Source of the DNA: Podospora anserina
Lineage: Eukaryota
Length of the DNA: 64,000 nucleotides
Assembly: GCA_017654855.1 (NCBI GenBank)
Contig: CM030334.1
Coordinates: forward strand, 3,348,001-3,412,000
Direction of reading: 5' to 3'
The translations under genes were made by a program, and so were the position numbers. Numbering within the stretch: the first letter of the stretch is position 1; every line of letters starts with the position of its first letter. The notes beneath the pieces were generated by a model, which saw only the letters and a program-made list of their open reading frames with translations, did not search any database and was not told where the DNA came from. Below are positions 1 to 64,000 of the stretch, piece after piece.

Positions 1-9
1 GCCCCGCCC

Positions 10-2345
10 CTAAATAATATTCGCAATGCTAATCCTCTTCTGACTCTCACTCTTAATACTCGACACCCCAGACGCAGCCGCCGTCGGGCTGTTATTAGAC
101 GACGACCCACTCCCCATCTCCATCGGCCTAGGGGGAGGGGCAGAAAACGGCATCGGCAACGGCGCCATCTTCATCTCGTGGCCCTGACCAGCTGGCATCT
201 CCATCTTGACCGGTGGTAGTGAAGGTGGAGGGGGGCCAGGCGTGAGCTCCATCTTCATCGGGCCCCAGGTTTGCTGGCGAGCAGGCGCGAGAGCAGCCGG
301 AGGGGGAGGGGGAGGAGGAGGAGGAGGAGCGGCGGCGCTCGTGGGACTGGATGCACCAGACGCCAAGCACCGGATGGAATTCTCCAGCCTCTCCCAACCA
401 GTCGGCCCCCACTCCCATCTCTGTTCGCTCGTCAGGTTTGTCCTCGCGTCGATGCTGAAAAGAGTGTGCTTCCCGTTGGCGGCCCCCGATGGAACAAGAG
501 GAGCGGGCGACGGCGGCTCACGGTCGCTGCCTGCCCAGACCCAGGCTGTGTCAGGGCTGGCCTGGAGGTCAGAACTGACGTACGCGACCAGCTCCTCGTC
601 TCGAAAGAGCGCTTCTTGAATCGCAGACTGGGAAGGACGTGGTGGTGGGGGTCCGTATGGCGAGGGAGGATGACTGGGGGATGGCGACTGGGCGAGGTAG
701 CTTGTAATCTCGGCTCGCCTGTTTCCGAGAACCTGGACGAAAAAGCCGAGATAACGGCCGCAAGGCATGGCAACGTCACGGTGCTCGTTGATGGATGCCA
801 GGGCGCGGACGCAGGTAGCCGCCTGATCAAACCAGCCCGTGATCAGCAAGAACAGCGCGCAGCGGAAGATGTGTGTGGTCAGAAGCGCTGTGGCGCCTTC
901 CGGAAGATCGGGTGTAACTCGCAGGAGAAGAGCAGCGGTTTCGAGAGCCGTGTGAGTGCACTGTTCAAAGGCCGTCCGTCGCACGTCGGGGGGGCAGGAA
1001 GGGAGCAGATTGTGTCGGTGGAGCAGCAGGCGTGCGTGGAGGAGGTAGACCAAGGGGTTGAGAAGCGCAGGGGTCATGGGGGCGTTGCTCGTAGGGTCGC
1101 AAGCCTGTGGAAAGGTTCGAAGGCAGGAGGAAAAGTGCTGGTCAAACGTTGCCAGCCGGGTCGGTGCAATAACGGGGGACGAGAGGGCTCTGCCGAGCGC
1201 TGTGTAAGAACGCACAACGTGTATCACGGCGAGCAGAGAATGCGTAAGCGGCTCTGCGCCCACGGGCACCCTTGGGCCCTGCTCAGAGATGAAGCAGTCG
1301 TCGACTCCAGCGGGCAACGAGACGTCGCAGTCGGAATCGTCAATCATCATCGGCCTCCCGAGTTCGATAGACAGGCTGCGATCAAGAAGGTAGATGGCCC
1401 ACCATGTCCTCCTGCGCATCTCACCCTCGAGGAATTGCCATGGCCCCAATTCGGTGTAGAGACCAAGGTCTTGAGCCACCCGGACAGCATTGCCGAGCCA
1501 GTTCCAAGCAGCAAGCTTCAGGTTCATCTCATTCAACGCCACAGAAATAAGCACAAACACGCGCGCATTGTCCAGCTCATACTCGTTGTTCCAAGGGTCA
1601 ATCAAACTCCGCGTCGTCTCGAGAAGATGGGCTGCCGAATACGCTCGGTTGTGCTCGTTCTCGGATGTAAAGAGCCTTCCAACGGCCATGACGGCAAAGA
1701 ACACAGACATGAAGGCCTGCGTGACTCGAATCGGATTGCCCTGGCGGTAGAGCCCATCTACCGTCTGCACAAAGCTGTTCCAGTGCAGAATGGGCGTCAT
1801 GGTATGGGCAGAGGTGAAGTAAGCCCTGAGCAACGAGTCTGTCGTCTGCCTGGGAGGCAGCATGGAAGTGAAGTCCCTCGGATCAGGGGCCGCCACCGGT
1901 CGGTATGGCGCTGGTGGCTTCCAGATTCCCCTGGAAAAGCTTCGTAGGTTGGTTCTTGCTCGAGCGAGGTCGTGAATGCTGGCGGGCCGCTTCTTGCGCT
2001 TGGGTGCCGAGGCGATCTCGGGGAGCTGGAGCGGCAGCTGCTCCACGCCGTCCACATCCATATCAAACTGGCCGTCCCTCTCTTGCAGCATGCGGCGGAG
2101 GCTGTTGTTCTCGCGGCGAACCCGTTCCATCTGCTTTTCCAAATCCTGCACCTGCTTGATGGACGACATGCGTCGGTTAGTTTCCTTGGTGAACTGGCAC
2201 TTGACGCTCCGGCTCGAGCACTCGGAGCAGCTCGTAGTCTCGGTGGCATCGCATTTGACCTTCCTCTCGCGGCAGGCATCGCAGCTGGGATCTTTTCTCC
2301 TCTGGCGGTATGCTCGCTTCTGGGCCTGGGAGCTGTTGTTGTTGC

Positions 2346-2382
<37 letters not shown>

Positions 2383-2823
2383 GCTGGAAGACGATGGGAG
2401 CTGGGCATGAGAGGGCCCTGGGGTGCCAGCAACTGACTCCCCTGACTGCATCGACTCTCGCTCCATGGTAGACGATGTTGCTGTGACGGGGGTGTATGGT
2501 TGGAACGAATGGCTGCCTGGTTGGGGGAGCTGCTGCTGGTGAACCGAAGGCAAAGGTGTCGGAAGGCCCAAAGGTTGTGAAGGGGCGGTTTGGTGTGAGG
2601 GAGAGTGCTGGTGTGTTTGCGGCGGCGGCGGTTGATGATGGTGATGGTGATGGTGATGGTGATGATGGAGGCTCGCACTTGGGCTTGGCCTCATCAGGCC
2701 GCCAAGGTACTGTGTAAGCGGTTTGGGTGAGGCGGCCGACGAGACACCCGAGGATTCGTAGGGCCGTGAGGAGGGGTTGGGAGATGGAGGATGAGAATAC
2801 GGGTTGTGTGACGCAGCGGCCAT
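10..2823 (-). CDS. Zn(II)2Cys6 fungal transcription factor with fungal-specific TF middle domain
   Basis: 937-aa ORF. It has a binuclear cluster CDACRERKVKCDATETTSCSECSSRSVKC followed by a coiled coil, the middle-homology motifs 'AVRVAQDLGL' and 'RRRTWWAIYLLDR', and poly-H and poly-N tracts. Confidence 0.95.
2334..2383. repeat. (GTT)n coding microsatellite (poly-Asn in the TF)
   Basis: Run of gttgtt with one gct interruption, seen directly. Confidence 0.9.
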
Positions 2824-5800
2824 AGTGCTGCTGGGGCTACACCTGCTTTAAGAAGCAGAGATTCCGACAGCCTGATTCGGAACCGTCTCCACAAGGTCAA
2901 GGTCCCCGATAGGATGGGTTATGGGGGTAAGCTGCCGGTCAACAAGGAACATGCAGACGGGAAGTATTTGGGGGTAGCCGAAGTGTTTTCTGGGAATGGG
3001 AAGGGTGTTTAAAGAAAACCAAGCGCGGTCTGAGCTCCCTCGTTTCTCCTGGTCTTGTTCTCCTCTCCCACCCCTGGTCGTTTGGATGCACCACAAGGTA
3101 GTAGGTAATGTAGACTACCCACACCACCTCGAAAATGGATACCCACGCACGATGTTGTCTTGGGCGGGTGGTGGCGGTCACTGCTTGTCGTCGAGCAGCG
3201 GGTCTGGCTTCTTTTCTTTCTGTCGAGTCCTCTTCAGTTTTGCAGACCGGTACGGAGGCAATAACAGAGTGTCTCAAAGCGTGTTGACGAGGGTCTCCAG
3301 TCCCTTCCCGAACAGCTCCGTCCAGCTCGAAAGTCCCGGGGTGGTATCTAGCGGTGATGCAACGCCGTGCAACCACAGTGCCGTTTTCTGATCCGCAAAG
3401 TCTTGGTGCGGCCTGTAGCTGGCGCAGTTGAGGTTGCGGTTGCGGTTGCCGTCCAATGCTTTTCCGTAGCAGTCAGGCCCTGCCCCTTGTTCCGCAGCCT
3501 CTCTTGTTTCTCTCTCTTCTCTCGGGATCCTATGGTGGAGGAAGGCGAGTGAGAGAGAGCAGTGTGAGGGCGAGCAAGAGTAGCAATTGGGTTAGAAAGC
3601 TGCGCCGTTTGGTCCCGAGACGGCCGCAATGCGACCATGTGTTAAAAGGCGGTCGTATTAGTAGAAGCCGTGACTCTCCAGCCTGCGGCCTGTAAGTGAG
3701 GTCTTGCTGGGGAACCGGCAAAAGGCGACCGGGCGGGCGTGTGTGTAAATGCGCACCCAGCTACGGGCCACGTCTGGTTCGCCGGAACTACCAAGCTGGT
3801 GAGCGAGAGGGCAACGGCTGAGAGCAGGCGCAACCGCACTTGGGGAGCCTAAGCCTGCAGAGATGGGGGGTAAACAGGAGGCGGCGGAGACAGCGGCAAA
3901 GCGGAGGGCGCTGGTATGAGGATCCGATATGCAGCACACACGGCTGATGGGTGGTGTTTTGTTGTAGGAAGTTCTCGTCTGGAAAGGGAAAAGCGAAGGA
4001 GAGGCCGTCTGGCGAAGGGAGAGCAGAGGGTGTCAGAAGGAGGAAGAAGTCCGGTATCGAAGCGTGATTTGAGAGGACCGAGCAGAAGAGGGTTGTAGCT
4101 GGGTAGCAATGACAAGCCGGGGCATCTCAACCAGCCATAGCCATGTTCCATGCTCCATCATCATCCCATGTCACCAGTCCTAGTGCTAGTGTAGTCCCGA
4201 CTCCATACTCCCTAGTACACAGCCTTCAGGGGTGGGGAGCGGAGGAGGGGATGAAGGGACAAGGCCGGAGGGGACCAAGTGGTGCTGTATTGAAAATCCG
4301 TACTGTGATGATGCTTTGGTAACAAACGATACAACAGTAGTGTACGTCCGTATGCCCACTCGACCACCCAGGGTCCGCCCTTCTCTGCAGCACGGCCCTT
4401 TGACTGGTGCTTGGGGGTGCAGTTGACGTCTCCGTAGAGCTCGCAAGCCACCCCTGGATCTGTCCAAGACACGAGTGACATGTGCTGCTGCTGATGCTCC
4501 AGAGAGGCAAAAAAGCAATTCCTGCTCGGGTTTTGGTGCCCGCTGCTGACAGCTTGTTCTCAGACGCCCACAGACGGGGGGCTCGCTAGCAAAACACCCC
4601 GGCCCCTGACACAGTGAACCCCGGTCGCTTTTATCAACACACAGCAACCAAACCGGCTATGACCGTGCGAAAATAAGGTACTGTGCCGCACATCACTGAC
4701 ATTCCCGTTTTTCCATCCCACTGTGCCCGGAAAGCGTGAAAGCCACGCTGTCCCTTGCGCACGCAGCAGGCAGATGGGCGATCAGCGTTGCGGCGGAAAC
4801 TGGTGCAAGGGAGTTGACGAACAAGCATTTGTGACGTAGGTGGGCTTCACTCAGACATGACGATGATGCTCGTTGAGACGCTTCACCCTATTTTTCTCGT
4901 CTCTTCTCGAGACGGAATAAAAAACCCGGCATGTGGGACCAGGTGAGCCGAACCAAAGTCAGAGAGGATGCAGCCTGTGCCGTACGGGAAGGGAGCGGCT
5001 TCCAATCGGTTGCCTTGGGGTCTCTGGCGTCTTTGCTGTCTGTGTGGTGCAGGATGCTAGAAAACTGTGCCCGTGTGGCGTAAAAATCCATTATTCAGTT
5101 GTCGAGTGTCGTGATGGATGCACAGCTCCCCGCTGGATGACCGCCTCACCCGTTGTGCCGCGCCGTCGAAGCTGCGGTCATTGCAGAAGGATCACACAGA
5201 TGGCTGTCTGGCGGGGCTGACAACCTGATGAGATGAACTGCAACTGACGCAAGTGGGTGGGCCTTGCTCCAAACAGGAGACCTGTCGGAGTCCATCCACG
5301 GCTTCGCCATGTCTCTGAAGCTTCAGGATTTTCTGTGTCTCGCCCACGCGGCGTGACAGGTTCCTTACCCCGTGGCATGATGTGCATCGGAATCGAGTCG
5401 CCAGCAGGAGGGCTGGTCAACGGCCAGTCTCAACTGGCTACGGGTGAGACATGAAAGACAGGCACCGCTATAGTTGTTGAGGCTCGAGACCTCGTCGGTC
5501 TTTCAAATCCGTACGATATGTGTGGACCAGTATCTACGGATACAAAGGCCGAGAAGAGCCACACTAGCTCCATGCTGGTGGGCAGTTCGGCCGGCCGGCC
5601 GGCCGGCGAGCGGAGACCATCCCCTCTGCTGGATTCCGTACTGTAACCTGTAACGACAGTCTCGACATTCTCGAATCCTGGGCGTAATAACCCAGGCTTA
5701 TTATGATCTTCGGCGCAACTCCCGGAGGCTCAGGGATGGGTAACTTTGGCGTCAAACACGTGTAGCTTAAATAAAAGTCTCGGCCCTATCTCGAGACAGA

Positions 5801-6461
5801 GATAATCAGATACCAAGATGCTTTTTTTACTCGTTGATCATGTCTTGCTTGAGGAGAGCACGCTCACCATGTGCTCGTACTCGTGTCGGGATCCGGTGTG
5901 CGTGATCTCATGGCTGTGAGACAGAGAGAAAGAGCAAGAATTGATGTCGTTCACCTGCAATTGCTAGCCTCCTAGCGTAGCCCTGTTTGGTGAAGCGCCA
6001 TGGCCGCGCTGGATCTCGGTAACGGGAGGGGCTCGATGCAACGTGCCGCTTGGACGAGTCGGCGAGGCAGTGGACACCGCCAAGCACAGCGTCCATCCAC
6101 AGCAGCGGGACTGGTTTTTGGTCCAAGGCAATTCGTTCTTCGGGGATGCGGAATGCGGAATAGATGAGGAGGGGAGCCCAATCATGTCGGCAGGCATCCG
6201 GAAGCCGGCTCGATTAGAGAGTCGTCTCATTGATGGAAGATTTTGATGAGGTCGTGCTTGGCCCGCAGAACCACAACAGTACCTGATCCGGAACCATTTC
6301 TGCCAGACGAGGGGGAAAAATACACTACTATACACTACGGCTGTTGCTCCGATAGCGTCTCTTTGTGCTTCGGTTGGCCGCCGAGGGTGCCGAATTCGAA
6401 TCCACGTTCACCGATGCCAGCCCATGTGCCCATGTCGGTGATCGTCAGCCTGTTACTGAGA

Positions 6462-6489
6462 AGGCATGAGGCATGAGGCATGAGGCATG
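6462..6489 (+). repeat. (AGGCATG)x4 tandem heptamer, intergenic
   Basis: aggcatgaggcatgaggcatgaggcatg seen directly. Confidence 0.85.
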
Positions 6490-9400
6490 GTGACGTGACC
6501 ATGTATATCTGTGCAATGTTAACTTGTAGAACAGAGAAAACAGAGACCGAGACACACATGCAATTCCTGGTTGATTGAATTTGAAAAGTACACTTTACGA
6601 ATAACGAATTCAATTTTCATCAGATTTCAACCGACGGGAGCGGGGCACTGGCAATTGATGCGCGCGGTGGACCTCTCGCCGTGAGAACACTCCCGCTTGG
6701 CACGCTTGGCGCCCTTCACACCCATATCCTTGCCAGCCACGCCCGAGCTTCTGACCAACCGGCACGGGCCAGGCAAAGAAGCCGTCGAAGGATTTTGGAG
6801 CCATTAGCAGCCACCTACTGGACAACTATAGGCCGGGGTGGCACTGACACCCCGCCCAAAGACCGTTTCAAGATCGATGTGCGAGATTTGCGGTGCCGAG
6901 AAACTGACAGGCCAGAACGTCGTGTCTTTCAACAAGTCCACCGACAAAGTTCAAGACTATTGATAGTTCTACTACACTGACAGAGTAATCATTGGTAATT
7001 AATAACAGGATCCCGGCTTCCAGGTTCACACCGAGAATCCAATAAACAAAAAGCCTCTATTGGAAACCATCCCACCATCTTCTTTCCCTCCAGCAGCTAG
7101 CTAGCTGTCTGGCTGTGCCTTCCCAGATCAGATCATGCTGCAACATATCCCCAGATAGGCAAGAGTAAAACAGAGATGTACCTTCCAGTAAAATTGTGTG
7201 AAGACACAACCCCGCTCCGGGTCGGAGACTTTGACACCTCTAGGCAGGCACGCAGGAAAGGAAGGAGTGGCTCGCGGGATGGATTGCGGCAGGAGCAAAG
7301 AACCAAAAACACTTGTGAACTTTCCGTCTGATGAAGGAGCTGAAGTCAACCAAGGCAGCTGATGAATGGCTCGCTTGCAACTTGCAACTCTTCCCTTCCC
7401 CCCTCTCTTTCCTCCCCTTCGAGAGCCCAGACCCTCTTGGCACCCGAATTCCCGTTTTTCTTTCTCGCCGGGCGTCAGCCACAGCCACCATCGCATCGAC
7501 CATCAGCTGTTGGGCTTACCGATGGCTTACCGTTTTCTATCAGGCAGAACCCAGCTGCCGGAGAAAAGAACCGGCCGTGTCAACCGACCTCGGGCCCAGA
7601 GCCGGTTCTACCATCATCCCAGCAAGTCTGGTTGTTGATATGCCCATCCGGTGTTCGCCAATACCGAGTACTCTCCGAGAGCCTTTCGTGACGAAAATGC
7701 GGCTCAGTCGTAGCGAAGCTGCTCAGCTGTATTGATCGGGCCCTGATGTCACCTCTCTCCTATTCCTCGCTCCCCACCTTGTTTCACGCGCTTATTGACT
7801 TGTAAATGACTGCTACAGCACCACTGGGGACCGAGATTCGCACATGTCCACGACGCCCGTCTGTCTTCCAAGCTTCCCTTCCAAGCTTCTAGTGGCTGCC
7901 ACCCGCAGCGTGGAGGTGTGCTGAGCAAGGGTGAATTGTTGCGGACCTGTTGATTTGAAGCCATGTCCTGTGCCGAGAATGCGGGATTCCAGGAAGCTGG
8001 ACGCCATCATGAGCCACCAACTCCGACGCATTGCTGCGGGAGAAACCGAAAAGGGAGCCAATACTTCGCGAGTTGCAGCCACTCTGAATCCTCATCGCTG
8101 TCAATATGGACACTGCGATGCCATCATGCAGAGTTCGGTACAGAGTACGTACACAACCAAGGGTCGCTCTCTCGCCAACCAGTCCGGTTGGCCAACATCA
8201 ACCTCGCTTCCCGCCGCCATTGCAGTAGAAGTGGAAACAGATGAGGTGGTATTCTGACAAAGTTCCATTGGACTTTCCTCGTCCCTCGTCCAGTCAGTTG
8301 TCTCGTGTCGTTCTGCCCTGTGGTTCGGATAGGTAGAAGCGATTTGTTGGGAAGTAGAGCTTCACCCACCCCGGAAGGAACGACAGTATCAGCAGTCTGA
8401 TATTAGGCGCTCGAATCGCCGTATCGTGGACGTCGAAAGACGAATGGCACCACTTGGCGGCGGGTTTTGCCCACACTACTATACTCAGCCCAGCCTTGGA
8501 TGCTCTCACAACCACCCATCCGACTGCCGAAATCCGGGCAAGCTGTTCAGCTCCGCACACACATGGATAACCATCCCGACCACTCAGAAGCACGCACAAG
8601 TCTGTCCTTCCACATTGCACGACATTCCTATGGAGTAGACGAGAAGACACGGTTGATCACGCACTGTTGTTTGTTTCTCCCAACGGGTGGTCGGAAGTGT
8701 AGCCTGCTCTTCGTCCCACGCTGCTTGAGACATGCCTACCGTGCGTGGTCCAGTCCAAGCGAACTCTCGGGACGTTGGAACTGTGGCGAACGTGTGACCA
8801 CCGGTGAAGGTTTCCCAGTCTTTTCTAGTGAGACTTTTCTGTACACGTGTGGAAACGGTGTAGAGGGCAAGCCATTCCGTGTCCGGTCAAGGGATACGGC
8901 GTCAAGTGCGCTTGCTGACGGCAGAGGATGCCACCCCACCAAACACGCTGATTTGTAGGGATATACGAAGCATGTCGTCGTCTTGACGGAGGTTGATGGG
9001 TGGCAGAGTTGCTGAGCTCCATGTGGTCATGATGAACAAGGCTCCTTGCAACCAGCATGCTGTGCAACGGCCGGGCAGCGTGAGAGCCGGCCGATGGAGC
9101 ATCTCACAATATAGAGGAGGGTTTCCGATTCGCATCCAGCCCTGGCCGGGTTGCGGATGTCGACGGATACTGTGTGCTTGGGATCTCGGAGAAGGGCCGT
9201 ACGGGCTTCAAGCGGGTCTTTGTACTGGACCATTTAGGTCCGTCGCAAGGGAGAACGGCGGCGACTCAGCCGGTCCTATCAAGACATGTACGGTCCCGTT
9301 CACGGCCCAGCAACTTGTACCGCGCAAACCGCGGATTGACGCTCCACGTGTAAGTCACTTCTCTTCTCACAAATTCCTATCTCGTCACACAGTACCAGCG

Positions 9401-12400
9401 GAATCACTGCGCTATGGTTGCACACCGTCCAGGCTTCCACCATGCCGTAAAATGAAGGGCGGTTACTCGGGAGACGCCTTGTCGAAAATTATGGCCGAAT
9501 ATCACAAGACTGCGCAACAATTGCTGTTCCTACTTCCAGGCTATCACAATGGCCAGACGCAAGACTCTCATTACAGGGACGAGCTATCACATGTATTATC
9601 ATGCCGCCGTCGATGCGCCGTCAGTTCTGGAGACGAGACGCTGCATGACTGGTCGCATGTGCCGAGATGGAGGGGAGCGAACGAGCGGAGAAGGAGGGGG
9701 AGATGAGGGGCCTCTGTTTCGTTGAGATGATGAAGGGTGAGGGGGGACGTTGCGCCGTATTCGTTTCCTCCCACAAAACACAAAACAAATATCTCCGCTG
9801 TCTGTCGTGTGTGGTTGGTTTGGTTTCCGAGGGTTGAGAGCGGAACGGCAAAGAAATAAAGAAGGGCTTTTGTTGAGACTTCTGGTTGGCTTCGCTGAAC
9901 CTGACGTTTCTTTTTCCTTCGCTTAAGGGAATGGGCAAACAAGAATGCGGATGGGGTTCTCGGTACCTGACCGATGACGCCGAGGGCCCTGTCGGATGGC
10001 TTCCGAAACTAGAGCGTCGATCCTCTTGTTCCCACCCGGTTGGCTGTCGTCAGGAGGAAGAGAAAAAGAAAAGGTGAACGGCGCGCTCGAGACTCGTGGC
10101 AGAGATCACAATCACAACGGCAGCGTGGTTTACACGTGCCGACTTCGTGAATGTCTCGGTCGGCGCTTTTTGCTTTCTTTTGCCTGTCTGAAGGTCTTTC
10201 CCGGCTTTTTGAGACATTGATGGAAAAGAATCACTGATCAACAACCTCGTGGCAGGATTACGATACAGTACTTGGACTCATCAGCACACACAGTACGGAG
10301 CAGTCGGGAAAGACAATCTTTTGATCAAGGAACGGTTTTCGTTTTCAAAACCCCTCCCTACACCCCCGGTTCCCCCCCGTCCCCCCGGAGAGAGCACAAA
10401 AAAGAGAAGAAGAAAAAAGAAGCTTTCAGCCAATTATCGAGATGCGGGATCCGAGATTCAGAAGGGGGAGCAGATCAACAGATGCCCACCCGAGCGGACG
10501 CAACCATGGGCCGTGCTAAGCGCTAGGCCCTTTTCGGGAACCTCTTCGTGGCCGTGGTTCCGAAGAAAACTCACCACCAGTGCCTGTGAGGCGCTGTAGC
10601 TGTGAAGGGCTGGCGCTGTTTTGTGTGTGGTGGATGATGAGGTGTGAGTGGTTCTTTGTGAGAAAACAATCTTGGTTTTCGTCACCCCCACCACGCACTG
10701 CTGGGCATCAGCAGCAAAGCGATAATCAACCCAAGTCCCTTTTGCTGCGGGCGCTCCACTCCACCACAAAACGCCCCATATCGGGCCCCCGGCAGCTGCC
10801 GCGGCGCGCAACAACCACCACCACCACCACTAACGATGGAACGGCTGGGCTGGGCAGGTCTGGGCTGATGGGGGGAGGAATGAAATGCAGGGACCTGGTT
10901 TGGAGATTATTTTGGGTGGTGTTTAGGAAGTAAAAACCGACGTAAGTAGGTAGGTGGATGAGAACTGGGAAAAGGTTGGGTATCATTCTGGGAGTCGGCA
11001 AGGTGAGTTGCTGATTAACGAGCAACCAAAAGAACTTCTGGAATATGTGTGAGATTACTACACTACGACACTGCAAAGACAACAGTTCAGCAAGCCGTTG
11101 AGATTTAGATTACCTACTAACAAATTGGGAACTTTTGGACAGAGACAGAAGCGAGCGAGAAACGTCACCGTACCATGCCCATCCTACGGGGAGGGGAGCC
11201 ATCGTGTGTGTAAGGCAAGGTATATCTATCTTGGCATGGGAACTTTACACACAGTGTTACATACATACCACCAGACACCGAACCAAACACCAAAGAACAG
11301 ATCGCCTCCTGCTCGTTCTTTCTTTCTACATTTCTTCTAGCGCAAAAGCGCGATTTCGGAATCGCGGAAGGCGGAACGGGCAGCATCGCATCGCATATCG
11401 AGGGTTATCGTCACATTGTGAGATGCTACGTTGGGGTTGTAGTGGGTGGTATGGGTCTGGGCGTTACCACGGTTCGCTTAATGGGCTTTGGGGGTTTGAG
11501 GCCGGATAAGGCCGAGTGAGCAGGGCGGCGGGTTGAAGTTGGAGTGGTGATGGATGAGTTGTGGCGTATGGGTGAGAGAGGGGAAGGATGGGAGATCTTT
11601 GGCGTTGTGTCGGGAGGATGGCGAAGTCACGAGCTGGAATGTGATGGTTGGGAGGTAGGAGTGGTGATATCTGGTTGGGTTTGGGAGGTAGGTTGCTGTT
11701 GAGGGGGATACGGGGCCACAGAGGAAGGTATGAGGGCATCATGAAAGGGACCAAGAGATGACCTTAACAGGCTACTGACACAAAGCTGGAGACTGGAGTC
11801 TTCCTGAAAGGCTTTCTCTCTGAACAATACCTTCTGCTGACATTAACAGGTTGAGAAGAGTCTTTGATCACAAGTCTTGGTGCTCTCAACCGAGATAGAC
11901 ACCGGGCAACATTGTAAATGACACAAGAAGCTGATCCATGCTCTACGTCAAAGAAAGATACGACAACCTCTGGCGCATTGGCAGACTTTCGAGATTGGCG
12001 AATGTGTTTGTTGAGAAGCACGCCTTCTGCCACAATGTAGACTTCCGCTTATTCCTTCTGTCTTTCTACCTGTATGGGCTTATAGCTATTTGGGCATTGC
12101 AAGTAGCAAATAAAATCTGGTGACAGGCTGTGACTCGTTACGCCCTACACTTGAGATACCTTGAGCTCGGAGAACGCCAGATCTGTTTGACATCGCCCGC
12201 AACTTCCGGCAGTGTTTTCTCCTAAGCCTCCAGGTCTAATTGAGCAAACTACCGCAAGCCAAAAAATATGTGCACCTACGTTCAACGACTGGGCCTCGAG
12301 CTATTAGTAGACTTTTGTGTTGCTTGACTATCTCCTCCAAGGACGTCTATCTGCCAGGGTTTATCTGTCAGTCAAAACCCTCAATGAAGGATCCCATCAG

Positions 12401-12878
12401 TCAGGTCACTGCAGGAATATTCTGTCATCGTCGAAACCCATTACAGAGAGTACTGAGTCTCGTCGTCTGCTCAGGCCCCTTTCACTAAAAAGTCTCGATC
12501 CAACTAGGTGAGCCGTCTCACAAGTCTAAGCAGCTTCGTGATACCTCCCCTCTATTACAAGTCCAGTCACAGCAACAGGTCTGTTTCACCAGGTTAGGTA
12601 AGACTTCCATAGAAAGCTTGCTTACCAAGCTGGTACACAGAGTTTCCCCAATCGCAACGGCGGCAACTCTAACCGGAGGAAACAATAAACGGGACAACAT
12701 AGGACAGATATATATATCAAGGCTATGTGTGCTTGGCCTCAATATAACATCGTCAGGATTCTCAACACCCTGAAATGCTTTGCCGCTGGGTACTATCACA
12801 ACAACAATATGCAAGACAAAACAAAGCCAAAAAACCATCATATTCTAGGTAAGGTATCATAAATCGCCACCCCATTTT

Positions 12879-14146
12879 CTACTCCGGAGGGGCCAAGCCC
12901 GTCAACCCCCCAGCCAACCCTTGCATCCTCCTCCCCAGCAAATCATCCGAACTCGCCAACCTCTTGACCAAACCCCCATTGTCACCATCGGCCCTCGCCG
13001 TCCTGACTCTTCTCTTCTTCTTTTGCCCCCCCGAACCAGAGCCACTCCCGGACCCGCTATCCGCCCCATCACCCGAAACCGTAACCTTTGGCAGTTCCTC
13101 TGTCCCATTAACCTTCCCATTCGTCAAAACCGACGTAGTCGACGCCCTCTCCCTCGTCTTTCCAGGAGCAGCAGAAACAGCAGGGCCCGGCCGCGACCTA
13201 CTCATCCTCATCTCCAGCCCCCCATCGCCCTCGGTCCCATCCGTCACAGCCGTCGCCCCGCTATCCCTCCTCCCCCTCTGGTGGTGTGGCGTCCGGTTGT
13301 TCATCTCCTGAGTATGAACCCTATACTCACCCTCCTCATTCCTGCTGCTTCCCCTCCCCCTCTCTTCCCTCCTCCTCCTCCGTCTCTCCCCCTCTCTAAA
13401 CCCCTCCTCTATCCAACTCCCCGTCTTGTCAAACAACCCCCATGCAGGCGGGTAAACAGAAGGAAACTGTAAAAACCCATGGCTAATCCCCGGTATGAGC
13501 GTCACTTCCGCAAACGCATTCTCGTCGAACCCTTCTGTCAACGCGTCAGTGTCGCGGTATTCGTAACGGGTGCCGTTGCTGGCCATTTGTGCCGCCTTGA
13601 CGCGGCGGAGGCGGCCGGCGAAGATGACCGTGTCGTCTACCAACGGGTCTCTCTCCCCGGTCAAGAAGTAAGTTTTGGGAAAACGGGACAGCAGGACGTC
13701 TGGACACAAAATAGGACACAAAAGGTAGTCTTGGCTGAAGTCGGGACGGTTGTGAGGGCCGACGTAGAGGATGATCATCGCGCGCATCATTTCTGGTGTT
13801 AGGACTCTGTCGTTGAAGTAGGAGATCATGCTTGACATTGCGAGGCGGGTTTTGAGGGGGGAGGGGTGGTGGGAGGTGGATGGCTGTTTCTTTTTGCCGG
13901 AGGAGGCGGTTTGGTCGAGGGAGGTGGAGGAGTGAGGGGGTGTGGTGGGGAGGGATTTGGGAGACAGAGGCAGGGGAGAGGTAACCGGGGGGAGGTGGAA
14001 GGTTGTCGATCCGGCGTGGGCGTATTGTGGTGCGGGAGAGAGACACAGTTCCCGGTTGCGGAGGATAGCATGTTCGTCTGGGTTGAGGTTGGCGGGGTCA
14101 AAGTTGACGGCGGTGGAATCCGAGTCCGGAAGGGTACCCGAGCTGA

Positions 14147-14182
<36 letters not shown>

Positions 14183-15448
14183 CGTTGTTGTTGGTGTTGT
14201 TGTCGGGTGTGCCGTCGTCTTCGTCGTCGGATTGGTGGGGGGTGCCGACGAGGTCGTTGTACTGCATTGTCTTGCGTTGGAGGACGCGTTTGTTGGTGCC
14301 GCGCATGCGCCGGTCTTTGATGAGGGCCATTTGCTCGTCGCTCATCCAACTGCCGATGTTCATGTCCAATGCTGGGTAGAACAACACCAAAGCTTCGGGG
14401 ATGGGGAGGTCGGTTTGCCCTTGAAAACGCCGGATCGGACTGCTGCCGCTTTCGGTGATCATAATCGTCATTGCCGTCGCCAATGTACCGCCGGCGCTGT
14501 CACCAGTAATGACCACCCTGGGAACCTGCTCCCCGCTCATTCCCACGCACCTCCCCTTTGACCTAATCAACGTGCAGTAAACATCATAACACTCATTCAG
14601 CGCGTACGGAAACGGGTACTCGGGCGCCTTTTTGTAATCCAAACTCAAAATCGGCAGCCCCGTCTTCGCCGCCCAAGCAAACAGCTTATCGTCATTGCAC
14701 CTCGGATCCATAGCCACAAACCCACCCCCAGGAATATCAAGCACAAGCTGGTTATGTCCCTGCTCCTTCAGCTCGCTGAGCGGCCCGTCAAAATACAGCC
14801 ACCCCTCCACCGGCTCCTTATAATCACTGGTACTCGGCCTAGGTATCCTCACCTGCCTAGGCGGCCACTTTGTCATTCTCGGCCTGACCAACCCCTGCAG
14901 CGTCCTCAAATAAGGGGACTCGACCCCCTTATTCCAGCTAACCCTCAGATGATCGACAGTGATATTCCCCCTGACCTTTCGCACCTTTTCATCAGCCTTT
15001 TCTGCCGCCACCATGTAAAACAGCGAGAAGACGATACTGGCGGCGTCACGGAGCCATTTTGTCTTGATGGGCATGGCGGTCCAGAAACCTGCGTCTAGGG
15101 CGGTGAGGATCCAGGTGGCACGGAAGTAGGTCGCGTCGTACATGTTGGCTAGGGGGTCGGGGGAGGCGAGGCCGACGAGGGTGGAAAAGTTGCGGGCTGA
15201 ATAGAGGTAGAGCATGGTGATTGTGAGCGTTTGCCAGAAGGTGAGGCGTCTGGAGAGGCATTTTGAGAAGAAGCGTACGATTGGGGGACCGTTTTTGTTG
15301 CCTCTGTTTGGGTTGCTATTAGCAAGGTGCTCTGTTGCAGGGCAGAGAAAACATACTTGAGGAGGTAGGCTGTCCAAAATGCCAGGACAGCCAGAACCTG
15401 TAGACGGCGGGACTTGACGGATGGTCGCCCCAAGACGTGGTCAATCAT
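12879..15448 (-). CDS. Hormone-sensitive-lipase-like alpha/beta hydrolase (Abhydrolase_3), 2 exons
   Basis: Exon 1 reads MIDHVLGRPS...YLLK. Intron 15304-15356 (GTATGT..GCTAAT..CAG). Motifs: oxyanion-like IPGGGF, nucleophile GDSAGG, 'ERDPLVDD', 'ISHGF'. Confidence 0.9.
14146..14202. repeat. (GTT)n coding microsatellite (poly-Asn in the lipase)
   Basis: Seen directly. Confidence 0.85.
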
Positions 15449-17407
15449 GGTGGCGGTTGAGTGGTGGTGGTGACGGCCACCTTCACCGTTGACCGTTGGA
15501 CGTTGTGTGTTTTGCTAGACAGTCAGACGTTGAGCGGCTTGTGGTGCTATCACGGGCGTTGGAGATTGGAGATGCGGCTTAAGGCGGTTCAAGGGATGGT
15601 GGTGTGGTTGCTGACAAGAGACAAGACACAAACAAAGACAAAGTGAAATCTGAGACAAACAAAGAGTTCAAGTTTCGTGGGAAAAATGGTAGGAAGTTCT
15701 CGAGACAGTCCGTCAGCAAGGAGCTAGTGTACAAGATAGAAAGGATAGACACGAGATGTGTGTCGAACATGAAAAAAAAGAATGAGAAAAACGACCTCAA
15801 AATGGCACATGGCCTGTCCAGCTCCGGCGGTCTAACCTGTTCCCATCTCTGGTTTCCGAGAGTCCAATGAGCAAGAAAAGCACAAGCGGAAAAAGCGGAG
15901 GTTTGAACGGGTGACGGGCTGTTTCGTTCCAGGCACTGTCCGCACGAATCATGGCGTCACGGGGTGTCGCTGCTCTTGATCATGCTGAGCTGAGAAAAGG
16001 CGGTGCTTTTGGCATGTGATTCAGCCAGGAACTGGGGGCCAGCAGCCTTGTCCATTGCTTGCGTGGGGGTGGGGTTTTGGGGTTGTGCGGAACCCCGACC
16101 GAAACCCCGCAGCCACCTCCACTCCCGTTGATTTGCATCGGTTTTTTTGTCTGGGGAAATGGAGTTCAATGCTTCTGTGGACATGGGGAACCTGTTTTCT
16201 TACGACTTCGATTATCTGGGCATTTGTCTGTCTTGAATGATTAACAGCCACAGAGGTAGAACAAGGGTTCATATTTGGTGCCGACAGCCATCTGCAGGAT
16301 CAAGTGACGCACAGTAAAAGAAAAGCCGTGAAATCCAAGACACCGACTGCATGCATCGCCGTCAGGGAACACAGCATGTGCCGACTCCGGGGCAGCTTTG
16401 GTTGGAACCTGGCGCCGGGAATCTTGGCTTGGGTGTTGCACTGACAGACGGACCAGTCCTGATTTGGGGCTAGGGCAATGCTTCTTTTTGCTTGTGATCG
16501 AGTGTTGGGTTCGTAGTTGTGATATTCGGGCACATTACGACGAAGGCAATTGCAAAGAAAGTGGCAGAAGATCCATTTGTCTGACTGAAAAAGAAGTCTA
16601 CTGAAATGAGACATCACATGGTGATACTTGAGCTAATCCAGCTTGCACTTGATCTTTCGATAGCTTCGTGTAGCGACAGGCAGACAGCAACTGGATTGTT
16701 ACTCGAGTCGCAAGCATGTGACTGTGTCTAGGGGACAGGCATATCTGACAATTCATTCTCTTGTGAAACCCAAGTTTAAGGCATCTTCAATAATCACAGG
16801 TCAGGCGGTGAGGCTTCTCTTCCCAATGGCTCAGCAAAACCAAGCACACAGTGAAAAAGGAAAACATCAAAAATTGCGACCGGGACGGACCCGAAGGCCA
16901 ATCCATGACGGAGAACTCCTCGCTGTGCAATGAAGGCTCCCCGCCATACTTTGAGAATTTCTTGATCCTCCCAAAGTCAATCAAGGTAAGTATGAAGAAG
17001 AAAAGAAAAGAAAAGAGGAAGAGGATTGGGCGGGAGGGGAGCCCTCCATATATACTCAGGTGTCATGGGTCCGTGCACTTCTGCAAATCCCCAACAGAGT
17101 GCGAAATGTCCGAGCGCCCTGTGGATGCCAGCTGGTGAACCGTGCCCTGAGATGAGAAAGACTTCCAGCTGGCAACCTCTTTTGTCTGACCTCATCGGCA
17201 GAGGTGGCAGCTCCTTGCTTTGCGCCTTCATCGCCCATCCGCCAGGCCATCGCACTGCACGTCACGCAGCGCAGCCATGCCCGTCACTAGCAGAAATCAA
17301 TTAAAGAATCATGCGCTGACGCGGACACGATAGCGCCCGCCGCCCGACCCCAGTCACCCCCTATCCAACTTCCACACAGTCGTTATCTTTCCTATCCAGC
17401 AGCCACC

Positions 17408-18910
17408 ATGGCCCGAATGTCCGCCGCCTCCTTTCTTTTCGTCGTCGTTTACAACTTTTTCTACTACGCCCTATACCTCGTCTGTATTGCCTTTCTCGTC
17501 GTCACCCCCGCCGATCTAATCCAGCAAGCCTTCGCAAAGAAACAAAACTGGAACATCTTGGTCGTCACTGTCTGCTACGTCGTTACTGTGTTGGTCATCT
17601 TCTTTATCTACGTTACCAGAATCTACATCAGCCGCAGTGTTCTCTCGTCAATACCCAAGAGCTGGATACCCATCGACAAGGGCGATGTACCGCGCAGTGT
17701 CAGGGAGATGATTGTGGAGGGGCTGAGCAGGAGCGCTGCCATTGCTTACGAGGCCAGGCCGAGAGTCCCGCACCCAATAATACAACCAGTAACGACACAT
17801 ACGGGAACTGTCGAAGAGAAACAGAAATCCAGCTGGAGGGGAAAATGGAGGAGTAAAAGCAGTGGAAGCGGAGGGGCCGTGTCTGTCATTGAGGGAGGAG
17901 ACGCGATTGGTCTCGAAATGGGCATGCTCCCTGATCAAAAACAGCAGCGTGCCGTATGGGGAGACATTGAACACCCTGGATGGTCATCACCGGTATCAAC
18001 GGGTTTGCCCCCGAACCTGCAGTACTCGACCGTTGTATCCGAACTTCCGAATCTTATCGAAGCCAAGGCGCTCACCCTTGCGCCACCGGATCCAGACTCA
18101 CGTACCCTGCCTCCAACACTTGACCCAGAAGCTGTCGCCATGTTGCAAAGGCCAGAAGGAGTAGGACTCAGGGAATACTTGGGTCTGTTGACCGAGATGG
18201 GAGTTCTGACGGCATCACCGACGACAATCGATTTTTTGTCGCAGTATGAACGAGCCCGATTCTCAGCCAGACCGCTGACCGGTGACGAGTTCCGAGAGTT
18301 GATGCATTTGTTTGCTGAAGTTTTGAGAAGCATGCAACCTTTTGATCCAGCCCTCGCTTATGACGATTACGACGATGACTCGTTTGATGATGGAATCCCA
18401 CAGGGAGAACGAGAAGGCGAACAGACACAGTCAGAGAGTGATATTGATAACGATGCGCCGAGAGGAACCAGTCCTTCTAGTGCAGGGCAGAGTTTGCATT
18501 CGGGCTTGGGTCTGGGGATAGGGATTGGTCAGAATGCCGGTGGTGATAACGACAGTCTGGGCGGAAAAAGCTCCAGTGCCTCAACGACATGGAGTCAGGG
18601 TCGTGGTTCAAGACATCTGAGACCTGGGATGGGAGTGCGAAACTCATCTGCCAACACCTGGCTGTACCAGACTGCGCCAACAACGCCAAAAAGCACCAGA
18701 CATGCTGGAGTGTCCGATTCCAGTGGCGACAGTGACGCAAACTCGTTTGCGCAAACCAGACATCCGTACCAAGTTGACGGCACCAGCGGCAGTGGCAGTG
18801 GAAGAAGTGTACGATCAGTAGGAACAAACGGAAGCGGAGGATCAGTCATCAGGCTGGCTGCCGATGGGGATGGAACAGACTTGCCATATGTGTTTACCGG
18901 TGTGAACTGA
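17408..18910 (+). CDS. Dlt1-like (defect at low temperature) membrane protein
   Basis: 500-aa ORF in a GCCACCATGG context. Two N-terminal hydrophobic segments are followed by 'TRIYISRSVLSSIPKSWIPIDKGDVP', which resembles the fungal Dlt1 family as I recall it. The tail is Ser/Gly-rich. Confidence 0.75.
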   Translation: MARMSAASFLFVVVYNFFYYALYLVCIAFLVVTPADLIQQAFAKKQNWNILVVTVCYVVTVLVIFFIYVTRIYISRSVLSSIPKSWIPIDKGDVPRSVREMIVEGLSRSAAIAYEARPRVPHPIIQPVTTHTGTVEEKQKSSWRGKWRSKSSGSGGAVSVIEGGDAIGLEMGMLPDQKQQRAVWGDIEHPGWSSPVSTGLPPNLQYSTVVSELPNLIEAKALTLAPPDPDSRTLPPTLDPEAVAMLQRPEGVGLREYLGLLTEMGVLTASPTTIDFLSQYERARFSARPLTGDEFRELMHLFAEVLRSMQPFDPALAYDDYDDDSFDDGIPQGEREGEQTQSESDIDNDAPRGTSPSSAGQSLHSGLGLGIGIGQNAGGDNDSLGGKSSSASTTWSQGRGSRHLRPGMGVRNSSANTWLYQTAPTTPKSTRHAGVSDSSGDSDANSFAQTRHPYQVDGTSGSGSGRSVRSVGTNGSGGSVIRLAADGDGTDLPYVFTGVN

Positions 18911-21604
18911 GAGAGTGCTGCTTATTATGTAGGATTATGGGACGAAGCAAGGCGTTTTTGGTAGGACTATGGTTAGTAGATGTAGGATCTTTTTGACGTA
19001 GTATATAATGATAATGTATTTCCAGGTAATTACTCCTGATATCAGGTTTGATGTTCATGATGCGCCACATGGAAGACAACAAGCCACTTTTACATCAGCA
19101 AATATCCGGTTTGCCAAGACAGCCACCCCCTTGTGCCCCCACTTTTGTTAGGGAAAAGGGGTAAACAAAACATGGGGTTGCTATGTGAGGTTGTGCTACG
19201 GGCGGGAGAGACTAAGACATTACACAGCATTGTTGAAGCGACATAAAAGGTTTAGGGAAGAATGATGAAGGAGCTGTTTGCTTAATGAAACTAAATGTAC
19301 GTGGATAAAGCATGTTCGATATCAGATGTGTCATGGACAGATGCGAGGTTGGAGCTGACTGTGTGATTTTTGGGGCGATATTGGGAAGGGAAGATTCAAA
19401 GAAGTCTGGTGAAGTCGCTTGAGGGGATATGTGTAATTTGTCGGTAGGACAGAAAGCTGTCTTGCAGCTGTTGGGAACAACTCTTGTTAGGACCGGTACT
19501 GAGACGCATTCCGACTTCTTACAAACAGATTATAACCACACGACTAGAGAAACTGCATCTTCTCACCCAAGAGACCACGGGAAAGTACGCCGCCTTTCTG
19601 CTTCCTCCCAGCGTAATCCCAACTCAACCCATATCCCCATGATTGCTGGGACAGCAGGAAATTTACACTCGAGGTCTCGGACTATCATACTCCCGTTTAA
19701 CGAATCCTCCTTTTTCATCCCCGAGCTTCGCGACCCTGCCACTGCCCAGACCTACCTGGGGTCGTTTCGCCACGAGCACCGACAATACCTCCAAGGTAAC
19801 AAAGGTTACCGTTAGGCCATGGCAAACATTCACCATTACCGCTCTGGAGCCCCTGCTCTCGTCGGATAGGCCTAGGGCGGAAATCCCGCTCCCGGGCGCT
19901 CCCGAACGCAGGCTGCCAGAAGGGACCAATTATTATGAAGCTCGCCGACGGGACCTGTACAGTTAGACAGGAGCTTCTCGACACTGTAGTACCATCCACA
20001 CCACGGTACGATAACCTCAGACGCTACCCCGCGGCCGTCCCCGGAAATCCGAAGTCCGGCGGTTGGGCTTCGAACTGGAGAAGGATCTGACGATGGGGTT
20101 AGTTCGTGTTCTGTAAGAGGGGGAGTTTGGGAAGGAGGGTGCAGTGGCGGGGTCGGGTTTGTAGGTGACTTTGGGGAGGGGATGGTGAGATTGATGTTGT
20201 TTCGAGGGGTGATGTGAGGGGGTTGGCTGGGATTGAGGTCAATAGCTAAGAAAGATGAGGGATGGGGGGAAGATGGTGTTGGGGTCGGCTTAAATCAACG
20301 GGATACTGGGATTGGACTGGAAAAAGACTTTGTCTGAGCTTGTCTAGTAACAACTGTGGGGCTTTTATGGCTGGATCGGGACTGTTGATAGGGCTTATGG
20401 TAACTTTGTTGGCTTTTTACGATTATACGGAGCAGGTTTGTTTTTTACTGTTTTAGTCGAAGGGTTTTTCTTTTAGTAGAATCTGCCGTTATAGCTGTTC
20501 CTTCCGGATTAAAGACTATGCAAGTCCCACCTCAATCTTCTCCTTGCGGCTGCTTATACATCATCTCTTTCCCTTTCAACCTTTTCTTTGTGATTTTCTT
20601 GTCGCAGTTGCTCTTGTTCGATGCTTCTGTCTTTGGTGGGTCTGGCTTCAATGGGCCACTATCTGAGCAAACAAGAACTTAAAATTACCTCGTGCCTTCG
20701 GCACAGCAGTTATCCTGGGAGGTTATTCCTGTTGTTGAGTGAGGGTACCAAGCCCTGTACACTGATGTGAGCGACATATCGCCTTGACCACCCAGCAGCT
20801 TTGGTGTATCAAAACCTCGACGGCTCCAATATGACGCCTGAGTCTGCTGACGATTTAACTCGAACATGGTGTCTTCTGGCATGTGCTTCCGTCGATAATG
20901 TTTGAATTCCGTGACCCATAACGGAATTGCGGTAATACCTGATGGTAGTCTGGTTCAGTGGTCTGAACAGTTCCTCACACTCGTTATCTCGGCGATCTGG
21001 AGCAGCTCAGCACCCTCGGTTTGATTGTAATGATTTCCTATGTATCTTGACGTCCTGATTCAACTGTTGCTATCCCTCCTGTGTATTCCATGTGTGCACA
21101 TCTCGAGTCTCATGTCCGTAATCACCAGTCCGCTGCTCCATATTCCCAGCTCACACCACCCACCGCCGGCCTCTCACCTCCGGCCATCACCAGCCTCCAT
21201 CCCCAGTCCCCATCCCCAGTCCCGCCAGCTCCTTCCCGCTTGCCTCAGCCGCTGTGAGTCACCCTCCTCAGCAGCCCCAGACCCGCTCAACACCTGGCAA
21301 CCACCCCGGCACCCTCCCCGGCACCGGCGGTCAATCCACACCGGCTTCCGGTCCCACAATTCTGGCCACACTGTCGCCAAACCGGAGCTACCTCCGAAAG
21401 TTTCCGCCGGTCCTCCCTCCCTCTCTCTCTTCTTCTTCATCCGCAACCAAAAAACGACGCCGGAACCGCCGGCACCACCAACCACCACCCACCAGCGACG
21501 ACATCCCCGTAAGTATCTTCGCTTCCACGCCCTGCTCTTGATCAGCTGGGACCAAAATATCTCGTCTGCTAACGCTTCAACTTTAGAAGAAACTCGAATA
21601 AAAA

Positions 21605-22108
21605 ATGAGCGGGCAATCCCCCACCGGGCGCGAGACCTTCTCGCTGCTCCCAGCGGCCGCGGGCTCCCCCTCCCGCAGCGAGTCGACTCCCTCTCTCTCC
21701 GGGGAGGAGGCTCAGGTGCTCGAGGCCGTGGCCATTTCTGTTTCTCGGCCTCCTGCTGCTGTTGTTGTGACTGTTGGGATTGCAACAAGGGCGGTGGAGG
21801 CTGGGGAGCAGACTGGTCCGTCGGCCGCCGAGGCGGATTCTGACTCTGAGACGCTCATGGGCGAGGAGGAGGAGGAGGAAGCTGAGGCGGACAGCTCCGG
21901 GTCGTCTTCGTCGGGGGGCGCTGCTACTCGCAGTAGCTTTCTGACTCCGGGGTGTGACCAGGGGATTGGGAAGGTGCTCGAGGATTTGAGGAAGGCGGAG
22001 GAGGCGAACAGGCGGGAGTGGGAGGAGAGGGGGAGGGCGAGGGTGGAGAGGGAGGAGGAGGTGAGGAGGTTGACGGGTAGGTTTTTTCCTTTTTCTCTTT
22101 TTGTTTGA
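21605..22108 (+). CDS. Hypothetical low-complexity acidic protein (orphan, model uncertain)
   Basis: 167-aa ATG ORF with the G-rich 3' end typical of genes here. It is preceded by a canonical intron-like segment at 21509-21586. Confidence 0.35.
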   Translation: MSGQSPTGRETFSLLPAAAGSPSRSESTPSLSGEEAQVLEAVAISVSRPPAAVVVTVGIATRAVEAGEQTGPSAAEADSDSETLMGEEEEEEAEADSSGSSSSGGAATRSSFLTPGCDQGIGKVLEDLRKAEEANRREWEERGRARVEREEEVRRLTGRFFPFSLFV

Positions 22109-23143
22109 TTTCATCGTGGCTTTCTGGATTTGGAACGAGTCAGTTTTGACTTGGGCTTTTGTTGCTTTGGACTCGGCAAAGTTGCCTTGGGGTGGACGAG
22201 CACACTCACCTTGCCTTTTGCTTTTTGTTCCATCTTCGAGTCTGGTCTCAATCCCGGCAAGTAGCCTTGAGATGGAAGAACACACATACCTTTCCTCATC
22301 CTCGAGTCTTTGGCATCGGCCTCGTGCTCAGATGGTTTGGGGCAATAGCTGGACTTGGACTTGGTCCAAGCAAGGTTGATTGCTCGGGTTGCTCTAGCAT
22401 CATTGCTCTTCGACAGCATGGCCGTTTGATGCTTGACCCTTTGGCTTTCCCGTTCCTTTCTTTTCATGTTTCTTCCAATTGTAGCCGCCGACTTGACTTT
22501 GATTCAAGGTTGGTTGCTTGCTCGGACGGTGTTGTTGATTGTTGACTAGGCGATCTCACCATGATCAACTTGTTTCCCTTGCCTTTCGTTCCATCCTTCT
22601 CTCCCGAGTGGGTGGATAGCTGGTTGGATTTCTGTTACAGCTGTGTTCCTCTTTTAGTTAGGATATAGAAAGAAGATCGAAGTCAGGATGAATGGTAACG
22701 TCACTTGCACAGAAGAGAGAACTGCGGCGGTGGTTGGGTGGCGTGCTGGCGTGGAAGTTGAGACGGGTGAGCCGGTACGTGAACAACGACAACAATGCCT
22801 GCAGTAATTACAGTGCAGGCCTAGGGAGCAGTCACTGATGGGACAATAGGTGGTGGCAGGGAGCGCTGGGGTGGTGGGACCGCAAGGGTCTGCCTTAAAA
22901 GACGACCTCGACGCTCCTCGGCAAACACTCTCCTCTTCACAACCCGGCGAAGACGAAGCGTGAGTGTCCCGACCTCCCTCCCGCCCTTTTGACTCGATCT
23001 TTTTGCTAATATCACCAAGTAACAACATGGATCCAAGAGAGACCCGTCGCCAACTTGTTGGCAACCTCAAGGAGGCCACGGCCAGGCGTGGTAAGTTCAG
23101 TTTGCATGCTCTTCACTCTGACACCCATCCCCAGCCCTCGACC

Positions 23144-25274
23144 ATGGCGGGACCTTCCTCTGTGTGGTCGCCCTCTGAACCCCCCTCAGCCTACTGCCTT
23201 GTGGAGCTTGGACCACCCGAGAGCTCAAGTGAGTTTGAGAGTATTCTAGCTGTTTTTCTCGCGGGGCTTTGGAGAGTTTCCCTTTCTCTCTTCATCACCA
23301 ACAGCCCAAAAAATGGACGGCCGCTTCGAACAGAACGTCACCAGCGGCATCCTTTCCCTTGCCGCTGGTGACGATGACTTCACCCGTCACCGTCCCGACC
23401 CCATCAACGTCCAAGCCGCCCAGGCCCACGCTTCTCGTTCGGGTTCTCAACGCCCAGTCGCGGTTCACAACCCGCCTGAGGCTGCGGAGAGAGCTGATAG
23501 AGGTCACTTACCCCCTCCCCAATCTGTTGTCTTTCACACCTTTGCTGCGACCTTTTCACCCACTGTTTGCTCGCTCACCCTCCCCTCTTCCTTTTTTCTC
23601 TTCTTCCCTTCTTCACTCAGCAACAACACAACGACTTGGTCAGCCTGCTAACATGAAGCCGACAGACAACAACAACGAGATGTCCCAGACATCCGCAGCG
23701 GAGGGCTTCGGCCGAGTCGGTGGCCCTGGGGAGCGCCCGGGCAGCATAGCTGCCTCGTCTGTTTACTCAGACGACCTCGCTCGCGGGGAGGGTCAATCTT
23801 GGGGACCCACTGGTGATGACGCAGATCCCTTCACTGCGTCATACACCAACGAGGAGGGGGAGCGATTCCCCTCCGAAATTCAACCGCTCCGGGTTGGTCT
23901 CGCTGACCAACCCCCTTCCGGCCTGAAGCGCTTTTCAGCGCTTCAAAACTACTCGTACCCGGCGACGTCCGCTCGCCATCAGAGCATCCTTCGGGATTAC
24001 TCCGCCTGGGCGGCCGAGCGCGGCCCTGGGCATGATGACGGTATGAATCGTCCATCTCATTTCATGTTCTTTTCACTTTTCATCCCGGTCGCTCCTCCGA
24101 ATTTCATTTTCGCCAACAGTCACTAACAAGCTTTTGGGCAGAAGGGTGGTCCAACTGGGACTACGAGGAGGCGAGAGCCAATGATCTTCGGATCTATGGC
24201 GAGGAAGACTCTGGCGAGGGTCCTTCCGGCGAGCAGTCAGACTCTTATGAGTCTATTTACGCTTGCTCCTCGCCCGACCCCGGGAAAGTCTCTCCCTCGG
24301 GAGAACCCCAAGCTCTCCCCCAGCCGACGAGAGCTCACCAGCACCACCAAGAGTCAGCTGACTCTTCTCGTCTTCTTCCTCCCCGCGCCGACCTCCAAGG
24401 CCGGGACGACTCACCGCTCGACCAATACATGCCGGTCGAGGCCCAAGCCGGCCCCTCTGCGCCTCGGCGCACGGGCACCAAGAACCTCTTCGGAGATGGC
24501 GGTTGGCTCGCTGATACCAGCTCCTCCGCGCAGCAGACCCCAGCTCAAAAGAAGCTGGAGAAGATCGCCGGTCCCAGGAGGAGCCCGAACAAGCCCAAGT
24601 CCCGCTTCCTTGGCGGCTTCATGAAGAAAGCTCGCGGGATCGTCGAATCACCCTCTCGCACCTTCGGCCCCCCGCTTCGCCGCTCGCCAGCTTCGATGCC
24701 ACAGCCGCCTCGCAGTGGTGAAGAACCTCCCACCCCGCCACCCCACATCCCTCGCCAGTCTCAGCTCGTCATCTCCCTCAGCCCTCGCGAGCAATCCCTT
24801 ATTTACTGTGAGCTCGACTTCGCCATCGCCGACGCTCTCAACGACTACATCATGTCGCAGTTCAACCTCGGCCGAGTTGATCATGCCACTATCAAGAAGA
24901 CCGCCGACGAGTGGGCCAAGAAGGGTTTACCCAAAGTCAAGGGCTTCCGCTACGACGTCGACACCCAGTTGTCCATCCTCCGCGCCCATATCGAGCAGTT
25001 CAAGTTCTACGGTCAGGCCGCCACGACCGTCCCGTCCATGCTCGGCATCATCGACACCATGAGGACCACGGCCCGCGAGATGCGTCTCCGCACTTACTGC
25101 GTTCCTGATGTGGTGATTAGCAAGTGGCTCTAGGACATCACTTCCTTCTTCGCCTTCATCTCAGTCGAGCGCCATAGAATCGACCTCCTCCAAACGGCCA
25201 AAGCCTTCTTTGAATCCTGCCGCGCGCGTGAAATCGCCCCCAGCCAGGACTCGCTGACACGCATCGACGAGTGA
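23144..25274 (+). CDS. Conserved-looking hypothetical protein, 4 exons, with an in-frame premature TAG at 25131-25133
   Basis: Introns 23229-23304 (GTGAGT..CAG), 23503-23665 (GTCACT..CTAAC..CAG) and 24041-24141 (GTATGA..CTAAC..CAG) all join in frame. The C-terminal domain 'LSPREQSLIYCELDF...GLPKVKGFRYDVDTQL...RTYCVPDVVISKWL*DITSFFAFI...' continues 46 codons past the TAG to TGA at 25272-25274. Confidence 0.75.
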
Positions 25275-25550
25275 TTCCGATGCCTATTTCGACTGGTTCC
25301 AGGCCTCTCTGCATTATCTGCACGCCTATACAAGTCTTTTCAACACCTCTCTGCATCACAAGAAGGCCTATTCGATGATCTTTCGAACGCCTATTAGTTG
25401 CGATTTGAGGCATATTTACATCAGTTTGAGGCCTATTCGATTTATTTCGACGCCTATTTCGTTTATTTTGAGGCCTGTTCGATGTTTTTCGACGCCTACC
25501 GAGTTTAGTTTGATGCCTTTTCAGTTCAGTTTGGCACCTGGTTGATTTCT
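25275..25550. repeat. Degenerate 21-bp-period array, about 13 units, consensus approximately TTTGAGGCCTATTCGATTTA
   Basis: GCCT-like cores at 25282, 25303, 25324, 25345, 25366, 25389, 25410, 25431, 25452, 25473, 25494, 25515 and 25536. Confidence 0.8.
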
Positions 25551-26466
25551 TTTCAAGGGTATATTTGCATCAAACGAAGGGAGGAGGAGTGGAATGGAAG
25601 GGAGGAGGGGTTGCATGGAAGGGGGGAGGAATTGCATGGAAAGAACGGAGTCTGGAGGACATGGAAAGGATGGAGGGCATGGAAATTTGATTTTGAAAAC
25701 TTGTTTGGGATCGGGCATTGCAAGGTGTTGGGGATAAGCGTATACACATCAGTTGAGATGGAAGATTGCGTTTGAGGCTTTGGATGATCAGTGTGATGTG
25801 TAATTGTGTCTCGTGTGCATGTGATGTGTGATCAATGTCTATTGCGCTGTGTGCTAGGTGTGCAATGTGCTTTTCAATGCCTCCATTAATTTGTCCAAGG
25901 CCTCGATTGATCTCTTGAAAGGCCTCAACCTCATCTGTCGCTCTGAAAGTCACTGCTATTGTCCCGAATGACTCCTTCAACCTGTGAATAGCTTCATCGC
26001 TTGAATACCCCAACATCCAGACACACCACCATCTGGACCCCAGCCCTGCGATAACTCCCATGTCCTCTTATAGTAAAACTCTTGATGGTGTGTTACACCT
26101 CACGTGACGAACGAAAATAACATTTGATAATGGTGTTGGTGATCGCCCCGTTTTGAAGCAGGTTTCGCTTGACGCCTTCGGTGTGACATCATAGGCCAGA
26201 CCCCCATCACCAACGACCTCATCAGCCAAGAACGAAATTCCATTTTCATAACCACAACGTCAGCACCTTTCAGCCGCCTTCCTTTTCGCACAAATCAAGA
26301 ATTCTGACCTTCATACACTAGGCACAGACGAACCCTTATTTCAGTCGGTCGCTCCCTAGTCCCTGCACCAGCAGCCGTTCAAGCTCTGATCATCCATCCC
26401 CTAGCTCACATTCTCCATCTCATCACCCACATTCAAAACACACACCACAGAGAGAGGAAAAAAAAA

Positions 26467-27309
26467 ATGCCACGATCTTACCGCTCCGACAGCTCCCCCG
26501 AGCGAGAAAGAGAAGACTACCACCGCCCCTCCCGTCACCGCTCCGTCACCCCCGGCCCCAACACCCGCGGTCCTTCCCGTCCAAGAGATTACTCCCCCTC
26601 TTCCCGCGGAGGGGGCCGCGCAGACGAGTACTACGCCTCGGGCGCTTTGCAGGAGCGACACCCCCACTTTGAATACGAAGACCACACCCCCTTTTACCGC
26701 CCCGACCCACGCGATCGTGATACGTTGCAGATCCCGCGTGACGGCTATCGCCGGTCTTCTAGGCCGAGAACAACCCGCACCAAAACCGATGATAGTTTGA
26801 CAACGGGAACGACGTATACAGGTGACACAACCACCATCATCCCTCGCTCTAGCCGTGGCCGTTCCAGATCGTCTAGCAGTTCCTCTTCGCGATCTTCATC
26901 ACCAGACATCCACCACCGCAAACGGGGTCCGATTCGGCAGGCGAAGAAATCGCTTCAGGAAACTTTTACTCCGTCTACTTCTGGCTTGGGGGTGGGGGTT
27001 CTAGGTGCTATTGTTGGTGGTCTGGCGGCACGAGAGGCGGTGGAGCATTTACCTCCGAAGTCGAGATCAAAGAGTAGATCGGGGAGTCACAGCAAGAGTA
27101 AGCATGACAAGGTTGCGGTTCTGGGCACGGTGCTAGGGGCGGCGATTGGGGGGTTGGGGGCGAATGCGATTGAGAGGCATATTGAGAGGAAAAAGGGGAT
27201 TGAGGAGAGTTGGGGACAGAGGGAGGGGGAGTTGGCTAGGTTGGAGGAACGGGTGAAGGAGGCGGAGGGGGGGAGGGATAGGGAGTATGAGAGGGGGAGG
27301 AGGTACTGA
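26467..27309 (+). CDS. Arg/Ser-rich protein with a C-terminal two-helix glycine-zipper domain
   Basis: 280-aa ORF containing 'GLGVGVLGAIVGGLAA' and 'VLGTVLGAAIGGLGANAIE'. It has a C-rich start and a G-rich end. Confidence 0.85.
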   Translation: MPRSYRSDSSPEREREDYHRPSRHRSVTPGPNTRGPSRPRDYSPSSRGGGRADEYYASGALQERHPHFEYEDHTPFYRPDPRDRDTLQIPRDGYRRSSRPRTTRTKTDDSLTTGTTYTGDTTTIIPRSSRGRSRSSSSSSSRSSSPDIHHRKRGPIRQAKKSLQETFTPSTSGLGVGVLGAIVGGLAAREAVEHLPPKSRSKSRSGSHSKSKHDKVAVLGTVLGAAIGGLGANAIERHIERKKGIEESWGQREGELARLEERVKEAEGGRDREYERGRRY

Positions 27310-27524
27310 TGGGGGTTTGTTGAGGAGTGGTTATGAGGTTATGATCTGATGATAGGGGTGGCTTCTGGTTTGTTTGGCGTTGGTATGAGTCAGGGATGGC
27401 ATATCTATTGGAATTTCTGTTGCCACTGCTGTATGCTGGAATGACAGTTTTCTGACTCATCTCCCAGTGTTCTCTTCTACCAAATGACCCCATCCTCCTC
27501 CATCCAGTGATTAGTGATTAGACG

Positions 27525-27880
27525 TCAGTGCAAGACAATGTCTTGATATTGGTCGTCTGCCAAGCCCTTGTCGTAATCACCGCCCGTAAAACCATGGAGA
27601 AAGCCGTTACCGATGACCATGTACTGCGGATAGTCATCGGTGTCTCAGTCCCCGATCTTGACATAAGAGTTGTCAGGGTCAGGTTCACGGAGAGGACGGA
27701 GGATAAAGGGAGCCGGGCACCCTGGGATGACGTGGATCTCGTCGTTCTTCTCTGCATCCCTTGGGCACAGGCCGAAGGGAGCGGTTGCGTCATTTGTGAG
27801 GAGAAGCTTGCGCTCCCAGAGACGGGCCAGAAGGTGGTAGACAAGCTTTGCTTGCTTGGAGACGACCGAGTCATGTAGGC
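27525..27880 (-). pseudogene. 3' remnant of a paralog of the neighbouring HET-domain gene
   Basis: Translates as YHLLARLWERKL...HVIPGCPAPFILR...IGD*DTDDYPQYMVIGNGFLHGF...IVLH*, which aligns to the C-terminus of 28454-30683. TGA at 27645-27647 replaces a Trp, and no 5' part is visible. Confidence 0.85.
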
Positions 27881-28097
27881 CAGAAGCGCTGGGAAACTGT
27901 CCAGAAGACACCCTCGACTGAAGCGTCTTCCAAAGCTCCAGTACCTATGGAGAAACTTGGCAGTAGAACCCGATGGATTAGCAAGAGGGAACCTTTACGG
28001 AGCCCCCTATTTGTCTTACCAGCGTCCCCCTCCATACCTACCTAGGTACCACAGCGGGGCAATATGGTGCCAGAGCACGAGGTCCAGGCCAAACATC

Positions 28098-28416
28098 CTA
28101 TCTGTAAAGGTCTTTTAGCTATCTTTTAAGGCCTTTAGATTTTTTTTAAAGACCTCTAAACTATCTTCTACGACCTGTAAACTATCTTAAAGGACCTTTA
28201 ACTATCCTTCAAGGCTTTTTAACTATCTTGAAGGGCCTTTCGCTATTTTTTTAAGGCTTTTTAACTATCTTTAAATGCCTTTAAATTATCTTTTGAGGCT
28301 TTAAAATTATCCTTTAACGCTTTTTGATTATCCTTTATGGCCTTTAAATTATGCTTAAAGCCTTTAAACTATCTTTTAAGGCCTTCAAACTATATTTAAA
28401 GACCTTTAAACTATCT
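28098..28416. repeat. AT-rich 21-bp minisatellite, about 15 units, consensus CTATCTTTTAAGGCCTTTAAA
   Basis: Units read directly, for example ctatcttttaaggcctttaga, ctatcttttaaggccttcaaa and ctatatttaaagacctttaaa. Confidence 0.9.
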
Positions 28417-28453
28417 GGTGTGCTTACAAAGATCAAAACGCGCCCTTATTTCC

Positions 28454-30683
28454 CTAGTGCAGAGCAATCTTCTCCTCCGCCACCCCCTTTCCGAGTCCAC
28501 CATCACCACCCATAAACCCATGGTAGAACCCATTCCCAACCACCATGTACTGCGGCAGCGCATCGCTCTCCCAATCGCCCAACTGCCAGTTCGTATTCAC
28601 ATTGGGGCCATCCAGTCTCCGAAGAATGAACGGCGCCGGGCACCCTGGAATAACATGCACCTCGTCGCCTTTCTGCGCATCCCTCGGTGCCAGACCAATC
28701 TTGTCATCATTTCCCGTGACGAACAACCTTCGCTCCCAGAGGCAAGCAAGAAGGTGGTAGATCATCTTCGAGTCGTGGGAGACAACCAAATCATGGACTG
28801 CATCTTGGTTGCTGGCCAGGGCCATGGCGCGAATAAAGTCAGAGGCAAAGTCGGAGATCCATCCAGGAACCCAGGTGGGAACCCATTCGTCAATGATCGG
28901 TTGGATGTTGAAGGGATCGACGCCAACTTCTGTCTGAGGCTGCGGGGTGGTGCCCTCCGTGGCAGGAGCAGGACTCTTGGGACCAGGACTCTTAGGAGCA
29001 GGATTAACCAGATCCCAAAGCGACCTCAACCTCGAATAATCCGATTGCTCCTCCCCCTCCGAAGCCGTCGTCGGACGCCCATACGATAGACGATCCCCAT
29101 CAATCTCGGTCGAGTCGTTAATCATCGTCCTCCAAAACGCATCCGTCCTCTCATCATTAGTCCCCGGATCCTCCCCCCACCCCTCCCTCTTCACCCCCGC
29201 CAACTCCATCCACGAGCTCAACACCCTCGGCACGTCCAACCACCGCCCCTGATCAACCAGCACCTCCCCGACCCTCCCAATAACCCCCACCCTCCTCGAC
29301 TTCGTAAGCAGTATCCCATTCTTCGTCATCTTCAAATACTTGACAAAAACCTTCCTCGCCCTCTCCTCCCCCCCCTCATCAACAAAACTCGCATAAACCG
29401 CCAACCTCCTCCTCTCCATCAACGCCCACTTGGGCGGGAACGTACAAAAGCTCGCATCCGCCACCCAGCTCGGGACATGCAGCCTTCTGTAACCATCCTG
29501 CGGCCTGAACAACCTCTCCCCCATGAGCAACTCCACCCCGTCACTCTCCCCCTTCACACACGCAAACACCGCCTCCGTCAGCGCCTGCCTCAACGACAAG
29601 GTGTAATCCGGCCTGAGAAAATTCTTATTCGTAACGATGCCCAAAAACCCGTAAAACGAGTCCCTCTTCCAGCTCACCTGCGAGCCGCAGAACTTGCGTC
29701 GGAGCTGTGTGAATGTAATAGGGGTTTTGGCTTCCAACTTTTGCTGGCGGGTGGTGACCATTGATGAGATACGTTCTTCGATCGTGACGATGGTGTCGAA
29801 CCCCAAACCTCGCAGGGCTAAACGGTGGGTTTTGCAGCATTTGGCCGTCGAGTGACGGGTTAGACCGTCGACTGCGTTTTGGAGGGTGAGGTAAGGGAGT
29901 TCTTGGTCCGCGAATAGGAGGGTGATGTCGGAGGGGAGGGCGAGCTCCTGGATCGTCCAGGTGCGTTTCCACCATTCCAGGTCGAGGAGGGCGGCGAAGG
30001 ATTCGAAGTGGGGTTTGTAGGAGTCTTTGATGTCGGCGCGCTTGCCTTTGGTGAGGGGGGTGAAGCAGGGGAGGTCGGAGAGGTGGGTGGTGGGTTGGGA
30101 GAGGGCGGCGAAGAGGTTGAGGAGCTCGAGGGCGGAGGCGGGGGATGAAGGGGTGGTGGCGGTCACGTCGGCTGGTTTGGGGAAGTCGCCTAGCCTGGGG
30201 GATGGTCAGTACGGATTATGTCAGGGCGAGGAAAGGAGGGTCGTACCAGATGAAACACCTCCCGCAGTACTTGTAAATATCCCCTATCTTGCCCACCTGC
30301 TCACTCTTCTCCACTGGGTTCCCCTGGTCGATGCATATGGCGTCAATCCAGAACTTCTTCGGCTCGGTCTTGTGACGGATCCGACGCAGGGCAAGCCAGA
30401 GGTTCTTCCGGATCTTGAACTGGGTGTTTTCGTTCACGGTGATGAACTGCTCGTCGTCTTTGGTGCCCCAGGCATACGACAGAGCGTCAAAGTGGCCGTA
30501 TAGATCAGGGTCAAACTCGAAGATGTCGACCCTGCAGACGACGGGAGCTGTGTCGTCCTCGCTTGGCTCTAGGGTGAGGAGACGGACTTCGGCTGGGTCG
30601 AGGCCGAGGGGGGTGTAGGCGAAGCCGGATTTCCTGTAGCCGGCCCGCTGGGGTTGGGGGGATGGGCCGAGGGGGGTGGGCAT
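28454..30683 (-). CDS. HET-domain (heterokaryon incompatibility, HET-6-like) protein, 2 exons
   Basis: Motifs 'EVRLLTL', 'FDALSYAWG', 'FWIDAICIDQ', 'IGDIY...FIWLG' and 'WWKRTWTIQE'. Intron 30195-30246 (GTACGA..CTGAC..CAG). The tail 'GDEVHVIPGCPAPFILR' is HET-6-like. Confidence 0.93.
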
Positions 30684-31364
30684 GGTGATTCAGAGTGGTA
30701 TGCAATTCTCAAGTTTGAAGTGATCAGGAAAGATGAAGATGAAGGTCCCTGTGAAGGACATGTTGCGTTTTTAAACCCCACACTTCAACTCAACGACGCT
30801 GCCGCCCAACATTTCTTCAACCTCTCTCGATATGTGATGGACATTAGACCCGGCCAGACCACTCCGACAGTCCAGGTCTAGACCTGAAGCGCGCATTCAG
30901 CCAGCCTCCAGCTCCCAGGTTGTCAATAGTTGATGCATGGAGGTGGAGTCGAGCAGGCAAATGGTAGGCCATGATGGTCAAAGACTTGAGGAATCAGAAA
31001 AGGAGTGGGATATCGACTCAATAATAGTACGAAGGTATGTAACCAACCCTTCTACCGTAGTGATTGGATAGACAAGCCCAATATAGAAATAGCTATCACA
31101 TCGATAGACATGGTAATTTCGATCGAAATGTTACAAAGCGTTACACACCCCACCTCATGTCTTGGCCGTTGACGGTTTGCGGGGAGGTCACGTGGCGGTT
31201 ACACCCCAACAGCAGGGGTACACCGCATGGGCCGACGCTATGCGACGTCACTTGCAACGGCCGGTGGGCTGAGCTCCAGCTGTTGCTCTTCTCTCGATGC
31301 ATTCACAGCTTCGAGTTTGATGGATTGAACCCCTCTTTTGCTTTTCCAACTCAAAATATCCAAA

Positions 31365-32522
31365 ATGTCGAGACTGGCGACCCTCCCCCGACGACTGGCT
31401 CTCCTCCGCCCCCTAAGGAGGACGACATGCACCGCCAGGAGCTACTCCACAGCATCCGAGCAGCGCCTCGACAACCGCGTCAAGATCGTCGAAGTAGGGC
31501 CGCGCGATGGCCTCCAAAACGAAAAGAATATCGTGCCGCTGGCGACAAAGATTGAGCTGATTGAACGACTGGCAAAGACCGGGCTTCAGACAATCGAGGC
31601 GGGTTCGTTTGTCGCTCCGAAATGGGTGCCACAAGTATGCCGCCCCCTTTCCAACAACCCTTTCCAACTCCCTAGATGCTTACCATATGAAAAACAGATG
31701 GCCAACTCCTCCGAAATCCTCTCCCACATCCTCACCACCCCACCACCCTCCCCCCACCCCCTAACCTACTCCTTCCTCGCCCCCAACATGAAAGGCCTCT
31801 CCAACGCCTTCTCCATCCTCGACGCAAACCCCTCCTCTTTCTCCACCGAATCCAACCCTTCACCATCAAAACCCTCCCTCGAAATGGCCGTCTTTGCCTC
31901 GGCAACCGAAACCTTTTCCCAGAAAAACCTCAACGCCTCCATCGCCGCCTCTCTTGAAGCTTTTAGGGCGGTCATCTCCGCCGCCAAGGAAACACCCTAC
32001 AACCTCCGCGTCCGCGGCTACATCTCCGTCGTCCTCGGCTGCCCCTTTGAGGGCTACGACGTCTCGCCCCACCGCGTTGCTGAGATTGCTACCGGGCTGC
32101 TCGAGATGGGAGTGGACGAAATCGCGCTGGGTGATACGACAGGCATGGGCACTGCGCCCAGAACAAAGGACTTGTTGAATTGTCTGAGGAGCGCGGGGAT
32201 AAGGAATGAGGATGTGGCGATGCACTTTCATGATACGTACGGGCAGGCGCTGGTGAACACGGCTGTGGCGTTGGAGCATGGGATCAGGACGTTCGATGCT
32301 AGTGTTAGTGGGTTGGGGGGTTGCCCGTACAGCCCGGGGGCTACCGGGAATGTGGCGACGGAGGATGTGGTGTATTTTATGGAGAGTTTGGGGATGGATG
32401 CGGGGGTTGATTTGGATGGGGTGGCCGAGGTGGGGGAGTGGATTAGCAAGGAGTTGGGGAGGGGGAATGGGAGTACCGTTGGGAGGGCGGTTTTGGGGCG
32501 GAGGAAGAGGAAGCAGGAGTGA
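31365..32522 (+). CDS. Hydroxymethylglutaryl-CoA lyase (mitochondrial presequence likely)
   Basis: Motifs 'VKIVEVGPRDGLQNE', 'HFHDTYGQAL' and 'GLGGCPYSPGATGNVATED'. In-frame intron 31635-31697. The N-terminus is Arg-rich. Confidence 0.95.
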   Translation: MSRLATLPRRLALLRPLRRTTCTARSYSTASEQRLDNRVKIVEVGPRDGLQNEKNIVPLATKIELIERLAKTGLQTIEAGSFVAPKWVPQVCRPLSNNPFQLPRCLPYEKQMANSSEILSHILTTPPPSPHPLTYSFLAPNMKGLSNAFSILDANPSSFSTESNPSPSKPSLEMAVFASATETFSQKNLNASIAASLEAFRAVISAAKETPYNLRVRGYISVVLGCPFEGYDVSPHRVAEIATGLLEMGVDEIALGDTTGMGTAPRTKDLLNCLRSAGIRNEDVAMHFHDTYGQALVNTAVALEHGIRTFDASVSGLGGCPYSPGATGNVATEDVVYFMESLGMDAGVDLDGVAEVGEWISKELGRGNGSTVGRAVLGRRKRKQE

Positions 32523-32642
32523 TGAGGAAGAGGGGGGATGTACATACATGCATAGGTTGATTTGGAGTTAGGGTATGAGGATCATGAGGAAATGAATTGT
32601 CAAGATTGGTTTATTTTATTTCGCTTTTCCGAGAGGGTGTTG

Positions 32643-33757
32643 CTAGTCTTCTTTTGCAAAGGTGTTGGCTACGATGAAGGGGAAGGCGGCTGTGGCTTCC
32701 ATGTAGACCTGTTGCGATGTTAGCTCTGCTGTCTGTCTGGTTGATGAAGAAAAGAAGAACTGACCTTGACTGCATCAGCACCGATCTTGATCTTTCCCCA
32801 GCTGACCGCCTCATCTGGTCTCGCACCGGCGTCACTGCCGTCAAACTCCTGAGCCGTGTTAACATACACGGCCGACTCGGCCCCGTTTCTCATCAAGCAC
32901 GCATTGGCTATGTGGTGCTTCACAATCCCGCCTCCCAAAATAATCATGCCTGCCCTCTTGGCCCTCACAGCAATGGTGTTGATCTTTCTGATATCTTCGA
33001 CGATATCCACCCTCAACTGCTTCGGCGACGCCTTGAACGTGTGGAAATACAGCATATCCCCCAAACTCCCATCCGTCAGCGCCGGGCAGAAAACAGGGAT
33101 GTTGTTCTTGTACGCCCAGTAATAGACGCTCCTCTCATCGTTGATCTCCTTGCCCAACCGGTGGATAATCTTGGAGGGCGTCCAGTTGATCTCGTCTTCG
33201 GTACCCTTGGAGGCCTCCTGCTCCTCGAGCATCCTGTCCAGGATGGGCACGACCCAATCTTCAAACAGGCAGTAGTTCTTGTTGGGGACGACGAGGTTCC
33301 CGATGCGGTTGAGCCCTTGCTTGCGGAGGGAGGAGCCCTCGGCGGCGAAGGAGGAGAGGTAGGTGTCGCCGAGGCACTTGATAAAGTCCTCCTCGACGCC
33401 GCCGGCGGTGGTGACGATGGCGGAGATGTGGGAGTGCTGGGCTAGGTAGCGGAGGGTGCCGCGGAGGCCGGAGGAGATGAGGTTGGAGGTGTAGCCGAGG
33501 AAGATGGTGGTTTTGGCCGAGGGGTCGGAGGGATCTGACCAGGTGCGCATGTCGTTGATTATCCGGACGGCTTCGCACATGGAGGAGGCTTGGAAGCCCA
33601 TGTGCTTCATGCCCTGGAGGAGGTCGTCGACGGTGATGGGCCGGCCTTTGAAGGCGTTGAAGTCGAGCTCTTCTACTTTTTGGGCGTCTGAGGGCATGTC
33701 GACTGATTGGACGAGGACGGCCTCGGTGGCTGCGGTTGGGGGCAGGTTGCTGTCCAT
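32643..33757 (-). CDS. DYS1: Deoxyhypusine synthase
   Basis: Motifs '[14 protein letters not shown]', '[13 protein letters not shown]' and '[20 protein letters not shown]'. Intron 32709-32764 leads into the last exon [21 protein letters not shown]. Confidence 0.96.
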
Positions 33758-34437
33758 TTTTGTCTATCTGAGGTTTTTGATATCTGATGATGATGGCGGG
33801 GTTGAGATCCGGGTGAAAATCTCAAGATAGTTTTTGAGAAACAGGCGGAGGATGGAGATATGTGCAGTAAGTCAAACCGAGACTGATGATGCTTGAGTAC
33901 ACTTGGCAGAGTAGACCCAAATTCAAATGGTGGTTACTTCTTCTTATCTTGCCAACGCCTTTTTGGCTTGAATCTTCAGACGAAGCGGGAGTCTGAGTCT
34001 CAGAGAATGAGGGACCTTCTTGGCTGCAGTTACACATCCCGCCCCACTTTTAAATGTCGAATCTTGAATGCCACACAGCTGATGCCGTTTGCTCCATGCT
34101 CCATCCCATCTACAAAGCCAAGCAACGGCGAGATCTTAGAATTCATCATTGATATCAATAGTCGACGACCGCTTTTCAATGACACTCATCTCAAGATGAC
34201 TTCGGTGAACGTGCCCTCCCAAACCCGGGCTGACGGATTCGGTGCACTAACATTTAAATCTCTTCTGTGGTTTTACCCGATACCAATGGCATGCGTGAAA
34301 CAAGCGCAGATGCCGGGACGGTGCATGGCGGGGCTTGTCCCGGAAGGGGCTAGCGTGCGGCGACGCACACCCCCCACAGGGGGCTCCCACAGGGCGGCAC
34401 CAGGCCGAAAAGCACAGGGAATTGGTTGCTTGTTAGG

Positions 34438-34483
34438 TGCTTGTGGGTGCTTGTGGGTGCTTGTGGGTTGTTTGTGGATGCTT
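34438..34483 (+). repeat. (TGCTTGTGGG)n 10-bp tandem repeat in the divergent promoter region
   Basis: tgcttgtggg tgcttgtggg tgcttgtggg ttgtttgtgg seen directly. Confidence 0.75.
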
Positions 34484-35144
34484 GGCCTGCCACATTGTGG
34501 CCCGTGAGCCCAGTCCTCTCGCTCTCCCGTGTGGCCCGGTGGAGAGGGCAGCAATTCGAGATCAGATCCACCCGACCGTCGTCCAATCTTCATCATTCTC
34601 TCTCCATCGCCATCCTCTTCCCAACACCCAAGTTCCTCATCCAAAAAGCGCGTCGCCGACATTGACGAGGTCATCAGCCCCCGCCGATTTTCCACAGAGT
34701 TCCTCTCGGAGCAGCACGCTGGCGAAATAAAATAAAATAAAAAAGATAGGCATAGAGAGACCCGCTTGCCAGGCGGACACCAGTGCCACACGCAACCGAC
34801 CGCATTGAGTTTCCGAGTTTCCAGGTTCTTGGGAAGCAGCCACTTCGACTTCAACATCCGCTTCCACTTCCGCTTGCGCCTCATCAGCATCATCACCTTC
34901 GACCAGCAACGGTCGGGCTCGAGTATAGAAGCGCCTCCTCCTATAGACACCACCAGACGGCAGCGTTAGAAGCCAGCCGCCCAGTTGAGGCTCTTTCCCG
35001 CGAAGCTCAAGCTTTGTGCCTTCGACCACAACAGCGGACGCCTGTCGGCACTCAACCACCTCGTAGCATCACAACCTCTGCCCTGACATGCGCCTGTCCG
35101 ATAAGGTGGAAAAGTAACAAGAGGGGCGTTCCCTCCGAGTTAAG

Positions 35145-38100
35145 ATGTACGTTTATCGAATATTTTTTTCCCTCTTGTCACTGTCTGCACCACCTGTCAT
35201 CGTCATCACATCAACACTGTCGGAGGATTCCTACAATCAAGATGGACCGGTACTGTCACGGCGACGGCCGTTCTTTTGAGCCACCGCCGTCGTTACCCCT
35301 CCACAGTTACAGCCGGCATTCTCTTCCTCCACCGCACTGGCACGACCATCATCGCGAATCCAAGTTTGAAAGGACGCATTACTATGACAACCGGCCGCGT
35401 GATACACGTCCTACACAGGATCCAGCTCATCCAACTAACTCTTGCCGTGACAGGACGAGGTACACGGGTCAGTATCACCCTGACCGCCGTTCCCGTTCGC
35501 CCCGAGACAGATCTCCATATGGTGGCGAGCGTGACCGTGGTCCACCCCAACAGTACCCGGACAATGACCGCAGGCGTCCTATTGACGCGCGGGGAAATCC
35601 ATCCGGTTTCCCAAATCGGGAAGGATTTCGTAACGAGCCTCCACGCGGGCCCAAGGCGCTGCTAGACGCTCCGAATGGCCCACGTGGCGGGTTTGCTGGA
35701 GACTATCGCGGCAGAGGCAGAGGTGGTGGTGGGCGCGGACGGCCCACGTGGGGAAGAGACGATAGGCCAGATGTTGGACGCGACGACCCCCGCGATCGGC
35801 CTCACTTTCGAGATGAACGCAGCCGCGAGCGAGACTACCCGAGGGATCGAGAATGGGCTCCGCGTGACCGAGAACACAGCTTCCGCGGCCGAAGAACACC
35901 CCCCCCAAGGGGTCGATCTCCCTTAAGACGTGACTTTGACGTGGGTTTGAATGTGGACGCAGAGAGGGCCAGACGAGGGTCCAGAGATGGTCCGTTATCT
36001 GCTGGGTCATCAAACTCGGACCCGCCTTTTGGAGGACCCTTCCGAGGTTCATATCGTGGAAGGGGTGGGGGCAGAGGAGGAGGACGTGGGGGCGGTGATT
36101 GGGATCGTGGTGGAAGAGGCAGGGGATTCCACGGCGATGACCGTCCTGACCATCGCTTCCCCCGCAGCCATTCCCAGGACGGTCGATATGGACGGGAACC
36201 AGATGTTCGAGATCACCGAGAGCCTAGGTACCAGGAGTTCACTAGGGACATTCGAGATGATCGCCCGATGGGAAGAGACAGGGAGCACGATCTCATTCGA
36301 CCGAAACCGATCGACCGCGTATCCAACGACCCGCCTTCAGCAAAGGACGTTTCGCCTCCTCCCCTTGCGCCTTCAGCCCCCGCCTTTGGCACAGTCCCGA
36401 GCCGCCCACCCGCCACGACGGACATTCAGTCAATGACAGGGAAACCACCTCCAACCGGACCTAGAGCGTTAGCGGTGGAGGAGCGGCCACCCTCTGCAGG
36501 TCAAGGCGTGAGCAATGATAGAGCCCCTCCTACCGGCCCCTCGAAAATCCACGGGGAAGCTAGTCCCACCATTCCATCTGGACCCCGGGCCCACCGAGAT
36601 GCCAAGCAGCCCCAAAGGTCTAGCAAACAGTGGATCAATACTGGTGCGTTCAATGCCAAGAAGACGCAGGAATCCCCCAAATCCGCAAGGTCCATGAGCG
36701 TGGTCTCGCAGCACCCAAGACCCTTTGGTGGCTTCCGCCCAGAATCCTCCCATACGGACTTCCACAGCGAATACAACAAGCGGCCCCGTAGTCCGGATGC
36801 CAAGTCAGATTCACACACAGAGCGATATGGGGGTTTCCGTGGCACCGGTGTCAACGACATCGCCATTGCCTACCAGAGAGGATCTCACTCGGCCAGGGCG
36901 TCATTGGACCGTGACATGAGGCTGAGTCTGGATGATGGTGACTTGAAAGTGGGCGCAGCCGAGCCTGTCGTTGAGCGAGCTCAAACAGAACGGCAACCGG
37001 ACCGTGTCAAGGAACCAACTCCCAGTCCGGTGACGTTGGAAGCTGTTGAGCCCTCCGAGGACAAAATAGAAGAGGCGAAACAGTCGACAGTCCCACCGCC
37101 AGAGTCACACCCTCTCGACTTTGACGTCCCTTCATCGGGAGTCAGGCTACAGGAGAAGCACCTGCCCGCGTCGGCGGAAGAGACTGAGGAATCGGACGAG
37201 GATGACGAAGATCTTAACGATTATTTTTCGCAACAGGTATCCAAGGCCGAGGCCGAGCTCAAGAAGCTGCACGAGATGGTGGACGGTTCGACCATTCAAA
37301 TCGTTGCGCGGTATACAACTGTGGAAAATAATGCCATGGTCAGGGTGGTTGTCAGCCCTGTTACCGTCCAGAACAAGGTGAAGCCCATTCCTGATGGTTT
37401 CACGTTTCCCCCGACAAAACCGCAACAGGTTGATCCAGTTGAGCCCGAGGCAGCCTTGCCGCAGCCTCAAGTGCAAGATGAGGAGATGCCAGACGCCATG
37501 CCTGAGGCGCCGGCGAGCCCTACGATCGAAAAGGCGGACGAAGTGGCCGAGCAGCAGCTTCCTGAGCCACAACCCAAGGTGGAGGACATGGATGTTGAGG
37601 GCTCAGCCCTTCCGTCAGTGCCAGCTGTGCAGGACGCTAACCTACATGACGAGGACGTCAGTATGGAGGATGTTTCTGAAGTGCACGAGACGGTGGAGCC
37701 TCCGCATCCTCCAGCGTCTGTGAATGGGGAGCCCGGCAGAAATGGCATTCATGCCCCGTTCATGCAAGCTGCCCACACCCCCTCGCACATGGATGACGAC
37801 AGCGAGGACAGGACAGAGGACGACGGGAGCATCTACGATACTGTCGAGCATGCTCGCGAGTTTTCCGCCACACCGCCAACCGAAGACCTGCCCATCTACA
37901 ACGTCAAACCCTGGGAGCAGAGCAGACGAGCATTCCGAACTGAGGAGAGCTCCCCCAACTTTGGAAACTTTGTGCTTGCCAGCATCCAACGAGAGACTGC
38001 TACCGCCGAGACGGCGCAAGACGTGTCCCGGCGGCAGTATGCTCAAGATTACGAGTCTTACTTGAAGTTTACCCAGTCGGATGACCCGGTTGCCATCAAG

Positions 38101-39984
38101 AGCAGAGCACACTTTACGAATGAAGTTTCGGTCAAGGAGGCCAAGGGGCCACAATCGGAAAACAAACCAGAAGGCAGAGGGACGCGAGCGCGTTTTGCTA
38201 CGGAATATGATCTGAAGAAAGCCCTGGAGCAGTCGCAGCGGGAGTTTGCCGAGAGGCAGGAGCGGGAAGACCGAAGCCAGAAGGAAAAGTACCGCACGGA
38301 CAAGGAGGCGGTGATCCCTGACATGCTGTGGACCACGGCAGAAAAGGAGCAGGCCTCATTTTATGATACTGCCGGCAAGCTTCCCTTGGAGAAACTGGTG
38401 GCCACTTGGGACGTCGTTCCCTGGCATGTCAACTTCACCGAGGAGGAGGCCGAAAAGTTTGAGAAGGCCTACCTGGAGTTCCCCAAGCAGTGGGGCAAGA
38501 TTGCAAAGGAGCTGCCCAACCGCGACACCGGCACTTGTATCCAGTATTACTATGCCATGAAACGGGAGCTGGGGCTCAAGGAGAAGCTCAAGAAACAGCC
38601 AAAGAAGCGCAAGAAGGGTGGACGTGCTAAGCAGCGCTCCAGTGCTTTGGTGTCGGAGTTGGGCAATGGTGAACACGAAACCGAAGACGCCACTCAGGAA
38701 ACTGGCGAGAACGGTGAGCGTCGCCGCCCTCCCCGTCGTGCTGCCGCTCCCAACTTTGGCGGCAACGAGGCCACACCGAATGCCGACTCGGACGGCGCAA
38801 CCCCGGCTGCCACCCCGGCCCGGAGGAGAGGCGGTACTGCAATTGAGGGTGCCAAGAACGACAGCGGGGCCGAGAAGGCAGAGGGCAAGAGAGCCCGGGG
38901 CAGAAAGCAGGTCAAAGACAAGGCTGGTCAAGATGCCAAGGGCATGAAACCCGCACCGTCAACACAAACCCCGGTGCCGCTTCCGCTACCTGTGCCGAGC
39001 AACAAGGGCGGTCGATCACGGGCCAACTCCAAGGCTCAGGGCCCCGAGTGGGCTTCCCCCCAGACCCCTGTCGACATTGCTGCCCGGCCCCCGGGACACT
39101 TTGAGGCGCCTCCCGGGGGCATGCAACCGCCCCTGGCCCCCGTTCAGCAGCCGCCGCTGTCAAGCCCCGAGAGGGCAATGGGCCCGATGCAGTCGACCAT
39201 GTCCGAGGTCATGGCAGCGCCGTCCCTCCGGCCAGAGCCGCCGCTGTCCCAGACGTCAGTCCCCACATTCGACATCCCTCAGCCAGCCGGGCCCGATCGC
39301 ACTCGTACCCCACAGCAGGCGTCGAGCTACTGGAGCGTTTCAGAGTCAAACGACTTCCCCGGTCTGCTGCGGGCTTTTGGCACCGACTGGAACGCCATTG
39401 CTGCCCATATGCAAACCAAGACAGCCACCATGGTACGCCCAACCCCAACAGCCTTTTCTCTTTCCCATCCCACCCCGTTCCCGTCCCCATACCCGTCCCC
39501 GTCCCCGGACATGACAACTAACTACTCGGACTTGCAGGTCAAAAACTTTTATATGCGTCAGACCAAGGAGGGTGGCAGGAGGGAGACCAATGTGGACTGG
39601 GAGCACATTGCTACCGAAGCCGACGCCAAGCTTCGTCGCGGGGAGAAGCGTCCTGCTCCGCCGACACCGACCCAAGGACCCCGGAAGAGATATGATGTGC
39701 CGACGGGACACCGGCCCCTGGCTGCTGCCGAACCCGAGGAGCACACGCCTACCAAGATTGAGCCGATGCCGGCGAACAACCACTTTACGCGCTTCCAAAT
39801 ACCGATCGCACAGGCCGCTCCCGTGTCACATCCGATGGCTCAAACTACCCAGCCTGTCATGTCCGCACCGCTGACTTCATCGGCCGCCGTGCAACAGCAA
39901 GCCCCACCCACCGGACCAGTTGTCACACAGGCCATGTCACCGCATCTTCACCCTCTCCGACCACCGGCCCCGCCTTTTCCCTTT

Positions 39985-40018
<34 letters not shown>

Positions 40019-42384
40019 GGGAACCCGAGCCGACGCCGCCGCCAGTGTTGTCTCAGCATCCGCACCCGCACCCGCACCCGCAGCAGCCCCAACCACAGCA
40101 ACAGCAGCCGTCTCAGATGCCCCGGCAAACTCCGCAGCCCGTGCCGATTTCCCAGAAGGCCCCTGTGTCTGCTGCCCCGATTGTGCCCGTGTCAGACGCT
40201 GTGCCTCCACCGGCAGGCTGGCCATCGTCCAGCACCTTCTCACTGCTGGGGCAGCCCAAGGACAGTCGCGACGGCCGCCATGCTGCTGAGAGAGAACGTC
40301 AACCCATGGGTCTTGGTCAGCGTGAGCCACCACGGCAAGCAGAGCGGGCGCCACCGTTGCGCATGAAGCAGGATCCTGATCAACCTCCTCACACCCCAGA
40401 GGCTTACCCGGCATACCAGCCGCCACGCACTGCTCCACCTCGGAGCGAACCAATCCCGCTGGCAAGGCAGCCAGAACCACCACATCGTGTCACACCAGCT
40501 GCCCCCATGTATGGACCCAGCATTCAGGGCCAGCCCATGCGAGGACTTCTCAACGACCCAGTGCCTACCCAGCAAGCACCTTCTGTGGGGCCGGGCATGG
40601 AGAGGCCGCTGTCAACAGCCCAGAGACCGGCGGCGGTGTCGATGCAGGAGCACTTTGCGCCCATTCCAGCTTCTGCTCCTCCGGTTCCTCCACCACAGCC
40701 TGCGCCAGCCGCCCCGCGACCACCGGAGCCACGCAAGACCAGCAACCTCAACTTCCTGCTCAACGATGACCCTCCACCCGCCCCAAAGCGTATCGCCGAC
40801 GTGTCGTCCATGGGCGTGAAGCCGAGCTCAACGCCACCACCTCAGCCGATGGCTGCTCGCCAGCCGCCTCCCCCAACATCAGCTCCGGCGCCGCCAAGAA
40901 GAGAGGAGGCTGGTTACCCATATGCTCGCAACCCACCGCCCTCGCACCAAGGTCCTCCTCCCTCGGCTATCCCCCCGCTGAAGCCGAGCTACCCTGCACA
41001 GTCGCCGCGGTCTGGACATTCACGGGCGCCGAGTGCCAACATTGTTCCCTCCATGGACCCTGCTCTGGAGCCATCGCGAGCGGAATATTATCCGCGCCAC
41101 TATGCTCAGCATCAGCCAAGTGCAACTAATTCTCCTCAGCCACACACGGCTCATCACTATGGTCAGCCTCCTGCTCAGCATCCCCAGCTTTCACAGCAGA
41201 TGCCTCAACATCAGCATGCTCAGCAACAGCCACCGCAGCCGCCACAGCCGCAACAGCACCCGCAGCAGGCTCAGATGGCGTATCCACCACAGGGCTATCA
41301 GGGATATCCCGTCAGCCAAGCGCACGCTCCCTCTCCTACACCTCAATATGCTCCTCATCCTGGCATGGCGGTAAGGAGGGAGCCACAGCCCCAAACCGGA
41401 CGCGAATCTTGGTCGCAGCCCCCGCAAGTATCAACTAGCCAACAGCAACAGATGATTCAGCAGGAGCAGCAGGAGCGGGAGCGACAGCGCCAGCAGATGC
41501 TCCAACAGCAGCAGCATGCCCATGGCCATCAGATTCCTCAGCAGCCTCCCCAGCAACACCAGCCACCCAGCAACTGGCCGCCATCTCAACAAGGGACCCC
41601 GCAAAAGCCGAGCCAGCCTGTTCCCGCGCACACGGCTTGGGGAGTTCAGCATGGTGTACAGGCCAAGCCACCTGTCACCAGCTCGGTACCGTCGCAGCAG
41701 CAGCATGCTTGGGCACCAACAGGCTCTCATCAGCAACAACCCCAGCCGTTCAACCTGAGGGAGAGTCGTGGTCCTCCTGTATATCCCCACGAAACGCAGA
41801 GCCCAACGGCCGGCATTGTCCATCATCAACACCAGGGCTCGATTGGAAGCGGTAGGTACGCTCAACCCCAACAAGATGCAAGACGAGAGCCTGGTCCACC
41901 AACCCAGCCATTCCCTCGGTACGCCACTCCCGGCCCCGGCCAGACTAGAGATCCCGGCGCCAGGAGTTACACCCCTGTGAACTCGTTTGATCCTCGTGGC
42001 CCGCCGCCGCCGCCGCAGGCATATGGTCAGCCGGATATGAGGGACGCTCACATGCGAGAGGCACAATTTGGCAGAGATCCCAGGGAGATGGGCAGGGACC
42101 CAAGGGAGATGGCCAGAGACCCTAGGGAGATGGGAAGAGATCCTAGGGAAATGGGACGTGATCCGAGAGAGATGGGCAGGGATCCTAGGGACATTGCGAG
42201 GGAGCAAGCGCAGGCCCAGGCTCAAGCTCAGCATCATGCTCAGGTGCAGGCTCAGGGACCGCCCCGCGGCCCGGTTCAAGGTCAGGGGACGACACAGGCG
42301 CAGGCCCAGCTTCAGGCGCAGCAGAGGATACTGAGACCGCAGGAGGGTTATGATCGGCCTCCTCCTCGAAGGGAGGGTTATTGA
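35145..42384 (+). CDS. SNT1: Snt1-like SANT/Myb-domain protein (Set3 deacetylase complex / NCoR-like)
   Basis: First SANT domain 'FTEEEAEKFEKAYLEFPKQWGKIAKELPNRDTGTCIQYYY'. Second SANT domain 'SYWSVSESNDFPGLLRAFGTDWNAIAAHMQTKTATM|VKNFY', split by intron 39433-39537. The start is probably AT|G across intron 35147-35453, with an alternative ATG at 35242. Confidence 0.85.
42070..42195 (+). repeat. Coding 21-bp repeat x6 (GRDPREM heptad)
   Basis: Translation reads GRDPREM GRDPREM ARDPREM GRDPREM GRDPREM GRDPRDI. Confidence 0.9.
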
Positions 42385-43068
42385 GGGGCGTGATCAGAAT
42401 GACTTGTCCTTGCGCCTCGAAGCGTTCCTTTACGGTTTGATGGTTACATTACAGGGGAGGGAGGCCAGTCTCGAAGGCGCTGCGGCCCTTCTCCAAGCGT
42501 TAGTTGGGTTTTATTCGGGTGAAAAGATGAGCGATGATTTGGAAATCAGAGATAAAAGAAAACAAGCGCATTGTTGACTGGGAACCGAGAAAAGGGACAG
42601 TCCGATGGAAGAAAAACTGGGGGGGAAAAGCCAGGAATAGTCAGCGGGTTGGGTTTATATGGTTTTTATCGTATGGCTTTTTGTTACTTTTATAAGGCAG
42701 GCTTCTGGAATTTGGGGAGGGCATGATTCAATGGAGCGGTTTCTGCGTTTTCATTTGGTGGGGATGGGGAGGGGAGGTTTCGGGGGCGTTCATTATAGGG
42801 GGTTTAGGATGAAATGGTGTTTTTTGTTAGATGTAGTCTATAAGGAATGTTTATGGTATGGCTTTGTAATTTTTGAGGTTTCTGTGACATTGCCATCTTT
42901 TGTTGTGTTTTCTCCTCGAGTTGGGGTAATGTTCATGTTCAATTTTGTTTCATTGTTTGGTTGCGCTTGCACTTTGTTGGTGTCTTGCTATGGTTTGTCC
43001 AGAGTTATAGGCCAGGGAAGCCATTACCGCACTATGTCCCAGTCCTCTTATCCCTGAAGTGTTCTCCA

Positions 43069-44403
43069 TTACAACTTGGAGTAAATCACCTCTTCAAACT
43101 CCTTGATCAACGGCCTAACTTGCAAATCCCCCGGCTGGACAATCTGCGTGGCGAAAATACCGCACACGCCCGCCTCCCGGTCGATGAACTGTATCCCCAT
43201 GATGTCAGCATATTTCTTTCCCCCTTTTCCTCAAAGTTTGGCCCTACTCACCCAAGCAAGATTAAAAGCCCCACCCCACTGAACAAACCCCCTTTTCCTC
43301 CCTCTATTACCCGTCGTCCCAGGCTCAGCAGTAACCAACCCAGCAGGACTCCAATCGTACTCTGCTCCCCCCTCCACAGGGTTGACCCACCCCACCATCC
43401 AATCCCTCCCCTCCCCCTTTAGACTCTCATTCAAGACCTTTTTGCTCTCGGGTGTCAAACACCCCCCAAATAACACCGCCTGCCACTCCGGCCTCAGCAA
43501 CCTGCTCTTATTTGGCTCCAGAAAGTCAGCGAGGATGGTGACATAGGCCTTCATGCTCCCAAACCCCCCCTCCCCCCCCATAGCCTCATTCTCTGCCGGA
43601 CTATCCGCCAGCTTGTGATGGGAAAGTTTCCCCTTCCCCCGGGTCGTCATACCCGCTCGGCGTCCGTCGAGGGCGTCGTACCGAGCAGGATAAAAGGTGA
43701 TCTCCCCCCTTTTGATCCCCAACACTGACAGGATATTATCCTGCAAGTAAATCTCTAGCTTGACACCAGAGAGCCTTTCTACCAACAAACCCCCCCAGTC
43801 CAGTCCCGAGCCGTAGACCCATCCCTTTCCGGGTTGGAACGACAACGGGTAAGAGCACCGCTCGGGTACTGTACTTCCCCCAACCGGGGTCAAGGGGACG
43901 GGGACGGTCTTGTTGGTGATGGTGGTGAGGTAGGTTACCACGTCGGGGTTGTTCCAGGTGTAGGAGCAGCCTGACGAGTGGGTCAGGAGGTGTTTTAACA
44001 GTATCGGTTCTGTTCGTGGAGACAGAATTGGTTGTCCGTCGGGGGTGAACCCGCTCAAAACAGGTTGGGCGGCCAGTTCCGGGAGGTGGGGGGAGATGTC
44101 AGTCGCGAGGGCTATCTTCCCTGATTGGACCTGCTGCAGGACCGCGATGGAGGTGAGGAGTTTGGTTGTGGAGGCCATGGCGAGGATGCTGTCTGGTTGG
44201 AGGGGGGTATTTGCTGGACTGGAAGAAGGGGAGAGGGACAAGGGGCCGAGGGAGTGGGTGTAGTTGAGTTTGCCTGGGGGGGTGTCAGTATGAGACGGTG
44301 GGAAAAGGGGAATACCATCTTTTGACCTGACGAGCATCACCGCACCGGGGAGGACGTCATTCTCAATGGCCTTTTGAACGGTGGACTCAAATTCGGGTGT
44401 CAT
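43069..44403 (-). CDS. Beta-lactamase/transpeptidase-family serine hydrolase (LovD-like), 3 exons
   Basis: SxxK motif 'MASTTKL', plus 'LLTHSSG', 'PLSFQPGKGWVYG' and 'WGGAFNLAW|FIDRE'. Introns 44274-44315 and 43189-43251. Confidence 0.9.
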
Positions 44404-44412
44404 CTTTGTTGA

Positions 44413-44465
44413 TGTTGGTGTTGGTGTTGGTGTTGGTGTTGGTGTTGGTGTTGGTGTTGGTGTTG
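44413..44465. repeat. (TGTTGG)n hexamer microsatellite just upstream of the hydrolase ATG
   Basis: Seen directly. Confidence 0.9.
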
Positions 44466-44977
44466 ATGTTGATGATGTTGACCGTGACTGATAAAGGTGT
44501 GGGTGACACGGCTTATAACCCCAAGAGATGCGGGGACCGCCTCGGTAGATCAATCCCGACCCCCCTCACCACCCGGAAATAAATGTAACCACGACCACAC
44601 CATCACGACTAGTAGTATGCTTCCCAAAATAATCTGACAGCATGTTACACAGAACCCTTCACCAGTAAAATGACTTACACACAGTAGAGTAGCACATCTG
44701 TTCTAGCAATAAATGCAACTGGCTGGTATCGCGCTACACGGAAACACTGCCCCCCTTTCACTTCAATACTCTGTCAAGTGCTAGCAATTCCAGAATTCCT
44801 AACCAAACTTGAAGCAAGACAACAACAAAAACCCCAGCTGACTAAAACATGGCAATAACAAAACAAACAAAAACAGGGTATATTCCCCACCAATCCATTC
44901 CCTTTCCAGCCAGCCAGCCTCTCAGACATACCGTGACGAAACCATCAAAATCATGCCCTCGAAAAGAAAAACTTTCT

Positions 44978-47900
44978 TTACAACTGCTCATCCCTCACCT
45001 CCCCATTCTCCTTATCCCTATCACCCTCCTCACCCGGCCCCGTCCCATTGACCTCCCCCTCCGCAGCCTCCTCCCCAACCGGATCCTCCGGAATGATCCC
45101 ATTCTGCCTCTCCCACACCTCCCTCCTGATCCTCTCCTCCTTTGCCTTCCTCGCCCTCTCCACCTCCTCCACCCCCCCACTCTTCTTCAGCCTCCCCTCC
45201 TCGACAAAGTTCGTCAGCTCCTTCTTAAGCGGGTTCTGCATCCTCGTCTCCAGCTCCTTCTGCCTCAGCTTCTCGGCCCGCTCAATCGCCTCCAGCCGGT
45301 TCTCATGATTCGGCTGCAGCGCCCTCACCTCCCCCAACACACCCTCCTTCGCATCCCTAGGATCAACAAAGGCATTGCTGTTGATCGAGTTCAGCCCCTT
45401 GCTAAATTGCCTCAGCACCGGTCTCCCCTCCACCGCGCCGCCGTTCGACCCCGCATCCTTCATCTGTTCCTTGGTAGCCTGCTCCACCAGCGCAAACGTC
45501 TCGGAAGCCTTTTCCAAATCGTCCCTCAAATCCACAATCAAGTCCTCCATCACCCGCAGCTCGTCCCGGCCCTGGCAGACATCCTCCAGTTCCTTCTCCC
45601 AAATCTTGGTCCACACTGGCTTCTCCTGCTTCATGTACTCCTCCATCTTGTTCAGCTCCTTGGTGAGCTGGGTGATGTCCTTGGTGACAGACTCGAGCTG
45701 TCTAGGGAGAGGGCGCACGCCGCGGTGGACAACGTCCTTGCGTAGATCCTCCACCAAGTCTTGCAAGTCGTCCACCTTGTTGACAAGCCTGTCGCTGTCC
45801 GTGTTAAGCTGCTTCCGGCCATTAATGACATATGCCCGTCCGCTGTCGCCTTCAATGTCCGGAACGGCAATCTTGGCGGCCGTTGCCTTGACGCTGTTGG
45901 CCTTGCTGCGAAGAGCAGACATGGAACTTTGGATATCGGATTGAAAGTTCGAGTACGTCTGTCGCAAAACAGCCAGGTCTCGGCGCAAGCTCTGAATCTC
46001 GGTGATCTGGGATGTGCTGAGCTTGCGAGCGGCCACCCCAGCAGCACTTGCGACCGACTTGGGTGAATCCATAGCTGGCGACATGATGGCAGGGGGAGGA
46101 GCAGCAGCCAACCGCGCAACGTCCCTGGCGGTCTCGTTCTGGCGCTCCGCGACCCTCAGCAGAGCAGCCCCATGATCATCCACATTCTGCTTGACCTCTT
46201 CGACAATCTTCTTGAGGCTACCAATACCCTCATCGATATGCTTCTTCACTTCGTCAAGGGTCTCAATGTTGAGCACGAGCACCGTCCTGTCCTTAATGTC
46301 CGACAAGTCCTCCAGCTCGTGACGCACGCCCGAAATGGGATCCTGAATATAGATGTCCGGCAGGTCTGCTCCGTTTTGCTGAGTGTTCCACGAAAACTTC
46401 TCAATAAATGCCAGCTGCAAACGGCCAATCGAGAGCTCCTCATATCCTTCTGGGAGAACAAATTTCTTGACCTTGGACTTGTACTGCAGAAACAATGTTA
46501 GTTCTTTCGTAGCGGGAGGCGTGTTGTCCATCCCAAACGAACTCGACGGCTTGTCAGGGGTAGGAGCACGAGCAACCGCGGCAGACTTGGGGGGTGCTTT
46601 GGGGGGCTTCTCCTCCTCTTCCTCATCCAGGCCGGCTGCTGGCATCACATCAGCTGGCGGGCTCGTCAAAGTAGCGCTCGGCCTGAACCTTTCCTCTGGA
46701 GATTCAGGCTCGGCGGTTTCTGGCCTTGATGCCGGGAGTTCCGCCGGACCGCTCTCTGACTCCTCCAACACTCTGCTCGGAACCCGCATCGGCGACGATG
46801 CATCCATAGGTGCCGCACGCGAAGACTTGTTTCGCTGATGCCGAGCATTATCCCTCGTAGATATCGCCCGCATCGACTCCCTCATCTCTCCTCGGCCGCG
46901 ATTCGGAATCGGCGTGGTCTGCGGTGGGAGCATAGGGACCCCCTGAGCGCCCACCAGCTTGGAGATCTGGTAGGCCGAGTATCTGCGTGAGGCGCGTCTC
47001 TCGAGATCACCGCCCCTCTGCAAGGCCGCCAGGGCACTTTGCTGAGATTGCTTTGGCGGCGGAGGAGGCGGTGGGAAGTTGTCCAAGCTACTCATATCGC
47101 CGGCCGAGGGTCCTGAAGGCATCGTCTCATCGCCGGGATAAGGGGGCATGACCGGAATGTTCTGCATCGTGTTGCTGGAAAGGCTGGACTCCCCCGAGTT
47201 GGCCGAACCGCGAGACTGCTCTCGTTGCGACAAATATCGTCTGGTAGGGGAGTTGTTGATATTATTCCTTCCATCATCTCGTTGGCTCTGTGGCCGGTAT
47301 CCGCCATCCTCCAGTCCCTCGTTCAGTAGTGTCGTTAGTCCCGAGTTGACGCTTCCCATGGTGCTCGTGCTGGTCGTCCGTCCAGGAGGGTTGGGTGCGG
47401 TTGGGCCATCCCCCGAGCCTCCCTGATCGCTCGGTTGTCCATTTTCCCTCTCTCTCTGTTGCCTTTGACGCAATCTTGTTTGCTTTCTCTTCAGTCCATG
47501 CAGCAAGTTGATGATGATGTCGCGGATCTGTGGCAAGTATCTATCCAGACTCTCCACACTCGCTTCCTGGCTCAAAGTAGACTCTAAAATATTCCTTAGC
47601 AGCTCGGGCACATTTCCGAGGTCAGATGTATCGACATTAATGGCTGTAAAGGCCCGGCAGGCCATGTTGAACTCGTATCCCAAGCGGACATAGACATCGG
47701 ACACCTGCGTGTCGGTGGCGTTTCCTCGGGACCATTGCGTCAGAGTTTCCAATAGCTGCTTCGTGGCAACCAGCAGGTGTGTTACGCTCTTTTCGATTTG
47801 GGAGAGGGGCACGGAAGTACTTGCTGACGACTTTTTGAGAGGCATGGTTAGCAAGGCACAGGGAACTTGGGCACGCACGATACAGTCTGGAAAATTGCAC

Positions 47901-48273
47901 ACTGAAAGAGGCAGCACTCATTCAAAACAAAAGAAGATGGAGGGGTCTTGCTGAAACGAGAGCCGTTAAGGTGGTGGTGCATGAAGCCGGCTGTGGTGTG
48001 TCGACATTGGCTGAAACGCGGACAGGCGGGACATGGGAAGGAAGCAAAAAGTGAACAAGACCCAAGACTCACATTGGTCCGCCGAGTGCCATCGCTCCTA
48101 TTCAAGCTCCCGCTGACAGGCTGCATAGGCCTCGATGATGTAGATGCCCGGGGCGCAACGGGGCGGTTGGTGCCGACGCCGACGGCGGGAGAGATAGATC
48201 GTTGCTGGAGGTTTGGCGGAGGGCCCAACTCTGCGCCGGGCGAGCGTCGCTGCGAGCTTCGTATCGAAGTCAT
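44978..48273 (-). CDS. BUD6: Bud6/Aip3 actin-interacting polarisome protein
   Basis: Motifs 'IEKSVTHLLVATKQLLETLTQWS', 'LFLQYKSKVKK', 'VDDLQDLVEDLRKDV..RGVRP' and 'EKPVWTKIWEKEL'. A probable first exon 48073-48273 is joined by intron 47831-48072; the 5' model is less certain. Confidence 0.9.
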
Positions 48274-50176
48274 TGTGTTGAGATTTGTTCCTCCTCGGCC
48301 TTGCGCCTCGTGTGTTTTCCCCTCGTTCGGTGCCCAACCCAGGCTTCTATTGTTCGGACGTGCGCGGGATTTGGAATCGGTTTCGTTCAAAGTTGATGGT
48401 TTTGGTTTGTGGGGTGGTTGGGGAGGAATGAAGCGGGCGCGCGGGGTTGGGCTGAGGATCGGTTTATCAAGGATGTCAAGAAAGTGTTGGGTATGTCATC
48501 GGGAAGCGGCGACAGATGCAAATGTCCGAGTTTCTGATGTCTTTTTGCCAAAAGATGGCCTTCTTCCCTCAAAGTCCCCTGGGCGGCAGGCCGAGTGCAG
48601 TGCGGGCGGAGGTGTTTGGCTGCAATCACGACCTTCTCCACCGAGGCTCCAGCCCCAAGGCGAGCTGCGCTATTCCTGATTCGCTAATCCCGGGAACGGC
48701 AAGGGTCGGCTGCCCAGCCCGGTGGGTTACATAATTGTGTTGCCTCTCAGCTTGTGGAACGTCCTCATTTGTTTTCTGTTGAGAGGGGGAAGGGGGATCA
48801 TGGAGATATCGACACCATATCAACATCTTCTTCTCTTTTACCTTATCTTTGTTGAATTAGGTTGGAGGTGTCGGGCTGTTGTCAGTCGGTGGTGGTTGTC
48901 CAAAGAAGCTTTCATTGACCCCAGGCTCCCGTGTGTGGCCCATGCTCGTGATGTGGCCCGTGCTTTCAGCTTTCCTGAGATGACCATGAGTGGTGACACA
49001 CCATTCAAGGACTTTTTGAGCCCAAGTTTTGGAGGTGCTTGAGTTCCGTATCGCTTCGAGCTCTCGATGGCTCAAGTTGTCCTTTAAAGAGAAATGTCCG
49101 AACCTTGGAGATCTCTCACATGACAGGGGTCCAAGATCGTGTGGTTCTGAGACAGCCGTTCTCAGCTCCACCTCTGGAATTACCACCATCACCTCGAGTT
49201 ATCTTTCCTTTTGTTTCTGGATTGAGCCCATATCCCCCCCTCGAAACTCTTTGCTCTTGCAAAATTATTTTTACTTTCAAGTTGGAATTTTTGCCTCTTC
49301 GTATCTAAGCCTGTTGGTCTACTGAGGTCTCCTACTCCACCTCGGCGTGGCCACCGAGACAGCGACACAGCCGACACAGCCTGACTGAGAGGAATTCATT
49401 GCGTGGTCTCAGCTCAGATCCCCCACGATTTGGCCGAGCCGTTGAATCACCGTTTGCTCTTTGGTTTTGTCATTTTGGAAGCTAAACAGATCATCTTCCA
49501 ACCTCCAGAGGGTGCCCGCCCAGCCATCGCGTCTGTAGAGTCCCCCGTATTTTCGGAATCGAGGTCGTTCGGTCACACAAACTAGGGGTTCATCAGCAAG
49601 TTGCCGGCCTCCACCACTGCGAAAATGGTTTCAATACCTGCAGCCTCAATCACTGAAGCCGTAATGAACACAGCATGCATCGGCCAGCCCAGCCGTCCCT
49701 GCCACGCCATCTGGCCCAGCCTGTCCAATGAGCCCGCTACGTCGTGTTGCTAGTTCCGGGGAGGCGTCTGGATCGCCCACCGACATCCGCCCTCCACGCG
49801 TCTGTCTGTGTTTTGGGCCTCCTTTTCTCGTAACTTGCGCGGGAATCCGCACATGCGAGTCGGCCATCTCAATATTCACAGCTTGCGCGATGGCAGGGGT
49901 CATTCTCGTCTTGTCTCTGGCCTGGCCCAAGAGCCGGCCATCCCATCTCCCAGCCGACTGGCCAGTGTCCGTCAGCTTGGCTTAAAGACAAAGCAAGTCG
50001 CCCGTCTTGAGCTCCTGTCACTCATCACTCTACCTTTACGATTCATCTGAACATTACGCTACCAAGATATACCGAGATCACCACGACTTGACACTTGCTA
50101 TAGGACACATAACAACTATCTATCACACATACAGTCATCTCACATACCGCACCTTCACACACTCCAACAACTCAAA

Positions 50177-50611
50177 ATGCAGATCAAGTTCATCATTCTC
50201 TCTGCTCTTCTGAGCCTGGCCGCCGCCAAAGATGACCACAGCTCTCATGACACCGAGTCTGTATACACATACACTACAGCTGTCCCATCTACACATGAGT
50301 ACGCTCACTCCAGCACACTCGCCACCTCTACCCATATCAACGCCAACACCACCATCCTGCCACCCAAGACCAACTACGCCAATACCACCACAACCGCCAC
50401 TGGCTTCACCAACTCTACCATCTCTGTCAAACCAACTTCCACCCTCACAACGACAACAAGCGACCTCGCCACCACCACTGAGACCCTCGTTGAGTCCACT
50501 ACCACCCGGGCTGCTAGCCCCTCATCAACCAACGCTGCTGCTGGCGGGCGCTCCTCTCAGTTCGGGCTGGTTGTTCTGGGTGCCGCCCTCGCCGCTGGCT
50601 TCGGTCTATAA
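50177..50611 (+). CDS. Small secreted Ser/Thr-rich, probably GPI-anchored cell-wall protein
   Basis: Signal peptide MQIKFIILSALLSLAAA, a Thr-rich body with N-x-T/S sites, and a 'TNAAAG...FGLVVLGAALAAGFGL' GPI-like tail. Confidence 0.88.
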   Translation: MQIKFIILSALLSLAAAKDDHSSHDTESVYTYTTAVPSTHEYAHSSTLATSTHINANTTILPPKTNYANTTTTATGFTNSTISVKPTSTLTTTTSDLATTTETLVESTTTRAASPSSTNAAAGGRSSQFGLVVLGAALAAGFGL

Positions 50612-51484
50612 ACAGCTCATTTAACCACTTGGTTTCAAAAAGCGGCATGGCTAACATGATTACGGGTCAATGGATATGGGAGGAAAGAAGGATGATAATG
50701 GGATGATGAGTTTAATGTCTTCTTTTGTTTCATGATAACATGGAGCAGCATAGCGTTTAATGATAACTTTTTTTGACTACACCCAAATTGACATTTGCTT
50801 GTGCAGGATGAGTGAAGACTCTTGGGCTGACAGCTGCGCCAATGGATGCCGGTGGCTTGAGAGGATGGCTGAATTTTTCGAGTCAAGATTGAATGGGCGT
50901 GCCTGGCCATGCTGAGGGACTAGCATCGCCGTGGAGATAAGGCTGTCAAAAAATAGCCTTTGGCATTGATTTTAGAGAACAAACTCAATGCATCTCACTA
51001 ATCTTGCTCCAGCTTCAAGCACAATAAAAGCGAGTACCGTCCGCGCCGCCATCAACTCATTGTCACTCGTCTACCGTGACCATACCCGATGCAAACGAAC
51101 ACTAAGCTGGTATCTCTCTCCGCTACTTTCTTCCTCCCCTTTCCCTTCTCCATCAGCCTCCTTAATCCCATTGCCATATCCGCCGACTTCACCAACACTT
51201 CACCAGGCGCACTCACCCCTCTACTTCCATTTGAATACTCCCCAGTTGGCCCTCCTCCTTCGCTGAAGGCTCATCCCATCTCTTGACATCGTGTTTCGAA
51301 AAAGGTGAAAAGGTCGAGGGGGCGACAGATAGATTTGATATGGAGCAGTTGGGATGGTGACAATCGTTGGAAGGGATCCTACGATCGATGTGAAAGAAAA
51401 AAAAACGAAACATAGCAGCGCATTAGATAACTAGGCGCAAAAAAGAAATCATAAGTTGATGCAGTATAAAATTGCAAAAGAATT

Positions 51485-51556
51485 AGGTCTTGCCCGGACT
51501 CGAACCGGGGTTGCCGGAATCAGAATCCGGAGTGATAACCGCTACACTACAAAACC
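51485..51556 (-). tRNA. tRNA-Gln, anticodon CTG, no intron
   Basis: Reverse complement is GGTTTTGTAGTGTAGCGGTTATCACTCCGGATTCTGATTCCGGCAACCCCGGTTCGAGTCCGGGCAAGACCT. The anticodon stem is CCGGA/TCCGG, the T-loop is GGTTCGAGTCC, and T-runs follow downstream. Confidence 0.96.
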
Positions 51557-51715
51557 TGTTCAGGCTTTTTTGCTTGACACCGTCCCCCCAAATTAGCCTC
51601 TATGAATGACTCAGCGGGGCTTGGCATTCCAACACCCCCTTTCTCATCATGGCGCTGTCCAAAACGTCTCTCGAACTAATCATTATCTAGGTAATTTTGG
51701 GACCGCTTCCTCTAC

Positions 51716-53519
51716 TTACTCTTGCTTGTCGGAATTAGCCACCCTCCACGCGACTCCAAACCTCTGCACGATCCAAGCGAGCGGGAAACACAGAAACACA
51801 ATGCCAGCGTAGATGCCAAAACATGCCGCCGGCCCGACATGTTCAACCATCGGCTGCAAGACAGCCACAGCACCGCCCGCACTGAGACATCTGACCAGAT
51901 TACTGGCTGCCTGGGCGGTGGCAGATCTGTTCATGTTGAGATCTGTCAGGAGGGTCCCACACAGCTGTACAACATTACGATCAGTACCAGGTAGGAGGGA
52001 AAACTTTGGGGAACATACCACAAAGGTTGCGGCGGTTGAGGTGCCGGTTAAGAGTTGCATAAGAAGCGTCACGGCAAGGTGCTATAAGGAAATTGTCAGT
52101 TCTCAGAAGAATGCAGACAACAAACGAACAGACACTTACTGCCCTGAACTTCAACGCTAGACCATATCCTATGATCCCCAAAACAGTGATGGCATGAAGT
52201 GTGTAGACGCCCTTTAATCTGGTCTTTTCGAGAGGAAAGCCGGGAGAGTTCTTGTCGAAATCATCTCCACCTCTTTTGACCGTCCTCTTGTAATTCCAGT
52301 CAACAAATCTTCCTGTTACCACGTTAGCCCGCGCCGCTCCCTTGACCAAGTAAAGAAGCAACTCACCAGCAAAAAAGCTCCCAAACCCTCCACCAACCCC
52401 ACTAGGTAAATACACCAGTCCAGCCTGCAGATAACTCAAACCATAAATTTCCGTGGCCTGAGCATCCAAACTCGTCTGCAGCGCCGCCTTGACAGCATAG
52501 TTGATCGCCGTAATCAAAATCACCACCAACGACCCCCTATCCGCCAGCACCGGCAAACAAGCCAGCGGATTCGGAAACTTAAACTTCCTCTCCTCTCCCC
52601 CCTCCCTCTCCATCTTCTCCCCAACAACCACCGCTTCCGGGCCTTTCTTCCCCTTCCTCTCCTTGAAGTAAAACACACTCCAAAAGCTCTGATAAACCCA
52701 CCCTTCCACCCTCCTCGATCCATCACCCACCACCCCCCTCTGCGTCTCCGGCAAGAATATCAAAATCACAAGGAACCACGATCCAGTTAGGATAACCAAA
52801 AACCAGAAAATCCACCTCCACCCCAACCCCTGGGTCAACCCACCCCCAACCACCGGCCCGAGACTGGTAGCAACATCGGTCATCAACAGCAAAACCCCCA
52901 CCAACCCCCCCCTCTCCTCGGCGACCGCAACATCAGCAATAACCCCGTACCCGCCCCCGTAAAGCCCACTCCCTCCCGCACTCTGCACCATCCTCAAAAC
53001 CAACAACCCCTCCCACCTTTCCACAACCGAGATCCCAACGTTGGCTGATATCATGAGACTGAACATGAGCATATACACCGGCCTTCGTCCACTCTGATCA
53101 GCCATGTCGCCCATGAATGCCGGCGCTATGCCGGCGATGATGAGATAGGAGGTAATTGTCAGTTGGATCAACCCCAGCGAAACCCCAAACGATTCCGACA
53201 AAGGGACAAGAGCGGGGTAGTAAATGAACGAGGAGAGCGTGGAGAACATGGCAGCGAAAGAGACGAGGAGGGTAACCACGAGTTTTTGACGGGGAGAAAA
53301 GATGGAATACGGGGGTGGGGGTTCAAGATTGGGGTTGAAGTCATTTTGCATGGGTGGTTTGGGATCAAACGGGGGAAAGTCGGGCTTGGAGGGGAGGATC
53401 GCGATGGTGGTGGTGAGTTCTGGGGCGGAGGGGTTTGCGCTGCTGGTGCCGGGACGGCTGGAGGCGGGGGTGGAGGAGGTGAGAGGTGGTTTGAGGACTG
53501 AGGTGCCTAGCGATGCCAT
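51716..53519 (-). CDS. MFS drug:H+ antiporter (DHA1/Qdr-like), 4 exons
   Basis: Motifs 'PYSIFSPRQK', motif A 'GDMADQSGRRPVY', 'GLGWRWIFWFL' and 'FPLEKTRL'. Introns 52313-52366, 52082-52139 and 51965-52018. Confidence 0.9.
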
Positions 53520-54113
53520 CTTCCTGTGTTGTTGAACGTCAACAATGTTGAAACCAGAGGTGTCAACCACCCAGGTGCAACAACAAACCAAGATATGCAC
53601 TTCTGCTGCCCAAGAAAGAAACAGGCCTGCTTTTGTTGGCACCTCCTCCTATTATTACCAGACAAAAAGTGCAGTTGGTCCGGTGTGCGGCCTCAAGCGG
53701 TGGCCGTCATCCGGGGCGGCGCAGTTGTTCCGGGTGACTTGCGAATCACAACACCCAACGCTGCGCCGGGGAGCCGGGGACTTGCATACGCAAAAGGGTT
53801 CCGGTATGCATGAGGTGCAGTAATGTCACGGATACGGTCCCTGCTGCCGATACCCGGCCCGAGGGCTCAGTTGGTGGCATGTTCCTTGTGATCAAACTTG
53901 TTCTGATGCGGGGATTTGAGGAGAGATGGCATTTCTGGGCAACGGAACATTACGTTCATTATGTATTGTTGAACCTGAAGTAGATGTTCAAAATACTCCA
54001 CCCTAGACAAAATGTGGAGTTGCCTTGATCAAAGATATGCACCCTTACTCCTAGTCAGCACCATTAGCTTCCACACGACCTCTCTCTACTGCCCATTGAC
54101 ACGCTACATCAGC

Positions 54114-55313
54114 TCAGAGACGAGATTGGTAAGTAGAAGTCTGAGGACCACTCTTAGCAGCTTCCTCGGCCTCGACTTTGTCTACCAGCAGCTTCATATT
54201 GCTCACAACGCTGAGAAATCGTTAGCACATCATTGATAGACTGCGATGGATTTCTTTACTCACATCTCGCGGAGCTTGTGATCGTGCGGATACAAGGTTG
54301 ACAGCAAAATCTGGTTCCTCAGCATGTAGAGGGTATTCCTGCTGTCAACATCCTCCTCGGGTTCCGAAATAGGTACGTGCTTCCAGTACTCCTTCAGATA
54401 CGGTTTGCCGAGTGGGTACCGTGGGTTGCGAAAAACACCCAAATCAACTTCGTTATGCCCCCACATGGCACAGGCATCGTAGACACAGACCGTCTCGCCA
54501 TCAGTCTGATACTTGACGTTGCCAGGCCAGAGGTCAGCGTGAATAAGACAAGGCGTTACTGAACGTCCATCGCTCTCCAAGGGTCGCAGAAACCGAGGAA
54601 GAACCTTTTCGAAGAACAAAGGCCGTAGTCTCTCTAGCTCAGCATGGTGCTCCCCATCATGGGCGGCATCTTCACGCTGGAGAAAGTCTTTCATTTGTCG
54701 TGTCCAGTACTCCTCCCAAGTGCCCGTCCAGCTGTTGTCCTGCTCCAGGTTGCCAAATCTGGTGTTGACAGGAAACCCAAACTTGCCGTTGGGGGACTTG
54801 CCCATGCTGCGGGAGTGCAAAGCCGCAATGGCTGTCATGTAGGACTCGGGACGGGGAATATCGTCTTCGATCATCTCGATGAATTCAGCCAGGAAGAAGT
54901 GCCTGTCTGGACGAAATTTGTAGGAGCCCTTCTTGACCGGGCGGGGCACGTGCTCTGGGATAAACTCGTAGGTGGTGTTTTCGGAGGTCCAGGCGGATTC
55001 CATCAGTTCTAGGCCCTCTTTGCCAGAAGCTTCCTGTACGATTGTCAGTCATTGATACACAGTACTTGTTTCTGGGTTAGCAACCTTCTCAAAAAACACC
55101 TGACTGCTTCCATCCGGCATGGAGACCTCGATCCGAAAGGTGTTGCAATAGTCACTCATCCCAGACGGGGTCACAGAGACCACCTTGCCACCCTCAGGGA
55201 GGGCTGGTGATGTTAGTACTCATAGTGAGTGGTGTAATTTGAATAAGGGGCAACATACCGGCAAGAAGGTTCTCATCCAGCTTCTCCTCCACGTTTCTCA
55301 CATCAGTAGCCAT
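54114..55313 (-). CDS. Fructosamine/ketosamine-3-kinase family protein, 4 exons
   Basis: Motifs 'SPNGKFGFPVNT', 'PCLIHADLWPGN' and 'YDACAMWGHNEVDLG'. Introns 55204-55258, 55034-55084 and 54211-54263 restore the N- and C-termini. Confidence 0.9.
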
Positions 55314-56673
55314 TGCGTTCAAAATTCAACTTGTGATGATCCGATCTACAACCAAGGGATATCAACAGTAAACAAGAGACAGAATGAAAGCAGACAAACC
55401 GTGGTCTAGACTGTGAGGGGTCATCTGTCTTTTAGTCATAGCTCGCTCGGAAACTGGACACACGCCTCATTCCCGGTGAGGGGGAAGAGCACCAACCCAT
55501 GTTGATGCTTGACCGAACAAGGCGACCATTTGGGAGCCGTGGATGCTATCATGGCCCACAATAATTGCTCAAGATGTGCTCGGATGAGGTTAGCAAGGGT
55601 TTGCGGGTTGGGCCGTCGGGGGATGTGGTGCAGGTATGTTTGGATGACGGCCAATTGCTGGTCGTTGTTTCGGCCCCCCAACTTGGTCCAATGGTCACCT
55701 GCCGGCGTTTCACATGTTGGCTAAGCAGATCACCAACATTGAATACTGTGCGAGAAAAACAAAGATAGGCGCAAGAGTTGGCGAAGAATTCGGTATTTGT
55801 AAAGAAGTTATTTCGAGAATTTGGTAGACAAGAAAGCAATGGTGACGGGACTGCGGGGCACCTGCCAATGGTCAATCTTTTGGGGCGAGTTTGCGCCTTC
55901 CTTTTCTTTCGAGTAGATTGATGGCTAACTCCGCTTCTTGTCTGCCATTTTGTGCGCGATGTTTCCTCGAAAATAAAAATAAAAAATCAGCCATGATCTG
56001 GAAATCTCTTGTCGATGCGTCTTCCGGGTTATCCTCCTGGAGGTCCCCCACACTGTTCTACCTGCAGGCCAAGTTTACAGGCCAAACCCCAAAGGATCAC
56101 TGCCACCAGCAAGCGGCGCAGGCCCTTCAATACCCGATGGGCACAACTGCACGCCAAACCCAGTCTGAGACCCAAAGACCGTTTCAAACAGTCCATCGTG
56201 AAGCACATATCCAGCAATGCCCCTTGCCTTGTCCCCCTCATTCTTGCTTTTACTCGCTGATAGATGGACTCGCTAGCCCAATTGACCAGAAAGGGACCAC
56301 CTCAGACTGTGCTCACCGAGTGGCCTCGAACGCGGGAAACACCAAGCTCGCCTTCTCTCGGCCGTCTATACCAATGAAGCTGCTGACAATGGATCGGTTG
56401 CCTCGGGGCTTTGGCTGTCCCGATGGGTGTTGTGGAGGCTGGGTCTAGACTCTTGACGTGATGGTTCCCACCTGTCGTCCTTTTTTCTCCTCTATCAAAA
56501 CTTTGTTTCAATGCCAATTCTGGTCTTGCACATGATATTCGTGATACTGTGGTGATCTCAGTGAAAGCGGCTGATCACTCATGACATACACCACTCAATA
56601 CTACCTTGCTCATTAATATCACAGGTTACCCTTCTGCAGCTCAACAGACAACAGGAAAGACAAAACTACAACA

Positions 56674-59600
56674 ATGTTCGCGTCTCATGTAAGTGACTGG
56701 TGTTCTCATGGGTACACAGCGTTGACTGACATTTACCAGGCTCAAACCTGGCAAGCATCCTCAACATGGAGTACCGAAGACAGAGATCGCCTGGGTGTGC
56801 CCAATCTCCCCGGACCGGGAGACAAGGACCGATTACCGTCGCCAAGTAGATTTCGGGGCAGATTGCAAAGCTTGAGAAGAGCATCATCTCCAGGAGCGCG
56901 GTCCAACACACCGTCTCCAGAGAATTCGAAAGGGGCGCTGGGGCTGACATTACTGCATGACCCATCGGAGCCGCGGGTTGATTTCGTATTTGTGAGCAGC
57001 TCCTAACTCTTATCTACAGCCCTTACTAATATATACTACAGGTCCACGGACTGAACGGTGGCTCAAAGAGATCATGGAGCGCCTCATCAGACCCGACAAC
57101 ATTCTGGCCCAAAGAGTGGTTGCCATCAGAGGCGGGCTTCAAGCACGTTCGCATCCACAGTTTCGGATATGACTCGGACTGGTCAAAATCACAGCAAAGC
57201 TCCCTGACCATCCACGATTTCGGACAAGCTTTATTGGCAGATTTGTACAACGCGCCACATCTTAAGAAGAATGGAAATGTAAGTCGCTTCTACCTAGACT
57301 TTTGACATCGAAACCTGGAGCTGACATAGACACAGACGCCTATCGTCCTGGTTGCTCATAGTATGGGTGGTCTTGTTGTTAAGAAGGCATATCTCCTAGC
57401 TAGAAGAGACCCGATTTACGCCGACATTGCCGGCAGGATTCACAGTCTTTACTTCTTGGGAACTCCCCACAGAGGCGCTGATTCCAGTTCCTTTGTCTCA
57501 ACATTTATTGCAATGTCGCTCGGCTCTGGATCCAAGGCCTTTGTCAAAGAGCTCATCCCAGGATCAGGGACATTACAGGTGAGCTTGAAGTCCGCTAGTA
57601 TTCTCGGCATGCCGATGCTGACAACCCAGGCTATCAATGACGAATTTAGACATGTGTGTAGCGATGTTGGACTGTGGTCATTCTTCGAAGGTATTCCTAC
57701 CGCTGCAGGGCCAACCAATGTTGTGGTGGTAGAAAAAGAGTCTGCTGTGATGGGTATGTTGCTCTGCTGCCAAACAAATGACATGGGAGCTAACACCTGT
57801 TAGGGCTACCCGGGGAGCACACTCAGTATCTACAAGCCGACCATCGTCGTCTGGTCAAGTTTGACTCGACCGAGGACCCGAATTACAACATCCTCCTTCG
57901 TTGCTTCAACACAACAATCGAAGAGATTGAAAAGGAGTGTAAGTACATACTCTTGTAGTTGAATTATGATAGCAGCTGACAAAAGCAGATATCTCCGACA
58001 AGTTTGACAACCACAGGGCTCAGATCAAACAAATAGCCAGCACATTTGATATTGCAGAACGTCCAGATGGCGACTTTATGCGGGTCTACGACAGACTGCA
58101 CCAAGGATCCTGCGAATGGCTAACCTCCCACCCATCATTCCTTGAATGGCTGGAGTGCGACCTGATGGACGCCAATCCTACCGTCAAAGCCATCACAGCC
58201 GGTCCCACCAAAGTCACTCCTCGATTCTTGTGGCTCAATGGCCCACCGGGATCTGGAAAGTCTGTGGCTTCTACACATGTTATCAAATACCTCGAATCCT
58301 TCAACCTCGACTGTGCCTACTTCTTCTTCAAGAACAACGAAAAGCCCAGTCTGACCCAGCTCCTCCTATCACTGGCTCTTCAGATGGCTGAGTCCAACTT
58401 CCAGGTCCGACACACATTCCTGTCCATGATAGAGGAGGGAGAAGTGGTTGATTGTCACAGCGATCATGTTATGGTGTGGAACAACATTTTCCTTGGGCGG
58501 ATCTTCAAAATGGCATTTTCTCAACCACAGTACTGGGTGATTGATGCTTTGGACGAGTGTCAATCACGACTGCTGGCGACCTTGGTCGCGATGCTCTCGA
58601 GAATCGAGCCGACAGTCCCACTGAGAATCCTCATTACCAGCCGGCCCAACGGTCATGTGGAAAGGTTGCTGAATCAGGAGCGAGTGCTGAGAAGCGAGAT
58701 ACACACTGGCCAAGCAGCGTCATTGAGAGATATCGAGGCCTTCGTAAGGGCGAGGCTTTCGCCCACCATCATCGAAGACTTCCATGAACAAGACCAAGAT
58801 GAGAGCGACCTGGTAGCGGAGATCATCGAAAAGTCAAATGGGATATTTCTATGGGCTTCCCTTATTATGACGCGTCTAGATGACGCTCACAGCATCGAAG
58901 CGATGAGAAATACCCTGGACCAAGTCCCAAAGGAGATGAGTGGAATGTACAACGACATTCTGAAGAACATTATTGAGTCTCCAAATGCGGAGCTGGCACA
59001 GTGCATTCTCACCTGGGTGGTTTGTGCTCGCAAGCCCCTGACAACCGATGAACTGAGAGAAGCAGTCAGGCTGGATATTAACCAGACGCTTAGGACGTCG
59101 GACAGATTTGCCCAGATATGTGGCAACATGATTACTGTCGACAACAACTACGTCCAAGTCATGCATCAGACAGTCAAGGAGTTTCTTACTGGCGAGCAAT
59201 CGGACTACTACATACCTCGTGCCGGGTCTCACGCTCGTATAGCAGAACTTTGCCTTACCCACCTCAACGGGCGCAATTTCAACCCCCCTCGGCCTCGCCG
59301 TGTGCCTTCGTTCAAAAACAACAGCGCTGGCGCCAACGACACGGCCTTCGACGAGTATGCATGTGCCAACTTCAGTTACCACCTCGCACATTGCTCGCCT
59401 TCGGAGGAGACACTGGAGTTGCTGCCACTTCTCGGATCCTTTTTCTCGTCCAACATCTTGACGTGGATTGAGCGCATTGCGAAAACGGGCCGTTTGGCAC
59501 TCATCATGCGAACGATACAGAACCTGAAGGCGTACCTCAAGAAGCAGGTAGCCACTTGCTCGCCCATCGACTCTGATTACCAACTTGTTTCACGCTTTGT

Positions 59601-62031
59601 CGAAGATCTACTGAGGCTGTCAGCCATCTACGGCCCGAATCTCGTCAACACTCCTTCATGCATCTATTCTCTCGTCCCATTGCTTTGTCCAACTTCCAGC
59701 ATCATTCACTGGAAATTTGCTAGAACGCAGTTCAGGCAGAAGGTCATATGCAATTTCAATACCGATTGGGACGAGCGGCTGAGCTCTCTTTCATTTGCCA
59801 CTAGAGTCATGTCCATTGCTTGCGGTGATCAATTCTTTGCCGTCGGCCTTGGAGACGGAGTGGTCAAGGTGTATCGTCAAAGTACTTTCGAGCTTCTCAA
59901 CACTTTCAGACATGGTGAGCCTGTCCGCAAACTGGCAAACGGCCACTTGACGGGTATCCTGGTTACTGCTGGCCTCAAGACGGTGAAGGTTTGGGGTCCG
60001 AGACAGACTCTGCTCTGGAGTGTCAACGTGCCCGAGCAACCACTCAGTATTGAGTTCAGCCCAGACGACTCCAAGATTTATGTGCCACTGAGAAGTGGAG
60101 AGGTCTATGTATACAGGTCCAAGGGCGGCGCTCGTCTAGACTGCCTGGCACTAACCGACGAAGACGGCTCTAGCTCTTCCTCCTCGGATTCGGAGTCTGA
60201 TGGCGAAGGTGGAGAAAGGTACAAACCTAACAACCAGAAGAAGACTAATCCCATGTTGGTCAAGATATGCCCATCGCTGGGAATTGCTGCTGTCGCCTAC
60301 CGCAGCTCACACCTTCAAGTGTCTTATTACGATAACGAAGACGGGATGGAAGCATTTGAGAAGGAGGGGTATGAAGATGGTCAAGGCCTACCGTCCCAGG
60401 TGTTGGATGTTGCATTCAATCCGAACGTTGAGCAGAGCTTGATGGCAGTTGCATACCAGGACGGAGATCTAGTCACCTTTGATCCATGGACGCTTCAGCA
60501 AAAAAGCACGCACCATCTCAATGCCCACACACTGGCGGCTTCTCCCGACGGGCAAACCTTGGCTGCTGGAGATAGCGAGTGTGTTATCACTCTCTTCGCA
60601 TTCGACGGGTTGAGGCAGTTGTGTCGAATCGAATCGATGGACGAAAGAATCATGGGTATTGTCTTCGCTTCCAACAGCCTTAGGTTCTTTGACTTGAGGG
60701 GGAATACCTGCAACGTTTGGGAGCCGTCAGTTCTCATCAAGAAGAACCTAACGGATGACGGCTCGAGTGATGTCACCGACGACTACTTCACCTCGACCTC
60801 TTCCAACTTAGTCTGCACGCGAACGTTTGAGGGGAGCAACGAGATAACTGTGATGGCTCAGGCTGGAGACTCAAATTTTGTCTTTTGTGGCCGTGAAGAG
60901 GGCGCCATTACACTGCACGATATTACCACTGGAAAGGTATGCGCGGAGTTTCAATTCCACGCACGCATGGTTGAAATCCGGCATCTCGAGTGGCATGCGC
61001 AGTCGAAAGTTTTGTTCAGTGTTGATGCTTCGCGAAGATGCATTGCAACAAGGATTACTCTTCCGAGGTTATCATCTTCTTCAAAGTCAACAAGTCCAGT
61101 GGAGAAGCTCAAACAAGAACTTGGGCAGCAAAGCTCGCAGTTCGAGCATATCCTTGACTTTCGAGCGTCGGATCATGTCTTGCAGGCTCTCATCAGTCCC
61201 GATGGGACGTCATTCCTGGTATCGACCCAGTCAGGAGAGGAGATGCACACCATTTCCACCGTTGAAGGCGAGCCAAAACAAGAGCCCACCGTTATTCAAA
61301 CAACAAACTCCATGGGCCCTGCCCGATGGCTCGCCCATCCCACCGACTCTGACCGACTGCTGCTGTTTGACCACGACATGCTCCACGTATTCCTCTGGAA
61401 GACGCTTGAACGGCAGAGTCCGCCAATTGGCATAATTATCCACCCCCCCCCCGAACTATCTCACAGCCATGACTTTATCCTCTCCGACGATTGGCTCTCA
61501 CGACCAGGTCTTTCCACAATCTACCAAACAATTGACATGCCAACCACCTCTTCGAAACTCTCCTCGGTCCCAGAGACAGGCTTTCTGACCCTTGACCTCT
61601 CCAAGATATCTCCCGTCAGCCCAGCCCCCAGTGTCGAGGTGTCGCTCGTCACCCGCAAACTCCTCTCCCCGATCAAATCAATACTCGGCTTGCATAAATC
61701 CACTCTGTACTTCATCTCAGGTCGCGGCTGGGTCTGCTCGATCTCTCTCAAGAACTTGCCATCTTCCAAATCATACACAAGACACTTCTTCATCCCGTCT
61801 GTCTGGCAAACGGCAGATGGGCAGGGCCCAATGGCAAAGGTTGTGAGCAAAGGGTCGTCGGTTGCGATGGTGTACAGGGATGAGGTTGTGGTGCTGAGTG
61901 GGTTTTTGGAATTTGAGCACAAGACTGTTTTCGGGGTTTGTGATGATATCACTGAGTTGGGAGGTAGTGACGAGGAAGGAGAGGCAGCAGGAAGGGACGG
62001 TGTGCCGGTTATTACTAGGACTATGAGCTGA
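56674..62031 (+). CDS. Fungal NLR-like STAND protein: N-terminal SesB-like alpha/beta hydrolase - NACHT - WD40-like propeller, 7 exons
   Basis: The spliced N-terminus gives 'VDFVF|VHGLNGG', 'IVLVAHSMGGLVVKKA', 'FLGTPHRGA' and 'ADHRRLVKF'. Walker A is 'WLNGPPGSGKS' and Walker B is 'WVIDALDEC', followed by a WD-like C-terminus. Introns 56689-56739, 56992-57041, 57279-57335, 57579-57629, 57754-57803 and 57939-57988. Confidence 0.92.
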
Positions 62032-62459
62032 TAATTTGTGCATGGGAAGATGGGATAGAATGTGCAGGGATGGAATAATGCAGGAATGGTATGGGTGAGG
62101 GGATAAGTGCAGGGTTGTCGTGGGTGAAACATGACTCGGGTATATGTGGGGCTTATTTTCTTTGTAATGGGGTAATTAACTTTGCTGACTTGGATTATCA
62201 AAGTCAGGGCTTTTCAAATAAGACTGTAGATAAGATTTCAGGTGAGAAGGCAGATGATAATAGCAGCAAGATATACGTAAGATTTTAGGCCCTTGGGTGG
62301 ATACGAAACTGACCCTGACCATAAATGTCTCAAGAATAAGCTGCGGGGTTAGGCATCTACCAAAGTGTTTCTTCGGGTACCTCTTTCCTGCCCATTTTAC
62401 TTTAAAAGCTAGGATCTTCCATGATGGAAGTCTCCACCATTGCACTACCCTAGACAGCC

Positions 62460-64000
62460 ATGTATTTACCATCGTCAGACTTTCGCAACATCCGTCACTG
62501 GATCCACAATTGCGACCGCCTGCACACCGATTGCCCACCGACGCCGAATCAGTATCGCCAACCTCACGAAATCCCGTCATGGGTTCTTGACCTACGGAAT
62601 GGTTGTATCGTGCCTGGCAGCACAGCCTCCCGCTACGTGGCTCTCAGCTACGTCTGGTCGACGATTGAGAGTGAGAAGCTCACCCTCGAGCTGTGGACCG
62701 GCAACCTACGTCAGTTCCAAAAGAGCGGCTTCCTTGATGGCATGAAGCAGGGCTTCCTCCCCGAAGTTATCAGCGACGCCATCGATCTTGTCAAGCAGCT
62801 AGGGGAAAGATACCTGTGGGTTGATCGTCTGTGTATCGTGCAAGATGGGAGGATGAAACGAAGCGAGATCGAGAACATGGACAACATCTACTCCGGAGCT
62901 TACTTCACCATCATCGCTGCTGCTTCGCCAGGCTTGTATGTCAATCTCGACCGGCGGCATCGTGCACCCATGGGGGTTTCTTTCTTCCACCGGTATCTGT
63001 ACGATAAGCTCCTAAAGTCCAAATGGGCTACGCGAGGGTGGACATTCCAGGAACAGGTTCTTTCGCGACGCTCCATCATCTTCGTGAACGGGGATGTATT
63101 TTGGGACTGTCGGAACTCTTTATGGAGCCATGAGAACCCTGGCCCTCGGAAGGAAGCAGGCGAGGGATATGACACATACTCTCAGAAACAGATTGATAAC
63201 CATGAGATGGCGGTTACGGTGCCATCGACCGCCTTCGCCGACTTTAGACTTTACAGAGAGCTTGTCTGCCTCTACAGCGGCCGTGACCTGACATATGCGC
63301 AGGATGTCCTGTCAGCCTTTATGGGAATCATCAACGAACTCTCACACACCTTTCCTGGTGGGTTCGTCGGTGGTCTACCTGTTCTGTTTCTGGATGCCGC
63401 GCTACTGTGGCAGCCATTCAGCAAGGGCAAACGAAGAGTCTGGACGCAAGGGAGATCCGAGGATGCGGACATGCCCAAAACCAACCTCCCATCTTGGTCA
63501 TGGTGCGGCTGGCACGCTGTTGTCGATCCGGAGAGCTTGCATGTGCGCTCTCTGGAGTGGCTACGTCCACAAATGCGGACTAAACCAATTGTGACGTGGT
63601 CAGTTTTGTCGGAGGACCTGCGCCTCGAAAGGAAACTGCCCGAGTCAAGGATTCTGGAAAACTATTGCAGACGCTTCCTGGACTGGGGCGACTGGGATAC
63701 CCCTCCGGGTTGGTCACGCCACGACATCAGGTACCCTCCTCCCAGGAATAGCACATGGACATACTGTGACACGCGCTCGCCCAAGCTCGACCCTAATCTA
63801 TTCTACACGTTCACCCACATTTCAGATCCTAGCAAGCTGTTCTGTCATCCCATCCCGATGGTGAACCCAGGAAGGAAGCCCACGGCCCACCCCCAAAACT
63901 GGCCGTACCTCCACTGTGAAGCAACGACGGGATGTTTCAAGATCCAGTCAATTCTCAGCCGAAAGTCGTCAGCCCAAGTGAAGCGCGAGGAGTCCCGTAT
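62460..64000 (+). CDS. HET-domain protein (TOL-like), truncated by the window end
   Basis: Open frame from ATG 62460 to the end of the window, missing from the ORF track because it has no stop. Motifs 'RYVALSYVW', 'LPEVISDAIDLVKQLGERYLWVDRLCIVQD', 'MDNIYSGAYFTIIAA', 'WATRGWTFQEQVLSRR' and 'LPSWSWCGW'. Confidence 0.92.
   Translation, partial: MYLPSSDFRNIRHWIHNCDRLHTDCPPTPNQYRQPHEIPSWVLDLRNGCIVPGSTASRYVALSYVWSTIESEKLTLELWTGNLRQFQKSGFLDGMKQGFLPEVISDAIDLVKQLGERYLWVDRLCIVQDGRMKRSEIENMDNIYSGAYFTIIAAASPGLYVNLDRRHRAPMGVSFFHRYLYDKLLKSKWATRGWTFQEQVLSRRSIIFVNGDVFWDCRNSLWSHENPGPRKEAGEGYDTYSQKQIDNHEMAVTVPSTAFADFRLYRELVCLYSGRDLTYAQDVLSAFMGIINELSHTFPGGFVGGLPVLFLDAALLWQPFSKGKRRVWTQGRSEDADMPKTNLPSWSWCGWHAVVDPESLHVRSLEWLRPQMRTKPIVTWSVLSEDLRLERKLPESRILENYCRRFLDWGDWDTPPGWSRHDIRYPPPRNSTWTYCDTRSPKLDPNLFYTFTHISDPSKLFCHPIPMVNPGRKPTAHPQNWPYLHCEATTGCFKIQSILSRKSSAQVKREESR

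What the first reader, a model, noticed from the sequence alone, without database searches (positions are those of the whole stretch)
25106..25274. Premature TAG inside a protein domain, in a predicted hairpin loop: candidate A-to-I editing-rescued gene
Seen: an otherwise intact 4-exon gene reads ...PDVVISKWL-TAG-DITSFFAFISVERHRIDLLQTAKAFFESCRARE... and stays open, with gene-like C-ending codons, for 46 codons to TGA 25272. The TAG sits in a 10-nt loop (CTCTAGGACA) closed by AAGTGG (25122-27) pairing with TCACTT (25138-43). The editable A has U at -1, G at +1 and A at +3. Established: Sordariomycetes (Fusarium, Neurospora, Sordaria) perform ADAR-independent A-to-I mRNA editing in fruiting bodies, favouring U at -1, purines downstream and hairpin loops, and this converts premature UAG to UGG. 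Inference: full-length protein is made only in sexual tissue. My recollection that homologous domains continue past this position is unverified.
Basis: partly seen in the sequence, partly recalled or inferred. Interest (0 to 1): 0.8.

Follow-up and report, generated by a model that had tools for sequence, protein, structure and literature searches.

The report
Conserved in-frame stop, likely RNA-edited

Summary
TAG 25131-33 interrupts an ORF, and 46 further codons stay open to TGA 25272-74. The A at 25132 has U at -1, G at +1 and A at +3, and sits in a 10-nt predicted hairpin loop.

The window is from the Podospora anserina species complex.

- **The stop is neither private nor an error.** All 10 members of the 90% cluster end ...KWL. 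Three other Sordariales orthologues end at the same residue, and a fourth model jumps over the site. These form one clade.
- **The domain continues past the stop.** 148 of 160 family alignments cross it. The tail adds 21.6 bits, against a 200-shuffle maximum of about 8. It keeps coding GC3 (0.76, against 0.39 after the TGA). In a confident model it forms 1.5 helices.

Best reading: a premature stop corrected by sexual-stage ADAT A-to-I editing (confidence 0.65).

The edit itself is not shown. Three presumed-RNA contigs of unknown stage read A. The hairpin is no rarer than chance. Relatives' DNA could not be fetched.

This is a new member of a known kind.

The parts
23313..23507 (+). Possible first coding exon (MDGRFEQNV...ADRG), as in the 518-aa models of sister Podospora species. 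The start of the gene is unsure.
   Evidence: tblastn of P0160 residues 1-65, 97% identity. A presumed-RNA contig (X4 record 9, 23328-23552) runs colinear across the model's exon end.
23668..24040 (+). Second coding piece (NNNEMSQTSAAEGF...GPGHDD). An alternative ATG lies at 23653.
   Evidence: tblastn of P0160 residues 65-188; sequence.
24041..24141 (+). Intron, GTATGA...CTAAC...CAG, 101 nt.
   Evidence: Sequence. The frame joins GHDD-E-GWSNW as in the sister-species proteins. It was not covered by any laid contig.
24142..25130 (+). Last exon up to the premature stop. It holds a disordered Pro/Ser-rich part, then the conserved domain from about 24768.
24768..25271 (+). Conserved six-helix domain of an unnamed Pezizomycotina family, read through the TAG (168 aa). 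The TAG is residue 122, inside helix 114-130. Helix 135-165 lies after it.
   Evidence: HMMER: 296 representatives at E<=0.001. AlphaFold2 mean pLDDT 95.7, pTM 0.88. No Pfam family.
25122..25143 (+). Predicted RNA hairpin: 6-bp stem (AAGTGG/TCACTT, closing G-U) and 10-nt loop CUCUAGGACA, with the candidate edited A as the 5th loop base.
   Evidence: It is robust to window size but not rarer than chance.
25131..25133 (+). In-frame TAG. A25132 is the candidate A-to-I site (UAG>UIG, read as UGG = Trp).
   Evidence: The stop position is shared by all orthologue models.
25134..25274 (+). 46-codon tail plus TGA, the remainder of the domain. It has no ATG of its own.
   Evidence: +21.6 bits to a family HMM; 200 shuffled tails averaged +1.6 and reached at most +8.1. 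GC3 is 0.76, against 0.39 just after the TGA. The Apiosordaria backusii model carries the matching FFEACRARE...IPE end.
25275..25776 (+). Transcribed 3' region (presumed UTR) with imperfect tandem repeats at 25413-25522 (period 42/21) and 25576-25641 (period 21).
   Evidence: X1 record 3 runs 24905-25776 without any difference or joint; TRF.

Best explanation
The gene encodes a protein with a disordered N-terminal half and a C-terminal six-helix domain of an unnamed family of filamentous ascomycetes. In the common ancestor of one Sordariales clade (Podospora, Triangularia, Cercophora samala, Apiosordaria backusii), the codon for a hydrophobic helix residue became a stop. Other family members mostly have Leu or Val there. 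In the window the stop is TAG.

As written in DNA, the gene yields a protein that lacks the last one and a half helices of the domain. I infer that during sexual development the Tad2/Tad3 (ADAT) mRNA-editing activity deaminates A25132, which lies in a UAG in a hairpin loop. The ribosome then reads UGG (Trp) and continues 46 codons to TGA 25272, giving the complete domain.

Shown here: the stop, its age and fixation, the homology, the coding character and the predicted structural role of the tail, and the sequence context.

Inferred: the editing event itself, its stage specificity, and that the full-length form is the functional one.
For: 1. The stop is old and fixed. All 10 of 10 members of the 90% cluster end ...VISKWL; five are named Podospora species, one is the window's own protein, and four come from run assemblies. 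Triangularia setosa, Cercophora samala and T. verruculosa models end KWL, KWI and KWM. The A. backusii model leaves the frame at VVIG and re-enters at NFFEACRAREV...IPE. In a tree of 74 rows these 6 rows form one clade (100/99). It is sister (95/88) to three Cladorrhinum rows that read S, G or V at the site. None of the 68 rows outside the clade is interrupted there.
2. The domain continues past the stop. 148 of 160 alignments have a residue in the TAG column (L56, V31, H14, F11, W2). The next column is D in 139 of 148, as in the window. FF (91 of 98 and 85 of 96), R (62 of 64) and E (50 of 58) are all kept in the tail.
3. An HMM was built from 90 non-orthologous members without the query. It scores 200.4 bits for the read-through form and 178.8 for the truncated form. 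With 200 shuffled tails the mean is 180.4, sd 1.8, maximum 186.9.
4. The coding signature is kept. Tail GC3 is 0.76 and C3 is 0.61. The upstream domain has 0.82 and 0.57, and the 138 nt after the TGA have 0.39 and 0.26.
5. Structure: mean pLDDT 95.7. The stop falls at residue 122, inside helix 114-130, and helix 135-165 follows it.
6. Context: U at -1, G at +1, A at +3 and a hairpin loop. These are the preferences given in review PMC11156358 (whole text read).
7. No other bypass was found. Three of three contigs crossing the site are colinear with the genome, with no joint. None of the 68 frame-keeping GT/GC-AG pairs has a consensus donor, and each would delete conserved domain residues.
8. 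Precedent. Editing is established in the Sordariales Neurospora and Sordaria. A passage of PMC8092012 reports RNA-seq evidence for editing of a conserved stop codon in a Podospora gene. Qi et al. (PMC10776026, section 9 read) report that such TAGs often derive from non-TGG codons by a single change. That fits a Leu/Ser-type ancestor here.
Against: - No edited read was seen. X1 record 3 (depth 8.5), X2 record 6 (depth 4) and X5 record 17 (depth 2.1) all read A at 25132. In X4 the site is uncovered. The runs' RNA nature is a guess, their stage is unknown, and contigs keep only the major variant.
- The hairpin is not statistically unusual.
- The loop is 10 nt. From my recollection, not from a call, the tRNA anticodon loop has 7.
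- The tail is more diverged from the family than the rest of the protein. It adds 21.6 bits, against 34.8 for the nearest paralogue P0166 and 45.4-57.7 for 7 metagenome-encoded members, some of which may be close to HMM training rows. This could reflect relaxed constraint.
- Whether the relatives' stop is TAG is unknown. Only TAG can be corrected to a sense codon by A-to-I editing.
Confidence: 0.65

Rival explanations
1. Functional truncation or slow decay. The stop is simply the real end of the protein in this clade. The shortened domain works or the gene is dispensable, and the tail is an untranslated relic.
For: All database models end at the stop. Only A is seen in 3 of 3 spanning contigs. 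The tail contributes fewer bits than in paralogues. The stop clade sits on a long stem branch of 0.54, which is compatible with a change of constraint.
Against: The stop predates the split of several genera. Even so, the tail has no further stop or frameshift in 46 codons. It keeps the family's near-invariant D, FF and RE. It keeps coding GC3 of 0.76, which falls to 0.39 exactly after the TGA. It also matches the A. backusii tail, including its end. The truncation removes 1.5 helices of a compact, confidently predicted domain.
Confidence: 0.17
2. Translational readthrough of UAG without editing. A near-cognate tRNA reads the stop at low frequency, giving some full-length protein in all tissues.
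For: It would equally explain a conserved stop with a conserved, codon-biased tail and RNA contigs that read A.
Against: From my recollection, not from a call, the known readthrough-promoting contexts are UGA-CUA or UAG-CAR-YYA. The bases after the stop here are GGACAU, which do not match. In this fungal class, editing is the documented route for conserved in-frame UAG. Readthrough would not require TAG specifically.
Confidence: 0.1
3. The stop is removed by splicing of a small intron or an alternative isoform, as the Apiosordaria backusii gene model implies.
For: The A. backusii model joins VVIG to NFFEACRARE.
Against: Three of three contigs cross the region unspliced, and no joint was reported. 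The equivalent GT (25124) to AG (25203) pair is 80 nt, which breaks the frame (my reading). None of the 68 frame-keeping pairs has a GTRNGT-type donor with a well-placed CTRAY branch site. The skipped stretch encodes conserved domain columns. Gene predictors commonly insert such introns to avoid stops (my knowledge, not from a call).
Confidence: 0.04
4. Sequencing or assembly error, or a strain-private mutation.
For: None found.
Against: 10 of 10 cluster members, the orthologue models and 3 independent contigs carry the stop.
Confidence: 0.01

Closest known systems
PSC (premature stop correction) 'pseudogenes' of Fusarium graminearum: PUK1 and about 70 others (PMC11156358, whole text read; PMC10776026, abstract, passages and section 9 read)
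   Same: An in-frame UAG lies inside or before a conserved domain. The site has U at -1, purines downstream and a hairpin loop. The downstream frame is conserved. The stop is fixed across related species. The gene family is restricted to filamentous ascomycetes, often with disordered regions, and this protein also has a long Pro/Ser-rich part. The ancestral codon need not be TGG.
   Different: Editing is not demonstrated here. The host is a different order (Sordariales, Podospora). I found no homology to any PSC gene named in the texts I read. The published lists are in supplements I could not open, so overlap cannot be excluded.
CHE1 of Fusarium graminearum, a conserved PSC site (PMC11169179, abstract read)
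   Same: A PSC site conserved among related species and recognised by manual annotation. The TGG and TAA allele design is the test proposed here.
   Different: CHE1 is a zinc-finger transcription factor edited in hyphae under oxidative stress. The stage of any editing here is unknown.
Podospora 'Uhera' ORF in the Enterprise element (PMC8092012, one passage read)
   Same: Same genus. A stop codon near the start of the gene is conserved in homologues even outside Podospora, and RNA-seq indicates editing of that stop.
   Different: It is an unrelated gene (putative DEAD-like helicase) on a mobile element. The evidence sits in a supplementary figure that I could not see.
Swt1 C-terminal (HEPN) domain, PDB 4pqz
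   Same: Best structural match to the read-through domain model: Z 8.7, rmsd 3.3 over 127 of 136 residues, model range 1-153, which includes part of the post-stop helix. Several other HEPN-type chains score Z 5.5-7, including 2hsb, 3o10, 5yep and Cas13 entries. An ESM Atlas feature hit at rank 22 (score 0.77) is a cluster in which 20% of members carry HEPN_Swt1 (queried with paralogue P0166).
   Different: Z is below the level the tool calls meaningful for helical bundles. Foldseek found nothing at E<=0.001. There is no Pfam hit and no PDB sequence hit. No near-invariant His and no Rx4-6H spacing appears among the conserved columns (the motif is recalled from memory).

Membership tests
Fungal PSC (premature-stop-correction) A-to-I editing site | In-frame UAG (not UAA or UGA) interrupting an otherwise intact coding sequence | tested here: met
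   TAG 25131-33 in the frame of ORF 24039..25133; the tail is open to TGA 25272.
Fungal PSC (premature-stop-correction) A-to-I editing site | Sequence downstream of the stop encodes the rest of the homologous protein | tested here: met
   148 of 160 family alignments cross the site. The tail adds 21.6 bits, against at most +8.1 for 200 shuffled tails. GC3 is 0.76, against 0.39 after the TGA. The model places 1.5 helices after the stop.
Fungal PSC (premature-stop-correction) A-to-I editing site | Preferred editing context: U at -1, A/G at +1 and +3 | tested here: met
   T25131, G25133, A25135. The preferences are as stated in PMC11156358.
Fungal PSC (premature-stop-correction) A-to-I editing site | Edited A lies in a predicted hairpin loop | tested here: met
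   MFE hairpin with a 6-bp stem and 10-nt loop. The base rate is 78 of 232 A and 9 of 19 UA sites, so this discriminates poorly.
Fungal PSC (premature-stop-correction) A-to-I editing site | Stop retained in related species rather than being a private lesion | tested here: met
   10 of 10 cluster members and 3 further orthologue models end at the same residue; a fourth model skips the site. They form one clade at 100/99. Whether the codon is TAG in those species could not be read.
Fungal PSC (premature-stop-correction) A-to-I editing site | A>G in RNA at the site, specific to or enriched in sexual structures | tested here: inconclusive
   3 of 3 spanning contigs from presumed-RNA runs read A, at depth 2-8.5, with stage unknown, and contigs drop minor variants. 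No raw reads were available.
Fungal PSC (premature-stop-correction) A-to-I editing site | Host organism performs ADAT-dependent mRNA editing | not testable with these tools
   No genome is held for the window. Literature only: editing is reported in the Sordariales Neurospora and Sordaria, there is one passage on edited stops in Podospora, and ADAT genes are differentially expressed in P. anserina sexual development (passage).
HEPN domain (Swt1 C-terminal type, PF18731) | Match to the family profile | tested here: not met
   No Pfam family at E<=1 except an unrelated 0.28 hit for the window protein. None at E<=0.01 for 13 family members.
HEPN domain (Swt1 C-terminal type, PF18731) | HEPN helical fold | tested here: inconclusive
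   4pqz_A gives Z 8.7 over 127 residues, and other HEPN chains give Z 5.5-7. Foldseek's best hit is E 0.41. The Z is within the range of unspecific helical-bundle matches.
HEPN domain (Swt1 C-terminal type, PF18731) | Conserved Rx4-6H catalytic motif (recalled from memory) | tested here: not met
   The invariant columns are D63, Q67, C111 and D114. The near-invariant columns include R36, R54 and R108 but no His.

The most novel reading that the evidence does not exclude
One paralogue of a HEPN-like (possibly RNA-cleaving or otherwise growth-harming) helical domain family was silenced by a UAG in the ancestor of a whole clade of Sordariales. It has been kept for that entire time as an 'editing-gated' gene. 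The complete domain is made only when the sexual-stage ADAT editing activity is on. It would be the first defined, family-deep conserved PSC gene of Podospora, and a natural case for testing the survival-reproduction trade-off model outside Fusarium.
Probability: 0.15. Interest if true: 0.65.

Novelty: new member of a known kind. Interest (0 to 1): 0.45.

Why it matters
If the edit is confirmed, this would be a clean PSC gene in a classical genetic model, Podospora anserina and its relatives. In that organism allele replacement (TGG, TAA) and staged perithecial RNA are routine.

It would also be deeply conserved: the stop is shared across several genera while the tail stays coding. That pattern is what the adaptive 'restorative editing' model predicts, and the non-adaptive view must explain it.

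I found no genome-wide study of mRNA editing in Podospora in the held library. Searches returned only passing mentions. A 2026 review names Podospora among taxa for future comparison (passage).

The finding also corrects annotation. The database models of this gene in at least 9 species are probably truncated, or in A. backusii mis-spliced, at this site. The domain family itself has 296 representatives and no Pfam entry, so it is uncharacterised.

Tried and rejected
- **Window genome:** not held.
- **RNA evidence:** The look-up of sequencing runs listed no holder on record as RNA. I laid four presumed-RNA runs (X1, X2, X4, X5 of the 24 listed). Only contigs exist, with no edited base at 25132 and no joints. 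In X4, 25020-25150 is uncovered.
- **An already-assembled edited form:** I searched for database proteins that read through the stop. The 'near' search found 5 clusters and none read through the stop; only P0006 covered the whole query, by a model that skips the site. All 10 members of the Podospora cluster end at the stop. The 'shorter' and 'longer' searches found nothing. Given fragmentary, low-depth contigs, this is a weak negative.
- **Orthologue DNA:**
  - The metagenome scan with the protein found no relative.
  - The scan with alignment A1 found 13 loci at 35-50% identity. Of these, 8 read straight through the site in the matched frame. In three (L001, L002, L007) the matched frame is broken, possibly by introns. 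L012 and L013 end before the site.
So the codon identity, tail dN/dS and hairpin covariation in relatives could not be tested.
- **Function of the domain:** Pfam found nothing. Foldseek against PDB found nothing at E<=0.001. A PDB sequence profile search gave only chance-level hits. The ESM Atlas, queried with paralogue P0166, returned only 'hypothetical protein' clusters of Ascomycota plus one weak HEPN_Swt1 lead.
- **Gene name in the literature:** the locus-tag-style name I guessed from the sister species' tags returned 0 papers.
Full report
**1. What is in the sequence**

The window carries a + strand gene whose last exon (24142 onward) is open from 24039 to a TAG at 25131-25133. The same frame then stays open for 46 codons to TGA 25272-25274. 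The A of the TAG is 25132, with T at -1, G at +1, G at +2 and A at +3.

AAGTGG (25122-27) and TCACTT (25138-43) form a 6-bp stem, closed by a G-U pair, around the 10-nt loop CUCUAGGACA. This is the minimum-free-energy structure of a 62-nt stretch at -14.8 kcal/mol. It recurs with flanks of 25 to 100 nt, though not 20.

The '4-exon' statement is not confirmed. A sister species' 518-aa model maps as three pieces, and the 5' end of the gene is uncertain.

**2. Is the hairpin more than chance?**

It is not. The fold has z = -1.36, and 20 of 200 shuffles fold at least as well. With the same procedure, 78 of 232 A and 9 of 19 UA sites in this exon fall in predicted hairpin loops. The hairpin is compatible with editing but does not argue for it.

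**3. Organism, and age of the stop**

The closest database proteins are from the Podospora anserina species complex. One unnamed 234-aa member (P0161) is identical to the window's translation.

All 10 of 10 members of that 90%-identity cluster end ...PDVVISKWL. They are P. bellae-mahoneyi, P. pseudopauciseta, P. pseudocomata, P. comata, P. pseudoanserina, the window's own protein, and four from run assemblies.

Orthologue models from Triangularia setosa (KWL), Cercophora samala (KWI) and T. verruculosa (KWM) end at exactly the same residue. The Apiosordaria backusii model leaves the frame three residues earlier (VVIG) and re-enters at NFFEACRAREVTKQQGLEGIPE. That matches the window's tail AFFESCRAREIAPSQDSLTRIDE, including its end.

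I built a maximum-likelihood tree of 74 rows from the 123 columns before the stop. The rows were the window, the 5 orthologue representatives, and those database hits up to P0075 plus P0144 and P0156 that had at most 25 gaps. The other cluster members were left out.
- The six interrupted rows form one clade (100/99) on a long stem of 0.54.
- That clade is sister (95/88) to three Cladorrhinum proteins that read S, G or V at the site.
- None of the 68 rows outside the clade is interrupted there.

The stop therefore arose once, before these genera diverged. It is not a private mutation or an error.

**4. The domain continues past the stop**

An exhaustive HMMER search with the read-through sequence found 296 representatives at E<=0.001. 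I realigned the best 150 of them, together with the earlier hits.
- 148 of 160 domain alignments carry a residue in the TAG column: L56, V31, H14, F11, and W only 2.
- The following column is D in 139 of 148, as in the window.
- The tail keeps the family's FF (91 of 98 and 85 of 96), R (62 of 64) and E (50 of 58).

I built an HMM from 90 non-orthologous members without the query. It scores 200.4 bits for the read-through form and 178.8 for the truncated form. With 200 shuffled tails the score was 180.4 ± 1.8, maximum 186.9.

Composition points the same way. GC3 and C3 are 0.76 and 0.61 in the tail, 0.82 and 0.57 in the upstream domain, and 0.39 and 0.26 in the 138 nt after the TGA.

An AlphaFold2 model of the 168-aa read-through domain, made with an 80-sequence alignment, has mean pLDDT 95.7 and pTM 0.88. 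It shows six helices. The stop is residue 122, inside helix 114-130, and the long helix 135-165 follows it. A protein ending at the TAG would lack one and a half helices of a compact domain.

**5. A point against full constraint**

The tail adds only 21.6 bits. The nearest paralogue adds 34.8, and seven metagenome-encoded family members add 45-58. The tail is thus more diverged than the rest of the protein. This could mean relaxed selection. It would fit a product made only part of the time, and it would also fit slow decay.

**6. How the stop could be passed**

*Splicing is unlikely.* The three contigs that cross the site are colinear with the genome, and no joint was reported. They are X1 24905-25776, X2 24920-25384 and X5 25078-25228. 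None of the 68 frame-keeping GT/GC-AG pairs has a good donor with a placed branch site, and all would delete conserved columns.

*The tail cannot be a separate gene.* It has no ATG.

*Readthrough without editing cannot be excluded.* However, the bases after the stop do not resemble the readthrough contexts I recall.

*Editing is the documented route.* A-to-I editing by the Tad2/Tad3 ADAT complex handles conserved in-frame UAGs in this fungal class.
- The review PMC11156358 (whole text read) gives U at -1 in over 70% of sites, A/G at +1 and +3, and a preference for hairpin loops.
- It reports PUK1 plus 70 further PSC genes in Fusarium graminearum, and editing in the Sordariales Neurospora crassa and Sordaria macrospora.
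- Qi et al. (PMC10776026; passages and section 9 read) show that such TAGs arose at different nodes in Sordariomycetes, are retained, and often derive from non-TGG codons by a single change. Here L (TTG) or S (TCG) would be one step from TAG.
- For Podospora itself, one passage of PMC8092012 reports a conserved early stop codon whose editing is indicated by RNA-seq. A preprint notes ADAT genes up-regulated during P. anserina sexual development (passage).

**7. What was not shown**

No A>G was seen at 25132. The three spanning contigs read A, at depths of 2 to 8.5. The runs' RNA nature is a guess, their stage is unknown, and contigs keep only the major variant.

No database protein reads through the stop.

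No orthologue DNA could be fetched. So I could not test whether the relatives carry TAG, whether the tail has low dN/dS, or whether the stem covaries.

**8. What the protein is**

No Pfam family matches the window protein or 13 relatives. No PDB sequence matches either. Foldseek found nothing at E<=0.001.

An all-against-representatives structural search puts the yeast Swt1 C-terminal (HEPN) domain first, at Z 8.7, rmsd 3.3 and 127 of 136 residues. Several other HEPN chains score Z 5.5-7. An ESM Atlas feature search with the paralogue P0166 lists a cluster with 20% HEPN_Swt1 at rank 22.

The Z is within the range of unspecific helical-bundle matches. No conserved His or Rx4-6H-type motif is present (the motif is recalled from memory). 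I treat the HEPN resemblance as a lead only.

**9. Verdict**

The most likely mechanism is PSC-type A-to-I editing (0.65). The alternatives are functional truncation or decay (0.17), editing-independent readthrough (0.10) and splicing (0.04).

It is a new candidate member of a known kind of system. It would be notable for its depth of conservation and for lying in a genetically tractable model. The edit itself remains to be demonstrated.

Noticed in passing
window 25834: A in the window is read as G in the only contig covering it in 3 of 3 runs from 3 studies (X1, X4, X5; depths 50, 166 and 12.9). The base before it is C, not T, and the change is complete. I take it for a strain difference rather than editing. 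It lies in a much more strongly expressed transcript that starts around 25781-25820.
   Followed up: partly
window 25413-25522 and 25576-25641: Imperfect tandem repeats lie in the presumed 3' UTR: period 42/21 (about 2.4 to 3.2 copies, 75-81% matches) and period 21 (3.1 copies, 86% matches). Their function is unknown.
   Followed up: no
window 23313-23667: The 5' end of the gene is uncertain. Sister-species models start at an ATG equivalent to 23313, with an intron after about 23504. The window organism's own database protein starts at M 24429. A presumed-RNA contig (X4, 23328-23552) runs unspliced across the modelled exon end.
   Followed up: partly
window 24768-25271 (read-through domain): The unnamed Pezizomycotina domain family has 296 representatives and no Pfam entry. 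Its best structural match is the Swt1 C-terminal HEPN domain (Z 8.7), but it lacks an evident HEPN catalytic motif.
   Followed up: partly
P0006 (Apiosordaria backusii model) against window 25119-25205: The database gene model bridges the stop with an intron that removes conserved domain columns. This is probably an annotation artefact caused by the in-frame stop. The models of at least 8 other species simply end at the stop.
   Followed up: partly
window 26308-27309 (+): A neighbouring long open frame (333 aa) is rich in Arg/Ser/Pro and has a Gly/Ala-rich hydrophobic stretch. I did not examine it.
   Followed up: no
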